A stretch of 47,887 nucleotides of DNA from the NCBI GenBank assembly GCA_903824155.1, contig CAIJVL010000035.1:1-47887 (forward strand), read 5' to 3'. The notes beneath the pieces were generated by a model that saw only the letters and a list, made by a program, of their open reading frames with translations, did no database searches and had not been told where the DNA came from. This stretch comes from Candidatus Adlerbacteria bacterium. Lineage in GTDB: Bacteria > Patescibacteriota > Minisyncoccia > Phycocordibacterales > SBAW01. The translations under genes and the position numbers were made by a program. Positions 1-47,887 of the stretch are shown one piece after another (positions within the stretch are counted from its first letter, which is position 1; each line of letters starts with the position of its first letter).

Positions 1-78
1 AACCGCACACAGGCCTTTGTTATGAGCCCTAAGGTGTCTCAGCGTTTTATCAAGACCGCCTCAAAGTCGAAGAATTAA
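1..78 (+). CDS. rpmI: 50S ribosomal protein L35, C-terminal fragment (gene runs off the 5' edge)
   Basis: Frame 1 reads ...NRTQAFVMSPKVSQRFIKTASKSKN, then TAA at 76-78. The basic tail and the position 11 nt upstream of rplT fit the rpmI-rplT pair. Confidence 0.5.
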   Translation, partial: NRTQAFVMSPKVSQRFIKTASKSKN

Positions 79-89
79 TCAACAAATAT

Positions 90-458
90 ATGGCACGCGT
101 AAAAGGAGGAGTAAATTCAGCAAAGAAGCGCCGCGGCATTTTGGCCATGACCAAAGGTTACCGCTTTGGCCGCAGCACCAAGGTTAAGCAGGCTAAGGAA
201 GCTATCTTCCATGCCGGCAAGTACGCATTTGCGCACCGCCGCGACAAGAAGAACGACTACCGCAAGCTGTGGAACGTCCGCATCAACGCCGGCCTCGACA
301 CTTTGGGTACCGTCACCAAAGAGGGCAAGCCGCTTTCGTACAGCCGCTTTATCGGCGCGCTTAACAAAGCAGAGATCAAAATAAACCGCAAAATGCTCTC
401 TGCGTTGGCCGAGCACTCCCCCAAAACCCTCGAGCGCATAGTCGCCAAGGTCTCCTAA
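90..458 (+). CDS. rplT: 50S ribosomal protein L20
   Basis: The 122-aa ORF MARVKGGVNSAKKRRGILAMTKGYRFGRS... is recognisably L20. It is followed by a hairpin terminator. Confidence 0.95.
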   Translation: MARVKGGVNSAKKRRGILAMTKGYRFGRSTKVKQAKEAIFHAGKYAFAHRRDKKNDYRKLWNVRINAGLDTLGTVTKEGKPLSYSRFIGALNKAEIKINRKMLSALAEHSPKTLERIVAKVS

Positions 459-472
459 GAAAGCTAAATAAC

Positions 473-501
473 AAAATCCCCGCCACTAGGCGGGGATTTT
501 G
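473..501. terminator. Bidirectional rho-independent terminator between convergent rplT and the SLOG-like gene
   Basis: Stem ATCCCCGCC/GGCGGGGAT is flanked by an A run and a T run. Confidence 0.75.
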
Positions 502-1143
502 TTATGCGTTGTCGGTGTTTTGGAAGCGGAAGGATGCTCTATTGATTTTGTCTACTTTTACCAAATCGATTATTTCCCCCACCAAGTTTTTGGGGTCGGC
601 GTTAAAGCGTATCTTGTCGTTTTGCCGATGGCCGTTGGTTAAGATGCCTTTTATCTCCTCGGCGGTGGGCCAGTTGCCCTCGTAAATGCCCATCGGCTTG
701 TTGTCCTCAAAAGCAATGGTGAATTCGTGTATCGTGCCGATGCGCCCGCAGCCAAAAAACATGCCGTCTACCGAGCGAGTAAAGATAAGGTCGCGGCCGG
801 GGTACCCAAAGCCGGTGTACACAATAATGTCGTGATACTCGATGGGCAGATTATATTGCTCGACATGTTCTTTCTCACTTGAGGCGGGCGAAAATCCCAC
901 TACAAATCCGCCCGCCTCTTTGGCGCCCATCGCCGCCCACAGCGGGAAGCCGGTCGTAGCGCCGGTGATAAGCATTGCGCCTTGGCGCGCAATTTCGCGC
1001 CCCAGTTCCATGCCTTTGTCGTAGGCATCAATGCCGCAGTGCCCTGTTTCGGCTGCGCCGGAGACGCCCAGCTTTATCTGCAAATGCTCGTTTTTGGGAT
1101 TGATAGTGGTGGTGCTTTTCTCTGGGAGTATTTCCATTTCCAT
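502..1143 (-). CDS. TIGR00725/LOG-like (SLOG Rossmann fold) protein
   Basis: ORF track 502..1197, trimmed to ATG 1143 (MEMEIL...) because the upstream part overlaps the preceding gene. Motifs GVSGAAETGHCG, LITGATTG and GYPGRDLIFTRS resemble the TIGR00725/lysine-decarboxylase-like family. Confidence 0.65.
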   Translation of the reverse strand: MEMEILPEKSTTTINPKNEHLQIKLGVSGAAETGHCGIDAYDKGMELGREIARQGAMLITGATTGFPLWAAMGAKEAGGFVVGFSPASSEKEHVEQYNLPIEYHDIIVYTGFGYPGRDLIFTRSVDGMFFGCGRIGTIHEFTIAFEDNKPMGIYEGNWPTAEEIKGILTNGHRQNDKIRFNADPKNLVGEIIDLVKVDKINRASFRFQNTDNA

Positions 1144-1150
1144 AGATTTA

Positions 1151-2512
1151 TTATAGCTCGATTGTCGCGCTCTCTCCCGCTTCGGGCGCAATAGCATTGA
1201 GCCCCAGATAGTCGCGCAAACGTTGCACCAATGTTGACGATGCAGCAGGCTCTCCCATCACAACAAACACTTTTTTTACCGACGTCTGGATTTTATTTAC
1301 AAACTCAACCAGCTGCTCGGCATCCATATGTGCCGAGTAGCCGTATATCTGTTCTATTTTGGCACGCACCGGCACTTTTTTGCCGTAGAGTTCTATCTCG
1401 CTTGCGCCTTCAATCAAGCGTCGGCCAATGGTGCCTGCAGCCTGGTAGCCCACCACCAAGAGAGTGGTCTTGGTGTCGGGCAGCATAAACTCCTCGTGAG
1501 CCAACACCCTGCCGCCCTGCGCCATGCCACTGCCTGCCAAAATAATTTTAGGATTAGGTGCTGTGGTCAAGCCGTGCGACTCGTTGACATTGCCTATAAA
1601 GTGCAGCTGGGGGAAAGAGAAAATCTTTTCTCCCTTCTCAACACGCTCGCGCAAGGCAGGCGCAAAATACTCGGGATGCGCAGTGTAGGCAGCCGTGATC
1701 TTTTCGGCCAGCGGCGAGTCTACATACACCTCCATGCTCGGGATCTTTTTTTCGGTCATGAGCGTGCGGATTTCGTACAAAAGGTCCTGCGTGCGCTCGG
1801 TCGAGAATGCAGGGATAAGCAGTGCGCCGCCGCGCTTGGCGGCCTCCTCTATCACATTTTCGAGCCGCTCGCGGCGGTCCGCATCGGTGCGTGTGCGGTC
1901 CCCATACACGCTCTCCATCACCAAATAATCGACGCCGGTCGGCTCTTCGCAACGCGGCAAAAGCGGCGAGTTTCCGCTGCCGAGGTCTCCGGTAAAGGCG
2001 ATCGATTTTCCTCCCCTGCTAAATTTTGCGATGGCCGAGCCCAGGATATGCCCGGAGTTTAAAAGCTCAAGCATAACGCTGCCAAGCTTCAGCGGCTCGT
2101 GATAGTTGAGCCCTTTCCACAATTTAAAAGCCGCATCAATATCCTTTTCTTCATATAAGGGCGGTTGCGTTGGGTTTTTATGATTCTCATGCATCATAAG
2201 CATGAGCTCGTCGCGTAAAAGCGGCTCAGTTAGTACGCGCGTACCCTCGGTCGAGTAGATAGTGCCCTTAAAGCCCGCCTTGACCAGCTTGGGGATGCGG
2301 CCGATATGGTCGAGGTGTGCGTGCGTTACTACAAGGTAGTCTACGTCGGCTGGGTTGTATGCAAACGCGGCAGTATTTAAGCCGGTCGCCTCGTCGGTGC
2401 CCTGGTTAAGGCCGCAGTCGATTAAAATCTTTTCAGTACCAGTGTCGAGCAAAAAATTAGAGCCCGTTACCGAGCCCGCTCCTCCGTAAAAAACTATTTT
2501 TGATTGTTGCAT
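1151..2512 (-). CDS. MBL-fold beta-CASP ribonuclease (CPSF/RNase J-like)
   Basis: ORF track 1151..2611, trimmed to ATG 2512 (MQQSKIVFYGGAGSVTGSN). It has the HxHxDH motif VVTHAHLDHIGR and a beta-CASP-type C-terminal half (YGYSAHMD). Confidence 0.8.
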   Translation of the reverse strand: MQQSKIVFYGGAGSVTGSNFLLDTGTEKILIDCGLNQGTDEATGLNTAAFAYNPADVDYLVVTHAHLDHIGRIPKLVKAGFKGTIYSTEGTRVLTEPLLRDELMLMMHENHKNPTQPPLYEEKDIDAAFKLWKGLNYHEPLKLGSVMLELLNSGHILGSAIAKFSRGGKSIAFTGDLGSGNSPLLPRCEEPTGVDYLVMESVYGDRTRTDADRRERLENVIEEAAKRGGALLIPAFSTERTQDLLYEIRTLMTEKKIPSMEVYVDSPLAEKITAAYTAHPEYFAPALRERVEKGEKIFSFPQLHFIGNVNESHGLTTAPNPKIILAGSGMAQGGRVLAHEEFMLPDTKTTLLVVGYQAAGTIGRRLIEGASEIELYGKKVPVRAKIEQIYGYSAHMDAEQLVEFVNKIQTSVKKVFVVMGEPAASSTLVQRLRDYLGLNAIAPEAGESATIEL

Positions 2513-2568
2513 TTGTCTTAAAGGCGATTCCTTAGCTTTGGAAGGTGTCGCCTTAGGTCTATTGTAGC

Positions 2569-2596
2569 AAAAATCCCACCAATAGGTGGGATTTTT
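2569..2596 (-). terminator. Rho-independent terminator immediately 3' of the structured RNA candidate
   Basis: The minus strand reads AAAAAUCCCACC-UAUU-GGUGGGAUUUUU. It lies 55 nt upstream of the beta-CASP ATG. Confidence 0.75.
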
Positions 2597-2599
2597 ATT

Positions 2600-2727
2600 A
2601 GGACGTCGCAAGCAAGTGTCTCCCTGTGATAGGTGGGTGTCCTATCGACACCTATAAGCTAGGCTTATGAGATGTCCGCCTTCAGACTCCCGATGAAACA
2701 CTTAAGGACATTTGCCTGCGCCGTCCT
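2600..2727 (-). ncRNA. Candidate structured RNA (~128 nt), class unknown: either a stand-alone sRNA or a cis leader of the beta-CASP RNase gene
   Basis: A 16-position closing helix pairs 2600-2615 with 2712-2727 (14 Watson-Crick pairs, 1 G-U, 1 mismatch). A second helix AAGUGUUUC/GAGACACUU has one G-U. The G-U pairs work only on the minus strand. Internal hairpins are GGUGUC-GAUAG-GACACC and AAGC-CUA-GCUU. The region is bounded by a promoter-like site and a terminator. Confidence 0.45.
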
Positions 2728-2733
2728 ACTGTA

Positions 2734-2760
2734 AGTATATCAAATGCTCAAAAAGCGCAA
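2734..2760 (-). promoter_or_regulatory. Sigma70-like promoter for the structured RNA
   Basis: The minus strand reads TTGCGC-15 nt-TATACT. The predicted +1 falls at about 2727, the first base of the closing helix. The spacer is short at 15 nt. Confidence 0.35.
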
Positions 2761-2770
2761 CTCGATGGTG

Positions 2771-2807
2771 AAAAAAGAAAAATGCCGTCGAGTTTCCTCG
2801 ACGGCAT
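2771..2807 (-). terminator. Rho-independent terminator after the small membrane-protein operon
   Basis: Stem ATGCCGTCGAG/CTCGACGGCAT is followed by a U run on the minus strand. Confidence 0.75.
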
Positions 2808-2815
2808 ATTATAAT

Positions 2816-3055
2816 TCATGGCCGAAACGTTCGCCAACCTCCTGCAAACAAGAGCAATCCTCCCATGATGACAAGTGCTGCACCTGTAATTGCGAGACTG
2901 AGATGGCTTGCCGGCGAAGTGGCAATAGCAACTTTATACAAGATGCCGGAGCCGGCACCTACGCTGACAGCAAATCCCATAGTAAGAAATGGGTCTGTTT
3001 TCTTTGTTAAAAGAACTCTTCTGTGTGGACTTCTTTGTACTTCATCGTGCGACAT
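2816..3055 (-). CDS. Hypothetical small membrane protein (79 aa, two hydrophobic segments)
   Basis: ORF track 2816..3061, restarted at ATG 3055, which sits 5 nt after a perfect SD (AAGGAGG). A terminator lies downstream. Confidence 0.45.
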   Translation of the reverse strand: MSHDEVQRSPHRRVLLTKKTDPFLTMGFAVSVGAGSGILYKVAIATSPASHLSLAITGAALVIMGGLLLFAGGWRTFRP

Positions 3056-3065
3056 TGACACCTCC

Positions 3066-3149
3066 TTATAACACCAAATAGCTGAGGAGTAAGAACGTCC
3101 ATATGAGCGTCGCTATTGCTCCGTACATATTCTGTTCTTCGTTGCGCAC
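3066..3149 (-). CDS. Putative 27-aa hydrophobic peptide (MRNEEQNMYGAIATLIWTFLLLSYLVL)
   Basis: It is not in the ORF track because it is shorter than 60 aa. The GTG start is 6 nt after AAAGGAG. Its TAA stop overlaps the SD of the next ORF (TAAGGAGG), which suggests coupling. Confidence 0.25.
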   Translation of the reverse strand: MRNEEQNMYGAIATLIWTFLLLSYLVL

Positions 3150-3200
3150 TTTCAGCTCCTTTAGAAGTTCTAAGCCGAAATATATTCTATAGTATTTTTC

Positions 3201-3785
3201 CTATTCGTCAATACCGAAGCGTTTGTATTTGTAGATTCCCTTTTTGCCGAACCAGTGTTTGATTTCGTGCGCTGCTTCCTCGGGAGTCTCTGACGCGTGG
3301 ATGAGATTGTAGATAGCGCGCTTTTCGATGTTGGCTGATATTGCCGAGTCTGCCGAGAAGTCGCCGCGGATAGTGCCCATATCTGCCGAGTACGGCATAG
3401 TGGCGCCGACAATCTTGCGGACCATGTCTACCGAGTGCACGCCTTGCACTACCATTTTAACCAATGGGGCTGACACCATGTAGTCGATAAGCCAGCTGCG
3501 CACTACCTTGCCCACTTTTTTAAGGTCGGTCGTGCCGAAATCGCGCTTGAGGTCGTGGCCGTACTTTGCGTACGTGCCGGACGTGCGCTCGCCAAGGCGG
3601 TTGATCCATGCATCGCTCTTGGGGTAATGATTATCCATTTCCTTGTAGGTGGGCTGGAACATTTCGAGCGCAACAATCTTAAGATCGCGCTGCTCCATGC
3701 GCTTGATGATCTCGCCGATGAGACCCTTGCGGACGCCGTCGGGCTTTATCATTACATATGTAAGCTCTTCCTTCGGGTGTTTCAT
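3201..3785 (-). CDS. ndk: Nucleoside diphosphate kinase with a ~45-aa internal insertion
   Basis: Motifs MIKPDGV...GLIGEII and the active-site NLIHASE are present. ATG 3785 is preferred over the GTG at 3794 used by the ORF track. Confidence 0.85.
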   Translation of the reverse strand: MKHPKEELTYVMIKPDGVRKGLIGEIIKRMEQRDLKIVALEMFQPTYKEMDNHYPKSDAWINRLGERTSGTYAKYGHDLKRDFGTTDLKKVGKVVRSWLIDYMVSAPLVKMVVQGVHSVDMVRKIVGATMPYSADMGTIRGDFSADSAISANIEKRAIYNLIHASETPEEAAHEIKHWFGKKGIYKYKRFGIDE

Positions 3786-3831
3786 GCTTTGCACTTTACC
3801 ACGGAAGCCTTATATTGCAACCTTTTTTGGG

Positions 3832-4593
3832 CTATGCCGTGAGCACCTCGCAGCCGCCCTGGGTTATTAAAATAGTATGCTCGGTTTCGGCGCTGCGCGA
3901 GCCGTCGGCAGTGCGGTACGTCCATTGGTCGCTTTCAAGTTCAATATCCCCCTTCCCTTCGGTAAAAATAGGCTCGACTGCAATCACCATACCCTGTGGC
4001 AAAACCTCGCCTTTGCCCGCAGTGCCCACGTTACCAATGTACGGCTTTTCGTGGGGCACAAGCCCAAGCGCGTGCCCACCCAAGTCCTCTACCACGGCAA
4101 AATTATATTTTTTGGCAACTGCTTGTATGGCGGCGCCAATGTCTCCCACGCGCACGCCCGGCTTTATTATTTTTATTGCTGCCTTGAGCGCCTCTTTGGT
4201 AGCCTCTACCAATTTTTTACCCGAAGCATCTCCCTCGCCAGCAAACACCGTAATAGCCGCGTCGCTAAAGTAACCGTTGTAACTTACGCCCAAGTCCAGC
4301 ATGACCATGTCGCCCTCCTCTAGCACCCGGCGCTCGCTGGGGATGCCATGCACTACCTCATCGTTGATAGACACGCACAGCGATGCCGGGAACGGGTACG
4401 CCGAGCCGTCTTGTTTATAGTTTAAAAAGGCCGGCTCGCCGCCCAGGTCGCGTATATATTTTTCGGCAGCCAAGTCAAGAGCCGCAGTGGTTACACCGGG
4501 CTTTACCATGCTTGCGACATGACGCAATGCACCGGCCAATATTTTGCCGGCTTTGCGCAAATTCTCTATTTCTTCGGTAGTAGATACGATCAT
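3832..4593 (-). CDS. map: Methionine aminopeptidase type I
   Basis: The sequence is MetAP-like throughout (EEIENLRKAGKI..., DMVMLDLG, GHALG, EPIFT). The start was moved to ATG 4593 (MIVSTTEEI), 4 nt after the adk stop. The ORF-track start 4617 would overlap adk. Confidence 0.92.
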   Translation of the reverse strand: MIVSTTEEIENLRKAGKILAGALRHVASMVKPGVTTAALDLAAEKYIRDLGGEPAFLNYKQDGSAYPFPASLCVSINDEVVHGIPSERRVLEEGDMVMLDLGVSYNGYFSDAAITVFAGEGDASGKKLVEATKEALKAAIKIIKPGVRVGDIGAAIQAVAKKYNFAVVEDLGGHALGLVPHEKPYIGNVGTAGKGEVLPQGMVIAVEPIFTEGKGDIELESDQWTYRTADGSRSAETEHTILITQGGCEVLTA

Positions 4594-4597
4594 AGGA

Positions 4598-5185
4598 TTA
4601 TTGGAGATTGAGGGCACGTAGCACGTCTATGTGCACTTGCTCGATTGCTTGGTTGCCGTTGACTACCACCAGCGTACCTTCGCTTTTAAAATAGTCTATC
4701 GACTTGATAGTGAGTTCGTTAAATTTATCGAAGCGCTCTTGGAGCGCCGCCGCGTTGTCGTCGGCACGGCCCTCAAGGCCGGCGCGCTTAAGTAAACGCT
4801 CGCGCAAAGCATCCTCAGGCGCGTCTAAATACACGGCAACGTATGCACGATTCAGCCATACGGCCGCTTCGTGAAAGCGCATCGCCTCTTCCAGAATCCG
4901 GCACGAGCCTTCAAACACAATAGTATCTGCCGGTTCGAGCTTTATAAGTGCCTCTTCAAACAAATACTGTGACACCCAAATGGGCATCAAGTCGCCGCGT
5001 TCCATCACCTCTTTGGTGCGCTTGCCAAAATAGCTGCCGCCTGCGGCCATCTCGCGCAAGCGGTTGCCGGAAGAGTACACGGCGCCACCAACCTTTTCGG
5101 CAAGCATTTTAGCTTGTGTCCCCTTCCCGCTTCCGGGCCGCCCCATCATTAAAAAGGTTTGCACTTTATTTCCTGTGTCGCTCAT
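4598..5185 (-). CDS. adk: Adenylate kinase
   Basis: It has the P-loop GRPGSGKGTQ and adk-like length after trimming to ATG 5185 (MSDTGNK...). It sits in the secY-adk-map synteny. Confidence 0.9.
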   Translation of the reverse strand: MSDTGNKVQTFLMMGRPGSGKGTQAKMLAEKVGGAVYSSGNRLREMAAGGSYFGKRTKEVMERGDLMPIWVSQYLFEEALIKLEPADTIVFEGSCRILEEAMRFHEAAVWLNRAYVAVYLDAPEDALRERLLKRAGLEGRADDNAAALQERFDKFNELTIKSIDYFKSEGTLVVVNGNQAIEQVHIDVLRALNLQ

Positions 5186-5218
5186 TGCAAGCAACAATAG
5201 CACAAAACAGTACATTTG

Positions 5219-5416
5219 TTACTCGCCTTCGTGGTCATGAGCGGTATCCTCGGTGCTGTCGAGTGTCCAGCTCTCTTTATCATGGCGAGGCTTGATGATG
5301 TCTTCGACATCCGAGTCATCCTCTTCATATGACTCTGTTTTTGGACGGCGGTCAAACAGCGCCCACATCACCCAGATAGCCACGATGACCAGTATGCCTC
5401 CCCACAAAAAATCCAT
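5219..5416 (-). CDS. Hypothetical small protein (N-terminal TM helix, acidic tail)
   Basis: ORF track 5219..5452. The first 12 codons lie inside the secY terminator hairpin, so the call was trimmed to ATG 5416 (MDFLWGGILVIVAIWVMW...). Confidence 0.35.
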   Translation of the reverse strand: MDFLWGGILVIVAIWVMWALFDRRPKTESYEEDDSDVEDIIKPRHDKESWTLDSTEDTAHDHEGE

Positions 5417-5434
5417 ACCCCCAACATACCATAT

Positions 5435-5466
5435 AAAAAGCCCCCGCCGCATGCGGGGGGCTTTTT
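5435..5466 (-). terminator. Rho-independent terminator after secY
   Basis: The sequence AAAAAGCCCCCGC...GCGGGGGGCTTTTT forms a GC-rich stem with a U run. Confidence 0.75.
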
Positions 5467-5482
5467 ACTTATTTCTAGAATG

Positions 5483-6754
5483 TTAGTACTCGCGGATGGA
5501 GATCTGCGCGTCGACGCGGCGGGCTAGGTCAAGGATTACGGAGACGACGATCAACAAAGCGGTACCGCCAAGCGCCAAGCTTTGGATATTAGTCAGTGAC
5601 TGCACGATGATAGGCATGACCGCAATAAGACCAAGGAAGAGTGCGCCTACCAGCGTAATGCGGGTGATAACTTTGGCCAAATATTCCTCGGTAGGCATCC
5701 CGGGGCGTACGCCGGGGATAAACGCGCCGTTCTTTTGCAAGTTCTCGGCGATAGCGTGCGGATCAAACGTAACTGCGGTGTAAAAGTAGGTAAAGAGTAC
5801 GACGAGTACAAAGTAGACGCTGCCGTAAAAGCCCAAGTTTTGGAGCCACGAAAGGATAAAGCTCGAGGTTGCGGCAAGCCAATGATGTGTTGACGCTTGG
5901 AAGAAGGTTGCAAACATCTGCGGCAGAAGCAGGAACGAAAGCGCAAAGATGATCGGGATAACGCCTGCCTGGTTAAGGCGCAGCGGCAAGTACGTAGACT
6001 GCCCGCCATAGACCTTCATGCCGCGGATGCGCTTGGCGTAGGTAACCGGCACCGGGCGCTCGGCCTCGGTAACCACCACCACTGCCGCAACAACCGCCAC
6101 GGCCGCAACGATAAAGCCGATGTATACCGGCAGCTGCGTCGTGTCGAACGAAAAGAGGAGCTGGCTTACCGTGCGGGGCAAGCGCGCAACGATGCCGGCA
6201 AAGATAAGCAAAGAAACGCCGTTGCCAAGACCGAACTCAGATATAAGCTCGCCGAGCCACATTAGGAGTATTGAGCCTGCGGTAACTACAAGCACGTTTA
6301 CGCCAAACTGGAAGGGAGAGAGGGTCGGCAAGACTGCCTCGCGCTGGAGCAAGAGCAGGAAGCCGATGCCTTGCACCACGGCGATAGGCAACGTAATAAG
6401 GCGCGAGTACTGGCTAAACCGCTGGCGGCCCGCCTCACCCTCTTCCTGGTAGAGCTGCTTGAGGCGCGGCACCATAATGGTAAGAAGCTGCATGATGATG
6501 CTCGAAGTGATGTACGGGCCAACACCCAGCAATACTATGGAAAGGTTTGAAAGCCCGCCGCCTGAAAAGAGGTTAAGCAGGCCAAAGAATTGGTTGTTAT
6601 TAAAAAATTGCTGGAGCTGCGCTGCGTTGATGCCCGGGATCGGTATCGCCGCTAAAAGGCGGAAGATAGCGAGTACCGAGAGCACAAACAAAAGGCGCGA
6701 GCGCAACTGCGCGTCTTTCATCAAAAGCGCGAATTTTTGGAAAAAAGTATTCAT
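5483..6754 (-). CDS. secY: Preprotein translocase subunit SecY
   Basis: This 423-aa multi-pass membrane protein has a typical SecY sequence. It lies after rplO as in spc operons. Confidence 0.97.
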   Translation of the reverse strand: MNTFFQKFALLMKDAQLRSRLLFVLSVLAIFRLLAAIPIPGINAAQLQQFFNNNQFFGLLNLFSGGGLSNLSIVLLGVGPYITSSIIMQLLTIMVPRLKQLYQEEGEAGRQRFSQYSRLITLPIAVVQGIGFLLLLQREAVLPTLSPFQFGVNVLVVTAGSILLMWLGELISEFGLGNGVSLLIFAGIVARLPRTVSQLLFSFDTTQLPVYIGFIVAAVAVVAAVVVVTEAERPVPVTYAKRIRGMKVYGGQSTYLPLRLNQAGVIPIIFALSFLLLPQMFATFFQASTHHWLAATSSFILSWLQNLGFYGSVYFVLVVLFTYFYTAVTFDPHAIAENLQKNGAFIPGVRPGMPTEEYLAKVITRITLVGALFLGLIAVMPIIVQSLTNIQSLALGGTALLIVVSVILDLARRVDAQISIREY

Positions 6755-6767
6755 ATCCGTCTAAGAA

Positions 6768-7283
6768 TTACTCTGCTTTAGCTTTTTGCTTTGCCGCCTT
6801 TTCCTTCGGCATCCTTATCTTCGAAACCTTTTCCTCAAGAGCCGCAACTGACCCGCCTGCTGCCTCGATTTTTGATTTAGCCGACGCGGAAACGCTGCAG
6901 CCGCTCACCGCAAACTTTTTAGTTACGTCGCCGTCGCCTAGTATCTTGATGACCGGATTCTTAATGCCTTTGCGGGTGCGCACCAAACCCTGCTCGACGA
7001 GCGTCTTTGCATTTATGGTTGCGCCTGAAGAAAATGCCTTGTCGAGAGATGCCAAGTTAACGACATGCGGCTTGTTTTGGATGCTGATAAGTCCGCCTAC
7101 GCCGCGACCACGGAGCTTCGGGAGCTTTTTGAGCTGCTCGCGGATAGCAGGCATGATGCTGTGGCCGGCGCGCGCCTTCTGGCCCTTGGTGCCGCGACCC
7201 GAGGTCTTGCCGCGTCCGCCACCGCGCCCTACGCGCTTGGGCTTTTTATTTTCAGTTTTGCGTTTTAGTTCGTGAAGCTGCAT
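6768..7283 (-). CDS. rplO: 50S ribosomal protein L15 (Lys/Ala-rich C-terminal extension)
   Basis: It contains KRVGRGGGRGKTSGRGTKGQKAR. It lies directly after rpsE with only a 5-bp gap. Confidence 0.92.
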   Translation of the reverse strand: MQLHELKRKTENKKPKRVGRGGGRGKTSGRGTKGQKARAGHSIMPAIREQLKKLPKLRGRGVGGLISIQNKPHVVNLASLDKAFSSGATINAKTLVEQGLVRTRKGIKNPVIKILGDGDVTKKFAVSGCSVSASAKSKIEAAGGSVAALEEKVSKIRMPKEKAAKQKAKAE

Positions 7284-7288
7284 AAAAA

Positions 7289-7954
7289 TTAGTTGAGTTT
7301 CTTAAGGGCCTCGATAGCGGCGCGTGCGTTGTTAAGACCGTTTTTTGAACCCGAGTGGAGCTTGGCAACAATGTCAGTAATGCCGGCGAGCTCGAGTACC
7401 GGGCGTACCGATGAACCGGCAACCAAACCGCGGCCGCGTGCCGGCATGAGCAATACGACCGATGCGCAGTACTTAGCCTCTGTGTCGTAGGGAATGGAGT
7501 TATTTTTAGTGAGCGGCACGGTGATCATGTTTTTCTTGGCGTTGCGGACAGCCTTGTCGATTGCCAAAGTGGTATCGCCCGCCTTGCCCAAACCTACGCC
7601 TACTTTGCCCTTTTTGTTGCCGATGATTATGGCAACCGAGAAAGAGAAGCGGCGGCCGCCGGCAACCACGCGGGCTACGCGGCGGATGTTGATCATGCGC
7701 TGGTCATACTCGCTTTTGCGCTCGGGGCGGCGCGAGTTAGAGCGGTTGCCGCCCGGGCGGCCTCCAGCCCCGCCGCGGCCGCCTGCGCCCCCATGACCAC
7801 CAGAGCGGCGGTCAAGCGGGCGTCCGGCGCGGCGTGCCGCATCGGCAAAAGGCGTTGCTGCAGCCGGTGCCGCTGCAGTTGAGACAGCTTCAACAACCTC
7901 CGGTACTACCGGTGTCTCTTCAACTACTACATCTATATTTTCGTTATCAGCCAT
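7289..7954 (-). CDS. rpsE: 30S ribosomal protein S5 (long N-terminal extension with a Gly/Arg-rich tract)
   Basis: The core RVARVVAGGRRFSFSVAIIIGNKKGKVGVGLGKA is S5-like. Confidence 0.93.
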   Translation of the reverse strand: MADNENIDVVVEETPVVPEVVEAVSTAAAPAAATPFADAARRAGRPLDRRSGGHGGAGGRGGAGGRPGGNRSNSRRPERKSEYDQRMINIRRVARVVAGGRRFSFSVAIIIGNKKGKVGVGLGKAGDTTLAIDKAVRNAKKNMITVPLTKNNSIPYDTEAKYCASVVLLMPARGRGLVAGSSVRPVLELAGITDIVAKLHSGSKNGLNNARAAIEALKKLN

Positions 7955-7961
7955 ATATTAT

Positions 7962-8336
7962 TTAAAACTTCAATCCGCCTTCGCGTGCAGCCTCTGCAAG
8001 CATCGAGACCCGGCCAGTATAGCGGAAACCGCCGCGGTCGAACACTACCGTAGTAATCCCTGCTGCCTGTGCGCGTTTTGCCAAGTCCAGCCCCAGCGCT
8101 TTTGCGGCGTCCATCTTCTTCACTTCCTTTCCCTTCTTACCTTTTTCAGCAACTACTTTAGTGCTGCCTGCTACCAGCGTCTTGCCGGCAGTGTCGTCGA
8201 TTATCTGCGCGTGCAAGTAGCGGTTAGACTTGTAGACTGCCAAGCGGGGGCGCTCGGAGGTACCCGCAACCTTGGCGCGGATGCGCGCGTGACGGCGCTG
8301 GTGGTTTTCTGCGTTTTTAATAGTTTTAGTAGACAT
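7962..8336 (-). CDS. rplR: 50S ribosomal protein L18
   Basis: It contains RLAVYKSNRYLHAQIIDD...FDRGGFRYTGRV. Confidence 0.93.
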   Translation of the reverse strand: MSTKTIKNAENHQRRHARIRAKVAGTSERPRLAVYKSNRYLHAQIIDDTAGKTLVAGSTKVVAEKGKKGKEVKKMDAAKALGLDLAKRAQAAGITTVVFDRGGFRYTGRVSMLAEAAREGGLKF

Positions 8337-8342
8337 ACAGGT

Positions 8343-8876
8343 TTATGCGGCTTTCTTGCCCTGCTTGCGGCGGATAACCTCGCCCTCGTAACGGATACCC
8401 TTGCCTTTGTACGGCTCTGGCTTCTTAAGAGCGCGGATGTTTGCGGCAAACTGGCCGACCGCTTCTTTGTCAAAACCCTCAATAGTAAGAGTTCCTTTGT
8501 CTGCCTTAACAGCCAAACCCTCGGGAATCGCTACCTTTACGGGGTGTGAGAAGCCAAGCGCGAGGTTAAGCGTTTTACCCTGGACATCCCACTTGTAACC
8601 GACGCCTTCAACAAGCAGCTTTTTAGAAAAGCCTTTGGTGACGCCCTCGAGCATATTCATGATATGCGAAGCGTACGTACCAACGAGTGCCTGAGCCTCT
8701 TTAGACTCGCCCTTTTTGGCAACCTGTACGCCTTCCTTCCCTACCTCGATAGAGATAAGGCGGTGGGCAGGCTTAACCAACGTGCCCTTGGGGCCTTTGA
8801 CGCGCACCTCCATTGCCGAGACGGTAACCTCGGTTGAAGGCGGCATTGCAATTGGGCGTTTAGCTAAGCGTGACAT
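8343..8876 (-). CDS. rplF: 50S ribosomal protein L6
   Basis: It starts MSRLAKRPI and contains VEGVGYKW and PEPYKGKGIRY. Confidence 0.95.
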   Translation of the reverse strand: MSRLAKRPIAMPPSTEVTVSAMEVRVKGPKGTLVKPAHRLISIEVGKEGVQVAKKGESKEAQALVGTYASHIMNMLEGVTKGFSKKLLVEGVGYKWDVQGKTLNLALGFSHPVKVAIPEGLAVKADKGTLTIEGFDKEAVGQFAANIRALKKPEPYKGKGIRYEGEVIRRKQGKKAA

Positions 8877-8891
8877 ATATTTTTGAATGAT

Positions 8892-9278
8892 TTACCAGAT
8901 TTCGAACAGGGCTTCTCCGCCGACACGCTTAACCATGGCCTCTTTGCCGGTCAAGATTCCTGCCGGAGTCGAGAGGACCAAAAGACCATGGCCCCGCTTG
9001 ACCGGCTTAACGTCGCGGACACCAAGGTACATGCGGCGACTAGGCTTAGAGATGCGCTTAAAGCCTCCAAAGGCCGGACGGTTGTTTTTGTACACAAGAC
9101 CGATGGTAAAGTTGATGTCTTTAGACTTCTTATCTACTTCGCCAATGTAGCCCTCGCGGGCGAGGATGTCGGCAATAGCGAGCTTGATCTGCGAGCGCGG
9201 CAAGGTAACGCGGGCTTTGCCCACCATAGAGGCGTTTTGGAGGCGCACAAGCATGTCTGAAATAGGGTCGTTTACCAT
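8892..9278 (-). CDS. rpsH: 30S ribosomal protein S8
   Basis: ORF track 8892..9365, trimmed to ATG 9278 (MVNDPISDMLVRLQNA), the canonical S8 N-terminus. Confidence 0.95.
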   Translation of the reverse strand: MVNDPISDMLVRLQNASMVGKARVTLPRSQIKLAIADILAREGYIGEVDKKSKDINFTIGLVYKNNRPAFGGFKRISKPSRRMYLGVRDVKPVKRGHGLLVLSTPAGILTGKEAMVKRVGGEALFEIW

Positions 9279-9282
9279 AAAA

Positions 9283-9468
9283 TTACCAAGATGATTTGCG
9301 AATACCCGGGATAAGGCCCTCGTTAGCAGCCTCGCGGAAGCAGGCGCGGCACATACCAAAGTCACGCATAAAGGCGCGCTTGCGGCCGCAGCGGAAGCAG
9401 CGGTTAACTACGCGGGACTTAAATTTGGGCGGGCGGTTTGACCGCGCTACGGTTGATTTTTTTGCCAT
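9283..9468 (-). CDS. rpsN: 30S ribosomal protein S14, zinc-binding type Z (61 aa)
   Basis: The 61-aa protein has CxxC...CxxC (CFRCGRK...CRAC). Confidence 0.95.
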
Positions 9469-9536
9469 TGTAATGGTTTACCCCTGTTTTTCCTTTGGGG
9501 TTACGATTCTGACGGTTCCCCATAGGGGCCTATCAG

Positions 9537-9557
9537 AAAAAAGGAGCCTTGTGAGGC
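9537..9557 (-). promoter_or_regulatory. Small hairpin plus U tract next to the predicted start in the rpsN operon leader
   Basis: The minus strand reads GCCU-CACA-AGGC-UCC-UUUUUU, starting 2 nt after the predicted +1. Confidence 0.3.
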
Positions 9558-9565
9558 GTAGAGGG

Positions 9566-9594
9566 ATACTACCACAGCCATTTGGAGAGCGCAA
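9566..9594 (-). promoter_or_regulatory. Sigma70-like promoter of the rpsN-...-secY sub-operon
   Basis: The minus strand reads TTGCGC-17 nt-TAGTAT, about 90 nt upstream of the rpsN ATG. Confidence 0.5.
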
Positions 9595-9654
9595 ACTTCC
9601 CGACTTCATGTAGATAAAGGGGTTGACTGGCCTAGGGTTTTTGTCCTCTCCTTA

Positions 9655-9683
9655 TTGACATGCAACCATTTTCAGGTTAAACT
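9655..9683 (+). promoter_or_regulatory. Sigma70-like promoter of the island-1 plus-strand gene
   Basis: TTGACA-17 nt-TAAACT, divergent from the rpsN promoter. Confidence 0.5.
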
Positions 9684-9728
9684 CGTATAGGAATAAGGAT
9701 AGCCCTGAAACAAAGACGGAGTAGACCA

Positions 9729-9983
9729 TTGTCCCCTGAGGAAAACCAGAATACCCCTCCTCTCCCCCCAGGCTTTGCCTACGGAGAGGATCTCAGCCTG
9801 AAAGAGTTAGCCATTGAAGCCATCGTGAGTGGCCTCAGAGCTACTCTCACAGAAACTCTGAAGGAAAACGAAACAATTCCGCCAGATGCTGAGCTCAGAC
9901 GCATGGCTGAAACGCAGTATGCCAAGTCGATCAAGAATGGTCTCGACGACCATCTTGGTACCGGCGTACTCCCCAAAAACTAG
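9729..9983 (+). CDS. Hypothetical protein (84 aa)
   Basis: The TTG start is 7 nt after GGAG. It has its own promoter and ends 17 nt before terminator/repeat copy A. Confidence 0.4.
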   Translation: MSPEENQNTPPLPPGFAYGEDLSLKELAIEAIVSGLRATLTETLKENETIPPDAELRRMAETQYAKSIKNGLDDHLGTGVLPKN

Positions 9984-10000
9984 TCCTTTCGTTCAAAATC

Positions 10001-10049
10001 AAAAACCCGCGCCATTCACTTGGTCGCGGGTTTTTTCTTTTCTATTTTT
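10001..10049. repeat. Direct repeat copy A (also a bidirectional terminator hairpin)
   Basis: AAAAACCCGCGCCATTCACTTGGTCGCGGGTTTTTTCTTTTCTATTTTT is near-identical to 11243-11291. Confidence 0.85.
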
Positions 10050-10095
10050 GAAATTCGTATACACTGGCAGCAGACAAATCCTTGGAGTAGTACAA

Positions 10096-10386
10096 ATGAA
10101 ATGTGATTACATGTTGCCAAGAGCCGAACATCCGCTTGTGGCATGGGAAGAGCCTTTACCCTCTTGTTTGCTCGAAGAGGGACATGAGGACTATCATCTC
10201 ATCCTTACGAGCAGCGGGTGGTACCTATTTTATCCCTACACAGAGTCGTGTGGGGATGACTGCGAGTGTGCCCAAGACACCGACTGTACCAACTACGAAT
10301 GCTTTACTTGGTGCAAAATATCCAACGCCGAAGCGCAGCAGTTGCTCAATCCGCTGAAAGCCAAAAAACCAAAACGGAGCCCCTAA
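10096..10386 (+). CDS. Hypothetical Cys-rich protein (96 aa, 8 Cys)
   Basis: ATG 10096 lies in the frame of ORF 9886..10386, 8 nt after GGAG. The C-terminal half contains SCGDDCECAQDTDCTNYECFTWC. A terminator overlaps the stop. Confidence 0.45.
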   Translation: MKCDYMLPRAEHPLVAWEEPLPSCLLEEGHEDYHLILTSSGWYLFYPYTESCGDDCECAQDTDCTNYECFTWCKISNAEAQQLLNPLKAKKPKRSP

Positions 10387-10400
10387 AGGCTCCGTTTTTT
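10373..10400 (+). terminator. Rho-independent terminator
   Basis: AACGGAGCC-CCTAAA-GGCTCCGTT followed by TTTT. Confidence 0.7.
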
Positions 10401-10461
10401 CTATATTAAATTTCGATTCAGCAGAATCGCCTACTGGGTTATTTTTTGAAGGGCGGGTTGC

Positions 10462-10494
10462 AAAAAAGAAAACCGGCTGCTTGTAAGCGGCCGG
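10462..10494 (-). terminator. Rho-independent terminator after the two-gene membrane operon
   Basis: A 10-bp stem CCGGCCGCTT/AAGCAGCCGG is followed by UUUUCUUUUUU on the minus strand. Confidence 0.6.
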
Positions 10495-10511
10495 CTATTT
10501 GTTTAGTTGGG

Positions 10512-10655
10512 CTAAAGCCAACCCAAATTGTGAGCAATAAGGACTACCGCACAAACTGAGCCTATAATCGGCCCAATCCAAGCGCTCTTATCCTTTCGGA
10601 TTTCCGGAAAGCTCTCAGCTTCCGGATAGAGAAGATAGGATATTATTTCTCGCAT
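10512..10655 (-). CDS. Putative 47-aa peptide with a C-terminal TM segment
   Basis: It is not in the ORF track. ATG is 7 nt after GGGAG and 18 nt after the upstream gene's stop. The sequence is MREIISYLLYPEAESFPEIRKDKSAWIGPIIGSVCAVVLIAHNLGWL. Confidence 0.3.
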   Translation of the reverse strand: MREIISYLLYPEAESFPEIRKDKSAWIGPIIGSVCAVVLIAHNLGWL

Positions 10656-10673
10656 TATATTTCTCCCGCAGAG

Positions 10674-11168
10674 TTAGAGGAACAACAGCCGCATCGCTCT
10701 CAAAGTCAGAAAGAGCGAATAGATTAGGCCAAAGTAGAACCCTATCGTTATTATACCGGAAATCCTGAAGATCATCGGTAGGCGAACTCTGTTTTTAAGC
10801 GCAGTAAATGCTCCTCGCTCAATATCAAGTATTGCTTCAAGCTCTGCACCGCGGAGAATAAGTGCAGTTGTTTGGTTTCTGATACCCAGATCCGTGCTGT
10901 ATATACCTAGCACGAGCAGCATACCTAAGCCAGCCGCCAAAAATCCAGCGACCGGATCCTCTGGAGCAGGATGTGGAGTAAACAGCCTGTTTTGAATTAT
11001 AGGCAACGCTGTGCGATACACATTAAACAATCCTGCTGCGATTGGCAGAGCTGCTCCCAAAACTGCAAAGCGCAGGCCTTGGAAGAAATGTAGGTCCGGA
11101 AATAGCAGACCATATTCTGTTCGGAACGTAGCCAACTGTTCTTTATGCTCTTCCCATCGGTCCGACAT
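10674..11168 (-). CDS. Hypothetical integral membrane protein (164 aa)
   Basis: ORF track 10674..11261. The first 31 codons run through the rplE terminator repeat, so the call was trimmed to ATG 11168, preceded by AGAGGAGG at 6 nt. It has several hydrophobic helices. Confidence 0.55.
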   Translation of the reverse strand: MSDRWEEHKEQLATFRTEYGLLFPDLHFFQGLRFAVLGAALPIAAGLFNVYRTALPIIQNRLFTPHPAPEDPVAGFLAAGLGMLLVLGIYSTDLGIRNQTTALILRGAELEAILDIERGAFTALKNRVRLPMIFRISGIITIGFYFGLIYSLFLTLRAMRLLFL

Positions 11169-11242
11169 TTCAACCTCCTCTGATTCGTCTAAACGTAGAA
11201 TACCACAAATATTTAGAAATGCCAATAGTCTTTCCTCATAAG

Positions 11243-11291
11243 AAAAACCCGCGCCATTCACTTGGTCGCGAGTTTTTCTTTTCTATATTTT
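11243..11291. repeat. Direct repeat copy B, which is also the terminator hairpin immediately after rplE
   Basis: AAAAACCCGCGCCATTCACTTGGTCGCGAGTTTTTCTTTTCTATATTTT. The first 28 nt are identical to copy A, followed by one mismatch and one T indel. Confidence 0.85.
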
Positions 11292-11296
11292 AAAAA

Positions 11297-11836
11297 TTAC
11301 TTTTTGAAGGGAAAGCCCAAGTGGGAGAGGTAGGCTTTTGCTTCAGTCTTATTCTTTGCGGTAGTGACTACGGTTGCCGCCATGCCAAAGACGTCTTTAA
11401 TTTCTTCATCGGCAGTCTCGGGAAATACGATGTGCTCTTTAATGCCAAGGGAGTAGTTGCCCATCTCATCGATACCTGTAGTGCCAATGCCTTTAAAGTC
11501 TTTAGTGCGAGGAAGCGCGATGTGCACGAGGCGGTTAAGAAAGTCCTCGGCGCGCTTGCCGCGCAAGGTTACCTGGTAGCCTATCTTGTCGCCAATGCGG
11601 GTCTTGTAGGTAGCGATAGATTTCTTGGCGCCGCGGCTTGCCGGCTTTTGGCCGGTAATTTTAGCCAAGCGGTTGGCAACCAAATCTACCTTGCCTTTGT
11701 CCTTGGTCATCTTGCCGACGCCGACCGAAATAACTACCTTCTCCACCTTGGGGACCTGCATGCGGTTAGTCCACTTAAAGTCACCTTTAAGCGTATCAAA
11801 CGCACTCTTCTGTTGTTCTTGTATAAGTTTAGGCAT
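11297..11836 (-). CDS. rplE: 50S ribosomal protein L5
   Basis: The 179-aa protein is typical L5 (VPKVEKVVISVGVG..., FPE..., GMAATVVTTA). Confidence 0.96.
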   Translation of the reverse strand: MPKLIQEQQKSAFDTLKGDFKWTNRMQVPKVEKVVISVGVGKMTKDKGKVDLVANRLAKITGQKPASRGAKKSIATYKTRIGDKIGYQVTLRGKRAEDFLNRLVHIALPRTKDFKGIGTTGIDEMGNYSLGIKEHIVFPETADEEIKDVFGMAATVVTTAKNKTEAKAYLSHLGFPFKK

Positions 11837-11846
11837 GGTAGTTCAG

Positions 11847-12128
11847 TTACTTTGCTGCTTTCTTGGCAGTCTTTTCTTTCTTGGCAGACTTCTCCTTCTT
11901 GGAATCCTTAAGGTTTACATTGCTTGCGTGTATCGGAAAGTGCTTGTCGATTATCTGTCCTGCGTGGCCTTCGCGGCGGGCCTTTTGGTGCTTCTTCTTC
12001 ATACCAACGCCCTCAACGAGGACCATTGCAAGCTTGGGAAACACCTCAAGCACTTTGCCTGACTTCCCCTTTTCATTACCGGCAAGTACCACTACGGTGT
12101 CACCTTTTTTTACATGTAAAGTGTTCAT
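11847..12128 (-). CDS. rplX: 50S ribosomal protein L24 (Lys-rich C-terminal tail)
   Basis: ORF track 11847..12329, trimmed to ATG 12128 ([26 protein letters not shown]), the L24 KOW motif. Confidence 0.92.
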
Positions 12129-12132
12129 AGTG

Positions 12133-12513
12133 TTATACGACTTCAGGCGCGCGAGAAATAATCGTCTGGTAGCCAAGCTCTTGGAGCTCGCGCGGTATCG
12201 GGCCAAAGATGCGTCCTGCCTTCGGCTCTTTTTTGTCCTTGCCGGAGGTCTCCAAAATAACCACGGCGTTTTCGTCAAAGCGGATGTACGAGCCGTCCTT
12301 GCGGCGGAAAGGCTTCTTTTGGCGAACAACGACGGCCTTCAAAATATCTTTCTTCTTAACGGCCTTGCGCGGCTCGGCGGTTTGTACCGAAAGCACCACC
12401 ACCTCGCCGATTTCTGCATAGCGCTTGTGCGATGATCCGGGAATCTTGAAGATGCGGCCGATTTTGGCGCCGGTGTTGTCTGCTATTACGACTAGTGAGC
12501 GATCTTGAATCAT
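12133..12513 (-). CDS. rplN: 50S ribosomal protein L14
   Basis: It starts [17 protein letters not shown] and contains IRFDENAVV. Confidence 0.97.
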
Positions 12514-12520
12514 ATATTTA

Positions 12521-12766
12521 TTATGCGAAAACGATTTCGAACGACTTAAGCTTTGACAGCGGGCGGCATGAGCGGATTACCACAACCTCGCCCTCCTTGG
12601 CCTTGTTGCCCGGATTGTGTGCGTGGTAGCGCTTGGTGATCTTCATGTACTTCTTGTACTTGGGGTGCTTTACGTAGCGCGAAACTGCCACGACCGCCGT
12701 ATCGGTCATTTTGTCGGACATTACCGTGCCGCGAAGTATTTTCTTGTGTGCAATTTTAGTTTCCAT
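12521..12766 (-). CDS. rpsQ: 30S ribosomal protein S17
   Basis: It contains GTVMSDKMTDTAVVAVSRYVKHPKYKKY. Confidence 0.93.
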   Translation of the reverse strand: METKIAHKKILRGTVMSDKMTDTAVVAVSRYVKHPKYKKYMKITKRYHAHNPGNKAKEGEVVVIRSCRPLSKLKSFEIVFA

Positions 12767-12770
12767 ATAT

Positions 12771-12971
12771 TTATTTCGCTACCGCTTTACGCGCATTAGT
12801 TTCGGTCAAAGCGCGGGCGATCTCCTTGCGGATAGTGCGCGCCTCTTTAACGTTGTGGTTTTTACTCCCCGAAGCATTAAAGCGCAATGTGCGCAATGCT
12901 TCGCGCTTCTCGCTGACAAACTTAGCGAGATCCTTGGAGTCATGATTAGTGAAATTAGTTTTCTTAGCCAT
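12771..12971 (-). CDS. rpmC: 50S ribosomal protein L29
   Basis: The 66-aa helical protein sits in the conserved slot between rplP and rpsQ and contains LRFNASGSKNHN. Confidence 0.88.
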   Translation of the reverse strand: MAKKTNFTNHDSKDLAKFVSEKREALRTLRFNASGSKNHNVKEARTIRKEIARALTETNARKAVAK

Positions 12972-12979
12972 ATATTTGT

Positions 12980-13402
12980 TTATGCGTGGCGCGAGACAAC
13001 CTTTGCCTTAAGCGGAAGCTTCTTAGCGGCGTTGTTAAGTGCAGCTACAGCAGTCTTGTCATCGACACCGTCTACCTCAAACAAGATGCGTCCCGGCCAG
13101 ATCTCCACCTCGTATCCTACCGGGTCGCCCTTACCCTTGCCGAGCTTTACCTCCGGCGGCTTTTGGGTAAAAGGCTTGTCAGGAAATACGCGCAGCCACA
13201 TCTTGCCGGTCTTGCCCATTGAGCGGACGATAACCTTGCGAGCGCTCTCAAGCTGGTTAGAGCGTACGCGTGCCGGCGTCGTTGCCTTAAGGCCATGCGA
13301 GCCAAAGGCAATGGTAATGCCGCGGGTTGCGATTTTTACCTTTTTAGGGTTGTGGCGCATCGTGTGCCACTTGCGGAATTTTACTTTCTTAGGGGTCAAC
13401 AT
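12980..13402 (-). CDS. rplP: 50S ribosomal protein L16
   Basis: It starts MLTPKKVKFRKWH and contains GKGKGDPVGYEVEIWPGRILFE. Confidence 0.97.
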   Translation of the reverse strand: MLTPKKVKFRKWHTMRHNPKKVKIATRGITIAFGSHGLKATTPARVRSNQLESARKVIVRSMGKTGKMWLRVFPDKPFTQKPPEVKLGKGKGDPVGYEVEIWPGRILFEVDGVDDKTAVAALNNAAKKLPLKAKVVSRHA

Positions 13403-13407
13403 AAAAA

Positions 13408-14085
13408 TTATTTGGCGTCTTTCTTGGTTTGCTTATCGGCAAAGACTTCGCCTTTGTAGATCCACACCTTGATGCCGATTACGCCAAGCGGCAAGTTTGC
13501 GCGCTCGCGGTAAAAGTCGATATCCGAGCGGAAGGTCTGCAGCGGTACGCGGCCTTTCTTAAGAGTCTCAACGCGCGACATAGAGCCGCCGCCGAGCATG
13601 CCGCCCAAAGTGATGCGTACGCCTTTTACATCGCGGTTAGCCATTACCTTTTCGATAGTTTGTTTGAGTACGCGGCGAAATGGCATGCGCTTCTCGAGTC
13701 CTTCGGCAACCATGTACGCCACAATTGCAGCTGAAGATTCCGGTGAGCGAATCTCCTCGATATCAAGCTTTACTTCCGGTACCGATGCGCCCTTAGAAGC
13801 AAGGAAAGTAGTGATCTTGTTTTTGAGTTTGATAGAACCCTCGCCCGAGCGGCCGATGATAACGCCGGGGCGCGAGGTCTTGATGATGACGCGCAAATTG
13901 CCATTGCCGCGCTCAAGTTCGATACCGCCAATGTACATGCCGCGCAGCTCGCGGTACAAGAACTCGCGCAAAAGGATGTCCGCACGCAGGTACTCTTGGT
14001 ACTGCTTGCCCTGCGCATACCAACGATGCCTCCAGTCGCGGAGGATGCCAAGGCGGTGTGCAAATGGATGTACAACTTTAGACAT
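13408..14085 (-). CDS. rpsC: 30S ribosomal protein S3
   Basis: It contains KVVHPFAHRLGILRDW and a KH-domain core. Confidence 0.97.
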   Translation of the reverse strand: MSKVVHPFAHRLGILRDWRHRWYAQGKQYQEYLRADILLREFLYRELRGMYIGGIELERGNGNLRVIIKTSRPGVIIGRSGEGSIKLKNKITTFLASKGASVPEVKLDIEEIRSPESSAAIVAYMVAEGLEKRMPFRRVLKQTIEKVMANRDVKGVRITLGGMLGGGSMSRVETLKKGRVPLQTFRSDIDFYRERANLPLGVIGIKVWIYKGEVFADKQTKKDAK

Positions 14086-14093
14086 AAATATAA

Positions 14094-14486
14094 TTAGATG
14101 GTGGCGACTTCTTCGGTTTTAACTGCTTCTACTTTCTTTCCCTTTGTTTTCTTTACCGTTTCAGGGCGCTTGGTAAGACCCATCGTAATGGTGCTCGACT
14201 TCTTGCGGATAGGCGCCGAGCGGCCGCGTGCGCGAGGCATCATGCGCTTAAAGACTACGCCGCTGTTAACCTGGATAGTTGAAATGATGACTTCGCGCGA
14301 GGAAAGTCCCGAGTTTGAAACAGCCGACTCTATCAGCTTGATCATCGGCTCAGAGCCGCGCTTAGGGAGCGTGGCCAACAGGTTGATAGCGTGCTCGGCC
14401 GTCTTGCCGCGCACCAAATCTGCAAGCAGGCGCACCTTGCGGGGCGACTGGCGGTAGTTTTTAAGTTTTGCAGATGCATCAGCCAT
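14094..14486 (-). CDS. rplV: 50S ribosomal protein L22
   Basis: It contains YRQSPRKVRLLADLVRGK and PRARGRSAPIRKKSSTITM. Confidence 0.94.
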   Translation of the reverse strand: MADASAKLKNYRQSPRKVRLLADLVRGKTAEHAINLLATLPKRGSEPMIKLIESAVSNSGLSSREVIISTIQVNSGVVFKRMMPRARGRSAPIRKKSSTITMGLTKRPETVKKTKGKKVEAVKTEEVATI

Positions 14487-14495
14487 ATAATTGTT

Positions 14496-14852
14496 TTATT
14501 TCTTTGCGGCAGTTTTAGCGGCATCAGCAGCGCCCTTGGCAGCCTGTGCAGCTGCAATTTCACCTTCTTTAGCCTTTTGCTCCATTTCCTTCTGCATTTT
14601 GCCGCCGTGGCGCTGGAACTTCTTGGTCGGAGAAAACTCGCCCAAGCGGTGCCCTACCATGTCCTCGCTTACCAAAACCTCGAGATGGGTCTTGCCATTG
14701 TAGACGCCAAACTTAAAGCCCACCATTTCCGGGGCAATCTGGCTGCGGCGCGCCCACGTTTTAATAAGCTCAGCGGTCTGAGGTTTCTTGCCCTCAATCT
14801 TCTTGAGGAGCTTCTCGTCCACGTACGGACCTTTTTTAAGTGATCGTGACAT
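14496..14852 (-). CDS. rpsS: 30S ribosomal protein S19 (Ala/Lys-rich C-terminal extension)
   Basis: ORF track 14496..15002, trimmed to ATG 14852 ([18 protein letters not shown]), the canonical S19 start. Confidence 0.95.
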
Positions 14853-14922
14853 TATGTTAAAACCCCTGTATTTGCTTGGGCGCCCTAGCTGTTTTCCCTC
14901 CCAAAGGAGCGAAAGGCCAACT

Positions 14923-14940
14923 AAAAACCCGCCAAGCGGG
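14923..14940 (-). promoter_or_regulatory. GC hairpin plus U tract next to the predicted start in the rpsS operon leader
   Basis: The minus strand reads CCCGC-UUG-GCGGG-UUUUU, starting about 3 nt after the predicted +1. It closely resembles the hairpin before rpsL. Confidence 0.4.
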
Positions 14941-14949
14941 ATTGAAGGC

Positions 14950-14978
14950 ATAGTACAGGATAGGGCGGATTTACGCAA
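14950..14978 (-). promoter_or_regulatory. Sigma70-like promoter of the rpsS-...-rplE sub-operon
   Basis: The minus strand reads TTGCGT-17 nt-TACTAT. The spacer resembles that of the rplC promoter. Confidence 0.5.
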
Positions 14979-15016
14979 GTTTTTCCACCCAAAGCACCTC
15001 AAAACATCTTAAAGCC

Positions 15017-15045
15017 TTGCAAAAATCACCAAATGTGGCATAGTT
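15017..15045 (+). promoter_or_regulatory. Sigma70-like promoter of paralog P1
   Basis: TTGCAA-17 nt-ATAGTT, divergent from the rpsS promoter. Confidence 0.4.
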
Positions 15046-15086
15046 CTGCCAGAAGACCCCGAAACGACCTACCAAAAGGAGTGGTC

Positions 15087-15362
15087 ATGCGCATCTACAA
15101 GTTCCAATACCGGCACGGGCAATCGGCTCCGTACAAAAATCTGGAAGCAACCGATCATGATGACTTCTATGCCCAGCTTGCAAGCTGGGAAAAAGATACC
15201 GGCTTTAAGCACGTGGTCGGCAGCATCAACTGCACTATAAGCGAGATAATGCACGTCCCCGAGCCGCCCAACAAAGGTGGACTCCCCTCTTCGCTTATAC
15301 GACCACATACGGTCGATCAAATAATGGCAGCGACAGGTCGGGATCGTCCCACCAACAGTTAG
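15087..15362 (+). CDS. Small orphan protein, paralog P1 of a four-member family (91 aa)
   Basis: ATG is 6 nt after AAAGGAG, in the frame of ORF 15033..15362. Family motifs YKFQYRHG and LEATDHDDFYAQLASWEK are present. It has its own terminator. Confidence 0.55.
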   Translation: MRIYKFQYRHGQSAPYKNLEATDHDDFYAQLASWEKDTGFKHVVGSINCTISEIMHVPEPPNKGGLPSSLIRPHTVDQIMAATGRDRPTNS

Positions 15363-15379
15363 GTTCTGTTCAAGAATCA

Positions 15380-15415
15380 AAAAACGCCCCGGTTTCCCGG
15401 GGCGTTTTATTTTTA
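15380..15415 (+). terminator. Terminator T1 (AACGCCCCGG-TTTC-CCGGGGCGTT plus T run)
   Basis: A perfect 10-bp GC stem plus a T run, belonging to the same hairpin family as T2-T4. Confidence 0.8.
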
Positions 15416-15495
15416 TGTGTACTTAACCGACAAACTTGCTCTTAACGGGTATTTTTGCATAATAGCTTCAGGACTGTCCATAAAAAGGAACGGTA

Positions 15496-15816
15496 ATGAG
15501 TTCATCCATCAAAGACATAGCGTACACGCTTATCTATCTTGAGCCGCGGCTCGTGAGCAGTAATCCGGTCTCGTTTGAACAGGAGATAGGAGAGCATCAC
15601 TTTACTGCCAAAGACGATGGGGACGCCCTCCGGCAAGCAGCGCGATTCTTGAAGCAGCACATCGTAAGTTGCAACCATGTCGCCCAAGGCCGCGAAGGTA
15701 AAAAGCTCGTAAGGGATTTCCCCCTCCAGATCATAAAGGACCACTTCCCCAAAGTGCCCGCTGGTCGACTGAGGGTTGGGTTATCCCAAATCCCTCCCTT
15801 AGATGGCTGCGGGTAG
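15496..15816 (+). CDS. Small orphan protein, paralog P2 (106 aa)
   Basis: ATG follows AAAGGAA. Motifs YTLIYLEP and FTAKDDGDALRQAARFLKQH are present. A promoter-like TTGCTC-16-CATAAT lies upstream, and it has its own terminator. Confidence 0.55.
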   Translation: MSSSIKDIAYTLIYLEPRLVSSNPVSFEQEIGEHHFTAKDDGDALRQAARFLKQHIVSCNHVAQGREGKKLVRDFPLQIIKDHFPKVPAGRLRVGLSQIPPLDGCG

Positions 15817-15826
15817 ACCAAACAGA

Positions 15827-15853
15827 AACGCCCCGCAAGTCGGGGCGTTTTTC
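15827..15853 (+). terminator. Terminator T2 (AACGCCCCG-CAAGT-CGGGGCGTT plus T run)
   Basis: GC stem plus a T run, nearly identical to T3. Confidence 0.8.
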
Positions 15854-15915
15854 TTGTCATTTTTGCTCAAAAGTGCAATAGTGCGAATAGTCGTTCACCA
15901 CAACGGGGTTTAGCA

Positions 15916-16149
15916 ATGCCAGAGTATAGATTTAGCTACCAGCGCGGCAGAGTCCGGGCGACGTATGGTATTACCGCTGCCAACGACAGCCATGCATTTA
16001 AAAAGATGCAGCTGTTCGTCAAACAACACATGGTCAAGTACATTAACAAGAGCATGCAACTCTTCGGCGAAGACAACCGTTGGCACTTTCTTTCCGGAGC
16101 CAAAGCGGCTACGGCGCGCCTTCCTCCAACCCTTCAAGCCGCTGAGTAA
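15916..16149 (+). CDS. Small orphan protein, paralog P3 (77 aa)
   Basis: Motifs YRFSYQRG, ITAANDSHAFKKMQLFVKQH and KYINKSMQLF are present. It has its own promoter-like site (TTGCTC-17-AATAGT) and terminator. Confidence 0.55.
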   Translation: MPEYRFSYQRGRVRATYGITAANDSHAFKKMQLFVKQHMVKYINKSMQLFGEDNRWHFLSGAKAATARLPPTLQAAE

Positions 16150-16166
16150 ATATCCCCGGCAACAAA

Positions 16167-16192
16167 AACGCCCCGCGAGTCGGGGCGTTTTC
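16167..16192 (+). terminator. Terminator T3 (AACGCCCCG-CGAGT-CGGGGCGTT plus T run)
   Basis: GC stem plus a T run. Confidence 0.8.
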
Positions 16193-16262
16193 TTTATATA
16201 TTTTCTGCCCATGGTAGAGTTGCGACAGAAGACCCTTCCCCCTTCAAACCGAGGAGTTGGCA

Positions 16263-16517
16263 ATGACTGAATATCGCTTTAGATACGCCGGCGGCACTAT
16301 CGGCAACCTGCAGACGGTACAACAGCACAAGTTCGAAGCCGAGGATGACCACGATGCCTTTACGCAAAAGGCAGCCTATCTGAAAAGCATTAGCGGCAAG
16401 TATATTACCGGGAGCATGGAAATGCACTGGCAAGGCAAGTGGCGGCCCGTCCCCGACCCGCTGTTCATTGGAGCACAACAGACAAGCATGCTTGCCCACC
16501 GCCAATTGGAGATGTAA
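16263..16517 (+). CDS. Small orphan protein, paralog P4 (84 aa)
   Basis: ATG 16263 is 6 nt after GAGGAG. The ORF track starts two codons earlier at a TTG. Motifs YRFRYAGG, FEAEDDHDAFTQKAAYLKS and KYITGSMEMH are present. Confidence 0.55.
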   Translation: MTEYRFRYAGGTIGNLQTVQQHKFEAEDDHDAFTQKAAYLKSISGKYITGSMEMHWQGKWRPVPDPLFIGAQQTSMLAHRQLEM

Positions 16518-16528
16518 CACCAGAAAAC

Positions 16529-16556
16529 AACGCCCCGTATTCTCGGGGCGTTTTTC
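16529..16556. terminator. Terminator T4, shared by convergent P4 and rplB
   Basis: AACGCCCCG-TATTCT-CGGGGCGTT has T runs on both strands. Confidence 0.8.
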
Positions 16557-16569
16557 TTTTTTATTATAT

Positions 16570-17418
16570 TTAGGCTTTCTGTCCGCGCTTGCCCACTTTG
16601 CGGCGAGAGACGATAAGGTAGTTGCTGTACTTTTTCGGCGTGCGGGTCTTTTGACCTTTGCCGGTTGGTTTACCCCACGCACTCTTGGCGCGGCGCAAAC
16701 CGCGGCCTTGGCGGCCTTCACCGCCGCCGTGCGGGTGGTCTACCGGGTTCATTGCAGTACCGCGCACCGTAGGGCGGATACCCTTCCAGCGGCTGCGTCC
16801 TGCTTTGCCGAAGACTACGAGGTGATGCTCGTCGTTAGACACCTCACCAATAGATGCCCAGCAAGTGTCGAGCACTTTGCGCACTTCGCTTGATGGCATT
16901 TTAAGGTCAGCGTAACCCTGGTCGCGTGCGATTACTTCGATGTGGGTGCCTGCCGAGCGGCCAAGCTTGCCGCCATTGCCCGGCTTGATCTCGACATTGT
17001 ATACAAACGCGCCAATTGGGACATTCTTAAGCGGCATACGGTTGCCCGGAGTTGCAGCAGCGGTTTCCGAAGTGGTGATAGTGTCGCCAACCTTTACCGA
17101 CTTGGGCAAAAGCATGTAGCGGCGCTCGCCGTCTTTGTACACCACAAGGCCGATAAAGCCCGAGCGGTTAGGATCGTACTCGACAGTCTCTACGACTGCC
17201 GGCACCATCTTTTTGTACGTAAAGTCCACATCGCGGAAGAGGCGCTTGTGTCCGCCGCCCTTGTGGCGCACGGTAATGCGGCCCGCGTTGTTGCGGCCCA
17301 CCTTGCGCTTGCCGCCCACCGTAAGAGCCTTGTGCGGCTCGGTAGCGGTAAGCTTGCCTTTAAATGTCACGGTCGACATGTGGCGGCGGGAGTCGGTGTA
17401 TGGTTTATAAGATTTCAT
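16570..17418 (-). CDS. rplB: 50S ribosomal protein L2
   Basis: The 282-aa protein is typical L2 (GRNNAGRITVRHKGGGHKR..., MNPVDHPHGGGEG). Confidence 0.97.
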   Translation of the reverse strand: MKSYKPYTDSRRHMSTVTFKGKLTATEPHKALTVGGKRKVGRNNAGRITVRHKGGGHKRLFRDVDFTYKKMVPAVVETVEYDPNRSGFIGLVVYKDGERRYMLLPKSVKVGDTITTSETAAATPGNRMPLKNVPIGAFVYNVEIKPGNGGKLGRSAGTHIEVIARDQGYADLKMPSSEVRKVLDTCWASIGEVSNDEHHLVVFGKAGRSRWKGIRPTVRGTAMNPVDHPHGGGEGRQGRGLRRAKSAWGKPTGKGQKTRTPKKYSNYLIVSRRKVGKRGQKA

Positions 17419-17434
17419 AAAGGTATTTTACAAA

Positions 17435-17722
17435 TTACATTATCTCTATGGTCTCGCCCTTCTTTAAAAAGACGTACGCCTTTTTGCCGCCGCTCGAGGC
17501 GCCCTTGCGGTTGGTACCGCGTGTTGCGACCACTTTGCGCGGCACGGTAACCACGGTCACCTTGCGCGGCGTTACGTTGTAGATCTTTTTAACGGCGGTC
17601 ATGATATCGTGCTTGTTAGCATCGACGGCGACGTTAAACACATACACCCCATTAGCAGAGAGGTAGGCTCCCTTTTCGGTGATGCGCGGCGCTATGAGAA
17701 TGTTGACGTTATCCTTTTGCAT
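17435..17722 (-). CDS. rplW: 50S ribosomal protein L23
   Basis: The 95-aa protein contains PRITEKG and VFNVAVDANKHDI. Confidence 0.9.
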   Translation of the reverse strand: MQKDNVNILIAPRITEKGAYLSANGVYVFNVAVDANKHDIMTAVKKIYNVTPRKVTVVTVPRKVVATRGTNRKGASSGGKKAYVFLKKGETIEIM

Positions 17723-17727
17723 ACAAT

Positions 17728-18504
17728 TTATTTGGCGGCTGGTTTAACCACGCGCTTTTTGCCGAGCGTCTCGATAGCGGCAGCCGGGTCAACGATAACC
17801 AGGTACTTGGACGACATGATCGACACGGGGTTAAGATTGCGGACATCTACTACCTCGACATGGCCGATGTTGGCAAAGCTCTTTTGCGTTGCAGTGTGTG
17901 CGTTAGGGAGAGCGATAAGAGCAGCATTGTTCTTTTTATCATTATTGAAGCCGGCTTTAGAAAGGCCCGCGAGCATTGCCACCGCATCTTTGGTCTTGGG
18001 CTTCTCTACAGACATCGAGTCAACAAAGATGATTTCGTTGTCGGCAAGCTTGCGCGAGAGCACTACCAAAAGCGCCTTTTGGCGCGCCTGGCGGTTGATC
18101 TTTTGGCTGTAGTCCTTGTCGTTGCGAGGGCCGTGGGTAACACCGCCGCCCTTCCAGATAGGAGAGCGCGATGAGCCGTGGCGGGCGCGGCCGGTGCCCT
18201 TTTGCTGCCAAGGCTTGCGTCCGCCGCCGCGAACTTCGCCGCGGTCTTTAGTGTGCGCATTGCCCATGCGTGCGTTTGCCTGCATGCCGCTTACTACCAA
18301 GTGCACGAGGTCGGCATTCCAAGGCAAGTTAAAGATATTTTCGGGCAGAGTCATCTTGCCGGCTTCAGCTCCTTTCGTATTGAAAATAGTTACGTCCATC
18401 GAAGTAGCCTTGCGGGTACCGCGCGGGCGTACAGCCCTAACAACCTTTTCGGTTTTAACCTTAGGTGTCGTTGTTTTTTTAGTTGTTGTTGATTTTGTTG
18501 CCAT
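17728..18504 (-). CDS. rplD: 50S ribosomal protein L4 (N-terminal basic extension)
   Basis: It contains TKDRGEVRGGGRKPWQQKGTGRARHGS. Confidence 0.93.
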   Translation of the reverse strand: MATKSTTTKKTTTPKVKTEKVVRAVRPRGTRKATSMDVTIFNTKGAEAGKMTLPENIFNLPWNADLVHLVVSGMQANARMGNAHTKDRGEVRGGGRKPWQQKGTGRARHGSSRSPIWKGGGVTHGPRNDKDYSQKINRQARQKALLVVLSRKLADNEIIFVDSMSVEKPKTKDAVAMLAGLSKAGFNNDKKNNAALIALPNAHTATQKSFANIGHVEVVDVRNLNPVSIMSSKYLVIVDPAAAIETLGKKRVVKPAAK

Positions 18505-18536
18505 ACATCTTTTTTATTGCACTCGTAAACTCGTGT

Positions 18537-19196
18537 CTACGATTTGAGCCCAACGCCTTTGATTTCAACCAAAGTGCCGCGGCGGCCGGGGACTGCGCCC
18601 GATATAACGATCTCGTTCGTCTCCGGGTGCACCTGCAAGACCTTGAGCCCGCGTACGGTGACGCGGTCCTGGCCCATGCGGCCGGCCATGCGCATACCCT
18701 TGGCAACGCGGCCGCCCGCGCGGCCACCCGAACCGCCGATAGAGCCCGGCGAACGCTCAGAGTGCTTTTGACCATGCGAGCGCGGACCGCCATGGAAGCC
18801 GTGGCGCTTGATAACGCCCTGAAAGCCGCGGCCTTTAGTGATAGCAGAAACCTCAACCTTGTCGCCTTCGGCAAAAGCCGACACGTCGACGGTTGCGCCT
18901 GCCTCAACTCCTTCGGGGAGCTTGCCATCGAACTGGCGCATTTCTTTAAAGTGCGCAAGCGCCTTGCCCACGCCTCCAGGCGTAATCTTAGAGACGTGGC
19001 CTATCTGCGGCTTGTTGACGCGCTCAGGCTTTTTCTCTATCGCTCCCAACTGGATGGCATTGTAGCCCTCTTTGTCGGCGGTCTTGATTTGGGTGATGGT
19101 GTTAGGGGCAGCAATAATGACCGTCGCAGCGTAAGCGCGGCCTTCCTCTGTGTAGAGGGTGGTCATTTTGCCCTTGAGTCCTAAGATAAATTTCAT
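18537..19196 (-). CDS. rplC: 50S ribosomal protein L3
   Basis: ORF track 18537..19334, trimmed to ATG 19196 (MKFILGLKGKMTTLYTEEG). It also contains FQGVIKRHGFHGGPRSHG. Confidence 0.95.
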   Translation of the reverse strand: MKFILGLKGKMTTLYTEEGRAYAATVIIAAPNTITQIKTADKEGYNAIQLGAIEKKPERVNKPQIGHVSKITPGGVGKALAHFKEMRQFDGKLPEGVEAGATVDVSAFAEGDKVEVSAITKGRGFQGVIKRHGFHGGPRSHGQKHSERSPGSIGGSGGRAGGRVAKGMRMAGRMGQDRVTVRGLKVLQVHPETNEIVISGAVPGRRGTLVEIKGVGLKS

Positions 19197-19205
19197 GTTG
19201 GCTAT

Positions 19206-19240
19206 AGAAAAATCCGCAATAGACAAGCGTCCTTGCGGAT
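19206..19240 (-). promoter_or_regulatory. Terminator-like attenuator hairpin in the rplC operon leader
   Basis: The minus strand reads AUCCGCAA-13 nt loop-UUGCGGAU-UUUUU. It ends about 10 nt before the rplC ATG and lies inside the ~100-nt predicted 5' UTR. Confidence 0.4.
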
Positions 19241-19305
19241 CGGCTAGTCCATTGGTCCGGGAAGCTGCTCCGGGACATAGATCTAACTCAAATAGAGTTA
19301 AGGGC

Positions 19306-19334
19306 AATATACAGTATGGGCGGAAATTAAGCAA
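19306..19334 (-). promoter_or_regulatory. Sigma70-like promoter of the rplC-rplD-rplW-rplB sub-operon
   Basis: The minus strand reads TTGCTT-17 nt-TATATT. Confidence 0.5.
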
Positions 19335-19335
19335 G

Positions 19336-19366
19336 AAAAAGGCCCACCATATAGGTCGGGCCTTTT
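19336..19366 (-). terminator. Rho-independent terminator after the 104-aa orphan gene
   Basis: GGCCCGACCU...GGUGGGCC stem plus UUUUU on the minus strand. Confidence 0.65.
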
Positions 19367-19371
19367 ACGCA

Positions 19372-19686
19372 CTACGCTTTTACCATCTCTGGAACTTTGC
19401 AGTCGATACCAAGCTCTTCGAGCTCGGAGCGCTGCGCAAATATCGAGTACAGGCGCTTGGCTTCAGGAAATTGAATCCCCTGGAAGTTAAAGGCGATGCC
19501 GCCAATGCGCTTGGTCTTCAATGTCAAAGCTTGATACTCTTTTTCGCAAGCATTGCGGATAAGGACCTCGCCTTCGACCATTTGCACATGCCGGTCAAAG
19601 TAGCAAAAGCCGATCTTTTCGCGGTCTTCGGCACGGCGGTCAAAATGCCGCTGCAACTCTTGTACCAACTCACCCATATCGCTCAT
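19372..19686 (-). CDS. Hypothetical protein (104 aa)
   Basis: ATG is 6 nt after GGGGAGGA. A promoter-like TTGCCA-17-TAGTGT lies upstream, and terminators lie on both sides. Confidence 0.5.
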   Translation of the reverse strand: MSDMGELVQELQRHFDRRAEDREKIGFCYFDRHVQMVEGEVLIRNACEKEYQALTLKTKRIGGIAFNFQGIQFPEAKRLYSIFAQRSELEELGIDCKVPEMVKA

Positions 19687-19742
19687 GTAGTCCTCCCCTT
19701 TTCGTCTGCCTGCACACTACGCCGTTGTTGGAATTTTGGCAA

Positions 19743-19772
19743 GAAAAAAGCCCCGACCAACATGCAGGGGCT
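19743..19772 (-). terminator. Rho-independent terminator after the 134-aa membrane gene
   Basis: AGCCCC...GGGGCU stem plus UUUUUU on the minus strand. Confidence 0.65.
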
Positions 19773-19778
19773 TTAGTC

Positions 19779-20183
19779 TCACCCTTCGATTTCGTTGACG
19801 TATCGAAACTCCTTGCGGGAGTATCTGTGGTACAGGAGACCGGTGATACTCATGGCGATGAGCGAGAGCGCTGTCCCAAAAACCGTCAAAGTCTCATGCG
19901 CGTGCATGCGCACCGAGTCTGACATAGCGATCGAGTTCCAGCCTAGAATCAGTGGGACAAAAAGCGACCCCAGAAGACAGGCGAACGAAATAATGAAGAG
20001 CCTGCCGCATCGTTTCTTTGCGCGGGTGAATATCGCCATGCCCGTATAGCGCACTTCGGCTTGCGGCGTCAGATGCCGCCATGTGCGGTAGTTGTAGTAC
20101 ACGATGCCGCCAACGAGTGCGATCACGGGGATGTTGAGCATCAACCCCAAAACAACAGAGCGGTCGAACAGCAAGTCCCACAT
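19779..20183 (-). CDS. Hypothetical integral membrane protein (134 aa, about 4 TM)
   Basis: ATG is preceded by CGGAGGGAAGGGA, and the protein has hydrophobic helices. It lies between the rpsJ terminator and the next terminator. Confidence 0.5.
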   Translation of the reverse strand: MWDLLFDRSVVLGLMLNIPVIALVGGIVYYNYRTWRHLTPQAEVRYTGMAIFTRAKKRCGRLFIISFACLLGSLFVPLILGWNSIAMSDSVRMHAHETLTVFGTALSLIAMSITGLLYHRYSRKEFRYVNEIEG

Positions 20184-20231
20184 ATCCCTTCCCTCCGGTT
20201 GAGTAGATCCAATCTGCCCCTACCCTACAAC

Positions 20232-20261
20232 AAAAAATCCCCTCTTGCGAGGGGATTTTTT
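20232..20261 (-). terminator. Rho-independent terminator directly after rpsJ
   Basis: AAAAAATCCCCTC-TTGC-GAGGGGATTTTTT. Confidence 0.8.
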
Positions 20262-20273
20262 GTTTGCTTTTGA

Positions 20274-20657
20274 TTACGCCATCTTTACGTCGATGGTGAC
20301 TCCTGAAGGGAGCGAGAGGTTTGTGAGAGCCTCTATCACCTTGGGAGACGGGTCGAGGATGTCGATGACGCGCTTGTGGATGCGCATCTCAAACTGCTCG
20401 CGTGCGTCTTTGTAGACGAAGGTCGAGCGGTTGACCGTGTACTTCTTTATTTCGGTCGGCAGCGGTATCGGGCCTGCAACCTTTGTATCATAGCGAAGTG
20501 CGGTGTCCAATATCTGCTTAACTGACGCATCAAGCACTTTGTGCTCATATGCCTTAACCTTGATGCGAAGGCGCGTTACCTCGGCAACGGCGGCCTTTTT
20601 AGCACGGGGCTTTGCAGCCTTTTTGGGAGCTGCGGTTTCTTCTTTAACGGTAGCCAT
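20274..20657 (-). CDS. rpsJ: 30S ribosomal protein S10 (~25-aa Lys/Ala-rich N-terminal extension)
   Basis: The core [38 protein letters not shown] is S10. Confidence 0.95.
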
Positions 20658-20743
20658 AATTTTGTGTGAGTCTAGTTCTCCCCTAAGCCACGAATGGCCG
20701 GGGTAACCTATACCCGATTAGCTTACTCCTATTAATTAGTGAA

Positions 20744-21937
20744 TTACGCGATGATCTTGGTTACCACGCCGGCGCCTACGGTTTTGCCTCCTTCGCGAAC
20801 CGCGAAGCGGGTTTGAGCCTCGAGAGCCACCGGCGCTACGAGCTTTACCTTAAAGGTAACCGTGTCGCCCGGCATTACCATTTCCGTTCCTGTTGCGAGA
20901 GTTACTTCGCCGGTAACGTCAGTGGTGCGGACATAGAACTGCGGCTTGTAGCCGGTGAAGAAAGGCGTGTGGCGGCCACCCTCGTCCTTGGTCAAGATAT
21001 ATACCTCGGCCTCAAAGTCGGTGTGCGGGGTTACTGAACCCGGTTTTGCAAGCACCTGACCGCGGTGGATGTCCTCTTTGCGGGTACCGCGCAGAAGTAT
21101 ACCTGCGTTGTCGCCTGCCTGGCCTTGGTCAAGCTGCTTATTAAACATTTCGATACCGGTGATGGTGGTCTTGGTGGTTGGCTCCAAACCGACGATCTCG
21201 GCCTCTTCGCCAACCTTGATGACACCGCGCTCAATGCGTCCGGTCACTACCGTACCGCGACCTTCGATAGAGAAGATGTCCTCGATAGGCATAAGGAACG
21301 GCTTGTCCAGCTCGCGGACAGGGTCCGGGAAGTAGCTGTCCATGGTGTTAACGAGCTCCATGACCTTTTTGGACCATTCATCGTCGAGCGAAGTCGCTTC
21401 AAGAGCCTTGAGGCCTGAGCCGCGGATGATAGGAGCGTCTGCGTAACCCTGCTTTACAAGGAGTTCGCGTACTTCCTCTTCGACGAGGTCGATAAGGTCT
21501 TTGTCGTCTACCATGTCTACTTTGTTGAGGAAGACGATGAGCTTCGGTACGCCTACCTGCTTTGCCAAGAGCACGTGCTCGCGGGTCTGAGGCATAAGGC
21601 CGTCAGTTGCGGCAACCACCAATACTGCGCCGTCCATCTGGGCAGCACCGGTGATCATATTCTTGATGTAGTCGGCGTGGCCCGGAGCGTCGATGTGCGC
21701 GTAGTGGCGCTTAGGAGTCTCGTACTCGGAGTGGTGGAGCGCGATGGTAATACCGCGAGCCTTTTCCTCGGGAGCATTGTCGATACCGTCAACGGCCTCG
21801 ACGCGGGCGCTGTAGCCCTGAGCCTTTGCCATGTCCAAAGTATGGAGAATAGCCGCAGTGAGCGTGGTCTTGCCGTGGTCAACGTGGCCGATGGTGCCTA
21901 CGTTTACGTGAGGCTTTGTGCGATCAAAATTTGCCAT
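20744..21937 (-). CDS. tuf: Elongation factor Tu
   Basis: The 397-aa protein contains [18 protein letters not shown] and NKVD. Confidence 0.99.
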
Positions 21938-22080
21938 AAATAATATGAATCTAGTGAATAATACTAATTAATATGCCCCAACTAATCTACCTAGCACGCC
22001 AAACCCAAGCATAGGGAAAACCCTTCTGCTGTGTTAGTAGCATAGTAGCAGAGGACCTAAAAAGTGCAAGCGATTGGGGC

Positions 22081-23118
22081 CTATAACCCGAGCATCGAGA
22101 GCGATGCGGTCAGCAAGCGGCCGTAGCCGTCGCCTATTTCGTTGATAGCTTCGATAACACTAGCCGAATTTGAGGTGTTGTTGTAGTAGGTGACCGGAGT
22201 CGTGGTAGGAGCGGGTGCTTTAGGAGGAGGCGGCAGCATAGGACCATGGTACTCGGTCGAAGAACCCATAGGCTCGCCTGTATGCGGCAGAGTGCTAGAG
22301 CCCATAGTTGTAGAACCTATACCCGGATGGAAATCGTCGTGACGGGGCGGCATAGGAAGAGTGGTGCTGCCCATCATGGTGCTAGAACCCATAGCCGGAT
22401 GAAAATCGTCGTGACGGGGCGGCATAGGAAGAGTGGTGCTGCCCATCATGGTGCTAGAACCCATACCGTCGCCCTCATTCCCTTTTAAGAGGCTGCTGTC
22501 ATGCGAGGTTGGGTTGCAGAGGCGGGCTATTGCGGCGCGGGTCAAGGGGCCTGCAAACGGTGCCGGCGATATACCCTGCTCTTGTTGAAATTTCTCCAAA
22601 AAGGCTTGTGTGGTCGAGCCAAAATGGCCGGTAACCACATCATCTTTGTTAAGGCCAAAGTGGTTGGCGATAAACTGCTGGAGCTGGCCTACGTCGCCGG
22701 TAGTAGTGCCCTCGCTGGTACCGCGGCCGATGGTGCGCGACAATTTAGGGCAAAATAGAACCGTTGAGCTGGCCGTACCAATAGTGGTAGAGCCGTTTGC
22801 CATGGGTACAGACATCATGCCAGGAGCTTGGTGATTGTCTTCGGCAAGTACTATCGTCGCAGTTTGTGCAACCATTTGATTAGAGGCCGATTGCTGAGCA
22901 AAAGCAACTTCCATATTGACGCCGGCAGCTGCAACGCCAAGCGTTGTGATCAAAGAAGAAACTACCAAGCCAAAGACGGCCAATGAGCCAATGACTATAT
23001 GCGTAATGTCTTGGGTCCAGACCTCGCTCTTAAAATTAGGCGTAATGTCCATGGTCATAAAATTGACCACGTGCGGCGTGATGTCCTTGGTCCAAATTGA
23101 TTCGCGGCTTTTTGTCAT
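22081..23118 (-). CDS. Membrane-anchored protein with a peptidoglycan-binding (PG_binding_1-like) domain and a Met/His/Ser/Thr-rich tandem-repeat tail
   Basis: It has a TM helix (IVIGSLAVFGLVVSSLITTLGVAAA). The PG-binding-like segment is GDVGQLQQFIANHFGL...GHFGSTTQAFLEKFQQEQGI. The tail is repetitive. Confidence 0.6.
   Translation of the reverse strand: MTKSRESIWTKDITPHVVNFMTMDITPNFKSEVWTQDITHIVIGSLAVFGLVVSSLITTLGVAAAGVNMEVAFAQQSASNQMVAQTATIVLAEDNHQAPGMMSVPMANGSTTIGTASSTVLFCPKLSRTIGRGTSEGTTTGDVGQLQQFIANHFGLNKDDVVTGHFGSTTQAFLEKFQQEQGISPAPFAGPLTRAAIARLCNPTSHDSSLLKGNEGDGMGSSTMMGSTTLPMPPRHDDFHPAMGSSTMMGSTTLPMPPRHDDFHPGIGSTTMGSSTLPHTGEPMGSSTEYHGPMLPPPPKAPAPTTTPVTYYNNTSNSASVIEAINEIGDGYGRLLTASLSMLGL
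22325..22468. repeat. Tandem 72-bp repeat (2 near-identical copies) inside the 345-aa ORF
   Basis: Copy 22325-22396 versus 22397-22468 differ at about 3 positions. Each encodes ~MGSSTMMGSTTLPMPPRHDDFHPx. A degenerate third unit lies at about 22261-22324. Confidence 0.9.
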
Positions 23119-23246
23119 ATTTTTAAAAGTGCAGCTACTAAATAAAACTAATAAATAAGAAGAGCACCCCAGCTTGCGCGGGGTGCCCTGTTGCTAACTA
23201 GTGTAGCGCGGCTTACAAACTCTGCAAGGAGTAGGCTGGGGATAAA

Positions 23247-23459
23247 CTACTGCTTCCAGATGCTGGCGGGCGCAGAAACGGCTGACTGGCTCTCATACGA
23301 CCGGGCATTAGCTATGGCCGCAGCTTCGGTCTTATTGCTAAACAAGGCCATATCCCCGCGTTTTTCAAACTCATTGGCTCCTTGCAGGATAAGAAAGGCG
23401 CCAGCATAAAAAACGGCAAAGATTGCGAGTACTGCAAATAATTTAAAGAAAGTGCGCAT
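23247..23459 (-). CDS. Hypothetical small membrane protein (70 aa)
   Basis: It has an N-terminal TM helix (FKLFAVLAIFAVFYAGAFLIL) and is followed by a 3' UTR module with a terminator. There is no SD. Confidence 0.35.
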   Translation of the reverse strand: MRTFFKLFAVLAIFAVFYAGAFLILQGANEFEKRGDMALFSNKTEAAAIANARSYESQSAVSAPASIWKQ

Positions 23460-23610
23460 AGCAGAGTAAGGAACAATCTGATAATCGGAACGCGGACGGA
23501 TCTAAAACAACCAGCACATACGAAAAGCGCGCCCAGCTTTCGCTGGGCGCCCTATGTACTTACTGTACTCTTCATCCGCAACAATACAACCGCGCGGCTG
23601 GGGATAAGAT

Positions 23611-23979
23611 TTATTCTTCTTTGCTCGGGATTCTATTTAGTCCGCCGTCTTTATCCATTTTAAATACTGCGCGTCCTGCTTCTATATCCTTTGTAAGTGA
23701 CGCCTGATCAATGGTTTCTTGCTTCTCTGATTGTGTTTCGTCTCCTAAAGAAACCTCGCGCTTTGCGTCTATATCGCTTTTAAGCGCCGTTTTATTAATA
23801 TCTTCGGGCCTCGCCACCAGCTTTTCGGTAGCTAAAGGAATACCAGGAGTCGCCATAACTTTACCAACCGGACTTGCGACGGCCATTGCCGCCCCCAATG
23901 CAACGCCAATATGCTTTGCAGCTTTCTTTGCATCTTGCTTTATATCTTCCTTGGACGGTATTTTTGGTGCTCCTTCCAT
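23611..23979 (-). CDS. Hypothetical protein (122 aa, Lys/Glu-rich)
   Basis: TATACT lies 7 nt upstream of the ATG, so the transcript may be leaderless. The gene is followed by the second copy of the 3' UTR module. Confidence 0.4.
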   Translation of the reverse strand: MEGAPKIPSKEDIKQDAKKAAKHIGVALGAAMAVASPVGKVMATPGIPLATEKLVARPEDINKTALKSDIDAKREVSLGDETQSEKQETIDQASLTKDIEAGRAVFKMDKDGGLNRIPSKEE

Positions 23980-24030
23980 GACCTAAAGTATACACCCACC
24001 ACTTTGCAACTTCATCTTTGGTGTGCTTTT

Positions 24031-32071: not shown

Positions 32072-32218
32072 TTATCGGCTAGTGTGCTCCAGAGCGTGTC
32101 CTCCCCGTGTTGGCGCATGTGCAACTTGTGCGCCATACAACCAGGCAACAACCAGTGCCAATAGAAGTCTCGTAACAGCGAATGTCACGAAAAAGTTTGG
32201 CTTGTACTTCGAGAGCAT
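32072..32218 (-). CDS. Putative 48-aa hydrophobic peptide
   Basis: Hand translation gives MLSKYKPNFFVTFAVTRLLLALVVAWLYGAQVAHAPTRGGHALEHTSR. The SD is weak (AAGGAA). A hairpin at 32033-32062 lies downstream. Confidence 0.2.
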   Translation of the reverse strand: MLSKYKPNFFVTFAVTRLLLALVVAWLYGAQVAHAPTRGGHALEHTSR

Positions 32219-32320
32219 CAGACTTTCCTTTTTTTATTTTCACTATGCAGCGCTACGCACTACAAAAAAGAACGCTACTTTTTGACCTTATCACAAATCA
32301 CGGTGCGGGCGCAAATAATG

Positions 32321-32980
32321 CTAATTTGACCAGCTCGGGTATTTTGCCTTAAGCCTCGCTATGTCGCTCGGGTCCAGCGCCTGGTAGACCGCGAGCCAGC
32401 TGCTGGCTATTTGCGCCTGCGCTGCCGTAAGCGAAACGTGCCCCGCGCACATCTCTTCGTACAAGTACACCTCGACCACATCCTTTTCTTTAAACCCAGG
32501 CGCCGGGTCTGCCGCCTCCGGAAAGAGGTTTGCCTCATCATTACTGCCCCCGAGCGCAAGCGGGACAAGGTGGTCGAGCTCGTACGTTCCGGTTGGAGGC
32601 GGATATGCAATATTGTATGCCGCGTACACCTGTTTTTTTAATTTGATTGAAACGGAGCGAACTTGCTTTGTATACCCTGGTACGCATATTTCGCTTGGCG
32701 TTGCACCGGGAAAGACAGCGCCCGGCGTACAAGCCGCGTCGGGGAGTGCCCCATTAATAACGCAACCGGCGTCTTTTTGCGGCAGCGCGAGAGTAGTAGT
32801 GCCTTGATAGGCGGCTAAGAGTGCCGCAACGCGCGAGGCGCTCGCGCTCTGTGGGCTCATACTCTCTAAAAATTGTCGCGGTGGTGGCAAAACCGCGCTC
32901 CACATGACGGTGACGCAGATACACAATGCTCCAATAAGCCCAAGTAAAAGACGCCGGCGCGATGGGTACATGGTTGGCAT
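32321..32980 (-). CDS. Secreted or membrane-anchored HNH/His-Me-finger nuclease-like protein
   Basis: It has an N-terminal anchor (RRRLLLGLIGALCICVTVMW), Cys pairs, and the motif YELDHLVPLALGGSNDEANLFPE. Confidence 0.55.
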   Translation of the reverse strand: MPTMYPSRRRLLLGLIGALCICVTVMWSAVLPPPRQFLESMSPQSASASRVAALLAAYQGTTTLALPQKDAGCVINGALPDAACTPGAVFPGATPSEICVPGYTKQVRSVSIKLKKQVYAAYNIAYPPPTGTYELDHLVPLALGGSNDEANLFPEAADPAPGFKEKDVVEVYLYEEMCAGHVSLTAAQAQIASSWLAVYQALDPSDIARLKAKYPSWSN

Positions 32981-33035
32981 TGTAAGCCAGACAATAAAAA
33001 AGAAAAGCCCCGACCGTAATCGGGACTTCTACTCT

Positions 33036-33389
33036 TCAGATAACGCGCCATTGATTCCATGGCGTCATGGGTTCGTCTTTTGGAACAGGGATAGGCTGCC
33101 TCACGACAGTCTCCTTGAAGATGACAGTCATTGCCCTGTCGGCCTTATGCTCACGGTTTACCACTTGATTGTGAGCTACCGGAGCCACGACCCTGTGTTG
33201 GAGGATTTTTCCAGAGTCGTGAACGGCCCCTGCGAGGCCGATTGACATAAGTCCGCCGACCGTAATGAGACACACAGCCCATATGGTAAAGAAGCGAGGA
33301 ATACGCATCTCTAGAATCTCCCGAATGGTTGGTTGAACTCCTGCCGTGAATATGACATATATACCTGAAAAGGCAATGAGTCTATCCAC
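33036..33389 (-). CDS. Hypothetical membrane protein (117 aa; the start could instead be the internal MRIPRF)
   Basis: It has two hydrophobic segments. A terminator lies at about 32990-33030. Confidence 0.4.
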   Translation of the reverse strand: MDRLIAFSGIYVIFTAGVQPTIREILEMRIPRFFTIWAVCLITVGGLMSIGLAGAVHDSGKILQHRVVAPVAHNQVVNREHKADRAMTVIFKETVVRQPIPVPKDEPMTPWNQWRVI

Positions 33390-33429
33390 GCTTCATGAGC
33401 CTCTCAGACAATGGTAGTATTTTAAACAT

Positions 33430-34020
33430 ATGCAATACCAAGAAAAAAAGTTCGACCTTCCTGCTCTGGACGGCATTTCGGCAAAATCGGTCGAGGAGCA
33501 TTTGGGCCTGTACGCCGGTTATGTTAAAAATTTTAATGCGATAAGCGCAGCCATAGAGGACTTGCTAAAGGATGCGGACAAAAATGCGCTTGCGATAGCC
33601 GAGTTGCGCCGCCGCCACTCGTTTGAGTTTGACGGCATGAAGCTCCACGAGCTGTACTTTCCCCAGTTCGAGGGAGCACCGACTGCACTTGCTTCCGACA
33701 GTTCATTTTCACAAGTGGTAACCGCGCATTGGGGCTCGCCTGATGCAATGATTGCGCGCGTACGACAAACCGCGATGATGCGTGGCCCGGGCTGGTCAAT
33801 CCTCTATTACAATCCTGAGTCAAAAGCATTCCATATGAGCTTTGTCGGCGAGCAGCATCAAGGCCACTTTGCAACGCTGCCTATTATCTTGGCGCTCGAC
33901 GTATGGGAGCATGCATTTTTGCTCGACTACGGCGCACAAGGCAAAGGCAAGTATGTGGACGCGTTTTTCAAAAACCTAAACTGGAAAGTTATTGAGCAGC
34001 GCTTCGATAACGTGAAATAG
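33430..34020 (+). CDS. sodA: Fe/Mn superoxide dismutase family protein
   Basis: It has the DVWEHAF motif, LHELYF and a C-terminal NLNW. By hand alignment to E. coli FeSOD, all four metal ligands appear to be retained. Confidence 0.8.
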   Translation: MQYQEKKFDLPALDGISAKSVEEHLGLYAGYVKNFNAISAAIEDLLKDADKNALAIAELRRRHSFEFDGMKLHELYFPQFEGAPTALASDSSFSQVVTAHWGSPDAMIARVRQTAMMRGPGWSILYYNPESKAFHMSFVGEQHQGHFATLPIILALDVWEHAFLLDYGAQGKGKYVDAFFKNLNWKVIEQRFDNVK

Positions 34021-35575
34021 AAAAAATAGTTAGCGGTACATATGCCGCAACTAAAATCCAAACCGGAAATTGTGCAACAGTCGCTGTCGAATATGGCAGC
34101 GACTGTGTCGTTGTAGCCACCAGCATGATCCACTTGAGCGCAAGGTCGCACACCACCGTTGGCAGCAGCGCGAGCGCTTCGCTCACCAACCCTACGAGGC
34201 CCGCGATAAATCCGGCGAGCATCGCAAGCGGCACGACGGGCAATGCCAAAATATTTGCCGGCAAGGCAAAAAAAGAAAGCGTGCCGTTAAAGTACAGCAG
34301 CGCGGGCGTTACAAAAATTTCGACCGCAAACGTTGTAGCAACAATCGAGCGCAAATCAAAGCGTTTGTAATTGGGTATGCGCCACAGTTTTTGCTCGACC
34401 CATGGCGCCAAAGTGATAAGTCCAAAAGTTGCGAGCACGCTCAAAATAAATGAGGAGTCGTGAAGCAGGCTCGACGGATTCCACAAAACCATTCCCATAG
34501 TGGCAACGCTTAAACTGCGCAGCGCCAGCGCCGAACGATGCAGGTAGCGCGCAAACAATGCAACAAGCGCCATGATAAGCGCGCGCACCGTAGTGGCGCC
34601 AAAGCCAGTCATCGCTGCAAATAAAATCATCAATACTGCACCAACGCCATAACCAGCCGTGCGCGGCAAAAAGGCCAGCGCTCTAAAAACTCCTTCGGAA
34701 ACAATAGTGATGTTGTGCCCCGAGAGCACGACCACGTGCACCAAGCTCGATGCAACAAATGCCTGCGTGAGAGACTGTGGAATCCCGCGCCGCTCGCCGA
34801 GCAAAATACCTTCAAGCAGCGAGCCGTCGGGTTCGGGAAATAATTTCTCTACCGACCGCTCGAACAAATGTTTAGTATCAAACAAAAAAGTTTGGAAAAT
34901 ATATTGGGGTGCAAACCCGTTTTGGTTTACGCTCAGTATGGTTGCATGCGGCATCATTGCCGAAATGCCCTGCGCCTCCAAGTATCCCTGATAGTCAAAC
35001 AAATGGCCGGTGTTTGTTTCAAACGGCTGCGGCCTCTCGATTGTGCCTTGCAGCACGACCGTGTCGCCGTAGCTCACCTCTTCGTTGGGGCCGACTATCG
35101 CCAACAGCTCGCCCTGCCTGCCTGCCGGCAGGCTTGCGCCGTCTATTTTGGTAACCTCCACATTTATATGAAGTGACGTAGCGCGGCGCTCGGGGTCGTT
35201 GCTAACCACTCCCTCGATAACTTTTTTATCCTTGGTAGCTGTGCTCACGTACGGCAGCAAACTTTCAGCCGATTGAGTAGCAATAAACATCTCAGCCCGT
35301 AAAACACCAAGTACAAGCGCCGCCAAGAGGATCGCAGCGAGAAACATTTTTTTATTGTGCATCAGCGCACCCAACGCGATTAACGCAAGTGCGGCGCCTA
35401 TGCTCACACCTAAATACACAACTCCAACGGTAAAAATTAGCGCAAGCGCAACCCCGCTAACCACACCAGCGGCAAGACAATATAAAAAAGCGCCCCCGGT
35501 ATCCTGTTCCACGAGGCAAGTTCTACCAAACTCAAGAGGTTTGTCTATGCCGTGAAACAGACTACAACGCGGCAA
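33989..35575 (-). CDS. comEC: ComEC/Rec2 family DNA internalisation channel (no C-terminal MBL domain)
   Basis: The 528-aa multi-pass protein has the competence-domain signature FVASSLVHVVVLSGHNITIV. Confidence 0.8.
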   Translation of the reverse strand: MPRCSLFHGIDKPLEFGRTCLVEQDTGGAFLYCLAAGVVSGVALALIFTVGVVYLGVSIGAALALIALGALMHNKKMFLAAILLAALVLGVLRAEMFIATQSAESLLPYVSTATKDKKVIEGVVSNDPERRATSLHINVEVTKIDGASLPAGRQGELLAIVGPNEEVSYGDTVVLQGTIERPQPFETNTGHLFDYQGYLEAQGISAMMPHATILSVNQNGFAPQYIFQTFLFDTKHLFERSVEKLFPEPDGSLLEGILLGERRGIPQSLTQAFVASSLVHVVVLSGHNITIVSEGVFRALAFLPRTAGYGVGAVLMILFAAMTGFGATTVRALIMALVALFARYLHRSALALRSLSVATMGMVLWNPSSLLHDSSFILSVLATFGLITLAPWVEQKLWRIPNYKRFDLRSIVATTFAVEIFVTPALLYFNGTLSFFALPANILALPVVPLAMLAGFIAGLVGLVSEALALLPTVVCDLALKWIMLVATTTQSLPYSTATVAQFPVWILVAAYVPLTIFSISRYRSAAQ

Positions 35576-35960
35576 CTATATACGGCACAAAGATAAAGAG
35601 GCCTATAAGGAGAGCGGTTACTGCGGTGATTAGGACCGCGCCGGCGGCGACGTCTTTGACGTCGCGGGCAAGTGGATGAATATCGGGCGAAGTTAGGTCG
35701 ATGTCAATTTCTATGGCGGTGTTAAAAGCCTCGGCGGCCAAAACCAATCCGGCTGCCACCACAAGCATCATCCACTCATAGCGCGTGATATGGAAGAAAA
35801 GCCCGAGAAAGATTGCAAAGCAAAGTAAAAATATATGCACCCAGGAGTTGTGCGTGGTCTTAACTAAAATCCAAATGCCCCTGCCCGCGTATGCAAAACT
35901 CTTAGCCCGCTTAACGATGGAGAACTTCTTTTCGTTTGAGTTATTAGATGAGACTTCCAT
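35562..35960 (-). CDS. dgkA: Diacylglycerol/undecaprenol kinase
   Basis: The 132-aa protein has 3 TM segments and the AEAFNTAIE motif. Confidence 0.85.
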   Translation of the reverse strand: MEVSSNNSNEKKFSIVKRAKSFAYAGRGIWILVKTTHNSWVHIFLLCFAIFLGLFFHITRYEWMMLVVAAGLVLAAEAFNTAIEIDIDLTSPDIHPLARDVKDVAAGAVLITAVTALLIGLFIFVPYIVAAL

Positions 35961-36010
35961 AAACTAATTGTAGCAAAACAAAAGGCCCGCCGTAGCGGGC
36001 CTTCCAAATA

Positions 36011-36256
36011 TTAATGCACCATCTCGATTTCAGAAGCAGTGAGAAAGAAAGACTCCGCATTGGGGTCAAGGTGCCTCACGGAAGCATTTTCTTCACCTTC
36101 CAACTTTTCAAACAGCCCCTCCAAAGTTTGGTCGATGGTTATCTCGCCTTTGTACATAGCAGCCCATTGGTTTGGGTGATCCAAAACCAACTGGTGCATA
36201 TCAATGTCAAGAATTTCAGCGTCGTCAAAAAACTGTTCACGATCGTTCCTAGTCAT
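36011..36256 (-). CDS. Hypothetical acidic protein (81 aa)
   Basis: ORF track 36011..36292, trimmed to ATG 36256, 5 nt after GAGGAGAG. A terminator lies downstream. Confidence 0.45.
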   Translation of the reverse strand: MTRNDREQFFDDAEILDIDMHQLVLDHPNQWAAMYKGEITIDQTLEGLFEKLEGEENASVRHLDPNAESFFLTASEIEMVH

Positions 36257-36354
36257 TGCACTCTCCTCTAGAACTGAGTTGAATCCGCACACACGTTACC
36301 GCTAACTATTTAAAATGTCCACCTGGACTCCGTAGTATCTGAAAAAAGAAAAGT

Positions 36355-37086
36355 CTATTTCTTTTTTGAAAACTCTTTTACAATTTCCGCTTCGTCTTCT
36401 TGCGAGAGCGCTTTTTTGAAGCGGGCGGCTTTGCCGCGCACGCGCGCTTCGCACTCAGCCCAGGTTTTGTGTTTAACAATGACGCCGCCGACGACGCTCA
36501 CGTACGAGTATGCTTTAAGTTTTGAGCGCGCTTTGGTATCCGATTTTACTTTTACTAATGTTTTATCAAAATTGATATTTGTCACATCAATTAAGTAGCC
36601 GTTTATTGGGCCGACATACAGATCTACGTTTTTGCCCAACGCCAAGTCCGACGCGATGCTGTCTACCCTTTCATTCCCTTCTATCCCCACGTGCCCGCCA
36701 ACATACTCCCAGTTAATTACTGAATCAAAATTCTCAACCGCTTTAACGAGCGGCTCCCACAACTCTTTATTTAACACCGGCTTCTTTTCTTGCGTAAGCC
36801 AGCCGTTGCGCTGCCAGCCCTTTACCCATTTGGTAATCCCGTTGATGACATACGAAGAGTCAGTGTATATGGTTACTTCGCCATTGCTTATCATGCGCGC
36901 TTCCTGCAAAGCTTCCATTGCGGCGCGCAACTCCATGCGGTTGTTGGTGGTGTGCGCTTCAAACCCGCCAAGCTCTTGCACGTGCTTGCCGGCCGCAATA
37001 ATAGCGCCCCACCCACCCGGGCCTGGGTTGCCCTTGCTTGCGCCGTCGCAAAAAATTACTATGGATTCTTTTTGTATTTCTTTCAT
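36355..37086 (-). CDS. rnhA: Ribonuclease HI with a C-terminal hybrid-binding-domain-like module
   Basis: The DEDD residues are present (FCDGAS, NNRMELRA, IYTDSSYV, GNERVDSIA). The C-terminal YSYVSVVGGVIVKHKTWAECEARVRGKAARFKKALSQEDEAEI resembles the RNase H1 N-terminal (Cauli_VI) domain. Confidence 0.88.
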   Translation of the reverse strand: MKEIQKESIVIFCDGASKGNPGPGGWGAIIAAGKHVQELGGFEAHTTNNRMELRAAMEALQEARMISNGEVTIYTDSSYVINGITKWVKGWQRNGWLTQEKKPVLNKELWEPLVKAVENFDSVINWEYVGGHVGIEGNERVDSIASDLALGKNVDLYVGPINGYLIDVTNINFDKTLVKVKSDTKARSKLKAYSYVSVVGGVIVKHKTWAECEARVRGKAARFKKALSQEDEAEIVKEFSKKK

Positions 37087-37114
37087 ATCTTCTTTTATAT
37101 TTATTTGAGTAAAC

Positions 37115-38839
37115 TCAAATCACATCCACTATACGGATACGTGGCCCGCCGCGCCAGTCTCTTTCTATATGGCCGACGATGTCGGCTTTGTTTCCCATCT
37201 CTACTTTTTTAGTAAAATTCTCGCCCGTGGTAAAAAAGGCGATACCGGCTACCCGTGCGTTACCCTTTGCAAGCGAAAGCTCCAAGTGGTTGGCCGTCTT
37301 GCCGAACACTTTGCCGCTTGCTATGGTAACGCCAGGAAAAATAAACAAGGGTTTTTGGTTGCCGACACCAAACGGTGCAAGTTTGTCGAGCTGCTTTAAT
37401 GCAAACGATACTTCGGCTAAATCAATTGAGCGCTCTACCAAAATTTCTTCCTCGGGCATTTCTTTATTCCCCGCTGCTTCGTACGCCTCCCGCAATCGTG
37501 CGGCTAACTCATGTATCTTCTCTTCCGAAACTGAAAACCCTCCCGACGCGTGATGCCCGCCAAAATGATCAAACGCGTCTCCCGCTCCCTGCATCAGCTC
37601 GACCACATTTACGTGCCCGGATGAGCGGCACGAGCCGCGCAGCACTTCGCCGCCCTCGCGGCCCCAAAGGAAAACCGTTTTTTTGTGCGATTCAACTAGT
37701 TTGCTTGCGACCAATCCCAAAACACCCGGCCGCCAACTGGGGCTGCCCATCACAATAAGAGGGCTCTCCGAAAGTTCACTCACATTAAGTCGCTTGTTCG
37801 CTTCTTTGACGATGCCGGCAACGAGCGTTTTACGCTCATCATTTATTTTATTTAGTTGCCGCGCAAGTTCCGCGCCCTCTTCCTTTTCTGTCGCAGCCAG
37901 CATTTTGGCTGCAATAGCCGGGTTATCCATGCGCGAGGCGGCATTGATGCGCGGACTGATCATAAAACCTATATCATCCTCGGTAAGCGTCGCCGGCTTA
38001 ATTTTGAGCATTTGTAAAAGTGCCGCCAAGCCCGGCCGTCGTGCGCGACGCAAAACTTTTAAACCAAAATGCGCGAGCATCCTGTTTTCATCAACCAGCG
38101 GTACCATATCCGAGAGCGTTGCGATGCCGACCAAGTCGAGGTACCACTTTTCTTGGCCCTCATTAAAATCAGCGGGTCGATTCTTGATCAGGATTGCCTG
38201 CACCAACTTCCACGCAACACCGGCGCCGCACAAACCGTCAAACGGATATTTGCTATCGGGCCGCTTGGGATTTATTACGGCGACTGCCGGCGGAAGAACT
38301 TTCTGAACGCGAACGCCGATGCCGTCCTCGGTGGAGGGTGAGCGGGAGGAAAGTTCTTCCGCCGGCAACTGAACCAAGTGGTGATCGGTGATGATAATAT
38401 CGATGCCTTTTGTTTTTGCGTATGTAACATTTTCACCTTCGGTCGTACCCAAATCTATTGTGACAACGAGCGTAACGCCTTCAGCAGCCAACTCATCAAT
38501 GCCTTCCTTGTTTAACCCGTACCCTTCTTTGTGTCTGTGAGGTATATAGTGGCGCACCTCGAGCCCCACCGTGCGCAAAAAGTCGCTCAACATCACGCCG
38601 CCCGGTATGCCATCGCAGTCGTAGTCGCTCCATACCGAAACCTTTTCATTATTTTTGAGCGCGAGCAGTATCCGGTCGACCGCCTTTTGCATGTCGGGGA
38701 GTAAAAAAGGGTCATGGCTCTGAGCCGCGTAATCCGGTTCTAAAAACAGCCCGGCATCCTGCGGCGAAATAGCGCGGGCCATAAGTAAATCCTCAAGCAG
38801 GTCGTCGTGTAATTTCTCTCGCAAGCGGTAAACGTCCAT
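37115..38839 (-). CDS. recJ: Single-stranded-DNA-specific exonuclease RecJ
   Basis: ORF track 37115..38992, trimmed to ATG 38839. It has DHH motifs (DYDCDGI, DHH in IIITDHHL) and DHHA1 (GGHHASGG). Confidence 0.9.
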   Translation of the reverse strand: MDVYRLREKLHDDLLEDLLMARAISPQDAGLFLEPDYAAQSHDPFLLPDMQKAVDRILLALKNNEKVSVWSDYDCDGIPGGVMLSDFLRTVGLEVRHYIPHRHKEGYGLNKEGIDELAAEGVTLVVTIDLGTTEGENVTYAKTKGIDIIITDHHLVQLPAEELSSRSPSTEDGIGVRVQKVLPPAVAVINPKRPDSKYPFDGLCGAGVAWKLVQAILIKNRPADFNEGQEKWYLDLVGIATLSDMVPLVDENRMLAHFGLKVLRRARRPGLAALLQMLKIKPATLTEDDIGFMISPRINAASRMDNPAIAAKMLAATEKEEGAELARQLNKINDERKTLVAGIVKEANKRLNVSELSESPLIVMGSPSWRPGVLGLVASKLVESHKKTVFLWGREGGEVLRGSCRSSGHVNVVELMQGAGDAFDHFGGHHASGGFSVSEEKIHELAARLREAYEAAGNKEMPEEEILVERSIDLAEVSFALKQLDKLAPFGVGNQKPLFIFPGVTIASGKVFGKTANHLELSLAKGNARVAGIAFFTTGENFTKKVEMGNKADIVGHIERDWRGGPRIRIVDVI

Positions 38840-38858
38840 TCGAGTTAGTATATAGGGA

Positions 38859-39191
38859 ATGAAAGAAGACTGCATTTTTTGTAAAATCATCGTGGGCGAG
38901 ATACCCACGCATTTTACGTACGAGGACGAGCTGCTGGTCGCCTTCCCCGATATTAAGCCGGTCACCCCGGGGCACACCCTGCTTATACCCAAAGAGCATT
39001 ACCAGTGGTTTTACGAAGTACCCGACGCGATATCCGACACGTGGTTTAGCGCCGCCAAACAGCTTGCACAGCGGCTTAAGGCAGAGCAGAGCGCGGATTA
39101 TGTGCGCCTCTCTATAATAGGCAAAGATGTGCCGCATGCGCACATGCATTTGATACCGCAAAAACTCTCGGGCAAAAATCTAGGTGTATAA
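38859..39191 (+). CDS. HIT family (histidine triad) protein
   Basis: It has the CIFCKI start and the HAHMHLIP triad. Confidence 0.9.
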   Translation: MKEDCIFCKIIVGEIPTHFTYEDELLVAFPDIKPVTPGHTLLIPKEHYQWFYEVPDAISDTWFSAAKQLAQRLKAEQSADYVRLSIIGKDVPHAHMHLIPQKLSGKNLGV

Positions 39192-39199
39192 AAATAAGA

Positions 39200-39224
39200 G
39201 CGCCGCAGGTTTAACCTGCGGCGC
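39200..39224. terminator. Hairpin terminator between convergent genes
   Basis: A 10-bp stem GCGCCGCAGG/CCTGCGGCGC. The U run is on the minus strand. Confidence 0.65.
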
Positions 39225-39239
39225 GTGGTTCGTCGTGCT

Positions 39240-39440
39240 TCACATGGGTCTTGGCGGTATCAGATCTGAAATGAACATCCCGAGCTTGATGCATACGGCT
39301 GCCACAAGCACAATCAGAGCGAACGACCAAAACGCCTTTAGATTCCGACTCATTGGCGGACGGCTGTTCAATCTTCTGCGCAGTCGCCGGTCTTTGCCGG
39401 GCATACCCACGGTCCAACGACCGAGCATGGTATTAGACAT
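39240..39440 (-). CDS. Hypothetical 66-aa tail-anchored protein (Arg-rich N-terminus, C-terminal TM)
   Basis: ATG is 5 nt after GGGAGGAA. A terminator lies downstream. Confidence 0.45.
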   Translation of the reverse strand: MSNTMLGRWTVGMPGKDRRLRRRLNSRPPMSRNLKAFWSFALIVLVAAVCIKLGMFISDLIPPRPM

Positions 39441-39494
39441 TTATTCCTCCCTGTTTGATGACTAAGACGATTCCACAGATATTGTACCCCGCTT

Positions 39495-40526
39495 TTAGGC
39501 TATTCGCAAGGGCTCGAGGCCGGGCAACGTGCTCTTGGTTATTAGCTCAAGCATGGCACCGCCGCCGGTCGATATGAACACGCGCGCAGGGTCAAAGTGC
39601 AGTTTAGAGAGAACTTCGGCAGTATTGCCCCCGCCAATGACCGCGTGGGCCTGAGAGTTGCCAAGCGCTGCAGCAACCGTGTCGGTGCCGGAGGCAAAAC
39701 CCTTTTCATACCAGCCCAAAGGGCCGTTCCACAATACAAACTTTTGCGTCGCGAGCAGGGTTGCCCAGTGGTGCGCCGTGTCGGGTCCAATGTCCATTAT
39801 TTTATTGTCCTGCCATATGTAGTCGGTCGGCACCAAAATGCGCGAGTCTGCTACCATTTCGGCCGGCACCGCAGTATCCGAGGCCACAGAATTTTTAATA
39901 TCCATGCCGCGCGCCTTGAGCATGTCGTTGGCAAGCGCGCCGCCAAGCAATATTTGCCCGTACGACTCAAGCAGTTTAGTTAACAGCGGTATCTTTGTTT
40001 CAAATTTGGCGCCGCCCACAATCGCCAGTGCGGGCTCTTCAGGAGCTAATGCTTTTGAAATTTCCTCCACTTCTTTTTGCACCAAAAGCCCGGCATAGGC
40101 CGGCAGCAATTTGGCAACACCAACTACCGATGCGGCTGGCCGGTGACATACCGCAAATGCATCGTTTACAAAAATATCATGGTTGCCCGCGAGCTCTTTG
40201 GCAAAAGTTTCATCGTTTGCATCTTCGCCGGCGTTAAAGCGCAGATTTTCGAGCATGTCCATATTGGAAGTATCGGTAAGCGTGCCTAGACGCGCAAACA
40301 GCGGCGCGGTACGAAGCGACTCATCAACACCGTTTGGCCTACCCCAATGAGTCATGAGAGTAATATGTGCCGCTCCTTTTTGCTTGAGCAGCTCGATGGT
40401 AGGCACGGCTGCTTTAATGCGCATATCGTCGCCCAGTATGCCGTCTTGCACCGGCACGTTAAAGTCAACGCGCATCAAAACTCTTTTGCCCGCCACATCC
40501 GCATCCGCAACATTTCTTAACTGCAT
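39495..40526 (-). CDS. pgk: Phosphoglycerate kinase (short form, 343 aa)
   Basis: It contains the RVDFNVP motif and GGGAM near the C-terminus. Confidence 0.92.
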   Translation of the reverse strand: MQLRNVADADVAGKRVLMRVDFNVPVQDGILGDDMRIKAAVPTIELLKQKGAAHITLMTHWGRPNGVDESLRTAPLFARLGTLTDTSNMDMLENLRFNAGEDANDETFAKELAGNHDIFVNDAFAVCHRPAASVVGVAKLLPAYAGLLVQKEVEEISKALAPEEPALAIVGGAKFETKIPLLTKLLESYGQILLGGALANDMLKARGMDIKNSVASDTAVPAEMVADSRILVPTDYIWQDNKIMDIGPDTAHHWATLLATQKFVLWNGPLGWYEKGFASGTDTVAAALGNSQAHAVIGGGNTAEVLSKLHFDPARVFISTGGGAMLELITKSTLPGLEPLRIA

Positions 40527-40530
40527 GAAA

Positions 40531-41298
40531 TTATTTATGGGAAACTGATTTTAAAATCTCAATAAACGAGTCGAGCTGTGCGCTTGCATGCCCCACCAAC
40601 AAGCCCTGGACATCTCCTTCCTGAAGCAGCGTGCGCGCATTACTTGCCTCGACGGCACCGCCGTAGAGTATCGGCACCTTAAGCGCCGCACTGCGCTCCA
40701 TGTACTCGGTCAACGTTTTTTTAATAAAAATGCTCATCTCGCGCAGGTCGGGACCCTTCATCGCGTCGTCCGCACTTTTACCAATTGCCCATACCGGCTC
40801 GTACGCAATAACTAACTTACCTGTTTTAATGATCGGCAGCTTATCGAGCGCCGATGAGAGTTGCTCGGTAACAACCGACAAGTACGCGCCGGCGTGGTCT
40901 CGCTCAGTTTCGCCAATGCATAAAATAATCGAAAGGTTCTCCTCGAGCGCGCGCATCAGCTGTGCGCGCACTACGGCATTGGTTTCGCCCATGGCGCGGC
41001 GCTCGGAGTGCCCCACTATCGCAAACGTTGCGCCCGAAGCTTTTGCCATTGCCGCCGACACTTCGCCGGTGCGCTTTTCATCCAAAAATTGCGAAACGCT
41101 TTGTGCGCCCACTTTAACGGCAGAGTTTTTAAAAGCTGCGACAGTCGCCGAAAGGAGCGTAAACGGAGGAGCAATACTTACGTCAATATTTTTATATAAA
41201 GGAAGCTTGCGGCGCAGGCCGGATGCAAACTTTTTAGCCTCCTCCGCGGAGGCAAGGTACATCTTCCAATTTCCAACAATAAGAGGTTTCTTCGCCAT
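40531..41298 (-). CDS. tpiA: Triosephosphate isomerase
   Basis: It contains GNWKMY, GHSERR and AYEPVWAIGKS. Confidence 0.95.
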   Translation of the reverse strand: MAKKPLIVGNWKMYLASAEEAKKFASGLRRKLPLYKNIDVSIAPPFTLLSATVAAFKNSAVKVGAQSVSQFLDEKRTGEVSAAMAKASGATFAIVGHSERRAMGETNAVVRAQLMRALEENLSIILCIGETERDHAGAYLSVVTEQLSSALDKLPIIKTGKLVIAYEPVWAIGKSADDAMKGPDLREMSIFIKKTLTEYMERSAALKVPILYGGAVEASNARTLLQEGDVQGLLVGHASAQLDSFIEILKSVSHK

Positions 41299-41318
41299 GG
41301 AGAAACTATAGCACTTTC

Positions 41319-42836
41319 CTATTCGGCCGCCATTTCTACCACCTCCTCAATGCTCACCAGCCCCTGTACCGCCTTAAAAAGAGCGTCTTCAAGCAGGCTC
41401 AGGCCCTCTAAACCGGTGGCAACTTCAAGCGTCTCTTGGATACCTGCATAACCGCGATAGCTCTCTTCACCTGTGGCCGTATAAAACTGGATATCCTTCC
41501 AGGCAGTGTGCTCATGCACGACCCCCTCCTCTTTAAGTGCCGCGAGTACCTTGGAAAACCGCACCTTACTTTCGAGCAACTCACCCTCGGCTCTTGCGAG
41601 AGGGCGTTTTGACGCGCCCGGGCCAAGACGGCGTATAAGGAGTACCGAAACTACAAGCTTTACGCTTTTCTCCAGTAAACCCCCCGTTACCTCGCATTCG
41701 GTAGTTAAAATATCGAGCGCTCCCGCCGCGCTGCGCGCCTCTAAACCGCCAAGAACAAATGCGCCGCGCTCGGCCGCAGCAAATGCCAGCGATGCCGCGC
41801 CCGCTTCATGCAGATCGCTTACCATCACCGTGTCCGGATCTTGCCGCAGCACGGCGCGCAGCGTTGCCGCTGTGCCCAGCCCCAAGTCCGGGCGCGTCAT
41901 GGTCTGATGCGCGCGCGGCAAGCGATACTCTACTTCATCTTCAACCGTTGCAACGGACCGCGAAGCTCCCGTTATGTGGTCGAGCATTGTATATAAAAGA
42001 GTGGTTTTGCCGCTGCCTCCCATGCCGGCCACTACCACCGCGCCTTGTTGCTTGTGCAGCGCTGTTTGCACCTGCTCGAGCGCTTGGCCATGGAGACCAA
42101 GTGACGAGAGCGAAAAGCCCGTTACACTTTCTGTATCATGCGAGAGGCGCATAACGAGCCGCTCGCCGCGCACCGTTGGCACTGCAGTCACTGCCACGCC
42201 AACCTCGCGTCCGTCGTGCATAAAATTAAAAGAGCCTTCCTGCACGGCCGTACTGACCGGAAACAGCTTCGCCAGCGATTTAATCCGCTCTACTATATAG
42301 CGCGACGCTCCCTCGGGAAGGCGCAGTGCCTCTCGCAGCGCGCCTTCTATGCGGTAGCGCACAACCGTGCCTGCAGCCTCGGCGTGGCTTGGCTCTATAT
42401 GCACATAGTGGGCGCCGCTGTGGAGCGCGTGTTTTAAAAGCGATTCGGCAGCCTCTTTGCCGCCCTGCACCATACCGGCAAATTTTTCTTTAAGATGCTT
42501 TTGATACAAAAGGAGTGCCTGCTTGATGGAGCCGCGGTCGGTAAGGCGCACCTGCACGCGATGCGACTGGCGCAAAAAGTCTATCAGGGGCAAATCGGCC
42601 AAATCTAAAAGAGCAACTTCAATCCCCTCTTCGCCGCGGCTGTAAGCAATAATATTAGCCGTGCGCGAAAGGGGCTCGGGGATAAGTACCAGTGAAGCAA
42701 GCGAAATATCATCGCGGCCCAAAGTTACAAAAGGAACACCAAGGCGCAGCGCTTCAGCTCGGCGCTTTTCGTCCTCGCTCATAGGCCCGCTTGCCAGCCA
42801 CCCGCGCTCCTCAACGCTGTTCATCCTTTCCGCCAT
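41319..42836 (-). CDS. GspE/PilB-family secretion ATPase homolog, divergent
   Basis: It has a T2SSE_N-like N-terminus, the Walker A motif GMGGSGKTT and LRQDPDTVMV. The His box and the catalytic Glu positions are substituted. Confidence 0.75.
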   Translation of the reverse strand: MAERMNSVEERGWLASGPMSEDEKRRAEALRLGVPFVTLGRDDISLASLVLIPEPLSRTANIIAYSRGEEGIEVALLDLADLPLIDFLRQSHRVQVRLTDRGSIKQALLLYQKHLKEKFAGMVQGGKEAAESLLKHALHSGAHYVHIEPSHAEAAGTVVRYRIEGALREALRLPEGASRYIVERIKSLAKLFPVSTAVQEGSFNFMHDGREVGVAVTAVPTVRGERLVMRLSHDTESVTGFSLSSLGLHGQALEQVQTALHKQQGAVVVAGMGGSGKTTLLYTMLDHITGASRSVATVEDEVEYRLPRAHQTMTRPDLGLGTAATLRAVLRQDPDTVMVSDLHEAGAASLAFAAAERGAFVLGGLEARSAAGALDILTTECEVTGGLLEKSVKLVVSVLLIRRLGPGASKRPLARAEGELLESKVRFSKVLAALKEEGVVHEHTAWKDIQFYTATGEESYRGYAGIQETLEVATGLEGLSLLEDALFKAVQGLVSIEEVVEMAAE

Positions 42837-42867
42837 TTGTCTCTATTATATATCGATTTTGAGGGGA

Positions 42868-42895
42868 TTGACTTTTTGGGCCAAAAGAGTATATT
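42868..42895 (+). promoter_or_regulatory. Sigma70-like promoter of nusA
   Basis: TTGACT-16 nt-TATATT, about 85 nt upstream of the ATG. Confidence 0.5.
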
Positions 42896-42981
42896 TGGAG
42901 CATCTGGTAACTGCCCCGCGTGGGTGGTTTTTCTTTTTATAAGGGCCGGATTTCACTAGATATTAAATAACAAATACCACC

Positions 42982-44250
42982 ATGTTTGACCTTAAAGTAA
43001 TGAACTCAGTGCTCGGCGAGCTCGAAGAGGAGCGCGGCATACCGCGCGAGAAAGTAATCGAGGCTATCGAAGCCGCTCTTGCAACCGCCTATAAAAAAGA
43101 ATACGCAAAGCGCGGGCAGATTATCCGCGCACATATCGACCTTGGAACCGGCACGACCGAATTTCAGCAGGTTAAAGAAGTTGTTGATGAAAGCTCCGTG
43201 CGCTTTGTCGAAGAGGGCGAAGAGGAAGCCGAAGAGGTACACACGCCGTTTAATAAAAAGTACGTTGCCCCCGAGCCGGTTGACCCCAACGCTCCGGTAG
43301 AACTTCCGCGCTTTAACTCCGAGCAGCACATCCTCTTGGCCGATGCCAAGCTTATCAAGCGCGACGCTAAAGTCGGCGACGAGCTTATCTTCCCTCTTGA
43401 AATGAAGGATGACTACGGCCGCATTGCAGCCCAGACTGCCAAGCAAGTAATTATCCAAAAGATCCGCGAAGCGGAGAAGGTCTCGGTCGTTGCCGAGTTT
43501 GGCAAGCATCAGGGCGAAATCGTCTCGGGCACCGTGCAGCGCATGGAGCGCGGCAATATCTACATCGACCTTGGCCGTGCAACCGGCATCTTGCCGTACG
43601 ATGAGCAGATTCCCGGCGAGCGCTATCGCCAAGGTGAGCGCATCCGCGCGTTGCTGTACCAAGTAGAGGAGTCTCCGCGCGGCATTTACCTGCGTCTTTC
43701 TCGCGCCAACCCGCAATTCCTTGTAAAGCTTTTTGCAATGGAAGCGCCCGAAGTTGCCAACGGCACCGTGGTATTTAAAGAAGTTGCCCGCGAGGCCGGC
43801 AGCCGCTCGAAGGTTGCCGTTGCATCGACCGATGCGCACGTCGACCCTGTCGGCTCGCTCGTTGGCCAGCGCGGCGTCCGTGTATCGACCGTAACGAGCG
43901 AGCTCGGCGGCGAGAAGATAGACATCATCGAGTGGAATGAAAATACTAAGAGCTTTATCGAAGAAGCTCTCTCGCCTGCGCGCATCACTTCGGTAGAGTT
44001 GGACGAGGCTGAGCACAAGGCAACTATTAAAGTTGCCGAGGACCAGCAGTCTCTGGCCATTGGCCGCGGCGGACAAAATGTACGCCTTGCAGCAAAATTG
44101 ACCGGCTGGCGCCTCGATATCCAGTCGACCGCAGGCCCGAAAATTGCCGAAGCAACCGAAGACGGCGAAGTAAAAGTGGAGGCGGTAGAAGAGGTCAAAG
44201 AGTTGATAGAGGAAGCCGAAGCTTCTCCCGAAACTCCCGCAGCTGAGTAA
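42982..44250 (+). CDS. nusA: Transcription termination/antitermination factor NusA
   Basis: The S1 and two KH domains are recognisable (GQRGVRVSTVTSELGGEKIDII, AIGRGGQNVRLAAKLTGWRLDI). Confidence 0.95.
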   Translation: MFDLKVMNSVLGELEEERGIPREKVIEAIEAALATAYKKEYAKRGQIIRAHIDLGTGTTEFQQVKEVVDESSVRFVEEGEEEAEEVHTPFNKKYVAPEPVDPNAPVELPRFNSEQHILLADAKLIKRDAKVGDELIFPLEMKDDYGRIAAQTAKQVIIQKIREAEKVSVVAEFGKHQGEIVSGTVQRMERGNIYIDLGRATGILPYDEQIPGERYRQGERIRALLYQVEESPRGIYLRLSRANPQFLVKLFAMEAPEVANGTVVFKEVAREAGSRSKVAVASTDAHVDPVGSLVGQRGVRVSTVTSELGGEKIDIIEWNENTKSFIEEALSPARITSVELDEAEHKATIKVAEDQQSLAIGRGGQNVRLAAKLTGWRLDIQSTAGPKIAEATEDGEVKVEAVEEVKELIEEAEASPETPAAE

Positions 44251-44269
44251 AAAATAATTAAAAGAGAGA

Positions 44270-44298
44270 ACCCCGAGCCCTTGTGACTCGGGTTTTTT
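44270..44298 (+). terminator. Rho-independent terminator after nusA
   Basis: CCCGAG...CTCGGG plus TTTTTT. Confidence 0.75.
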
Positions 44299-44341
44299 GA
44301 TATATAGTTGAGTAGTTACTTAACCAATCTAATTTTCATAT

Positions 44342-44878
44342 ATGAACCTCTGGCACGACGTACCCTTGGGCGACAACGCTCCTAACGAAATAAACGTAAT
44401 TATTGAGATTCCTAAAGGCTCGAACAATAAATACGAGATCGACAAAGAAACGGGTTTGATAAAGCTCGACCGCGCCAACTACTCTTCAGCTTCATTCCCC
44501 TACGACTACGGCTTTGCGCCGCAGACGCTTTGGGACGATGGCGACGCGCTTGATGTAATCGTACTGACCACGTACCCGCTGCAAACCGGCATCCTTGTTG
44601 CCGTGCGCCCCGTTGCCGTGATGGAGATGATCGACTCGGGCGAATCTGATTTTAAAGTTATTGCCGTGCCTGTTGAGGACCAGCGCTGGGAGGATGTACA
44701 GGACTTGGCGGACATCAACAAACACACTATTAAAGAGTTTCAGCACTTCCTTGAGACGTACAAAGCGCTTAAAGGTAAGCCTGCTCCGGTTGAAATAAAT
44801 GCCGTTAAAGGCAAAGCCGATGCAATAGAGGCGGTTAAGAAGTCGGTTGAGATGTATAAACAAAAATTCGCGAAATAA
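44342..44878 (+). CDS. ppa: Inorganic pyrophosphatase (family I)
   Basis: It contains NKYEIDKETG, YGFAPQT and DGDALDVIVL. Confidence 0.95.
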   Translation: MNLWHDVPLGDNAPNEINVIIEIPKGSNNKYEIDKETGLIKLDRANYSSASFPYDYGFAPQTLWDDGDALDVIVLTTYPLQTGILVAVRPVAVMEMIDSGESDFKVIAVPVEDQRWEDVQDLADINKHTIKEFQHFLETYKALKGKPAPVEINAVKGKADAIEAVKKSVEMYKQKFAK

Positions 44879-44902
44879 TCACGTGTGTGATATATTCGCT
44901 CA

Positions 44903-46000
44903 ATGAAATTTGAAGAATTGGCAAAGGCTTTTGCCCTTAAGGAGCTGCCCGAAAGCGAGGTTGAGATAACCGGCGACGTACCGGCAGAGATGGTCGCCGA
45001 GTATAAAGACGCGGCTTTAATGCACATCGCCGGCGAGCTGGATTTGCCCGGCTTCCGCAAGGGCCACGTGCCGCCGGACGTAGCCGCCAAAAAGATCGGC
45101 GAGCTGGCCGTGCTCGAAGAGTCCATCGAGCTTTTTGTTAAAGACTTTTACCCCGAGCTGGTAGAGGTCAAAAAGATAGAGGCCGTCGGCCGCCCCGACA
45201 TCCGCATCACCAAGCTGGCCCCCGGCAACCCGGTGAGCCTTGTTATCCGCGCTGCGGTGTACCCGGTAGTGAATTTGCCCAAGAATTGGAAAGATATCGA
45301 AAAAGACATCAAGCTTGAAGAAGCCCTCCCTGCAACCGACGAAGAAGTGCAGCAAACAATAGACTCTTTGCTTAAGGCACGCGCCGTGCCCCCAACGCTC
45401 ACCGAGGCCGAAGTGGCCGAAGGTAAAAAGGCCGAAGCAGTATTGCCCGAGCTGACCGACGAGTTTGCCAAGTCGCTTGGCGCCTTTACCTCGGTAGAAC
45501 ATTTGAAAGAAATGATTCGCAAAGGCATCGGCGAGGAAAAAGTACGCGCCCAAAAGGATGCGCGTCGCGCCAAGATAATTGAGTCTTTACTTAAAGACAC
45601 AACCGTTGCCGTACCGGCCGTGTTTGTCGAGAGCGAGCTGGATAAGATAATGTCGCAGATGCAGGAGGACGTTGCCCGCTTTGGCATGACGTTTGAGGAC
45701 TATCTTAAGCAGTCGAGCAAGACCGAAGAGGGCGTGCGCAACGATTTTAGAGAGCAAGCGGCCAAGCGCGCCAAGCTCCAGCTAACGCTTAACAAAATAG
45801 CTACTGACGAAAAGATAGAGGCCGACAAAGAAGAGGCCGATGCCGAGATGAAGCACGCGATAGAGCACTTCCCCGACGCCAACATGGCATTGCTGCGCAT
45901 CCATATCGAAACGGTGCTGAGGAATGAAAAAACCCTCCAACTATTGGAAGGCAACCCAAACCCCAAAAACGAGCCCACAACCCACGACCACCAGCACTAG
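44903..46000 (+). CDS. tig: Trigger factor lacking the PPIase domain
   Basis: The PGFRKGHVP signature is in the N-domain. At 365 aa, the N-domain appears to join directly to the C-terminal arm domain. Confidence 0.85.
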   Translation: MKFEELAKAFALKELPESEVEITGDVPAEMVAEYKDAALMHIAGELDLPGFRKGHVPPDVAAKKIGELAVLEESIELFVKDFYPELVEVKKIEAVGRPDIRITKLAPGNPVSLVIRAAVYPVVNLPKNWKDIEKDIKLEEALPATDEEVQQTIDSLLKARAVPPTLTEAEVAEGKKAEAVLPELTDEFAKSLGAFTSVEHLKEMIRKGIGEEKVRAQKDARRAKIIESLLKDTTVAVPAVFVESELDKIMSQMQEDVARFGMTFEDYLKQSSKTEEGVRNDFREQAAKRAKLQLTLNKIATDEKIEADKEEADAEMKHAIEHFPDANMALLRIHIETVLRNEKTLQLLEGNPNPKNEPTTHDHQH

Positions 46001-46025
46001 CTAAAAAGAGCCTTATTTGAGGTAT

Positions 46026-46054
46026 TTGACATATATATCTATATATGCTATACT
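46026..46054 (+). promoter_or_regulatory. Near-consensus sigma70-like promoter of the dksA-like gene
   Basis: TTGACA-17 nt-TATACT. Confidence 0.55.
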
Positions 46055-46081
46055 TTATATAGATAAAAACAGGGGGCGAAA

Positions 46082-46348
46082 ATGCATTCAAAAAAGTATT
46101 TGGCGCGGCAAAAGCGCCGCATCGAGGAGCGTATAAAGCGCTGTGAAAATGTCGTTAGAGGCCGTCGGCTAGACGCATCCTTAAAAGCTGAAAAAGTGCT
46201 GCCCTCTCAGAGGATGGCGCTCTCGCTTTTAAAAAGCGGCAAATACGGCATCTGCATTGCTTGCGGAGAATCTATTTCTCCCGAGCGGCTCGAGTTTGTG
46301 CCCGCTGCGCTGCGCTGCGTGCCTTGCCAGACAGATGCAGAAAAATAA
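46082..46348 (+). CDS. DksA/TraR family C4 zinc-finger protein
   Basis: CIACGESI-x17-RCVPCQ follows a coiled-coil region. Confidence 0.8.
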   Translation: MHSKKYLARQKRRIEERIKRCENVVRGRRLDASLKAEKVLPSQRMALSLLKSGKYGICIACGESISPERLEFVPAALRCVPCQTDAEK

Positions 46349-46353
46349 TACGC

Positions 46354-46387
46354 CGCCGCACCAAAAGTGCGGCGGTTCTTTCTTTTA
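46354..46387. terminator. Bidirectional terminator
   Basis: CCGCCGCAC-CAAAA-GTGCGGCGG is flanked by T/A runs. Confidence 0.75.
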
Positions 46388-47110
46388 TTGCTTACTAAGA
46401 TTGTCCGTAAACAAATAGCCTCGATGTATAAATTGCGGGGTCGGTAGTTTGGGCTCTTTACCGCTTGCCTTTGCTGCCGCAAATTGTTCGAGCTGCTGTT
46501 TGTACGAGTCGAACCGGTCATATTCACTATCCGACATCTCTTCTTCACTAAAGGCTATGGAAGGAATGCGGACCGTTACAAAAACAATGTCTTTGGGACC
46601 AATTTCTCCTTTAACCGACCGTACATGTGTCCGGTCGAGTCCCGCAAACCTTTGTTCGGCATCATCCATTGCCTCAACATCGTGCAGTGCTTCTTGCTTA
46701 ACACCTACAACAGTCACGATTCCATTTACTTGTCCGTACCCTTCAAGGTATGCGTTGTTTAACCCGCTTACCCCCTGCTCTCCGCTCCATACCACTGCGT
46801 TTGAATACCTCTCACCTTCAGGAAAATCAATACTGTAAGACTCGTCGTTATTAAGTGCATCAATAATTCTTTCTGGATCTTCGCGGCGGACGATCAAAGG
46901 CTCGCCGCGCAGCGCGTCATACATTTTATTGATGTCAGTGTACTCGGTGGCATGAGTGCGAAAAAAATTGAGAGTTTCCTGACCTGTCTTTTCTATCAGC
47001 TCTTTTTTCTCTTGCTTGGGAAGTTCGTTAAGTTCCTTCGTTGTAAGTAGATTCTGAGTGAGCGGCTTTTTTTCTTGCTTTTGTGGTTGCCGAGGTGCTC
47101 CTTCTTGCAT
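46385..47110 (-). CDS. Hypothetical protein (241 aa)
   Basis: A long ORF with normal composition and no recognisable motifs. Confidence 0.5.
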   Translation of the reverse strand: MQEGAPRQPQKQEKKPLTQNLLTTKELNELPKQEKKELIEKTGQETLNFFRTHATEYTDINKMYDALRGEPLIVRREDPERIIDALNNDESYSIDFPEGERYSNAVVWSGEQGVSGLNNAYLEGYGQVNGIVTVVGVKQEALHDVEAMDDAEQRFAGLDRTHVRSVKGEIGPKDIVFVTVRIPSIAFSEEEMSDSEYDRFDSYKQQLEQFAAAKASGKEPKLPTPQFIHRGYLFTDNLSKQ

Positions 47111-47146
47111 TTCGTAAGTATACTTCCTCTCACCAAAGGCTCACGC

Positions 47147-47174
47147 TTGAAATTACTCAAAAAAGTTGTAAAAT
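47147..47174 (+). promoter_or_regulatory. Sigma70-like promoter of clpP, positioned for a leaderless transcript
   Basis: TTGAAA-16 nt-TAAAAT. The ATG begins 7 nt after the -10 hexamer. Confidence 0.5.
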
Positions 47175-47180
47175 GCTTGC

Positions 47181-47846
47181 ATGCCTACAAACAACAATAC
47201 CAACCAAAACAATTCAAACCTTACCAATAACGACATCCGTGCCCAGCTCGTGCCTATGGTTATAGAAAAATCGCCTTTTGGCGAGCGCGCCTTCGACATT
47301 TACTCACGCCTCTTAAAAGAGCGCATTATCTTCTTGACCGGCCCTATCGAGGACCACACGGCCAACCTGGTCATCGCGCAGCTCCTCTTTTTGGAGTCTG
47401 AGGACCCTAAAAAGGACATCCAGATATACATCAACTCCCCCGGCGGCTCGGTGAGTGCCGGTTTGGCGATGCTCGATACGATGAACCACATCAAGCCCGA
47501 CGTTTCGACCGTATGCGTGGGGCTAGCAGCGTCCGCCGCGGCGATTATCATGGCGGCAGGACAAAAGGGCAAGCGCTTTGCCTTACCTAACGCCGAGGTG
47601 ATGATCCACCAGCCGTGGGGCGGCGCACAGGGCCAGGCAACTGACATTGAAATTACCGCCAAGCACATCATTGCCACCCGTGACAGGCTTAACAAAATAT
47701 TGGCAAAGGCAACCGGCCAGAGCTTGGCCAAGATCGAAAAGGACGTCGAGCGCGACTACTTTATGTCGGCCGAGGAGGCCAAAAAGTACGGCCTCGTAGA
47801 CGAGGTCCTGACCCAAAAAGGCGTCACCACTACCCTTAAAAAGTAA
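47181..47846 (+). CDS. clpP: ATP-dependent Clp protease proteolytic subunit
   Basis: It contains [14 protein letters not shown], the catalytic Ser context GLAASAAA, and MIHQPWGG. Confidence 0.96.
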
Positions 47847-47887
47847 TAAGCTGGAAAATGTTTTCCACCTAACCAGGACGGCTTATC

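What the first reader, a model, noticed from the sequence alone, without database searches (positions are those of the whole stretch)
10001..11291. A 1.2-kb insertion next to rplE is bracketed by 49-bp direct repeats of the rplE terminator
The hairpin terminator immediately after the rplE stop (11243-11291) recurs at 10001-10049. The first 28 nt are identical, followed by one mismatch and one T indel. At the second site it terminates the plus-strand 84-aa gene.

The segment between the copies holds a Cys-rich 96-aa gene (plus strand). It also holds an SD-led two-gene membrane operon (164 aa plus 47 aa, minus strand) with its own terminators. The simplest reading is that rplE and the 84-aa gene once shared one bidirectional terminator. 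A cassette then inserted with duplication of about 49 bp of target.

The duplication is much longer than a transposase target-site duplication. It looks more like att-type site-specific integration or recombination at the hairpin. No recombinase is present in the window.
Basis: seen in the sequence. Interest (0 to 1): 0.6.

Follow-up and report, generated by a model that had tools for sequence, protein, structure and literature searches.

The report
Duplicated terminator flanks ribosomal-operon cargo slot
In this ultra-small (CPR) bacterium the gap between ribosomal genes rplE and rpsN holds swappable accessory genes. The repeated rplE terminator is a real recombination footprint, because a close relative has one terminator and no cargo. 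The cargo is two separately acquired modules, not one integrating cassette.

Summary
**Observation: confirmed.** 10001-10053 and 11243-11295 are direct repeats: 28 nt exact, 50 of 54 aligned columns identical. Weaker similarity extends to the stop codons of p84 and rplE, so the whole ~75-nt spacer is duplicated. The 28-mer occurs only twice in the 818-kb genome, so it is not a REP-like element.

**Empty site: found.** Relative L052 (L5 96% identical) has rplE, one terminator, then a p84 homologue, and both window copies align to that one segment.

**The 1.2 kb is composite.**
- L043 has the Cys-rich gene directly next to rplE, with one hairpin and no membrane module.
- L045 has the membrane module between two hairpins, with no Cys-rich gene.
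- A 15-nt relic of the rplE 3' end (10439-10453, unique in the genome) marks a second joint.

**Wider pattern.** Across 18 same-genus genomes the gap runs from 190 to 5,957 bp with unrelated cargo. Two other species duplicate their own, unrelated boundary sequence at the slot ends.

**Mechanism.** There is no integrase in the cargo. The genome has one Xer-like tyrosine recombinase, plus ComEC and RecA. The most likely mechanism is short-homology or illegitimate recombination between slot alleles exchanged among relatives. Site-specific att integration is not excluded.

This scan has already described the rplE-rpsN slot in other CPR genomes.

The parts
9283..9468 (-). rpsN (61-aa zinc-type S14), the conserved left flank of the slot
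   Evidence: Pfam Ribosomal_S14, E 1.3e-20. It is 88-100% identical in all relatives.
9469..9600 (-). rpsN's own promoter (TTGCGC-18-TAGTAT here, TTGACT-17-TATATT in relatives) and a ~125-nt structured leader. This unit makes the slot transcriptionally tolerant of cargo.
   Evidence: Conserved in 17 relatives. The long-range helix UUCUG...CAGAA shows compensatory changes, and a third hairpin covers the Shine-Dalgarno site. No Rfam match.
9655..9683 (+). Conserved divergent promoter (TTGACA-17-TAAACT) that drives the first cargo gene
   Evidence: Promoter scan. The sequence is conserved in L036, L052 and L053 even where the downstream gene belongs to a different family.
9729..9983 (+). p84, a small fast-evolving protein. 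Module C, the oldest occupant.
   Evidence: Homologues at 35-57% identity sit in the same position in L052, L045, L036 and G018. L043, L044 and L053 carry an unrelated p111 family there. No Pfam, NCBIfam or PADLOC match at reported thresholds.
9981..10057 (.). Spacer copy 1: the p84 3' UTR, bidirectional terminator hairpin H1 (core repeat 10001-10053) and the T-run. It terminates p84 on the plus strand.
   Evidence: Orthologous to the single copy in L052 (1840-1892) and to the hairpins of L043, L036 and L045.
10096..10386 (+). cys96, a Cys/His-rich 96-aa protein. Module B.
   Evidence: Three relatives at 74-77% identity have C3, C24, C52, C56, C58, C69, H12, H30 and H34 invariant. It lies next to the hairpin in L043, L036 and L044 without the membrane module. 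The AlphaFold model is poor (pLDDT 59).
10371..10398 (.). T2, the bidirectional terminator of cys96. Its loop holds the cys96 stop codon. In L043 this same hairpin also ends rplE.
   Evidence: Terminator scan on both strands. L043 layout.
10414..10438 (-). E30, a 25-nt mini-hairpin element (CCCAGTAGGCGATTCTGCTGAATCG) lying between the relic stop codon and T2
   Evidence: A second copy follows the rplY stop on contig C4. Further copies are in G050 (two), G063, L044 and L052. In most copies it lies directly after a stop codon and before an A-run plus terminator; in L052 it is 18 nt past the stop.
10439..10453 (-). Relic of the rplE 3' end (CCCTTCAAAAAATAA vs the real CCCTTCAAAAAGTAA at 11297-11311). 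It marks the distal joint of the membrane module.
   Evidence: At up to 1 mismatch this 15-mer occurs only at these two places in the whole genome, on the same strand. L043 shows rplE once abutted T2.
10454..11242 (-). Module A: terminator T3 (10473-10494), p47 (10512-10655), m164 (10674-11168) and its promoter (TTGGCA-17-TGgTATTCT, 11197-11225)
   Evidence: ORFs and Shine-Dalgarno sites; promoter and T3. The m164-plus-small-partner pair recurs at unrelated loci in other CPR contigs and twice more in this genome. It is absent from the slots of L052, L043, L036, L053 and 17 genus genomes.
11225..11299 (.). Spacer copy 2: a degenerate p84-UTR remnant, hairpin H2 (core repeat 11243-11295) and the native rplE trailer. 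It terminates rplE on the minus strand.
   Evidence: The trailer TAATTTTTAAAATATAGAAAAGAAAAAC matches L052's rplE trailer.
11297..11836 (-). rplE (L5), the conserved right flank of the slot
   Evidence: Pfam Ribosomal_L5 and L5_C. 73-98% amino-acid identity in relatives.

Best explanation
The rplE-rpsN spacer of the spc ribosomal operon is a hypervariable cargo slot in this CPR genus. rpsN has its own promoter and leader, so genes can be parked there.

In the window the slot reads, from rplE: H2 | module A (m164, p47) | relic of the rplE end + E30 + T2 | module B (cys96) | H1 | module C (p84) | promoter and leader | rpsN. H1 and H2 are two copies of the complete ~75-nt rplE-p84 intergenic bidirectional terminator. 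A close relative has that spacer as a single copy.

**Shown**
- The duplication, an empty site, and the independent distribution of modules A and B.
- A second joint made of 15 nt of the rplE 3' end.
- The same kind of boundary duplication, with unrelated sequences, in two other species.

**Inferred**
- The joints arose by short-homology or illegitimate recombination between alternative slot alleles, of the homology-facilitated or Campbell-like type.
- Those alleles are exchanged among related strains by DNA uptake and RecA, anchored in the very conserved ribosomal flanks.
- Selection keeps only products in which rplE and the convergent neighbour each retain a terminator.
- The repeats also allow precise loss of the cargo.
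- No dedicated recombinase is required.
For: **The repeat**
- It is real and low-copy.
- Both copies are strong hairpins on both strands.

**Comparative series**
- Empty site in L052: window 7600-10053 and 11244-13105 both end on L052 1840-1892.
- L043 reads rplE-T2-cys93-H-p111, with one hairpin and no module A.
- L036 has a sulfatase in place of module A and a different rplE hairpin.
- L045 reads H-promoter-m164'-T3-H-p84', with no cys96.
- L053 has four other genes.

**Second joint.** The rplE-end relic is unique in the genome.

**Wider pattern**
- The gap is 190-5,957 bp in 18 genus genomes with unrelated cargo: Cas1, a GT2 glycosyltransferase, DPBB and DUF7768 proteins.
- G014 and G015 duplicate their own boundary sequences, 37 nt and 27 nt, at both ends of their cargo.
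- The rpsG slot in this window has the same layout: gene end, new terminator, promoter and cargo, relic of the gene end, old terminator.

**Machinery**
- ComEC and RecA are present.
- No serine recombinase or rve transposase was found, and there is one tyrosine recombinase, on another contig.
- Competence genes are common in Patescibacteria (PMC12455944).
- 10-18% of small variable segments in other bacteria are flanked by direct repeats (PMC2884548).
Against: - No donor sequence is in hand, so the order and direction of events is not resolved. L052 could be a precise deletion rather than the ancestor.
- 15 nt is below the usual minimum for RecA-driven exchange.
- The hairpin is more conserved between lineages than the flanking coding DNA: 1-3 changes in 25 nt against 14-22% divergence. 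It also has the shape of a recombinase core site, with 9-12-bp inverted arms around a 6-nt centre, so a trans-acting recombinase is not excluded.
- H-A-H occurs in two lineages. At least one event therefore duplicated the whole spacer, which simple one-sided illegitimate joining does not obviously produce.
- The relatives are short metagenomic contigs of unknown organisms.
Confidence: 0.55

Rival explanations
1. Site-specific (att-type) integration. The hairpin H, or the rplE 3' end, is an attachment site. A circular cassette carrying a matching site was integrated by a recombinase acting in trans, for example the genome's single Xer-like tyrosine recombinase, leaving attL- and attR-like direct repeats. 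This resembles integron cassettes, IMEX elements or pdif modules.
For: - Direct repeats flank the cargo, and an empty site has one copy.
- H-A-H recurs in a second lineage.
- The hairpin sequence, including most of its loop, is conserved across lineages.
- The arms-plus-6-nt-centre geometry fits a recombinase core site.
- Relics of gene 3' ends at joints, here and at rpsG, are typical of integrases that target gene ends.
- One tyrosine recombinase exists in the genome.
Against: - There is no integrase in or near the cargo.
- Module B is not bounded by H on its rplE side, and L043 has a single H.
- Duplicated boundaries in G014 and G015, and the rpsG relic, share no core sequence with H.
- H is found only at this locus in this genome and in none of 79 other species of the genus at up to 3 mismatches.
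- The cassettes carry their own promoters, unlike integron cassettes.
Confidence: 0.17
2. Replication or repair error at a palindrome. The terminator hairpin stalled a fork or was cut. Repair by template switching or a staggered break copied the spacer on both sides of captured DNA.
For: - The repeated unit is centred on a strong palindrome.
- The process is sequence-independent, as needed for G014 and G015.
Against: - The repeat extends well beyond the palindrome, to both stop codons.
- It does not explain the separate rplE-end relic.
- It does not explain the independent distribution of modules A and B.
Confidence: 0.1
3. Two old, independent terminators kept alike by gene conversion. On this reading the repeat says nothing about how the cargo arrived.
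For: - H-like hairpins sit next to rplE in the more distant G002 and G003, and next to the p84-family gene in L036 and L043, so both positions are old.
- The two copies in L045 have diverged from each other, whereas the window's are nearly identical.
Against: - L052 has one copy serving both genes.
- The repeat includes degenerate remnants of the other gene's side of the spacer, namely the p84 stop-codon region next to H2. That indicates duplication of a single spacer.
Confidence: 0.1
4. Assembly artefact. Two strain variants were joined at the shared hairpin.
For: - The genome is a 69-contig metagenome assembly.
- Several genus genomes break contigs in this slot.
Against: - The exact repeat is only 28 nt.
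- An ENA scaffold and other contigs up to 51 kb carry the same layout.
- L045 independently shows hairpin-module-hairpin.
Confidence: 0.03

Closest known systems
Chromosomal hotspots or small variable segments between conserved core genes (Touzain et al. 2010, PMC2884548; the hotspot concept of Oliveira et al. 2017 is cited from my own knowledge)
   Same: - The flanking genes are very conserved.
- The content differs in almost every relative.
- The cargo has no mobility genes.
- A minority of such segments are flanked by short direct repeats that permit deletion.
   Different: - The slot lies inside the spc ribosomal operon, one of the most conserved gene orders known (Brandis 2021, PMC8046335).
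- The repeat is a whole bidirectional terminator.
- The operon is restarted by a dedicated promoter and leader.
Homology-facilitated illegitimate recombination during natural transformation (de Vries and Wackernagel 2002, cited in PMC2884548; own knowledge)
   Same: - There is one conserved anchor, rplE or the rpsN side.
- The other joint lies at a very short homology.
- The joint leaves a short duplication.
- ComEC and RecA are present.
   Different: No donor is known, so the anchor and joint are inferred. Duplication of a full 75-nt spacer is larger than typical joints of this kind.
Integrative elements that target the 3' end of a gene and rebuild it (tRNA, tmRNA or protein-gene att sites)
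   Same: Direct repeats flank the cargo, a relic of the target gene's 3' end lies distal to the insert, and the target gene stays intact.
   Different: There is no integrase, the insert is under 1 kb, the repeated sequences at different slots are unrelated, and no excision product has been seen.
Integron gene cassettes and Xer-dependent pdif or IMEX modules
   Same: Small modules appear in different orders in different genomes, and some boundaries are imperfect palindromes.
   Different: - No IntI, attI or common promoter is present.
- The cassettes have their own promoters and terminators.
- Not all boundaries are the hairpin.
- The hairpin is confined to this locus.

Membership tests
Transposon or insertion sequence with target-site duplication | Short target duplication (about 2-14 bp) flanking the element | tested here: not met
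   The repeat core is 53-54 nt, and about 75 nt with the degenerate ends.
Transposon or insertion sequence with target-site duplication | Terminal inverted repeats and a transposase gene | tested here: not met
   No inverted repeats lie at the cargo ends. The cargo proteins have no Pfam match at curated thresholds, and rve is absent from the genome.
REP/BIME-like dispersed hairpin repeat | Many copies scattered over the genome | tested here: not met
   Two copies in 818 kb at up to 3 mismatches. One further hairpin on C29 shares only the stem. No match in 79 other species of the genus.
Intrinsic bidirectional terminator | GC-rich stem flanked by an A-run and a T-run, placed after convergent genes | tested here: met
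   Folds of -20 to -23 kcal/mol on both strands. The hairpin lies 17 nt after the p84 stop and directly after the rplE trailer. Termination itself is not testable here.
Integrase-mediated island (att-type) | Direct repeats (att core) at both ends, and an empty site with one copy | tested here: met
   The empty site is in a related lineage, not in the same population.
Integrase-mediated island (att-type) | Integrase encoded in the element or adjacent to it | tested here: not met
   The four cargo proteins have no recombinase domain. The only Phage_integrase match is on contig C41.
Integrase-mediated island (att-type) | The same core sequence is used wherever the system acts | tested here: not met
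   Boundary repeats in G014, G015 and the rpsG slot share no sequence with H.
Integrase-mediated island (att-type) | Excised circular form or empty allele in the same population | not testable with these tools
Integron cassette array | An IntI gene with attI and a common promoter next to the array | tested here: not met
   No recombinase lies in the slot or in the rest of this 47.9-kb contig. The genome's one tyrosine recombinase is on another contig.
Integron cassette array | Promoterless cassettes, each ending in an attC hairpin | tested here: not met
   Module A and p84 have promoter-like sites of their own. Module B is bounded by T2, E30 and the relic on its rplE side, not by H.
Xer-dependent modules (IMEX, pdif) | Flanking sites that match the host dif site (two ~11-bp arms and a 6-8-bp centre) | not tested
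   H has inverted arms around a 6-nt centre, but the genome's dif site was not identified. This is a resemblance only.
Core-gene-flanked horizontal-transfer hotspot | Conserved flanks with variable, unrelated content across relatives and no mobility genes | tested here: met
   18 genus genomes have gaps of 190-5,957 bp, and close relatives show at least 7 layouts with unrelated cargo.
Homology-facilitated illegitimate recombination joint | One homologous anchor plus a joint at a short homology, with a small duplication or deletion | tested here: inconclusive
   A 15-nt relic of the rplE end lies at the distal joint. ComEC and RecA are present. No donor sequence is available.

The most novel reading that the evidence does not exclude
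The terminator hairpin and the relics of gene 3' ends are attachment sites of a cassette-exchange system that runs without a cassette-borne integrase. It would be driven in trans by the genome's single Xer-like tyrosine recombinase, or by an unknown enzyme. This would make the ribosomal-operon slots of CPR bacteria (rplE|rpsN, rpsG|fusA, rplB|rpsS) a miniature, integron-like store of self-expressed accessory genes.
Probability: 0.1. Interest if true: 0.85.

Novelty: new variant of a known kind. Interest (0 to 1): 0.5.

Why it matters
The S10-spc ribosomal gene cluster is the textbook example of frozen gene order. Here it contains a slot that is refilled so often that organisms with 95-98% identical L5 carry at least seven different layouts.

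This locus offers a resolved series of alleles with sequence footprints at the joints:
- empty;
- module B only;
- module A only, between two hairpins;
- modules A and B together;
- other cargo.

It is therefore a good place to work out how genome-reduced, uncultured CPR bacteria gain and lose small accessory genes without carrying mobile-element machinery. It also shows how a bidirectional terminator can be duplicated so that both convergent genes stay insulated. The cargo families themselves (m164/p47, cys96, p84) have no known function.

Tried and rejected
- **Public-collection scans for the hairpin.** The exact 28-mer and a degenerate hairpin pattern gave 0 hits in genome contigs and metagenome contigs. 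The pattern also gave none in 79 other species of the genus. Close relatives came only from protein-identity look-ups.
- **Rfam.** Nothing relevant in 7500-13000; one weak chance hit.
- **Cargo function.** The four cargo proteins have no match at reported thresholds in Pfam, NCBIfam or PADLOC.
- **m164.** The model is decent (pLDDT 81, three to four long helices). It has no PDB fold match better than E = 0.56, only generic helical bundles. The family is tiny: 35 representatives among 1.84 billion proteins.
- **cys96.** The model is too poor to search (pLDDT 59).
- **tRNA genes as targets.** None found in L043, L044, L045, L052 or L053.
- **Base composition.** The slot is only slightly AT-richer than the flanks, which is not informative.
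- **T2 trailer as a decayed spacer copy.** I considered this and dropped it. AAAAGAAAAAC / GTTTTTCTTTT is a common terminator flank in this genome and genus (15 copies here).
- **Dating the duplication from copy identity.** Not possible, because the hairpin is conserved between lineages anyway.
Full report
**1.

The window's minus strand carries the S10-spc ribosomal operon. rplE lies at 11297-11836 and the 61-aa zinc-type rpsN at 9283-9468, with 1,828 bp between them.

Inside that gap, 10001-10053 and 11243-11295 are direct repeats. The first 28 nt are exact, and 50 of 54 aligned columns are identical (2 substitutions, 2 one-base indels). No shuffle of the window gives two copies. The 818-kb, 69-contig genome holds only these two copies at up to 3 mismatches. 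Contig C29 has one more hairpin with the same stem and a different loop.

Both copies fold strongly on both strands. The single stem substitution in the rplE-side copy is an A-C mismatch on the plus strand. On the minus strand, the one rplE uses, it is a U-G pair.

Aligned with flanks, the similarity runs on more weakly to the p84 stop codon on one side (14 of 21 columns) and to the rplE stop codon on the other. The duplicated unit is therefore the entire ~75-nt spacer between two convergent genes.

An ENA scaffold that is 100% identical to the window reproduces both copies and all four flanks, and contigs up to 51 kb carry the same proteins. At that identity the scaffold may come from the same sample, so its independence is limited. 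The exact repeat is only 28 nt, which also argues against a chimeric join.

**2. The gap is a cargo slot across the genus**

In 18 same-genus genomes where both genes are on one contig, the rplE-rpsN distance runs from 190 to 5,957 bp, with a median of about 1.5 kb. None of the 17 others holds cys96, p47 or m164, and only G018 has a p84 homologue.

Their cargo is unrelated and includes:
- Cas1 (G013);
- a GT2 glycosyltransferase (G018);
- a DPBB protein (G009);
- DUF7768 (G017);
- a 999-aa secreted protein (G014).

In at least four further genus genomes the contig ends inside or at the edge of the slot (G004, G007, G008, G010). That is what strain-level variability does to metagenome assemblies.

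rpsN is served by its own conserved promoter and a ~125-nt leader. The leader's long-range helix shows compensatory changes, so the operon is restarted after the slot.

This scan has described the slot and the leader several times in other CPR genomes. In Gammaproteobacteria and Bacilli, by contrast, the cluster is stable and insertions fall between operons (PMC8046335).

**3. Close relatives give an allele series**

Protein-identity look-ups recovered short contigs from other samples whose L5 is 95-98% identical and whose S14 is 97-100% identical (DNA 82-87% identical). Reading from rplE towards rpsN:
- **L052:** rplE, trailer, one hairpin, an E30 element, a p84 homologue, promoter and leader. 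Window 7600-10053 and window 11244-13105 both end on the same L052 segment, 1840-1892.
- **L043:** rplE, 72 nt, T2, cys93, one hairpin, p111. The Cys-rich gene is directly beside rplE, there is no membrane module, and there is one hairpin.
- **L036:** rplE, a different hairpin, a sulfatase, T2, cys98, the hairpin orthologue, p77. There is no repeat.
- **L045:** another gene, hairpin, the module A promoter, a truncated m164 (87% identical over 60 aa), T3, hairpin, a p84 homologue. The membrane module lies between two hairpins with no cys96.
- **L053:** rplE, another hairpin, three unrelated genes, a p111-family gene.
- **L044:** a p111-family gene, a hairpin, E30, cys96, T2, then other DNA.

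The 1.2 kb between the window's repeats is therefore two modules with separate histories. Module B (cys96 with T2) is a shared, older neighbour of the hairpin. Module A (promoter, m164, p47, T3) is an addition.

Module A is a two-gene unit that also sits at unrelated loci in other CPR contigs. Those loci are beside an IS30-like transposase and rpsL, between glyA and tmk, and after rpsT. It occurs twice more in this genome. Only 3 of 80 genus species have the family, including this genome.

**4. A second joint**

On the minus strand, directly after T3, lies CCCTTCAAAAAATAA (10439-10453). The real rplE end is CCCTTCAAAAAGTAA (11297-11311). At up to one mismatch these are the only two occurrences in the genome.

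The relic is followed by the E30 element and T2. That reproduces the layout 'ribosomal gene stop, E30, A-run, terminator' seen after rplY on contig C4 and in G050 and G063. It also fits L043, where rplE abuts T2. So module A, together with the native rplE trailer and H2, lies between the real rplE end and a relic of it.

The rpsG slot in the same window has the same plan.

**5. How it most likely works**

*Shown:*
- A whole-spacer duplication around the cargo.
- An allele with one spacer copy and no cargo.
- Independent assortment of modules A and B.
- A 15-nt gene-end duplication at one joint.

*Also shown:* two other species duplicate their own, unrelated boundary sequences at the two ends of their cargo.
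- G014: a 37-nt hairpin, 33 of 37 identical, copies 3.9 kb apart.
- G015: 27 nt spanning the rpsN -35 box and the start of the rplE terminator, copies 1.6 kb apart.

Since the duplicated sequences share nothing, the process looks position-dependent rather than sequence-dependent.

The genome has ComEC (in this window, 33989-35575) and RecA. It has one tyrosine recombinase on another contig, and no serine recombinase or rve transposase was found.

*Inferred:* slot alleles move between related strains by uptake and recombination anchored in the very conserved ribosomal flanks. Occasional joints at very short homologies, inside the spacer or in the last codons of rplE, put two alleles in series and duplicate the boundary. 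Only products that leave rplE and its convergent neighbour each with a terminator persist.

The window can be derived in either of two ways:
- from an L043-like recipient that took rplE-H-A from an L045/L052-like donor;
- from an L045-like recipient that took B, with 15 nt of the donor's rplE, from an L043-like donor.

I cannot tell which. The repeats also allow precise deletion, so L052 may be ancestral or a reversion.

H-like hairpins next to rplE in the more distant G002 and G003 show that the hairpin is old at this locus. A similar hairpin next to the rpsN promoter in G005 points the same way.

**6. Rivals**

Site-specific integration remains possible. Points for it:
- The hairpin is better conserved than the neighbouring coding DNA.
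- It has inverted arms around a 6-nt centre.
- It brackets module A in two lineages.

Points against it:
- No integrase accompanies the cargo.
- Module B lacks the hairpin on one side.
- Other slots use unrelated sequences.
- The hairpin occurs nowhere else in the genome or in the other genus representatives searched.

Palindrome-induced repair errors do not explain why the repeat reaches both stop codons, nor the separate relic. Gene conversion between two old terminators may keep the copies alike, but it does not explain the remnant of the p84 side next to H2. A misassembly is very unlikely.

**7. What the cargo does**

This is unknown.
- **m164** is a three-span membrane protein with a long N-terminal helix (pLDDT 81). 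It has a strongly conserved REYxxLFxDLHFFQGLRFAVLGA motif.
- **p47** is a one-span partner that always follows it.
- The m164 family has 35 representatives among 1.84 billion proteins and no structural relative.
- **cys96** keeps six Cys and three His invariant, which suggests metal binding.
- **p84** is a fast-evolving small acidic protein driven by a conserved divergent promoter. In other lineages that promoter drives an unrelated p111 family.
- None matches a known defence, toxin-antitoxin or annotated family at reported thresholds.

**8. Verdict**

It is wrong on a single cassette, and att-type integration is unproven.

This is a new variant of a known kind, namely a core-gene-flanked hotspot with repeat footprints. 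It is notable for lying inside the spc operon and for the unusually clear allele series. Interest is moderate.

Noticed in passing
window 9469-9600 (minus strand); L015-L031, L036, L043, L052, L053: rpsN has its own promoter and a conserved ~125-nt leader. The leader has a first hairpin plus a U-run, then a long-range helix UUCUG...CAGAA with compensatory changes (for example GC 9, AU 5, CG 1 at one pair). A third hairpin pairs with the Shine-Dalgarno site. There is no Rfam match. Other agents of this scan suggested an S8 operator.
   Followed up: partly
window 10414-10438 (minus); own contig C4:30399-30423; G050:C1:284746 and 286312; G063:C2:33963; L044:189-224; L052:1890-1926 and 327-364: E30 is a 25-nt mini-hairpin element (CCCAGTAGGCGATYCTGCTGRATCG). 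In most copies it sits directly after a stop codon and before an A-run plus terminator; in L052 it is 18 nt past the p84' stop. It is present or absent at otherwise alignable positions. L044 has it inserted precisely where the window has none, and L052 has it between the hairpin and p84'. It behaves like a tiny insertable 3'-UTR element, at low copy number.
   Followed up: partly
window 9655-9712; L036:1235-1280; L052, L053: A conserved divergent promoter (TTGACAT...GGTTAAACTCGTAT) is kept while the gene behind it alternates between two unrelated small-protein families. The p84 family is in the window, L036, L045, L052 and G018. The p111 family, with a PxDLAGEI motif, is in L043, L044 and L053.
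   Followed up: partly
L023 (G013:C3), 5242-6318 minus strand and nearby: The 6-kb slot of G013 starts with a Cas1 gene (Pfam E 7e-67) right after rplE. It also holds a 38-nt exact direct repeat 4.28 kb apart and a 165-nt repeat in two paralogous genes.
   Followed up: no
own genome C49:7890-8547; C68:27332-27898 joined to C30:1-255: There are two more copies of the m164-plus-small-partner module. The C49 copy appears frameshifted. The C68/C30 copy lies next to rpsT and ruvA, as its homologue does in L041 and L042, and links those two contig ends.
   Followed up: partly
L026 (G001 slot), slot positions 591, 1025, 1428: Three tandem units of about 400-430 nt each begin with the same 40-nt promoter-like sequence (TTTTTGTAACCCCTTATTTYTTGRCAGTTGT...). 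This array of small cassettes resembles the one noted between rplB and rpsS in this window.
   Followed up: no
window 29456-29850 (minus strand): The rpsG slot has the same plan as the module A joint. The last 27 nt of rpsG (AAAGCCTTYGCCCACTTCGCTTGGTAA) recur after a new terminator, a promoter and a 100-aa gene whose C-terminus they supply. The old terminator follows.
   Followed up: partly
own contig C29:2448-2490: A third terminator has the same stem and flanks as H (AAAAACCCGCGCCAT...GGTCGCGGGTTTTT) but a longer, different loop.
   Followed up: no
L035:3159-3258 (equals window 10791-11064): The ENA scaffold has a 100-N gap replacing 274 nt inside m164. This may reflect low coverage or strain variation in the membrane gene.
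   Followed up: no
L037:2952-4513: In another CPR lineage the m164 homologue (63% identical) lies between an IS30-like transposase (HTH_38 plus rve) and rpsL-rpsG. That places it again at the edge of a ribosomal operon.
   Followed up: no

What the first reader, a model, noticed from the sequence alone, without database searches (positions are those of the whole stretch)
15010..16562. Tandem array of four paralogous, individually transcribed small genes lies antisense between rplB and rpsS
Four consecutive plus-strand ORFs lie at 15087-15362, 15496-15816, 15916-16149 and 16263-16517 (91, 106, 77 and 84 aa). Each has a -35/-10-like site and an SD-like purine tract, canonical for P1 and P4 and weaker for P2 and P3. 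Each also has its own terminator of one shared form, AACGCCCCG-n4-6-CGGGGCGTT plus a T run (T1-T4).

The proteins share an N-terminal strand-like motif:
- P1: YKFQYRHG
- P2: YTLIYLEP
- P3: YRFSYQRG
- P4: YRFRYAGG

They also share a core motif:
- P1: LEATDHDDFYAQLASWEK
- P2: FTAKDDGDALRQAARFLKQH
- P3: ITAANDSHAFKKMQLFVKQH
- P4: FEAEDDHDAFTQKAAYLKS

P3 and P4 further share KYI-x-x-SM. This looks like a gene-plus-terminator module amplified four times and then diverged. I do not recognise the family. The strand-strand-helix pattern with an acidic D-x-x-A turn loosely recalls HicB/UPF0150-type small alpha/beta domains, but that is a guess. Four independently expressed diverged copies next to the ribosome genes suggest a modulator or decoy set, for example ribosome-associated, anti-phage or host-interaction factors.
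Basis: partly seen in the sequence, partly recalled or inferred. Interest (0 to 1): 0.72.

Follow-up and report, generated by a model that had tools for sequence, protein, structure and literature searches.

The report
Swappable-tail small-protein cassettes splitting a ribosomal operon
Four real, separately transcribed small genes sit backwards between two ribosomal-protein genes of an ultra-small (CPR) bacterium. They belong to an undescribed protein family that always occupies this slot in related genomes, and its C-terminal tails are exchanged wholesale between near-identical strains; what the proteins do is still unknown.

Summary
Four + strand ORFs lie between rplB and rpsS. Each has an extended -10 promoter, a Shine-Dalgarno site and a strong two-way terminator hairpin of one form, found nowhere else in the window.

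The four proteins are true paralogues and real genes (dN/dS 0.09-0.57; core pLDDT above 90). They are not a recent amplification. They represent four old subtypes, three of which have counterparts in the slot of other lineages.

An exhaustive profile search finds about 50 clusters of this family. It has no match in Pfam, NCBIfam, PHROGs, PADLOC or the PDB, and no significant fold match. All 15 related contigs examined (about nine lineages, some contigs duplicates) carry it at the same place, antisense between rplB and rpsS, in one to four copies.

The core is a roughly 60-residue beta-beta-alpha-beta-beta domain that usually ends in VPEP. The tail after VPEP is replaced entirely between strains whose flanks are 97-100% identical.

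The HicB guess is not supported. Function is unknown. My best inference is polymorphic binding or recognition modules. The rivals are accessory factors of the gene-expression machinery and peptide precursors.

The parts
14496..14852 (-). rpsS (S19) coding sequence. It is the first gene of the downstream ribosomal-protein transcription unit and is transcribed divergently from cassette 1.
   Evidence: ORF list. Gene calls with Pfam Ribosomal_S19 on the identical contig L001.
14951..14979 (-). Inferred rpsS promoter: TTGCGT (14979-14974), a 17-nt spacer, then TACTAT (14956-14951) preceded by TG.
   Evidence: Read from the sequence. Equivalent hexamers stand upstream of rpsS in L083 and in the cassette-free relative L003. 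Inferred, not measured.
14928..14940 (-). Small GC hairpin plus T run at the 5' end of the inferred rpsS leader.
   Evidence: Terminator-like site. The fold is weak, -8.2 kcal/mol with z -1.2. A similar CCCGCCAAGCGGG is present in L090.
15017..15086 (+). Cassette 1 promoter and leader: -35 TTGCAA (15017-15022); extended -10 TGgCATAGT (15036-15044); conserved CAGAAGACCC (15050-15059); Shine-Dalgarno AAGGAG (15076-15081).
   Evidence: Sequence. Cross-lineage footprint alignment A9.
15087..15362 (+). P1, 91 aa, P1-type family member. The core runs to VPEP and is followed by a 31-residue tail.
   Evidence: Family HMM E 6e-26. About 60% core identity to the P1-type genes of L101 and L083, with dN/dS 0.26-0.40.
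15255..15266 (+). GTCCCCGAGCCG, the VPEP codons of P1 at the core-tail boundary.
   Evidence: Codon choice is conserved across lineages. This is the left breakpoint of tail replacement in the relatives.
15381..15415 (.). T1, a two-way intrinsic terminator.
   Evidence: Folds at -22.2 kcal/mol on the + strand and -23.2 on the - strand.
15436..15495 (+). Cassette 2 promoter: TTGCTC (15436-15441), a 16-nt spacer, CATAAT (15458-15463); Shine-Dalgarno AGGA (15486-15489).
   Evidence: Sequence. The same TTTTTGCATAAT stands upstream of the P2-type gene in L093.
15496..15816 (+). P2, 106 aa, the divergent P2-type member. It has a longer first hairpin and no VPEP.
   Evidence: Family HMM E 6e-8. Counterpart at L093:5599-5895 with 46% core identity.
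15824..15857 (.). T2, a two-way terminator.
15854..15915 (+). Cassette 3 promoter: TTGTCA, a 17-nt spacer, AATAGT with an upstream TG (15854-15882); weak Shine-Dalgarno GGGG.
   Evidence: Promoter scan.
15916..16149 (+). P3, 77 aa, P3-type member (MPEYRFSY...).
   Evidence: Family HMM E 1e-19. P0005 is 66% identical. Counterpart at L093:6001-6336.
16165..16197 (.). T3, a two-way terminator.
16193..16262 (+). Cassette 4 promoter and leader: weak -35 TTTATA; extended -10 TGgTAGAGT (16212-16220); CAGAAGACCC (16225-16234); Shine-Dalgarno GAGGAG (16251-16256).
   Evidence: Direct repeat D3 shared with the cassette 1 promoter. Footprint alignment.
16263..16517 (+). P4, 84 aa, P4-type member. The core ends in VPDP and is followed by an 18-residue tail.
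   Evidence: Family HMM E 6e-26. AlphaFold2 model with mean pLDDT 83.9 and most of the core above 90. A P4-type gene occupies the same slot in L113.
16449..16460 (+). GTCCCCGACCCG, the VPDP codons of P4.
   Evidence: Repeat D4.
16529..16562 (.). T4, a two-way terminator that also ends the rplB transcript arriving on the - strand.
   Evidence: The rplB stop codon is 8 nt away.
16570..17418 (-). rplB (L2) coding sequence, the last gene of the upstream S10-L3-L4-L23-L2 unit, convergent with cassette 4.

Best explanation
**What it is (shown).** The four ORFs are real genes of an undescribed, clade-restricted family of small cytoplasmic proteins.
- Each protein has a compact core of about 60 residues with beta-beta-alpha-beta-beta topology. 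The core usually ends in VPEP or VPDP and is followed by a disordered C-terminal tail of 0 to about 60 residues.
- Each gene is a self-contained cassette: an extended -10 promoter, a Shine-Dalgarno site, the gene, and a strong hairpin terminator.
- The cassettes fill a fixed slot that splits the S10 ribosomal-protein operon between rplB and rpsS.

**How the locus works (inferred from sequence).**
- The cassettes are transcribed away from a separate rpsS promoter and towards rplB.
- The two-way hairpins end each cassette transcript and the rplB transcript, and keep antisense transcription out of the ribosomal genes.
- The conserved core and VPEP codons on one side of the tail, and the conserved hairpin on the other, provide homology for recombination. 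This lets whole tails, and whole cassettes, be replaced, deleted or fused.

**What the proteins do (inferred, least certain).** The core is a constant handle under purifying selection. The exchangeable tail is a short peptide module that sets binding specificity. The wholesale turnover of tails between near-identical strains points to a recognition or conflict role (immunity-like, antitoxin-like or partner-mimicking) rather than a housekeeping ribosomal role.

**Confidence by part.**

| Part | Confidence |
|---|---|
| Anatomy and evolution | about 0.9 |
| Locus mechanics | about 0.6 |
| Recognition or conflict role | about 0.35 |
For: **Real genes and a real family.**
- The exhaustive profile search gives 57 representatives at E <= 1e-3. 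About 50 are 57-178 aa proteins matching profile positions 1-62.
- Core dN/dS is 0.09-0.57.
- The AlphaFold2 model from 55 sequences has mean pLDDT 83.9, with most of the core above 90.

**Fixed slot.** All 15 related contigs examined, from about nine lineages, carry the family antisense between rplB and rpsS, in 1 to 4 copies.

**Cassette signals.**
- The promoter footprint is invariant across 12 cassettes.
- The hairpins fold at -18 to -23 kcal/mol on both strands.
- They occur only at this junction in the window and in the related loci scanned.

**Tail exchange.**
- In L107, L109 and L110 the promoter, core and downstream DNA are 97-100% identical. The segment between GTCCCCGAGCC and the hairpin is non-homologous in all three.
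- The same pattern shows at the protein level: P0060 against P0061, and P0037, P0064 and P0065.
- L109 has an extra cassette bounded by hairpins.
- L112 is a fusion of cassette 1 codons 1-14 to cassette 2.

**Tails as independent modules.** The GTFSPEA...AFFAHK...LTPLQKRMQSGGA tail also exists as free-standing 55-79 aa proteins.

**Conflict flavour.**
- The same junction holds MazE-MazF, a Y1 transposase and other unrelated cargo in other Paceibacteria.
- A free-standing tail-module protein in an alphaproteobacterial MAG directly follows an arginine ADP-ribosyltransferase-like gene in a region rich in toxin-antitoxin genes.

**Other roles unlikely from the sequences.** None shows a signal peptide or a membrane segment.
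Against: - There are no transcript, proteome or interaction data.
- No partner gene (toxin, enzyme or transporter) sits next to the cassettes. Each cassette is monocistronic.
- The core evolves no faster than the less constrained ribosomal proteins. P1-type cores are about 60% identical where L4 and L23 are 61-73% and 59-64%. Only the tails, not the cores, show conflict-like turnover.
- All carriers belong to one narrow clade (L2 identity 86-90%). Positional conservation could therefore be simple vertical inheritance.
- Isoelectric points range from 4 to 11, so there is no shared charge character.
- The ADP-ribosyltransferase neighbour concerns a distant relative of one tail module (E 1e-4), and none of the window's four proteins carries that module.
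- Part of the synonymous conservation of the VPEP codons may be codon context: CCC-GAG-CCG also encodes PEP in EF-G and NusA.
Confidence: 0.45

Rival explanations
1. The proteins are accessory factors of the gene-expression machinery. The conserved core docks on RNA polymerase or the ribosome, as the small beta-beta-alpha-beta proteins RNAP epsilon (YkzG/RpoY) and T7 Gp2 dock on RNA polymerase. The tails tune that interaction. The position inside the ribosomal gene cluster would then reflect shared regulation.
For: - The slot inside the ribosomal cluster is strictly conserved, in all 15 contigs examined.
- Free-standing tail-module proteins in two further Paceibacterota lineages also sit in ribosomal-cluster slots: L099 antisense between rplB and rpsS, and L101 between rpsJ and rplC.
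- The top-ranked PDB fold matches are RNAP epsilon (6wvk_E, probability 0.80; 4njc_A, rmsd 3.2 over 58 columns, TM 0.54) and T7 Gp2 (4lk0_M, TM 0.61).
- Members with almost no tail exist (P0040, P0012, P0011), so the core works on its own.
- The core is under purifying selection.
Against: - All fold matches have E >= 0.27, and TM scores are unreliable for 60-residue proteins.
- hhalign against epsilon and against Gp2 gives probability below 1%.
- The genes are antisense to, and insulated from, the ribosomal operons.
- Copy number varies from 0 to 4, and different lineages keep different subtypes.
- L003, with L2 85% identical, has an empty slot.
- The same slots hold plainly unrelated cargo in relatives, so position alone is weak evidence.
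Confidence: 0.2
2. The proteins are precursor peptides. The folded N-terminal domain would be a long leader or recognition domain, VPEP/VPDP a processing site, and the variable tail the released product (signal peptide, bacteriocin-like peptide or RiPP core). Tail alleles would act like pherotypes.
For: - A conserved N-terminal region is followed by a sharp conserved boundary and then a hypervariable C-terminal peptide.
- The paralogues lie in tandem.
- Tails are replaced wholesale between near-identical strains, as in polymorphic bacteriocin or pheromone loci.
- Many tails end in a hydrophobic residue, then E/Q/D, then small residues, often GG: 21 of 72 against 6.2 +/- 2.4 in shuffles. The pattern was defined after looking at the data.
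Against: - No modifying enzyme, peptidase-transporter or immunity gene lies in or beside any of the arrays.
- Several members have no tail or only 2-6 residues.
- The tails are hydrophilic and poor in Cys, Ser and Thr.
- A 60-residue domain predicted to fold confidently is unusual for a leader.
- Tail modules are themselves conserved across lineages and also exist as independent proteins with their own N-terminal extensions.
Confidence: 0.12
3. The cassettes are functionless or selfish cargo of an insertion hot spot. They persist because the break between two ribosomal transcription units tolerates insertions, and they give the cell no benefit.
For: - The rplB-rpsS gap is 537-4055 nt with unrelated cargo in other Paceibacteria, against 6-200 nt in the other bacteria and other CPR lineages sampled.
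- One close relative, L003, has an empty slot.
Against: - Core dN/dS is 0.09-0.57.
- About 50 sequence clusters share conserved motifs.
- Promoters, Shine-Dalgarno sites and terminators are conserved across lineages.
- Four subtypes have been kept as intact genes in one roughly 1-Mb-class genome.
- No transposase or integrase is associated with the cassettes, and there are no matches in viral contigs, phage records or, for the tail module, plasmid records.
Confidence: 0.05
4. One reading: a recent fourfold amplification of one gene-plus-terminator module, encoding HicB/UPF0150-like small alpha/beta proteins that act as ribosome-associated decoys.
For: The four are paralogous and share one terminator form.
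Against: - Counterparts of three of the subtypes occur separately in other lineages, so the duplications are old.
- Pairwise identity among the four is only 24-32%.
- There is no HicB signal in Pfam or in Foldseek.
Confidence: 0.03

Closest known systems
Polymorphic toxin loci (CdiA-CT with its VENN boundary; Rhs with its PxxxxDPxGL boundary)
   Same: A constant N-terminal part is followed by a short conserved boundary motif and then a C-terminal part that is replaced wholesale by recombination between close strains. Conserved DNA at the boundary provides the homology for the exchange.
   Different: - The variable part here is a 0-60 residue disordered peptide, not a folded toxin domain of 100 residues or more.
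- No immunity gene follows it.
- The proteins are about 60-180 aa, cytoplasmic and lack a delivery domain.
- No toxin domain is detected.
Leader-plus-variable-core precursor arrays (double-glycine bacteriocin and pheromone precursors; NHLP and Nif11 RiPP precursors; prochlorosins)
   Same: Tandem paralogues share a conserved N-terminal region and hypervariable C-terminal peptides. The peptide part is polymorphic between strains.
   Different: - No maturation, export or immunity genes are nearby.
- The N-terminal part is predicted to be a stable folded domain.
- Some members lack a tail.
- Each gene has its own promoter and terminator.
RNA polymerase epsilon subunit (YkzG/RpoY) and phage T7 Gp2
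   Same: All are proteins of about 60-70 residues with a beta hairpin, a helix and further beta strand(s). These are the best-ranked solved structures for the model.
   Different: - There is no detectable sequence relationship: hhalign probability below 1% and no Pfam RpoY hit.
- Foldseek E-values are 0.27-1.2.
- Binding to RNA polymerase has not been tested.
Integron gene-cassette arrays
   Same: An array of same-direction cassettes, each ending in an imperfect palindrome of one shared form. Cassette number varies between relatives, and indel boundaries fall at the palindromes.
   Different: - No integrase is present.
- The palindromes are 24-28 nt GC hairpins with T runs, which is the form of an intrinsic terminator, not 57-141 nt attC sites.
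- Every cassette has its own promoter.
- The array is fixed in one chromosomal slot of one clade.
HicB/UPF0150 antitoxin domain
   Same: A small alpha/beta protein.
   Different: No sequence hit and no fold hit. No hicA partner gene is called next to any of the arrays.

Membership tests
HicB / UPF0150 | Sequence match to the HicB or UPF0150 Pfam models | tested here: not met
   hmmscan of P1-P4 at E <= 10 gives no HicB or UPF0150 hit. None of the 55 family members hits at E <= 0.1.
HicB / UPF0150 | Adjacent hicA toxin gene | tested here: not met
   All cassettes are monocistronic between terminators. The only neighbours are ribosomal genes, family members or unrelated ORFs.
RNAP epsilon (RpoY/YkzG) and T7 Gp2 | Detectable sequence homology | tested here: not met
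   hhalign of the family profile against B. subtilis epsilon, against a 3-sequence epsilon alignment and against Gp2 gives probability 0.04-0.23%.
RNAP epsilon (RpoY/YkzG) and T7 Gp2 | Same fold | tested here: inconclusive
   These are the top-ranked Foldseek PDB hits, but E is 0.27-1.2 and TM (by target length) 0.44-0.61.
RNAP epsilon (RpoY/YkzG) and T7 Gp2 | Binds RNA polymerase | not testable with these tools
   This needs pull-down experiments or prediction of complexes.
Polymorphic toxin systems (CDI, Rhs) | Constant N-terminal part, conserved boundary motif and a recombining variable C-terminus | tested here: met
   The boundary is VPEP/VPDP. Identical cores carry unrelated tails.
Polymorphic toxin systems (CDI, Rhs) | C-terminal toxin domain with a cognate immunity gene immediately downstream | tested here: not met
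   The tails are 0-63 residues and disordered. No toxin or immunity family is detected. A terminator follows each gene.
RiPP, bacteriocin or pheromone precursors | Conserved leader and variable core peptide | tested here: inconclusive
   The architecture is compatible. However, tail-less members exist and the leader is predicted to be a folded domain.
RiPP, bacteriocin or pheromone precursors | Nearby modification enzyme, peptidase-transporter or immunity gene | tested here: not met
   None in the window's 47.9 kb gene map or in the flanks of the related loci.
Integron cassette array | Integrase (intI), attI site and attC sites | tested here: not met
   The flanks are ribosomal-protein genes. 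The palindromes are 24-28 nt terminator hairpins.
Type II antitoxins and immunity proteins | Match to known antitoxin, immunity or defence models | tested here: not met
   PADLOC gives nothing. In Pfam there are only chance-level Imm33, Imm7 and AbiGi hits at E 0.04-0.11.
Known RNA families | Rfam match at the gathering score in the array | tested here: not met
   There are 0 matches in the window. The sub-threshold hits in 14700-16700 all sit on the terminator hairpins.

The most novel reading that the evidence does not exclude
The slot between rplB and rpsS is a dedicated diversity-generating locus of an episymbiotic CPR clade.
- A conserved docking domain, possibly binding RNA polymerase or the ribosome as Gp2 and epsilon bind RNA polymerase, carries short peptide modules.
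- The modules are swapped by recombination at a conserved VPEP-coding site and at the terminator hairpin.
- Strains can thereby re-specify a recognition or conflict interaction (self against non-self, phage or host) in a single recombination event.
- Linked hot spots elsewhere in the ribosomal gene cluster (rpsJ-rplC, rpsN-rplE) would serve the same purpose.
Probability: 0.15. Interest if true: 0.85.

Novelty: categorically new. Interest (0 to 1): 0.63.

Why it matters
CPR bacteria make up a large share of bacterial diversity, and most of their lineage-specific genes have no known function.

Here one such family gets a defined domain, clear boundaries, signals consistent with its own expression, and a reproducible genomic address. 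It also shows a striking behaviour: whole C-terminal peptides are exchanged between strains that are otherwise nearly identical.

The work also shows that, in this group, the usually invariant S10 ribosomal operon is split at rplB-rpsS. That break, like two others in the cluster, serves as a hot spot for variable genes.

If the tails set binding specificity, this is a compact natural system for swapping peptide modules on a fixed scaffold. It would also be a handle on strain-level recognition or conflict in organisms that cannot yet be cultured.

If the core binds RNA polymerase or the ribosome, it would be a new class of modulators of gene expression in reduced genomes.

Tried and rejected
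**Searches for known relatives that found nothing.**
- Pfam, PHROGs, NCBIfam and PADLOC scans of P1-P4: nothing below E 0.1.
- Pfam on all 55 family members: only chance hits.
- PDB sequence search with the family profile: nothing below E 0.5.
- Foldseek against the PDB and against viral models: no match at E <= 0.001. The viral hits are all uncharacterised small phage proteins at E >= 0.03.
- The epsilon and Gp2 lead: rejected at sequence level by hhalign.

**Tests of a phage or plasmid origin.** The viral-contig scan and tblastn of a core protein against phage records gave no matches. tblastn of a free-standing tail-module protein against plasmid records also gave none.

**Alternative readings of the hairpins.**
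- REP/RAYT-type repeats were considered because L014 carries a Y1 transposase at this junction. This was rejected because the hairpin form occurs only at this junction in 47.9 kb and in every related locus scanned.
- Rfam found no family at its gathering score. All the weak hits are terminator look-alikes.

**Searches that fell short.**
- The word-indexed protein search missed nearly the whole family, returning only the four proteins themselves plus P0005. The exhaustive search was needed.
- Three large repetitive proteins in that search (P0006, P0038, P0043) are spurious repeat matches.
- Two related-loci runs failed because the alignment was too diverse.
- Four literature searches found no description of genes between rplB and rpsS in CPR. 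The one candidate paper, PMC9132574, concerns a different locus.

**An idea I weakened.** I considered whether GTCCCCGAGCCG is a pure DNA-level signal. The case is weaker than it first looked, because CCC-GAG-CCG also encodes PEP in EF-G and NusA.


Full report
**1. The observation**

The window carries the ribosomal-protein supercluster on the minus strand. The gene order runs secY ... S8, S14, L5 ... S3, L22, S19, then L2, L23, L4, L3, then S10, EF-Tu, EF-G.

Each ORF is followed by AACGCCCCG-N(3-8)-CGGGGCGTT plus a T run.
- This form occurs four times in 47.9 kb, only here, with 0 expected.
- The hairpins fold at -18 to -23 kcal/mol on both strands.
- All have an A run upstream and a T run downstream, so they look like two-way terminators.

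The proteins are significantly related.
- P4 against P1, P2 and P3 gives local-alignment z-scores of 8.6-9.7.
- P2 against P3 gives 5.5.

**2. Organism and family**

The best rplB match among species-representative genomes is a Minisyncoccia (Paceibacteria-class, CPR) MAG at 85% identity. Identical copies of the array occur in two other assemblies of the same population.

No Pfam, PHROGs, NCBIfam or PADLOC model matches the four proteins. The word-indexed protein search found only the four proteins themselves and one counterpart of P3.

The exhaustive profile search found 57 representatives at E <= 1e-3.
- About 50 are 57-178 aa proteins that match the first 62 profile positions.
- Three are spurious repeat proteins.

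The family consensus is MPEYRFxY-G(Q)S(M)P-x5-A-DDxDAF-x6-F/W-x-K-x2-G-x-YV-x-GS-x9-VP(E/D)P.

Four subtypes are recognisable, and the window has one of each.

| Subtype | Found elsewhere in |
|---|---|
| P1-type | L083, L086, L089, L090, L096, L101, L107-L111 |
| P2-type | L093 |
| P3-type | L093 |
| P4-type | L113 |

Sources. The array is therefore a set of old paralogues, not a recent amplification.

**3. Coding evidence and structure**

Core dN/dS between P1-type genes, and between the window's P3 and its L093 counterpart, is 0.09-0.57.

AlphaFold2 with the 55-sequence alignment gives mean pLDDT 83.9, with most of the core above 90.
- Strands span 2-13 and 16-26, a helix 29-43, and strands 53-56 and 59-62.
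- The tail is disordered.

There is no significant structural neighbour.
- The top PDB matches are RNAP epsilon (YkzG) and T7 Gp2, at E 0.27-1.2 and TM 0.44-0.61.
- The viral library gives only uncharacterised small phage proteins.
- hhalign against epsilon and Gp2 gives probability below 1%.
- The PDB sequence search is empty.

No HicB signal appears anywhere. Isoelectric points range from 4 to 11. None of the sequences shows a signal peptide or a membrane segment.

**4. Genomic address**

Every family member whose context I could read lies antisense between rplB and rpsS: P0059, P0044, P0068, P0032, P0014, P0046 and P0009, the member found by chance in L101, and six metagenome contigs.
- That is all 15 contigs examined, from about nine lineages, with one to four family genes each.
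- These genomes have L2 86-90% identical to the window, but L4 only 61-73%.
- One relative at similar distance, L003, has an empty 171-nt slot holding only an rpsS promoter.

In more distant Paceibacteria the same junction is also enlarged, to 537-4055 nt against 6-200 nt in the other bacteria and other CPR lineages sampled. It holds unrelated and mostly sense-strand cargo there: DUF5674, MazE-MazF, a diacylglycerol-kinase-like protein, and a 1007-aa protein with a Y1 transposase.

So the split of the S10 operon at rplB-rpsS is old in this group, and the break is a hot spot. In the window's clade the occupant is this family.

**5. Cassette signals**

An alignment of 12 cassette upstreams from different lineages and subtypes shows:
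- an invariant extended -10, TG-n2-A-n-AGT;
- a conserved CAGA(A/C)GAC a few bases downstream;
- GGAG upstream of the ATG;
- CTTGCAAAA at -35 in P1-type cassettes.

The cassette 2 promoter is shared with the P2-type gene of L093.

The CGCCCCGG...CCGGGGCG hairpin follows every cassette in every lineage, including cassettes that carry unrelated ORFs. It is absent from the rest of each 5-15 kb locus and from the rest of the window.

On the minus strand the hairpins would stop the rplB transcript. A TTGCGT-17-TACTAT promoter stands upstream of rpsS. Separate transcription of each cassette, and of rpsS, is inferred from these conserved signals. It has not been measured.

**6. Tail exchange**

L107, L109 and L110 are 97-100% identical through the rpsS side, the promoter, the whole core and the DNA beyond the terminator. 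The segment between GTCCCCGAGCC(G/A)GCGG and the hairpin is unrelated in the three, encoding three different tails. L109 also has an extra cassette whose boundaries fall exactly at hairpin ends.

The same pattern appears at the protein level.
- P0060 and P0061 share a core but have different tails.
- P0037, P0064 and P0065 share one core with three tails.
- P0042 and P0063 share one core with two tails.

L112 carries a fusion of the first 14 codons of cassette 1 to cassette 2.

Tail motifs recur on unrelated cores:
- PEYLLHAKKMADPSKPFVY;
- LAPGEYDLAAAARDGIRMPGLSILEG;
- AEAEMANRIG;
- ASTYEPEYVGFG;
- AFFAHK...LTPLQKRMQSGGA.

The VPEP codons are unusually uniform: GTC 9/11, CCC 10/11, GAG 10/10, CCG 11/11. 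Other conserved residues show about 0.6 for the top codon. CCC-GAG-CCG also encodes PEP in EF-G and NusA, so codon context may contribute.

**7. The tail module as an independent protein**

A profile of the AFFAHK...LTPLQKRMQSGGA tail finds free-standing 55-79 aa proteins, 37 of them at E <= 1e-3 among 71 at E <= 10. They have no Pfam, NCBIfam or PHROGs match.
- In two other Paceibacterota lineages they also sit in ribosomal-cluster slots. One is antisense between rplB and rpsS (L099). One is between rpsJ and rplC in L101, whose rplB-rpsS slot carries a P1-type family member.
- In an alphaproteobacterial MAG the homologue directly follows an arginine ADP-ribosyltransferase-like gene (PF01129, 27 bits against a cut-off of 22.3), in a region rich in toxin-antitoxin genes.
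- None of the window's four proteins carries this module.

**8. Interpretation**

Shown:
- This is a new family with a confidently predicted small domain, a fixed address, conserved cassette signals, purifying selection on the core, and recombinational replacement of tails and cassettes.

Inferred:
- The hairpins insulate the ribosomal units.
- Together with the core and VPEP region, they give the homology that allows replacement.

Least certain is the role.
- Tail turnover between near-identical strains, the modular mixing of short motifs, the hot-spot setting and the ADP-ribosyltransferase neighbour favour a recognition or conflict function. My estimate is about 0.35.
- Against this: the core evolves no faster than L4 or L23, no partner gene is adjacent, and the fixed position may be plain inheritance.

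**9. Novelty**

No curated family, solved structure or paper found here describes these proteins or genes at this junction.

The combination has no counterpart I could identify: a fixed antisense slot in the S10 operon, self-contained cassettes, and peptide-scale tail swapping on a constant domain. The nearest analogies (polymorphic toxins, leader-plus-core precursors, integron arrays) each fail on defining features.

I rate it categorically new as a family and as an arrangement. The caveat is that its function, and therefore the kind of system it belongs to, is not established.

Noticed in passing
Loci L004-L016, compared with window 14853-16569: In other Paceibacteria (L2 63-74% identical) the rplB-rpsS gap is 537-4055 nt. 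It holds unrelated, mostly sense-strand cargo: DUF5674, MazE plus MazF, a diacylglycerol-kinase-like protein, and a 1007-aa protein with a Y1 (IS200-like) transposase. In the other bacteria and other CPR lineages sampled the gap is 6-200 nt.
   Followed up: partly
window 9469-11296; 19335-20273; 21938-24548: The ribosomal cluster has further variable islands of unannotatable ORFs. In the window they lie between rpsN and rplE (about 1.8 kb), between rplC and rpsJ (104-aa and 134-aa ORFs), and between EF-Tu and EF-G (a 345-aa peptidoglycan-binding-domain protein and a 122-aa ORF). The content of the first two slots differs in every related locus (L083, L086, L093, L094).
   Followed up: partly
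window 14853-14985 (- strand): rpsS appears to have its own promoter (TTGCGT, 17 nt, TACTAT) and a leader of about 90 nt that begins with a small GC hairpin plus T run. A similar hairpin is present in L090 and L093. This could be a stabilising 5' stem or a regulatory leader of the new S19-led operon.
   Followed up: no
P0071-P0141; loci L099, L101, L103-L106: There is a second undescribed small-protein family of 55-79 aa, with the pattern KG-x-FSPEA...AFFAHKK...LTPLQ(K/R)RMQSGG(A/P). It is free-standing in Paceibacterota, again inside ribosomal-cluster slots. In an alphaproteobacterial MAG it lies immediately downstream of an arginine ADP-ribosyltransferase-like gene among toxin-antitoxin pairs, which suggests a neutralising partner.
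   Followed up: partly
window 15255-15266 and 16449-16460; equivalent sites in L083-L111: The VPEP codons are nearly invariant at synonymous positions (GTC CCC GAG CCG) across lineages and paralogues. This is also exactly the left breakpoint of tail replacement. It is not settled whether this is a DNA or RNA signal or a codon-context effect.
   Followed up: partly
L112:3001-3333, compared with L109:213-883: This is a natural fusion. The first 14 codons of a P1-type cassette are joined in frame to the second cassette of the array, as expected from recombination between the similar 5' ends of neighbouring paralogues.
   Followed up: partly
C-termini of the family proteins, including window P2 (PPLDGCG), P3 (PTLQAAE) and P4 (RQLEM): Many tails end in a hydrophobic residue, then E/Q/D, then small residues, often GG or AA: 21 of 72 against 6.2 +/- 2.4 in shuffles. 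The pattern was chosen after looking at the data. It might be a shared C-terminal docking or degradation signal.
   Followed up: partly
L083:8371-8691, L086:8342-8863, L096:707-1066 and 1185-1712: Cassettes carrying unrelated ORFs of 106, 173, 119 and 175 aa, with no family match, sit in the same arrays and end in the same hairpin form. The cassette format is therefore not tied to one protein family.
   Followed up: partly
window 15910-16263 (- strand) and 15033-15086, 16257-16262: A 117-aa ORF antisense to P3 is a shadow ORF. The longer mechanical ORFs for P1 and P4 read through their own promoters. Some database members with long N-terminal extensions (P0023, P0028, P0053) are probably the same kind of start-site miscall.
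   Followed up: partly
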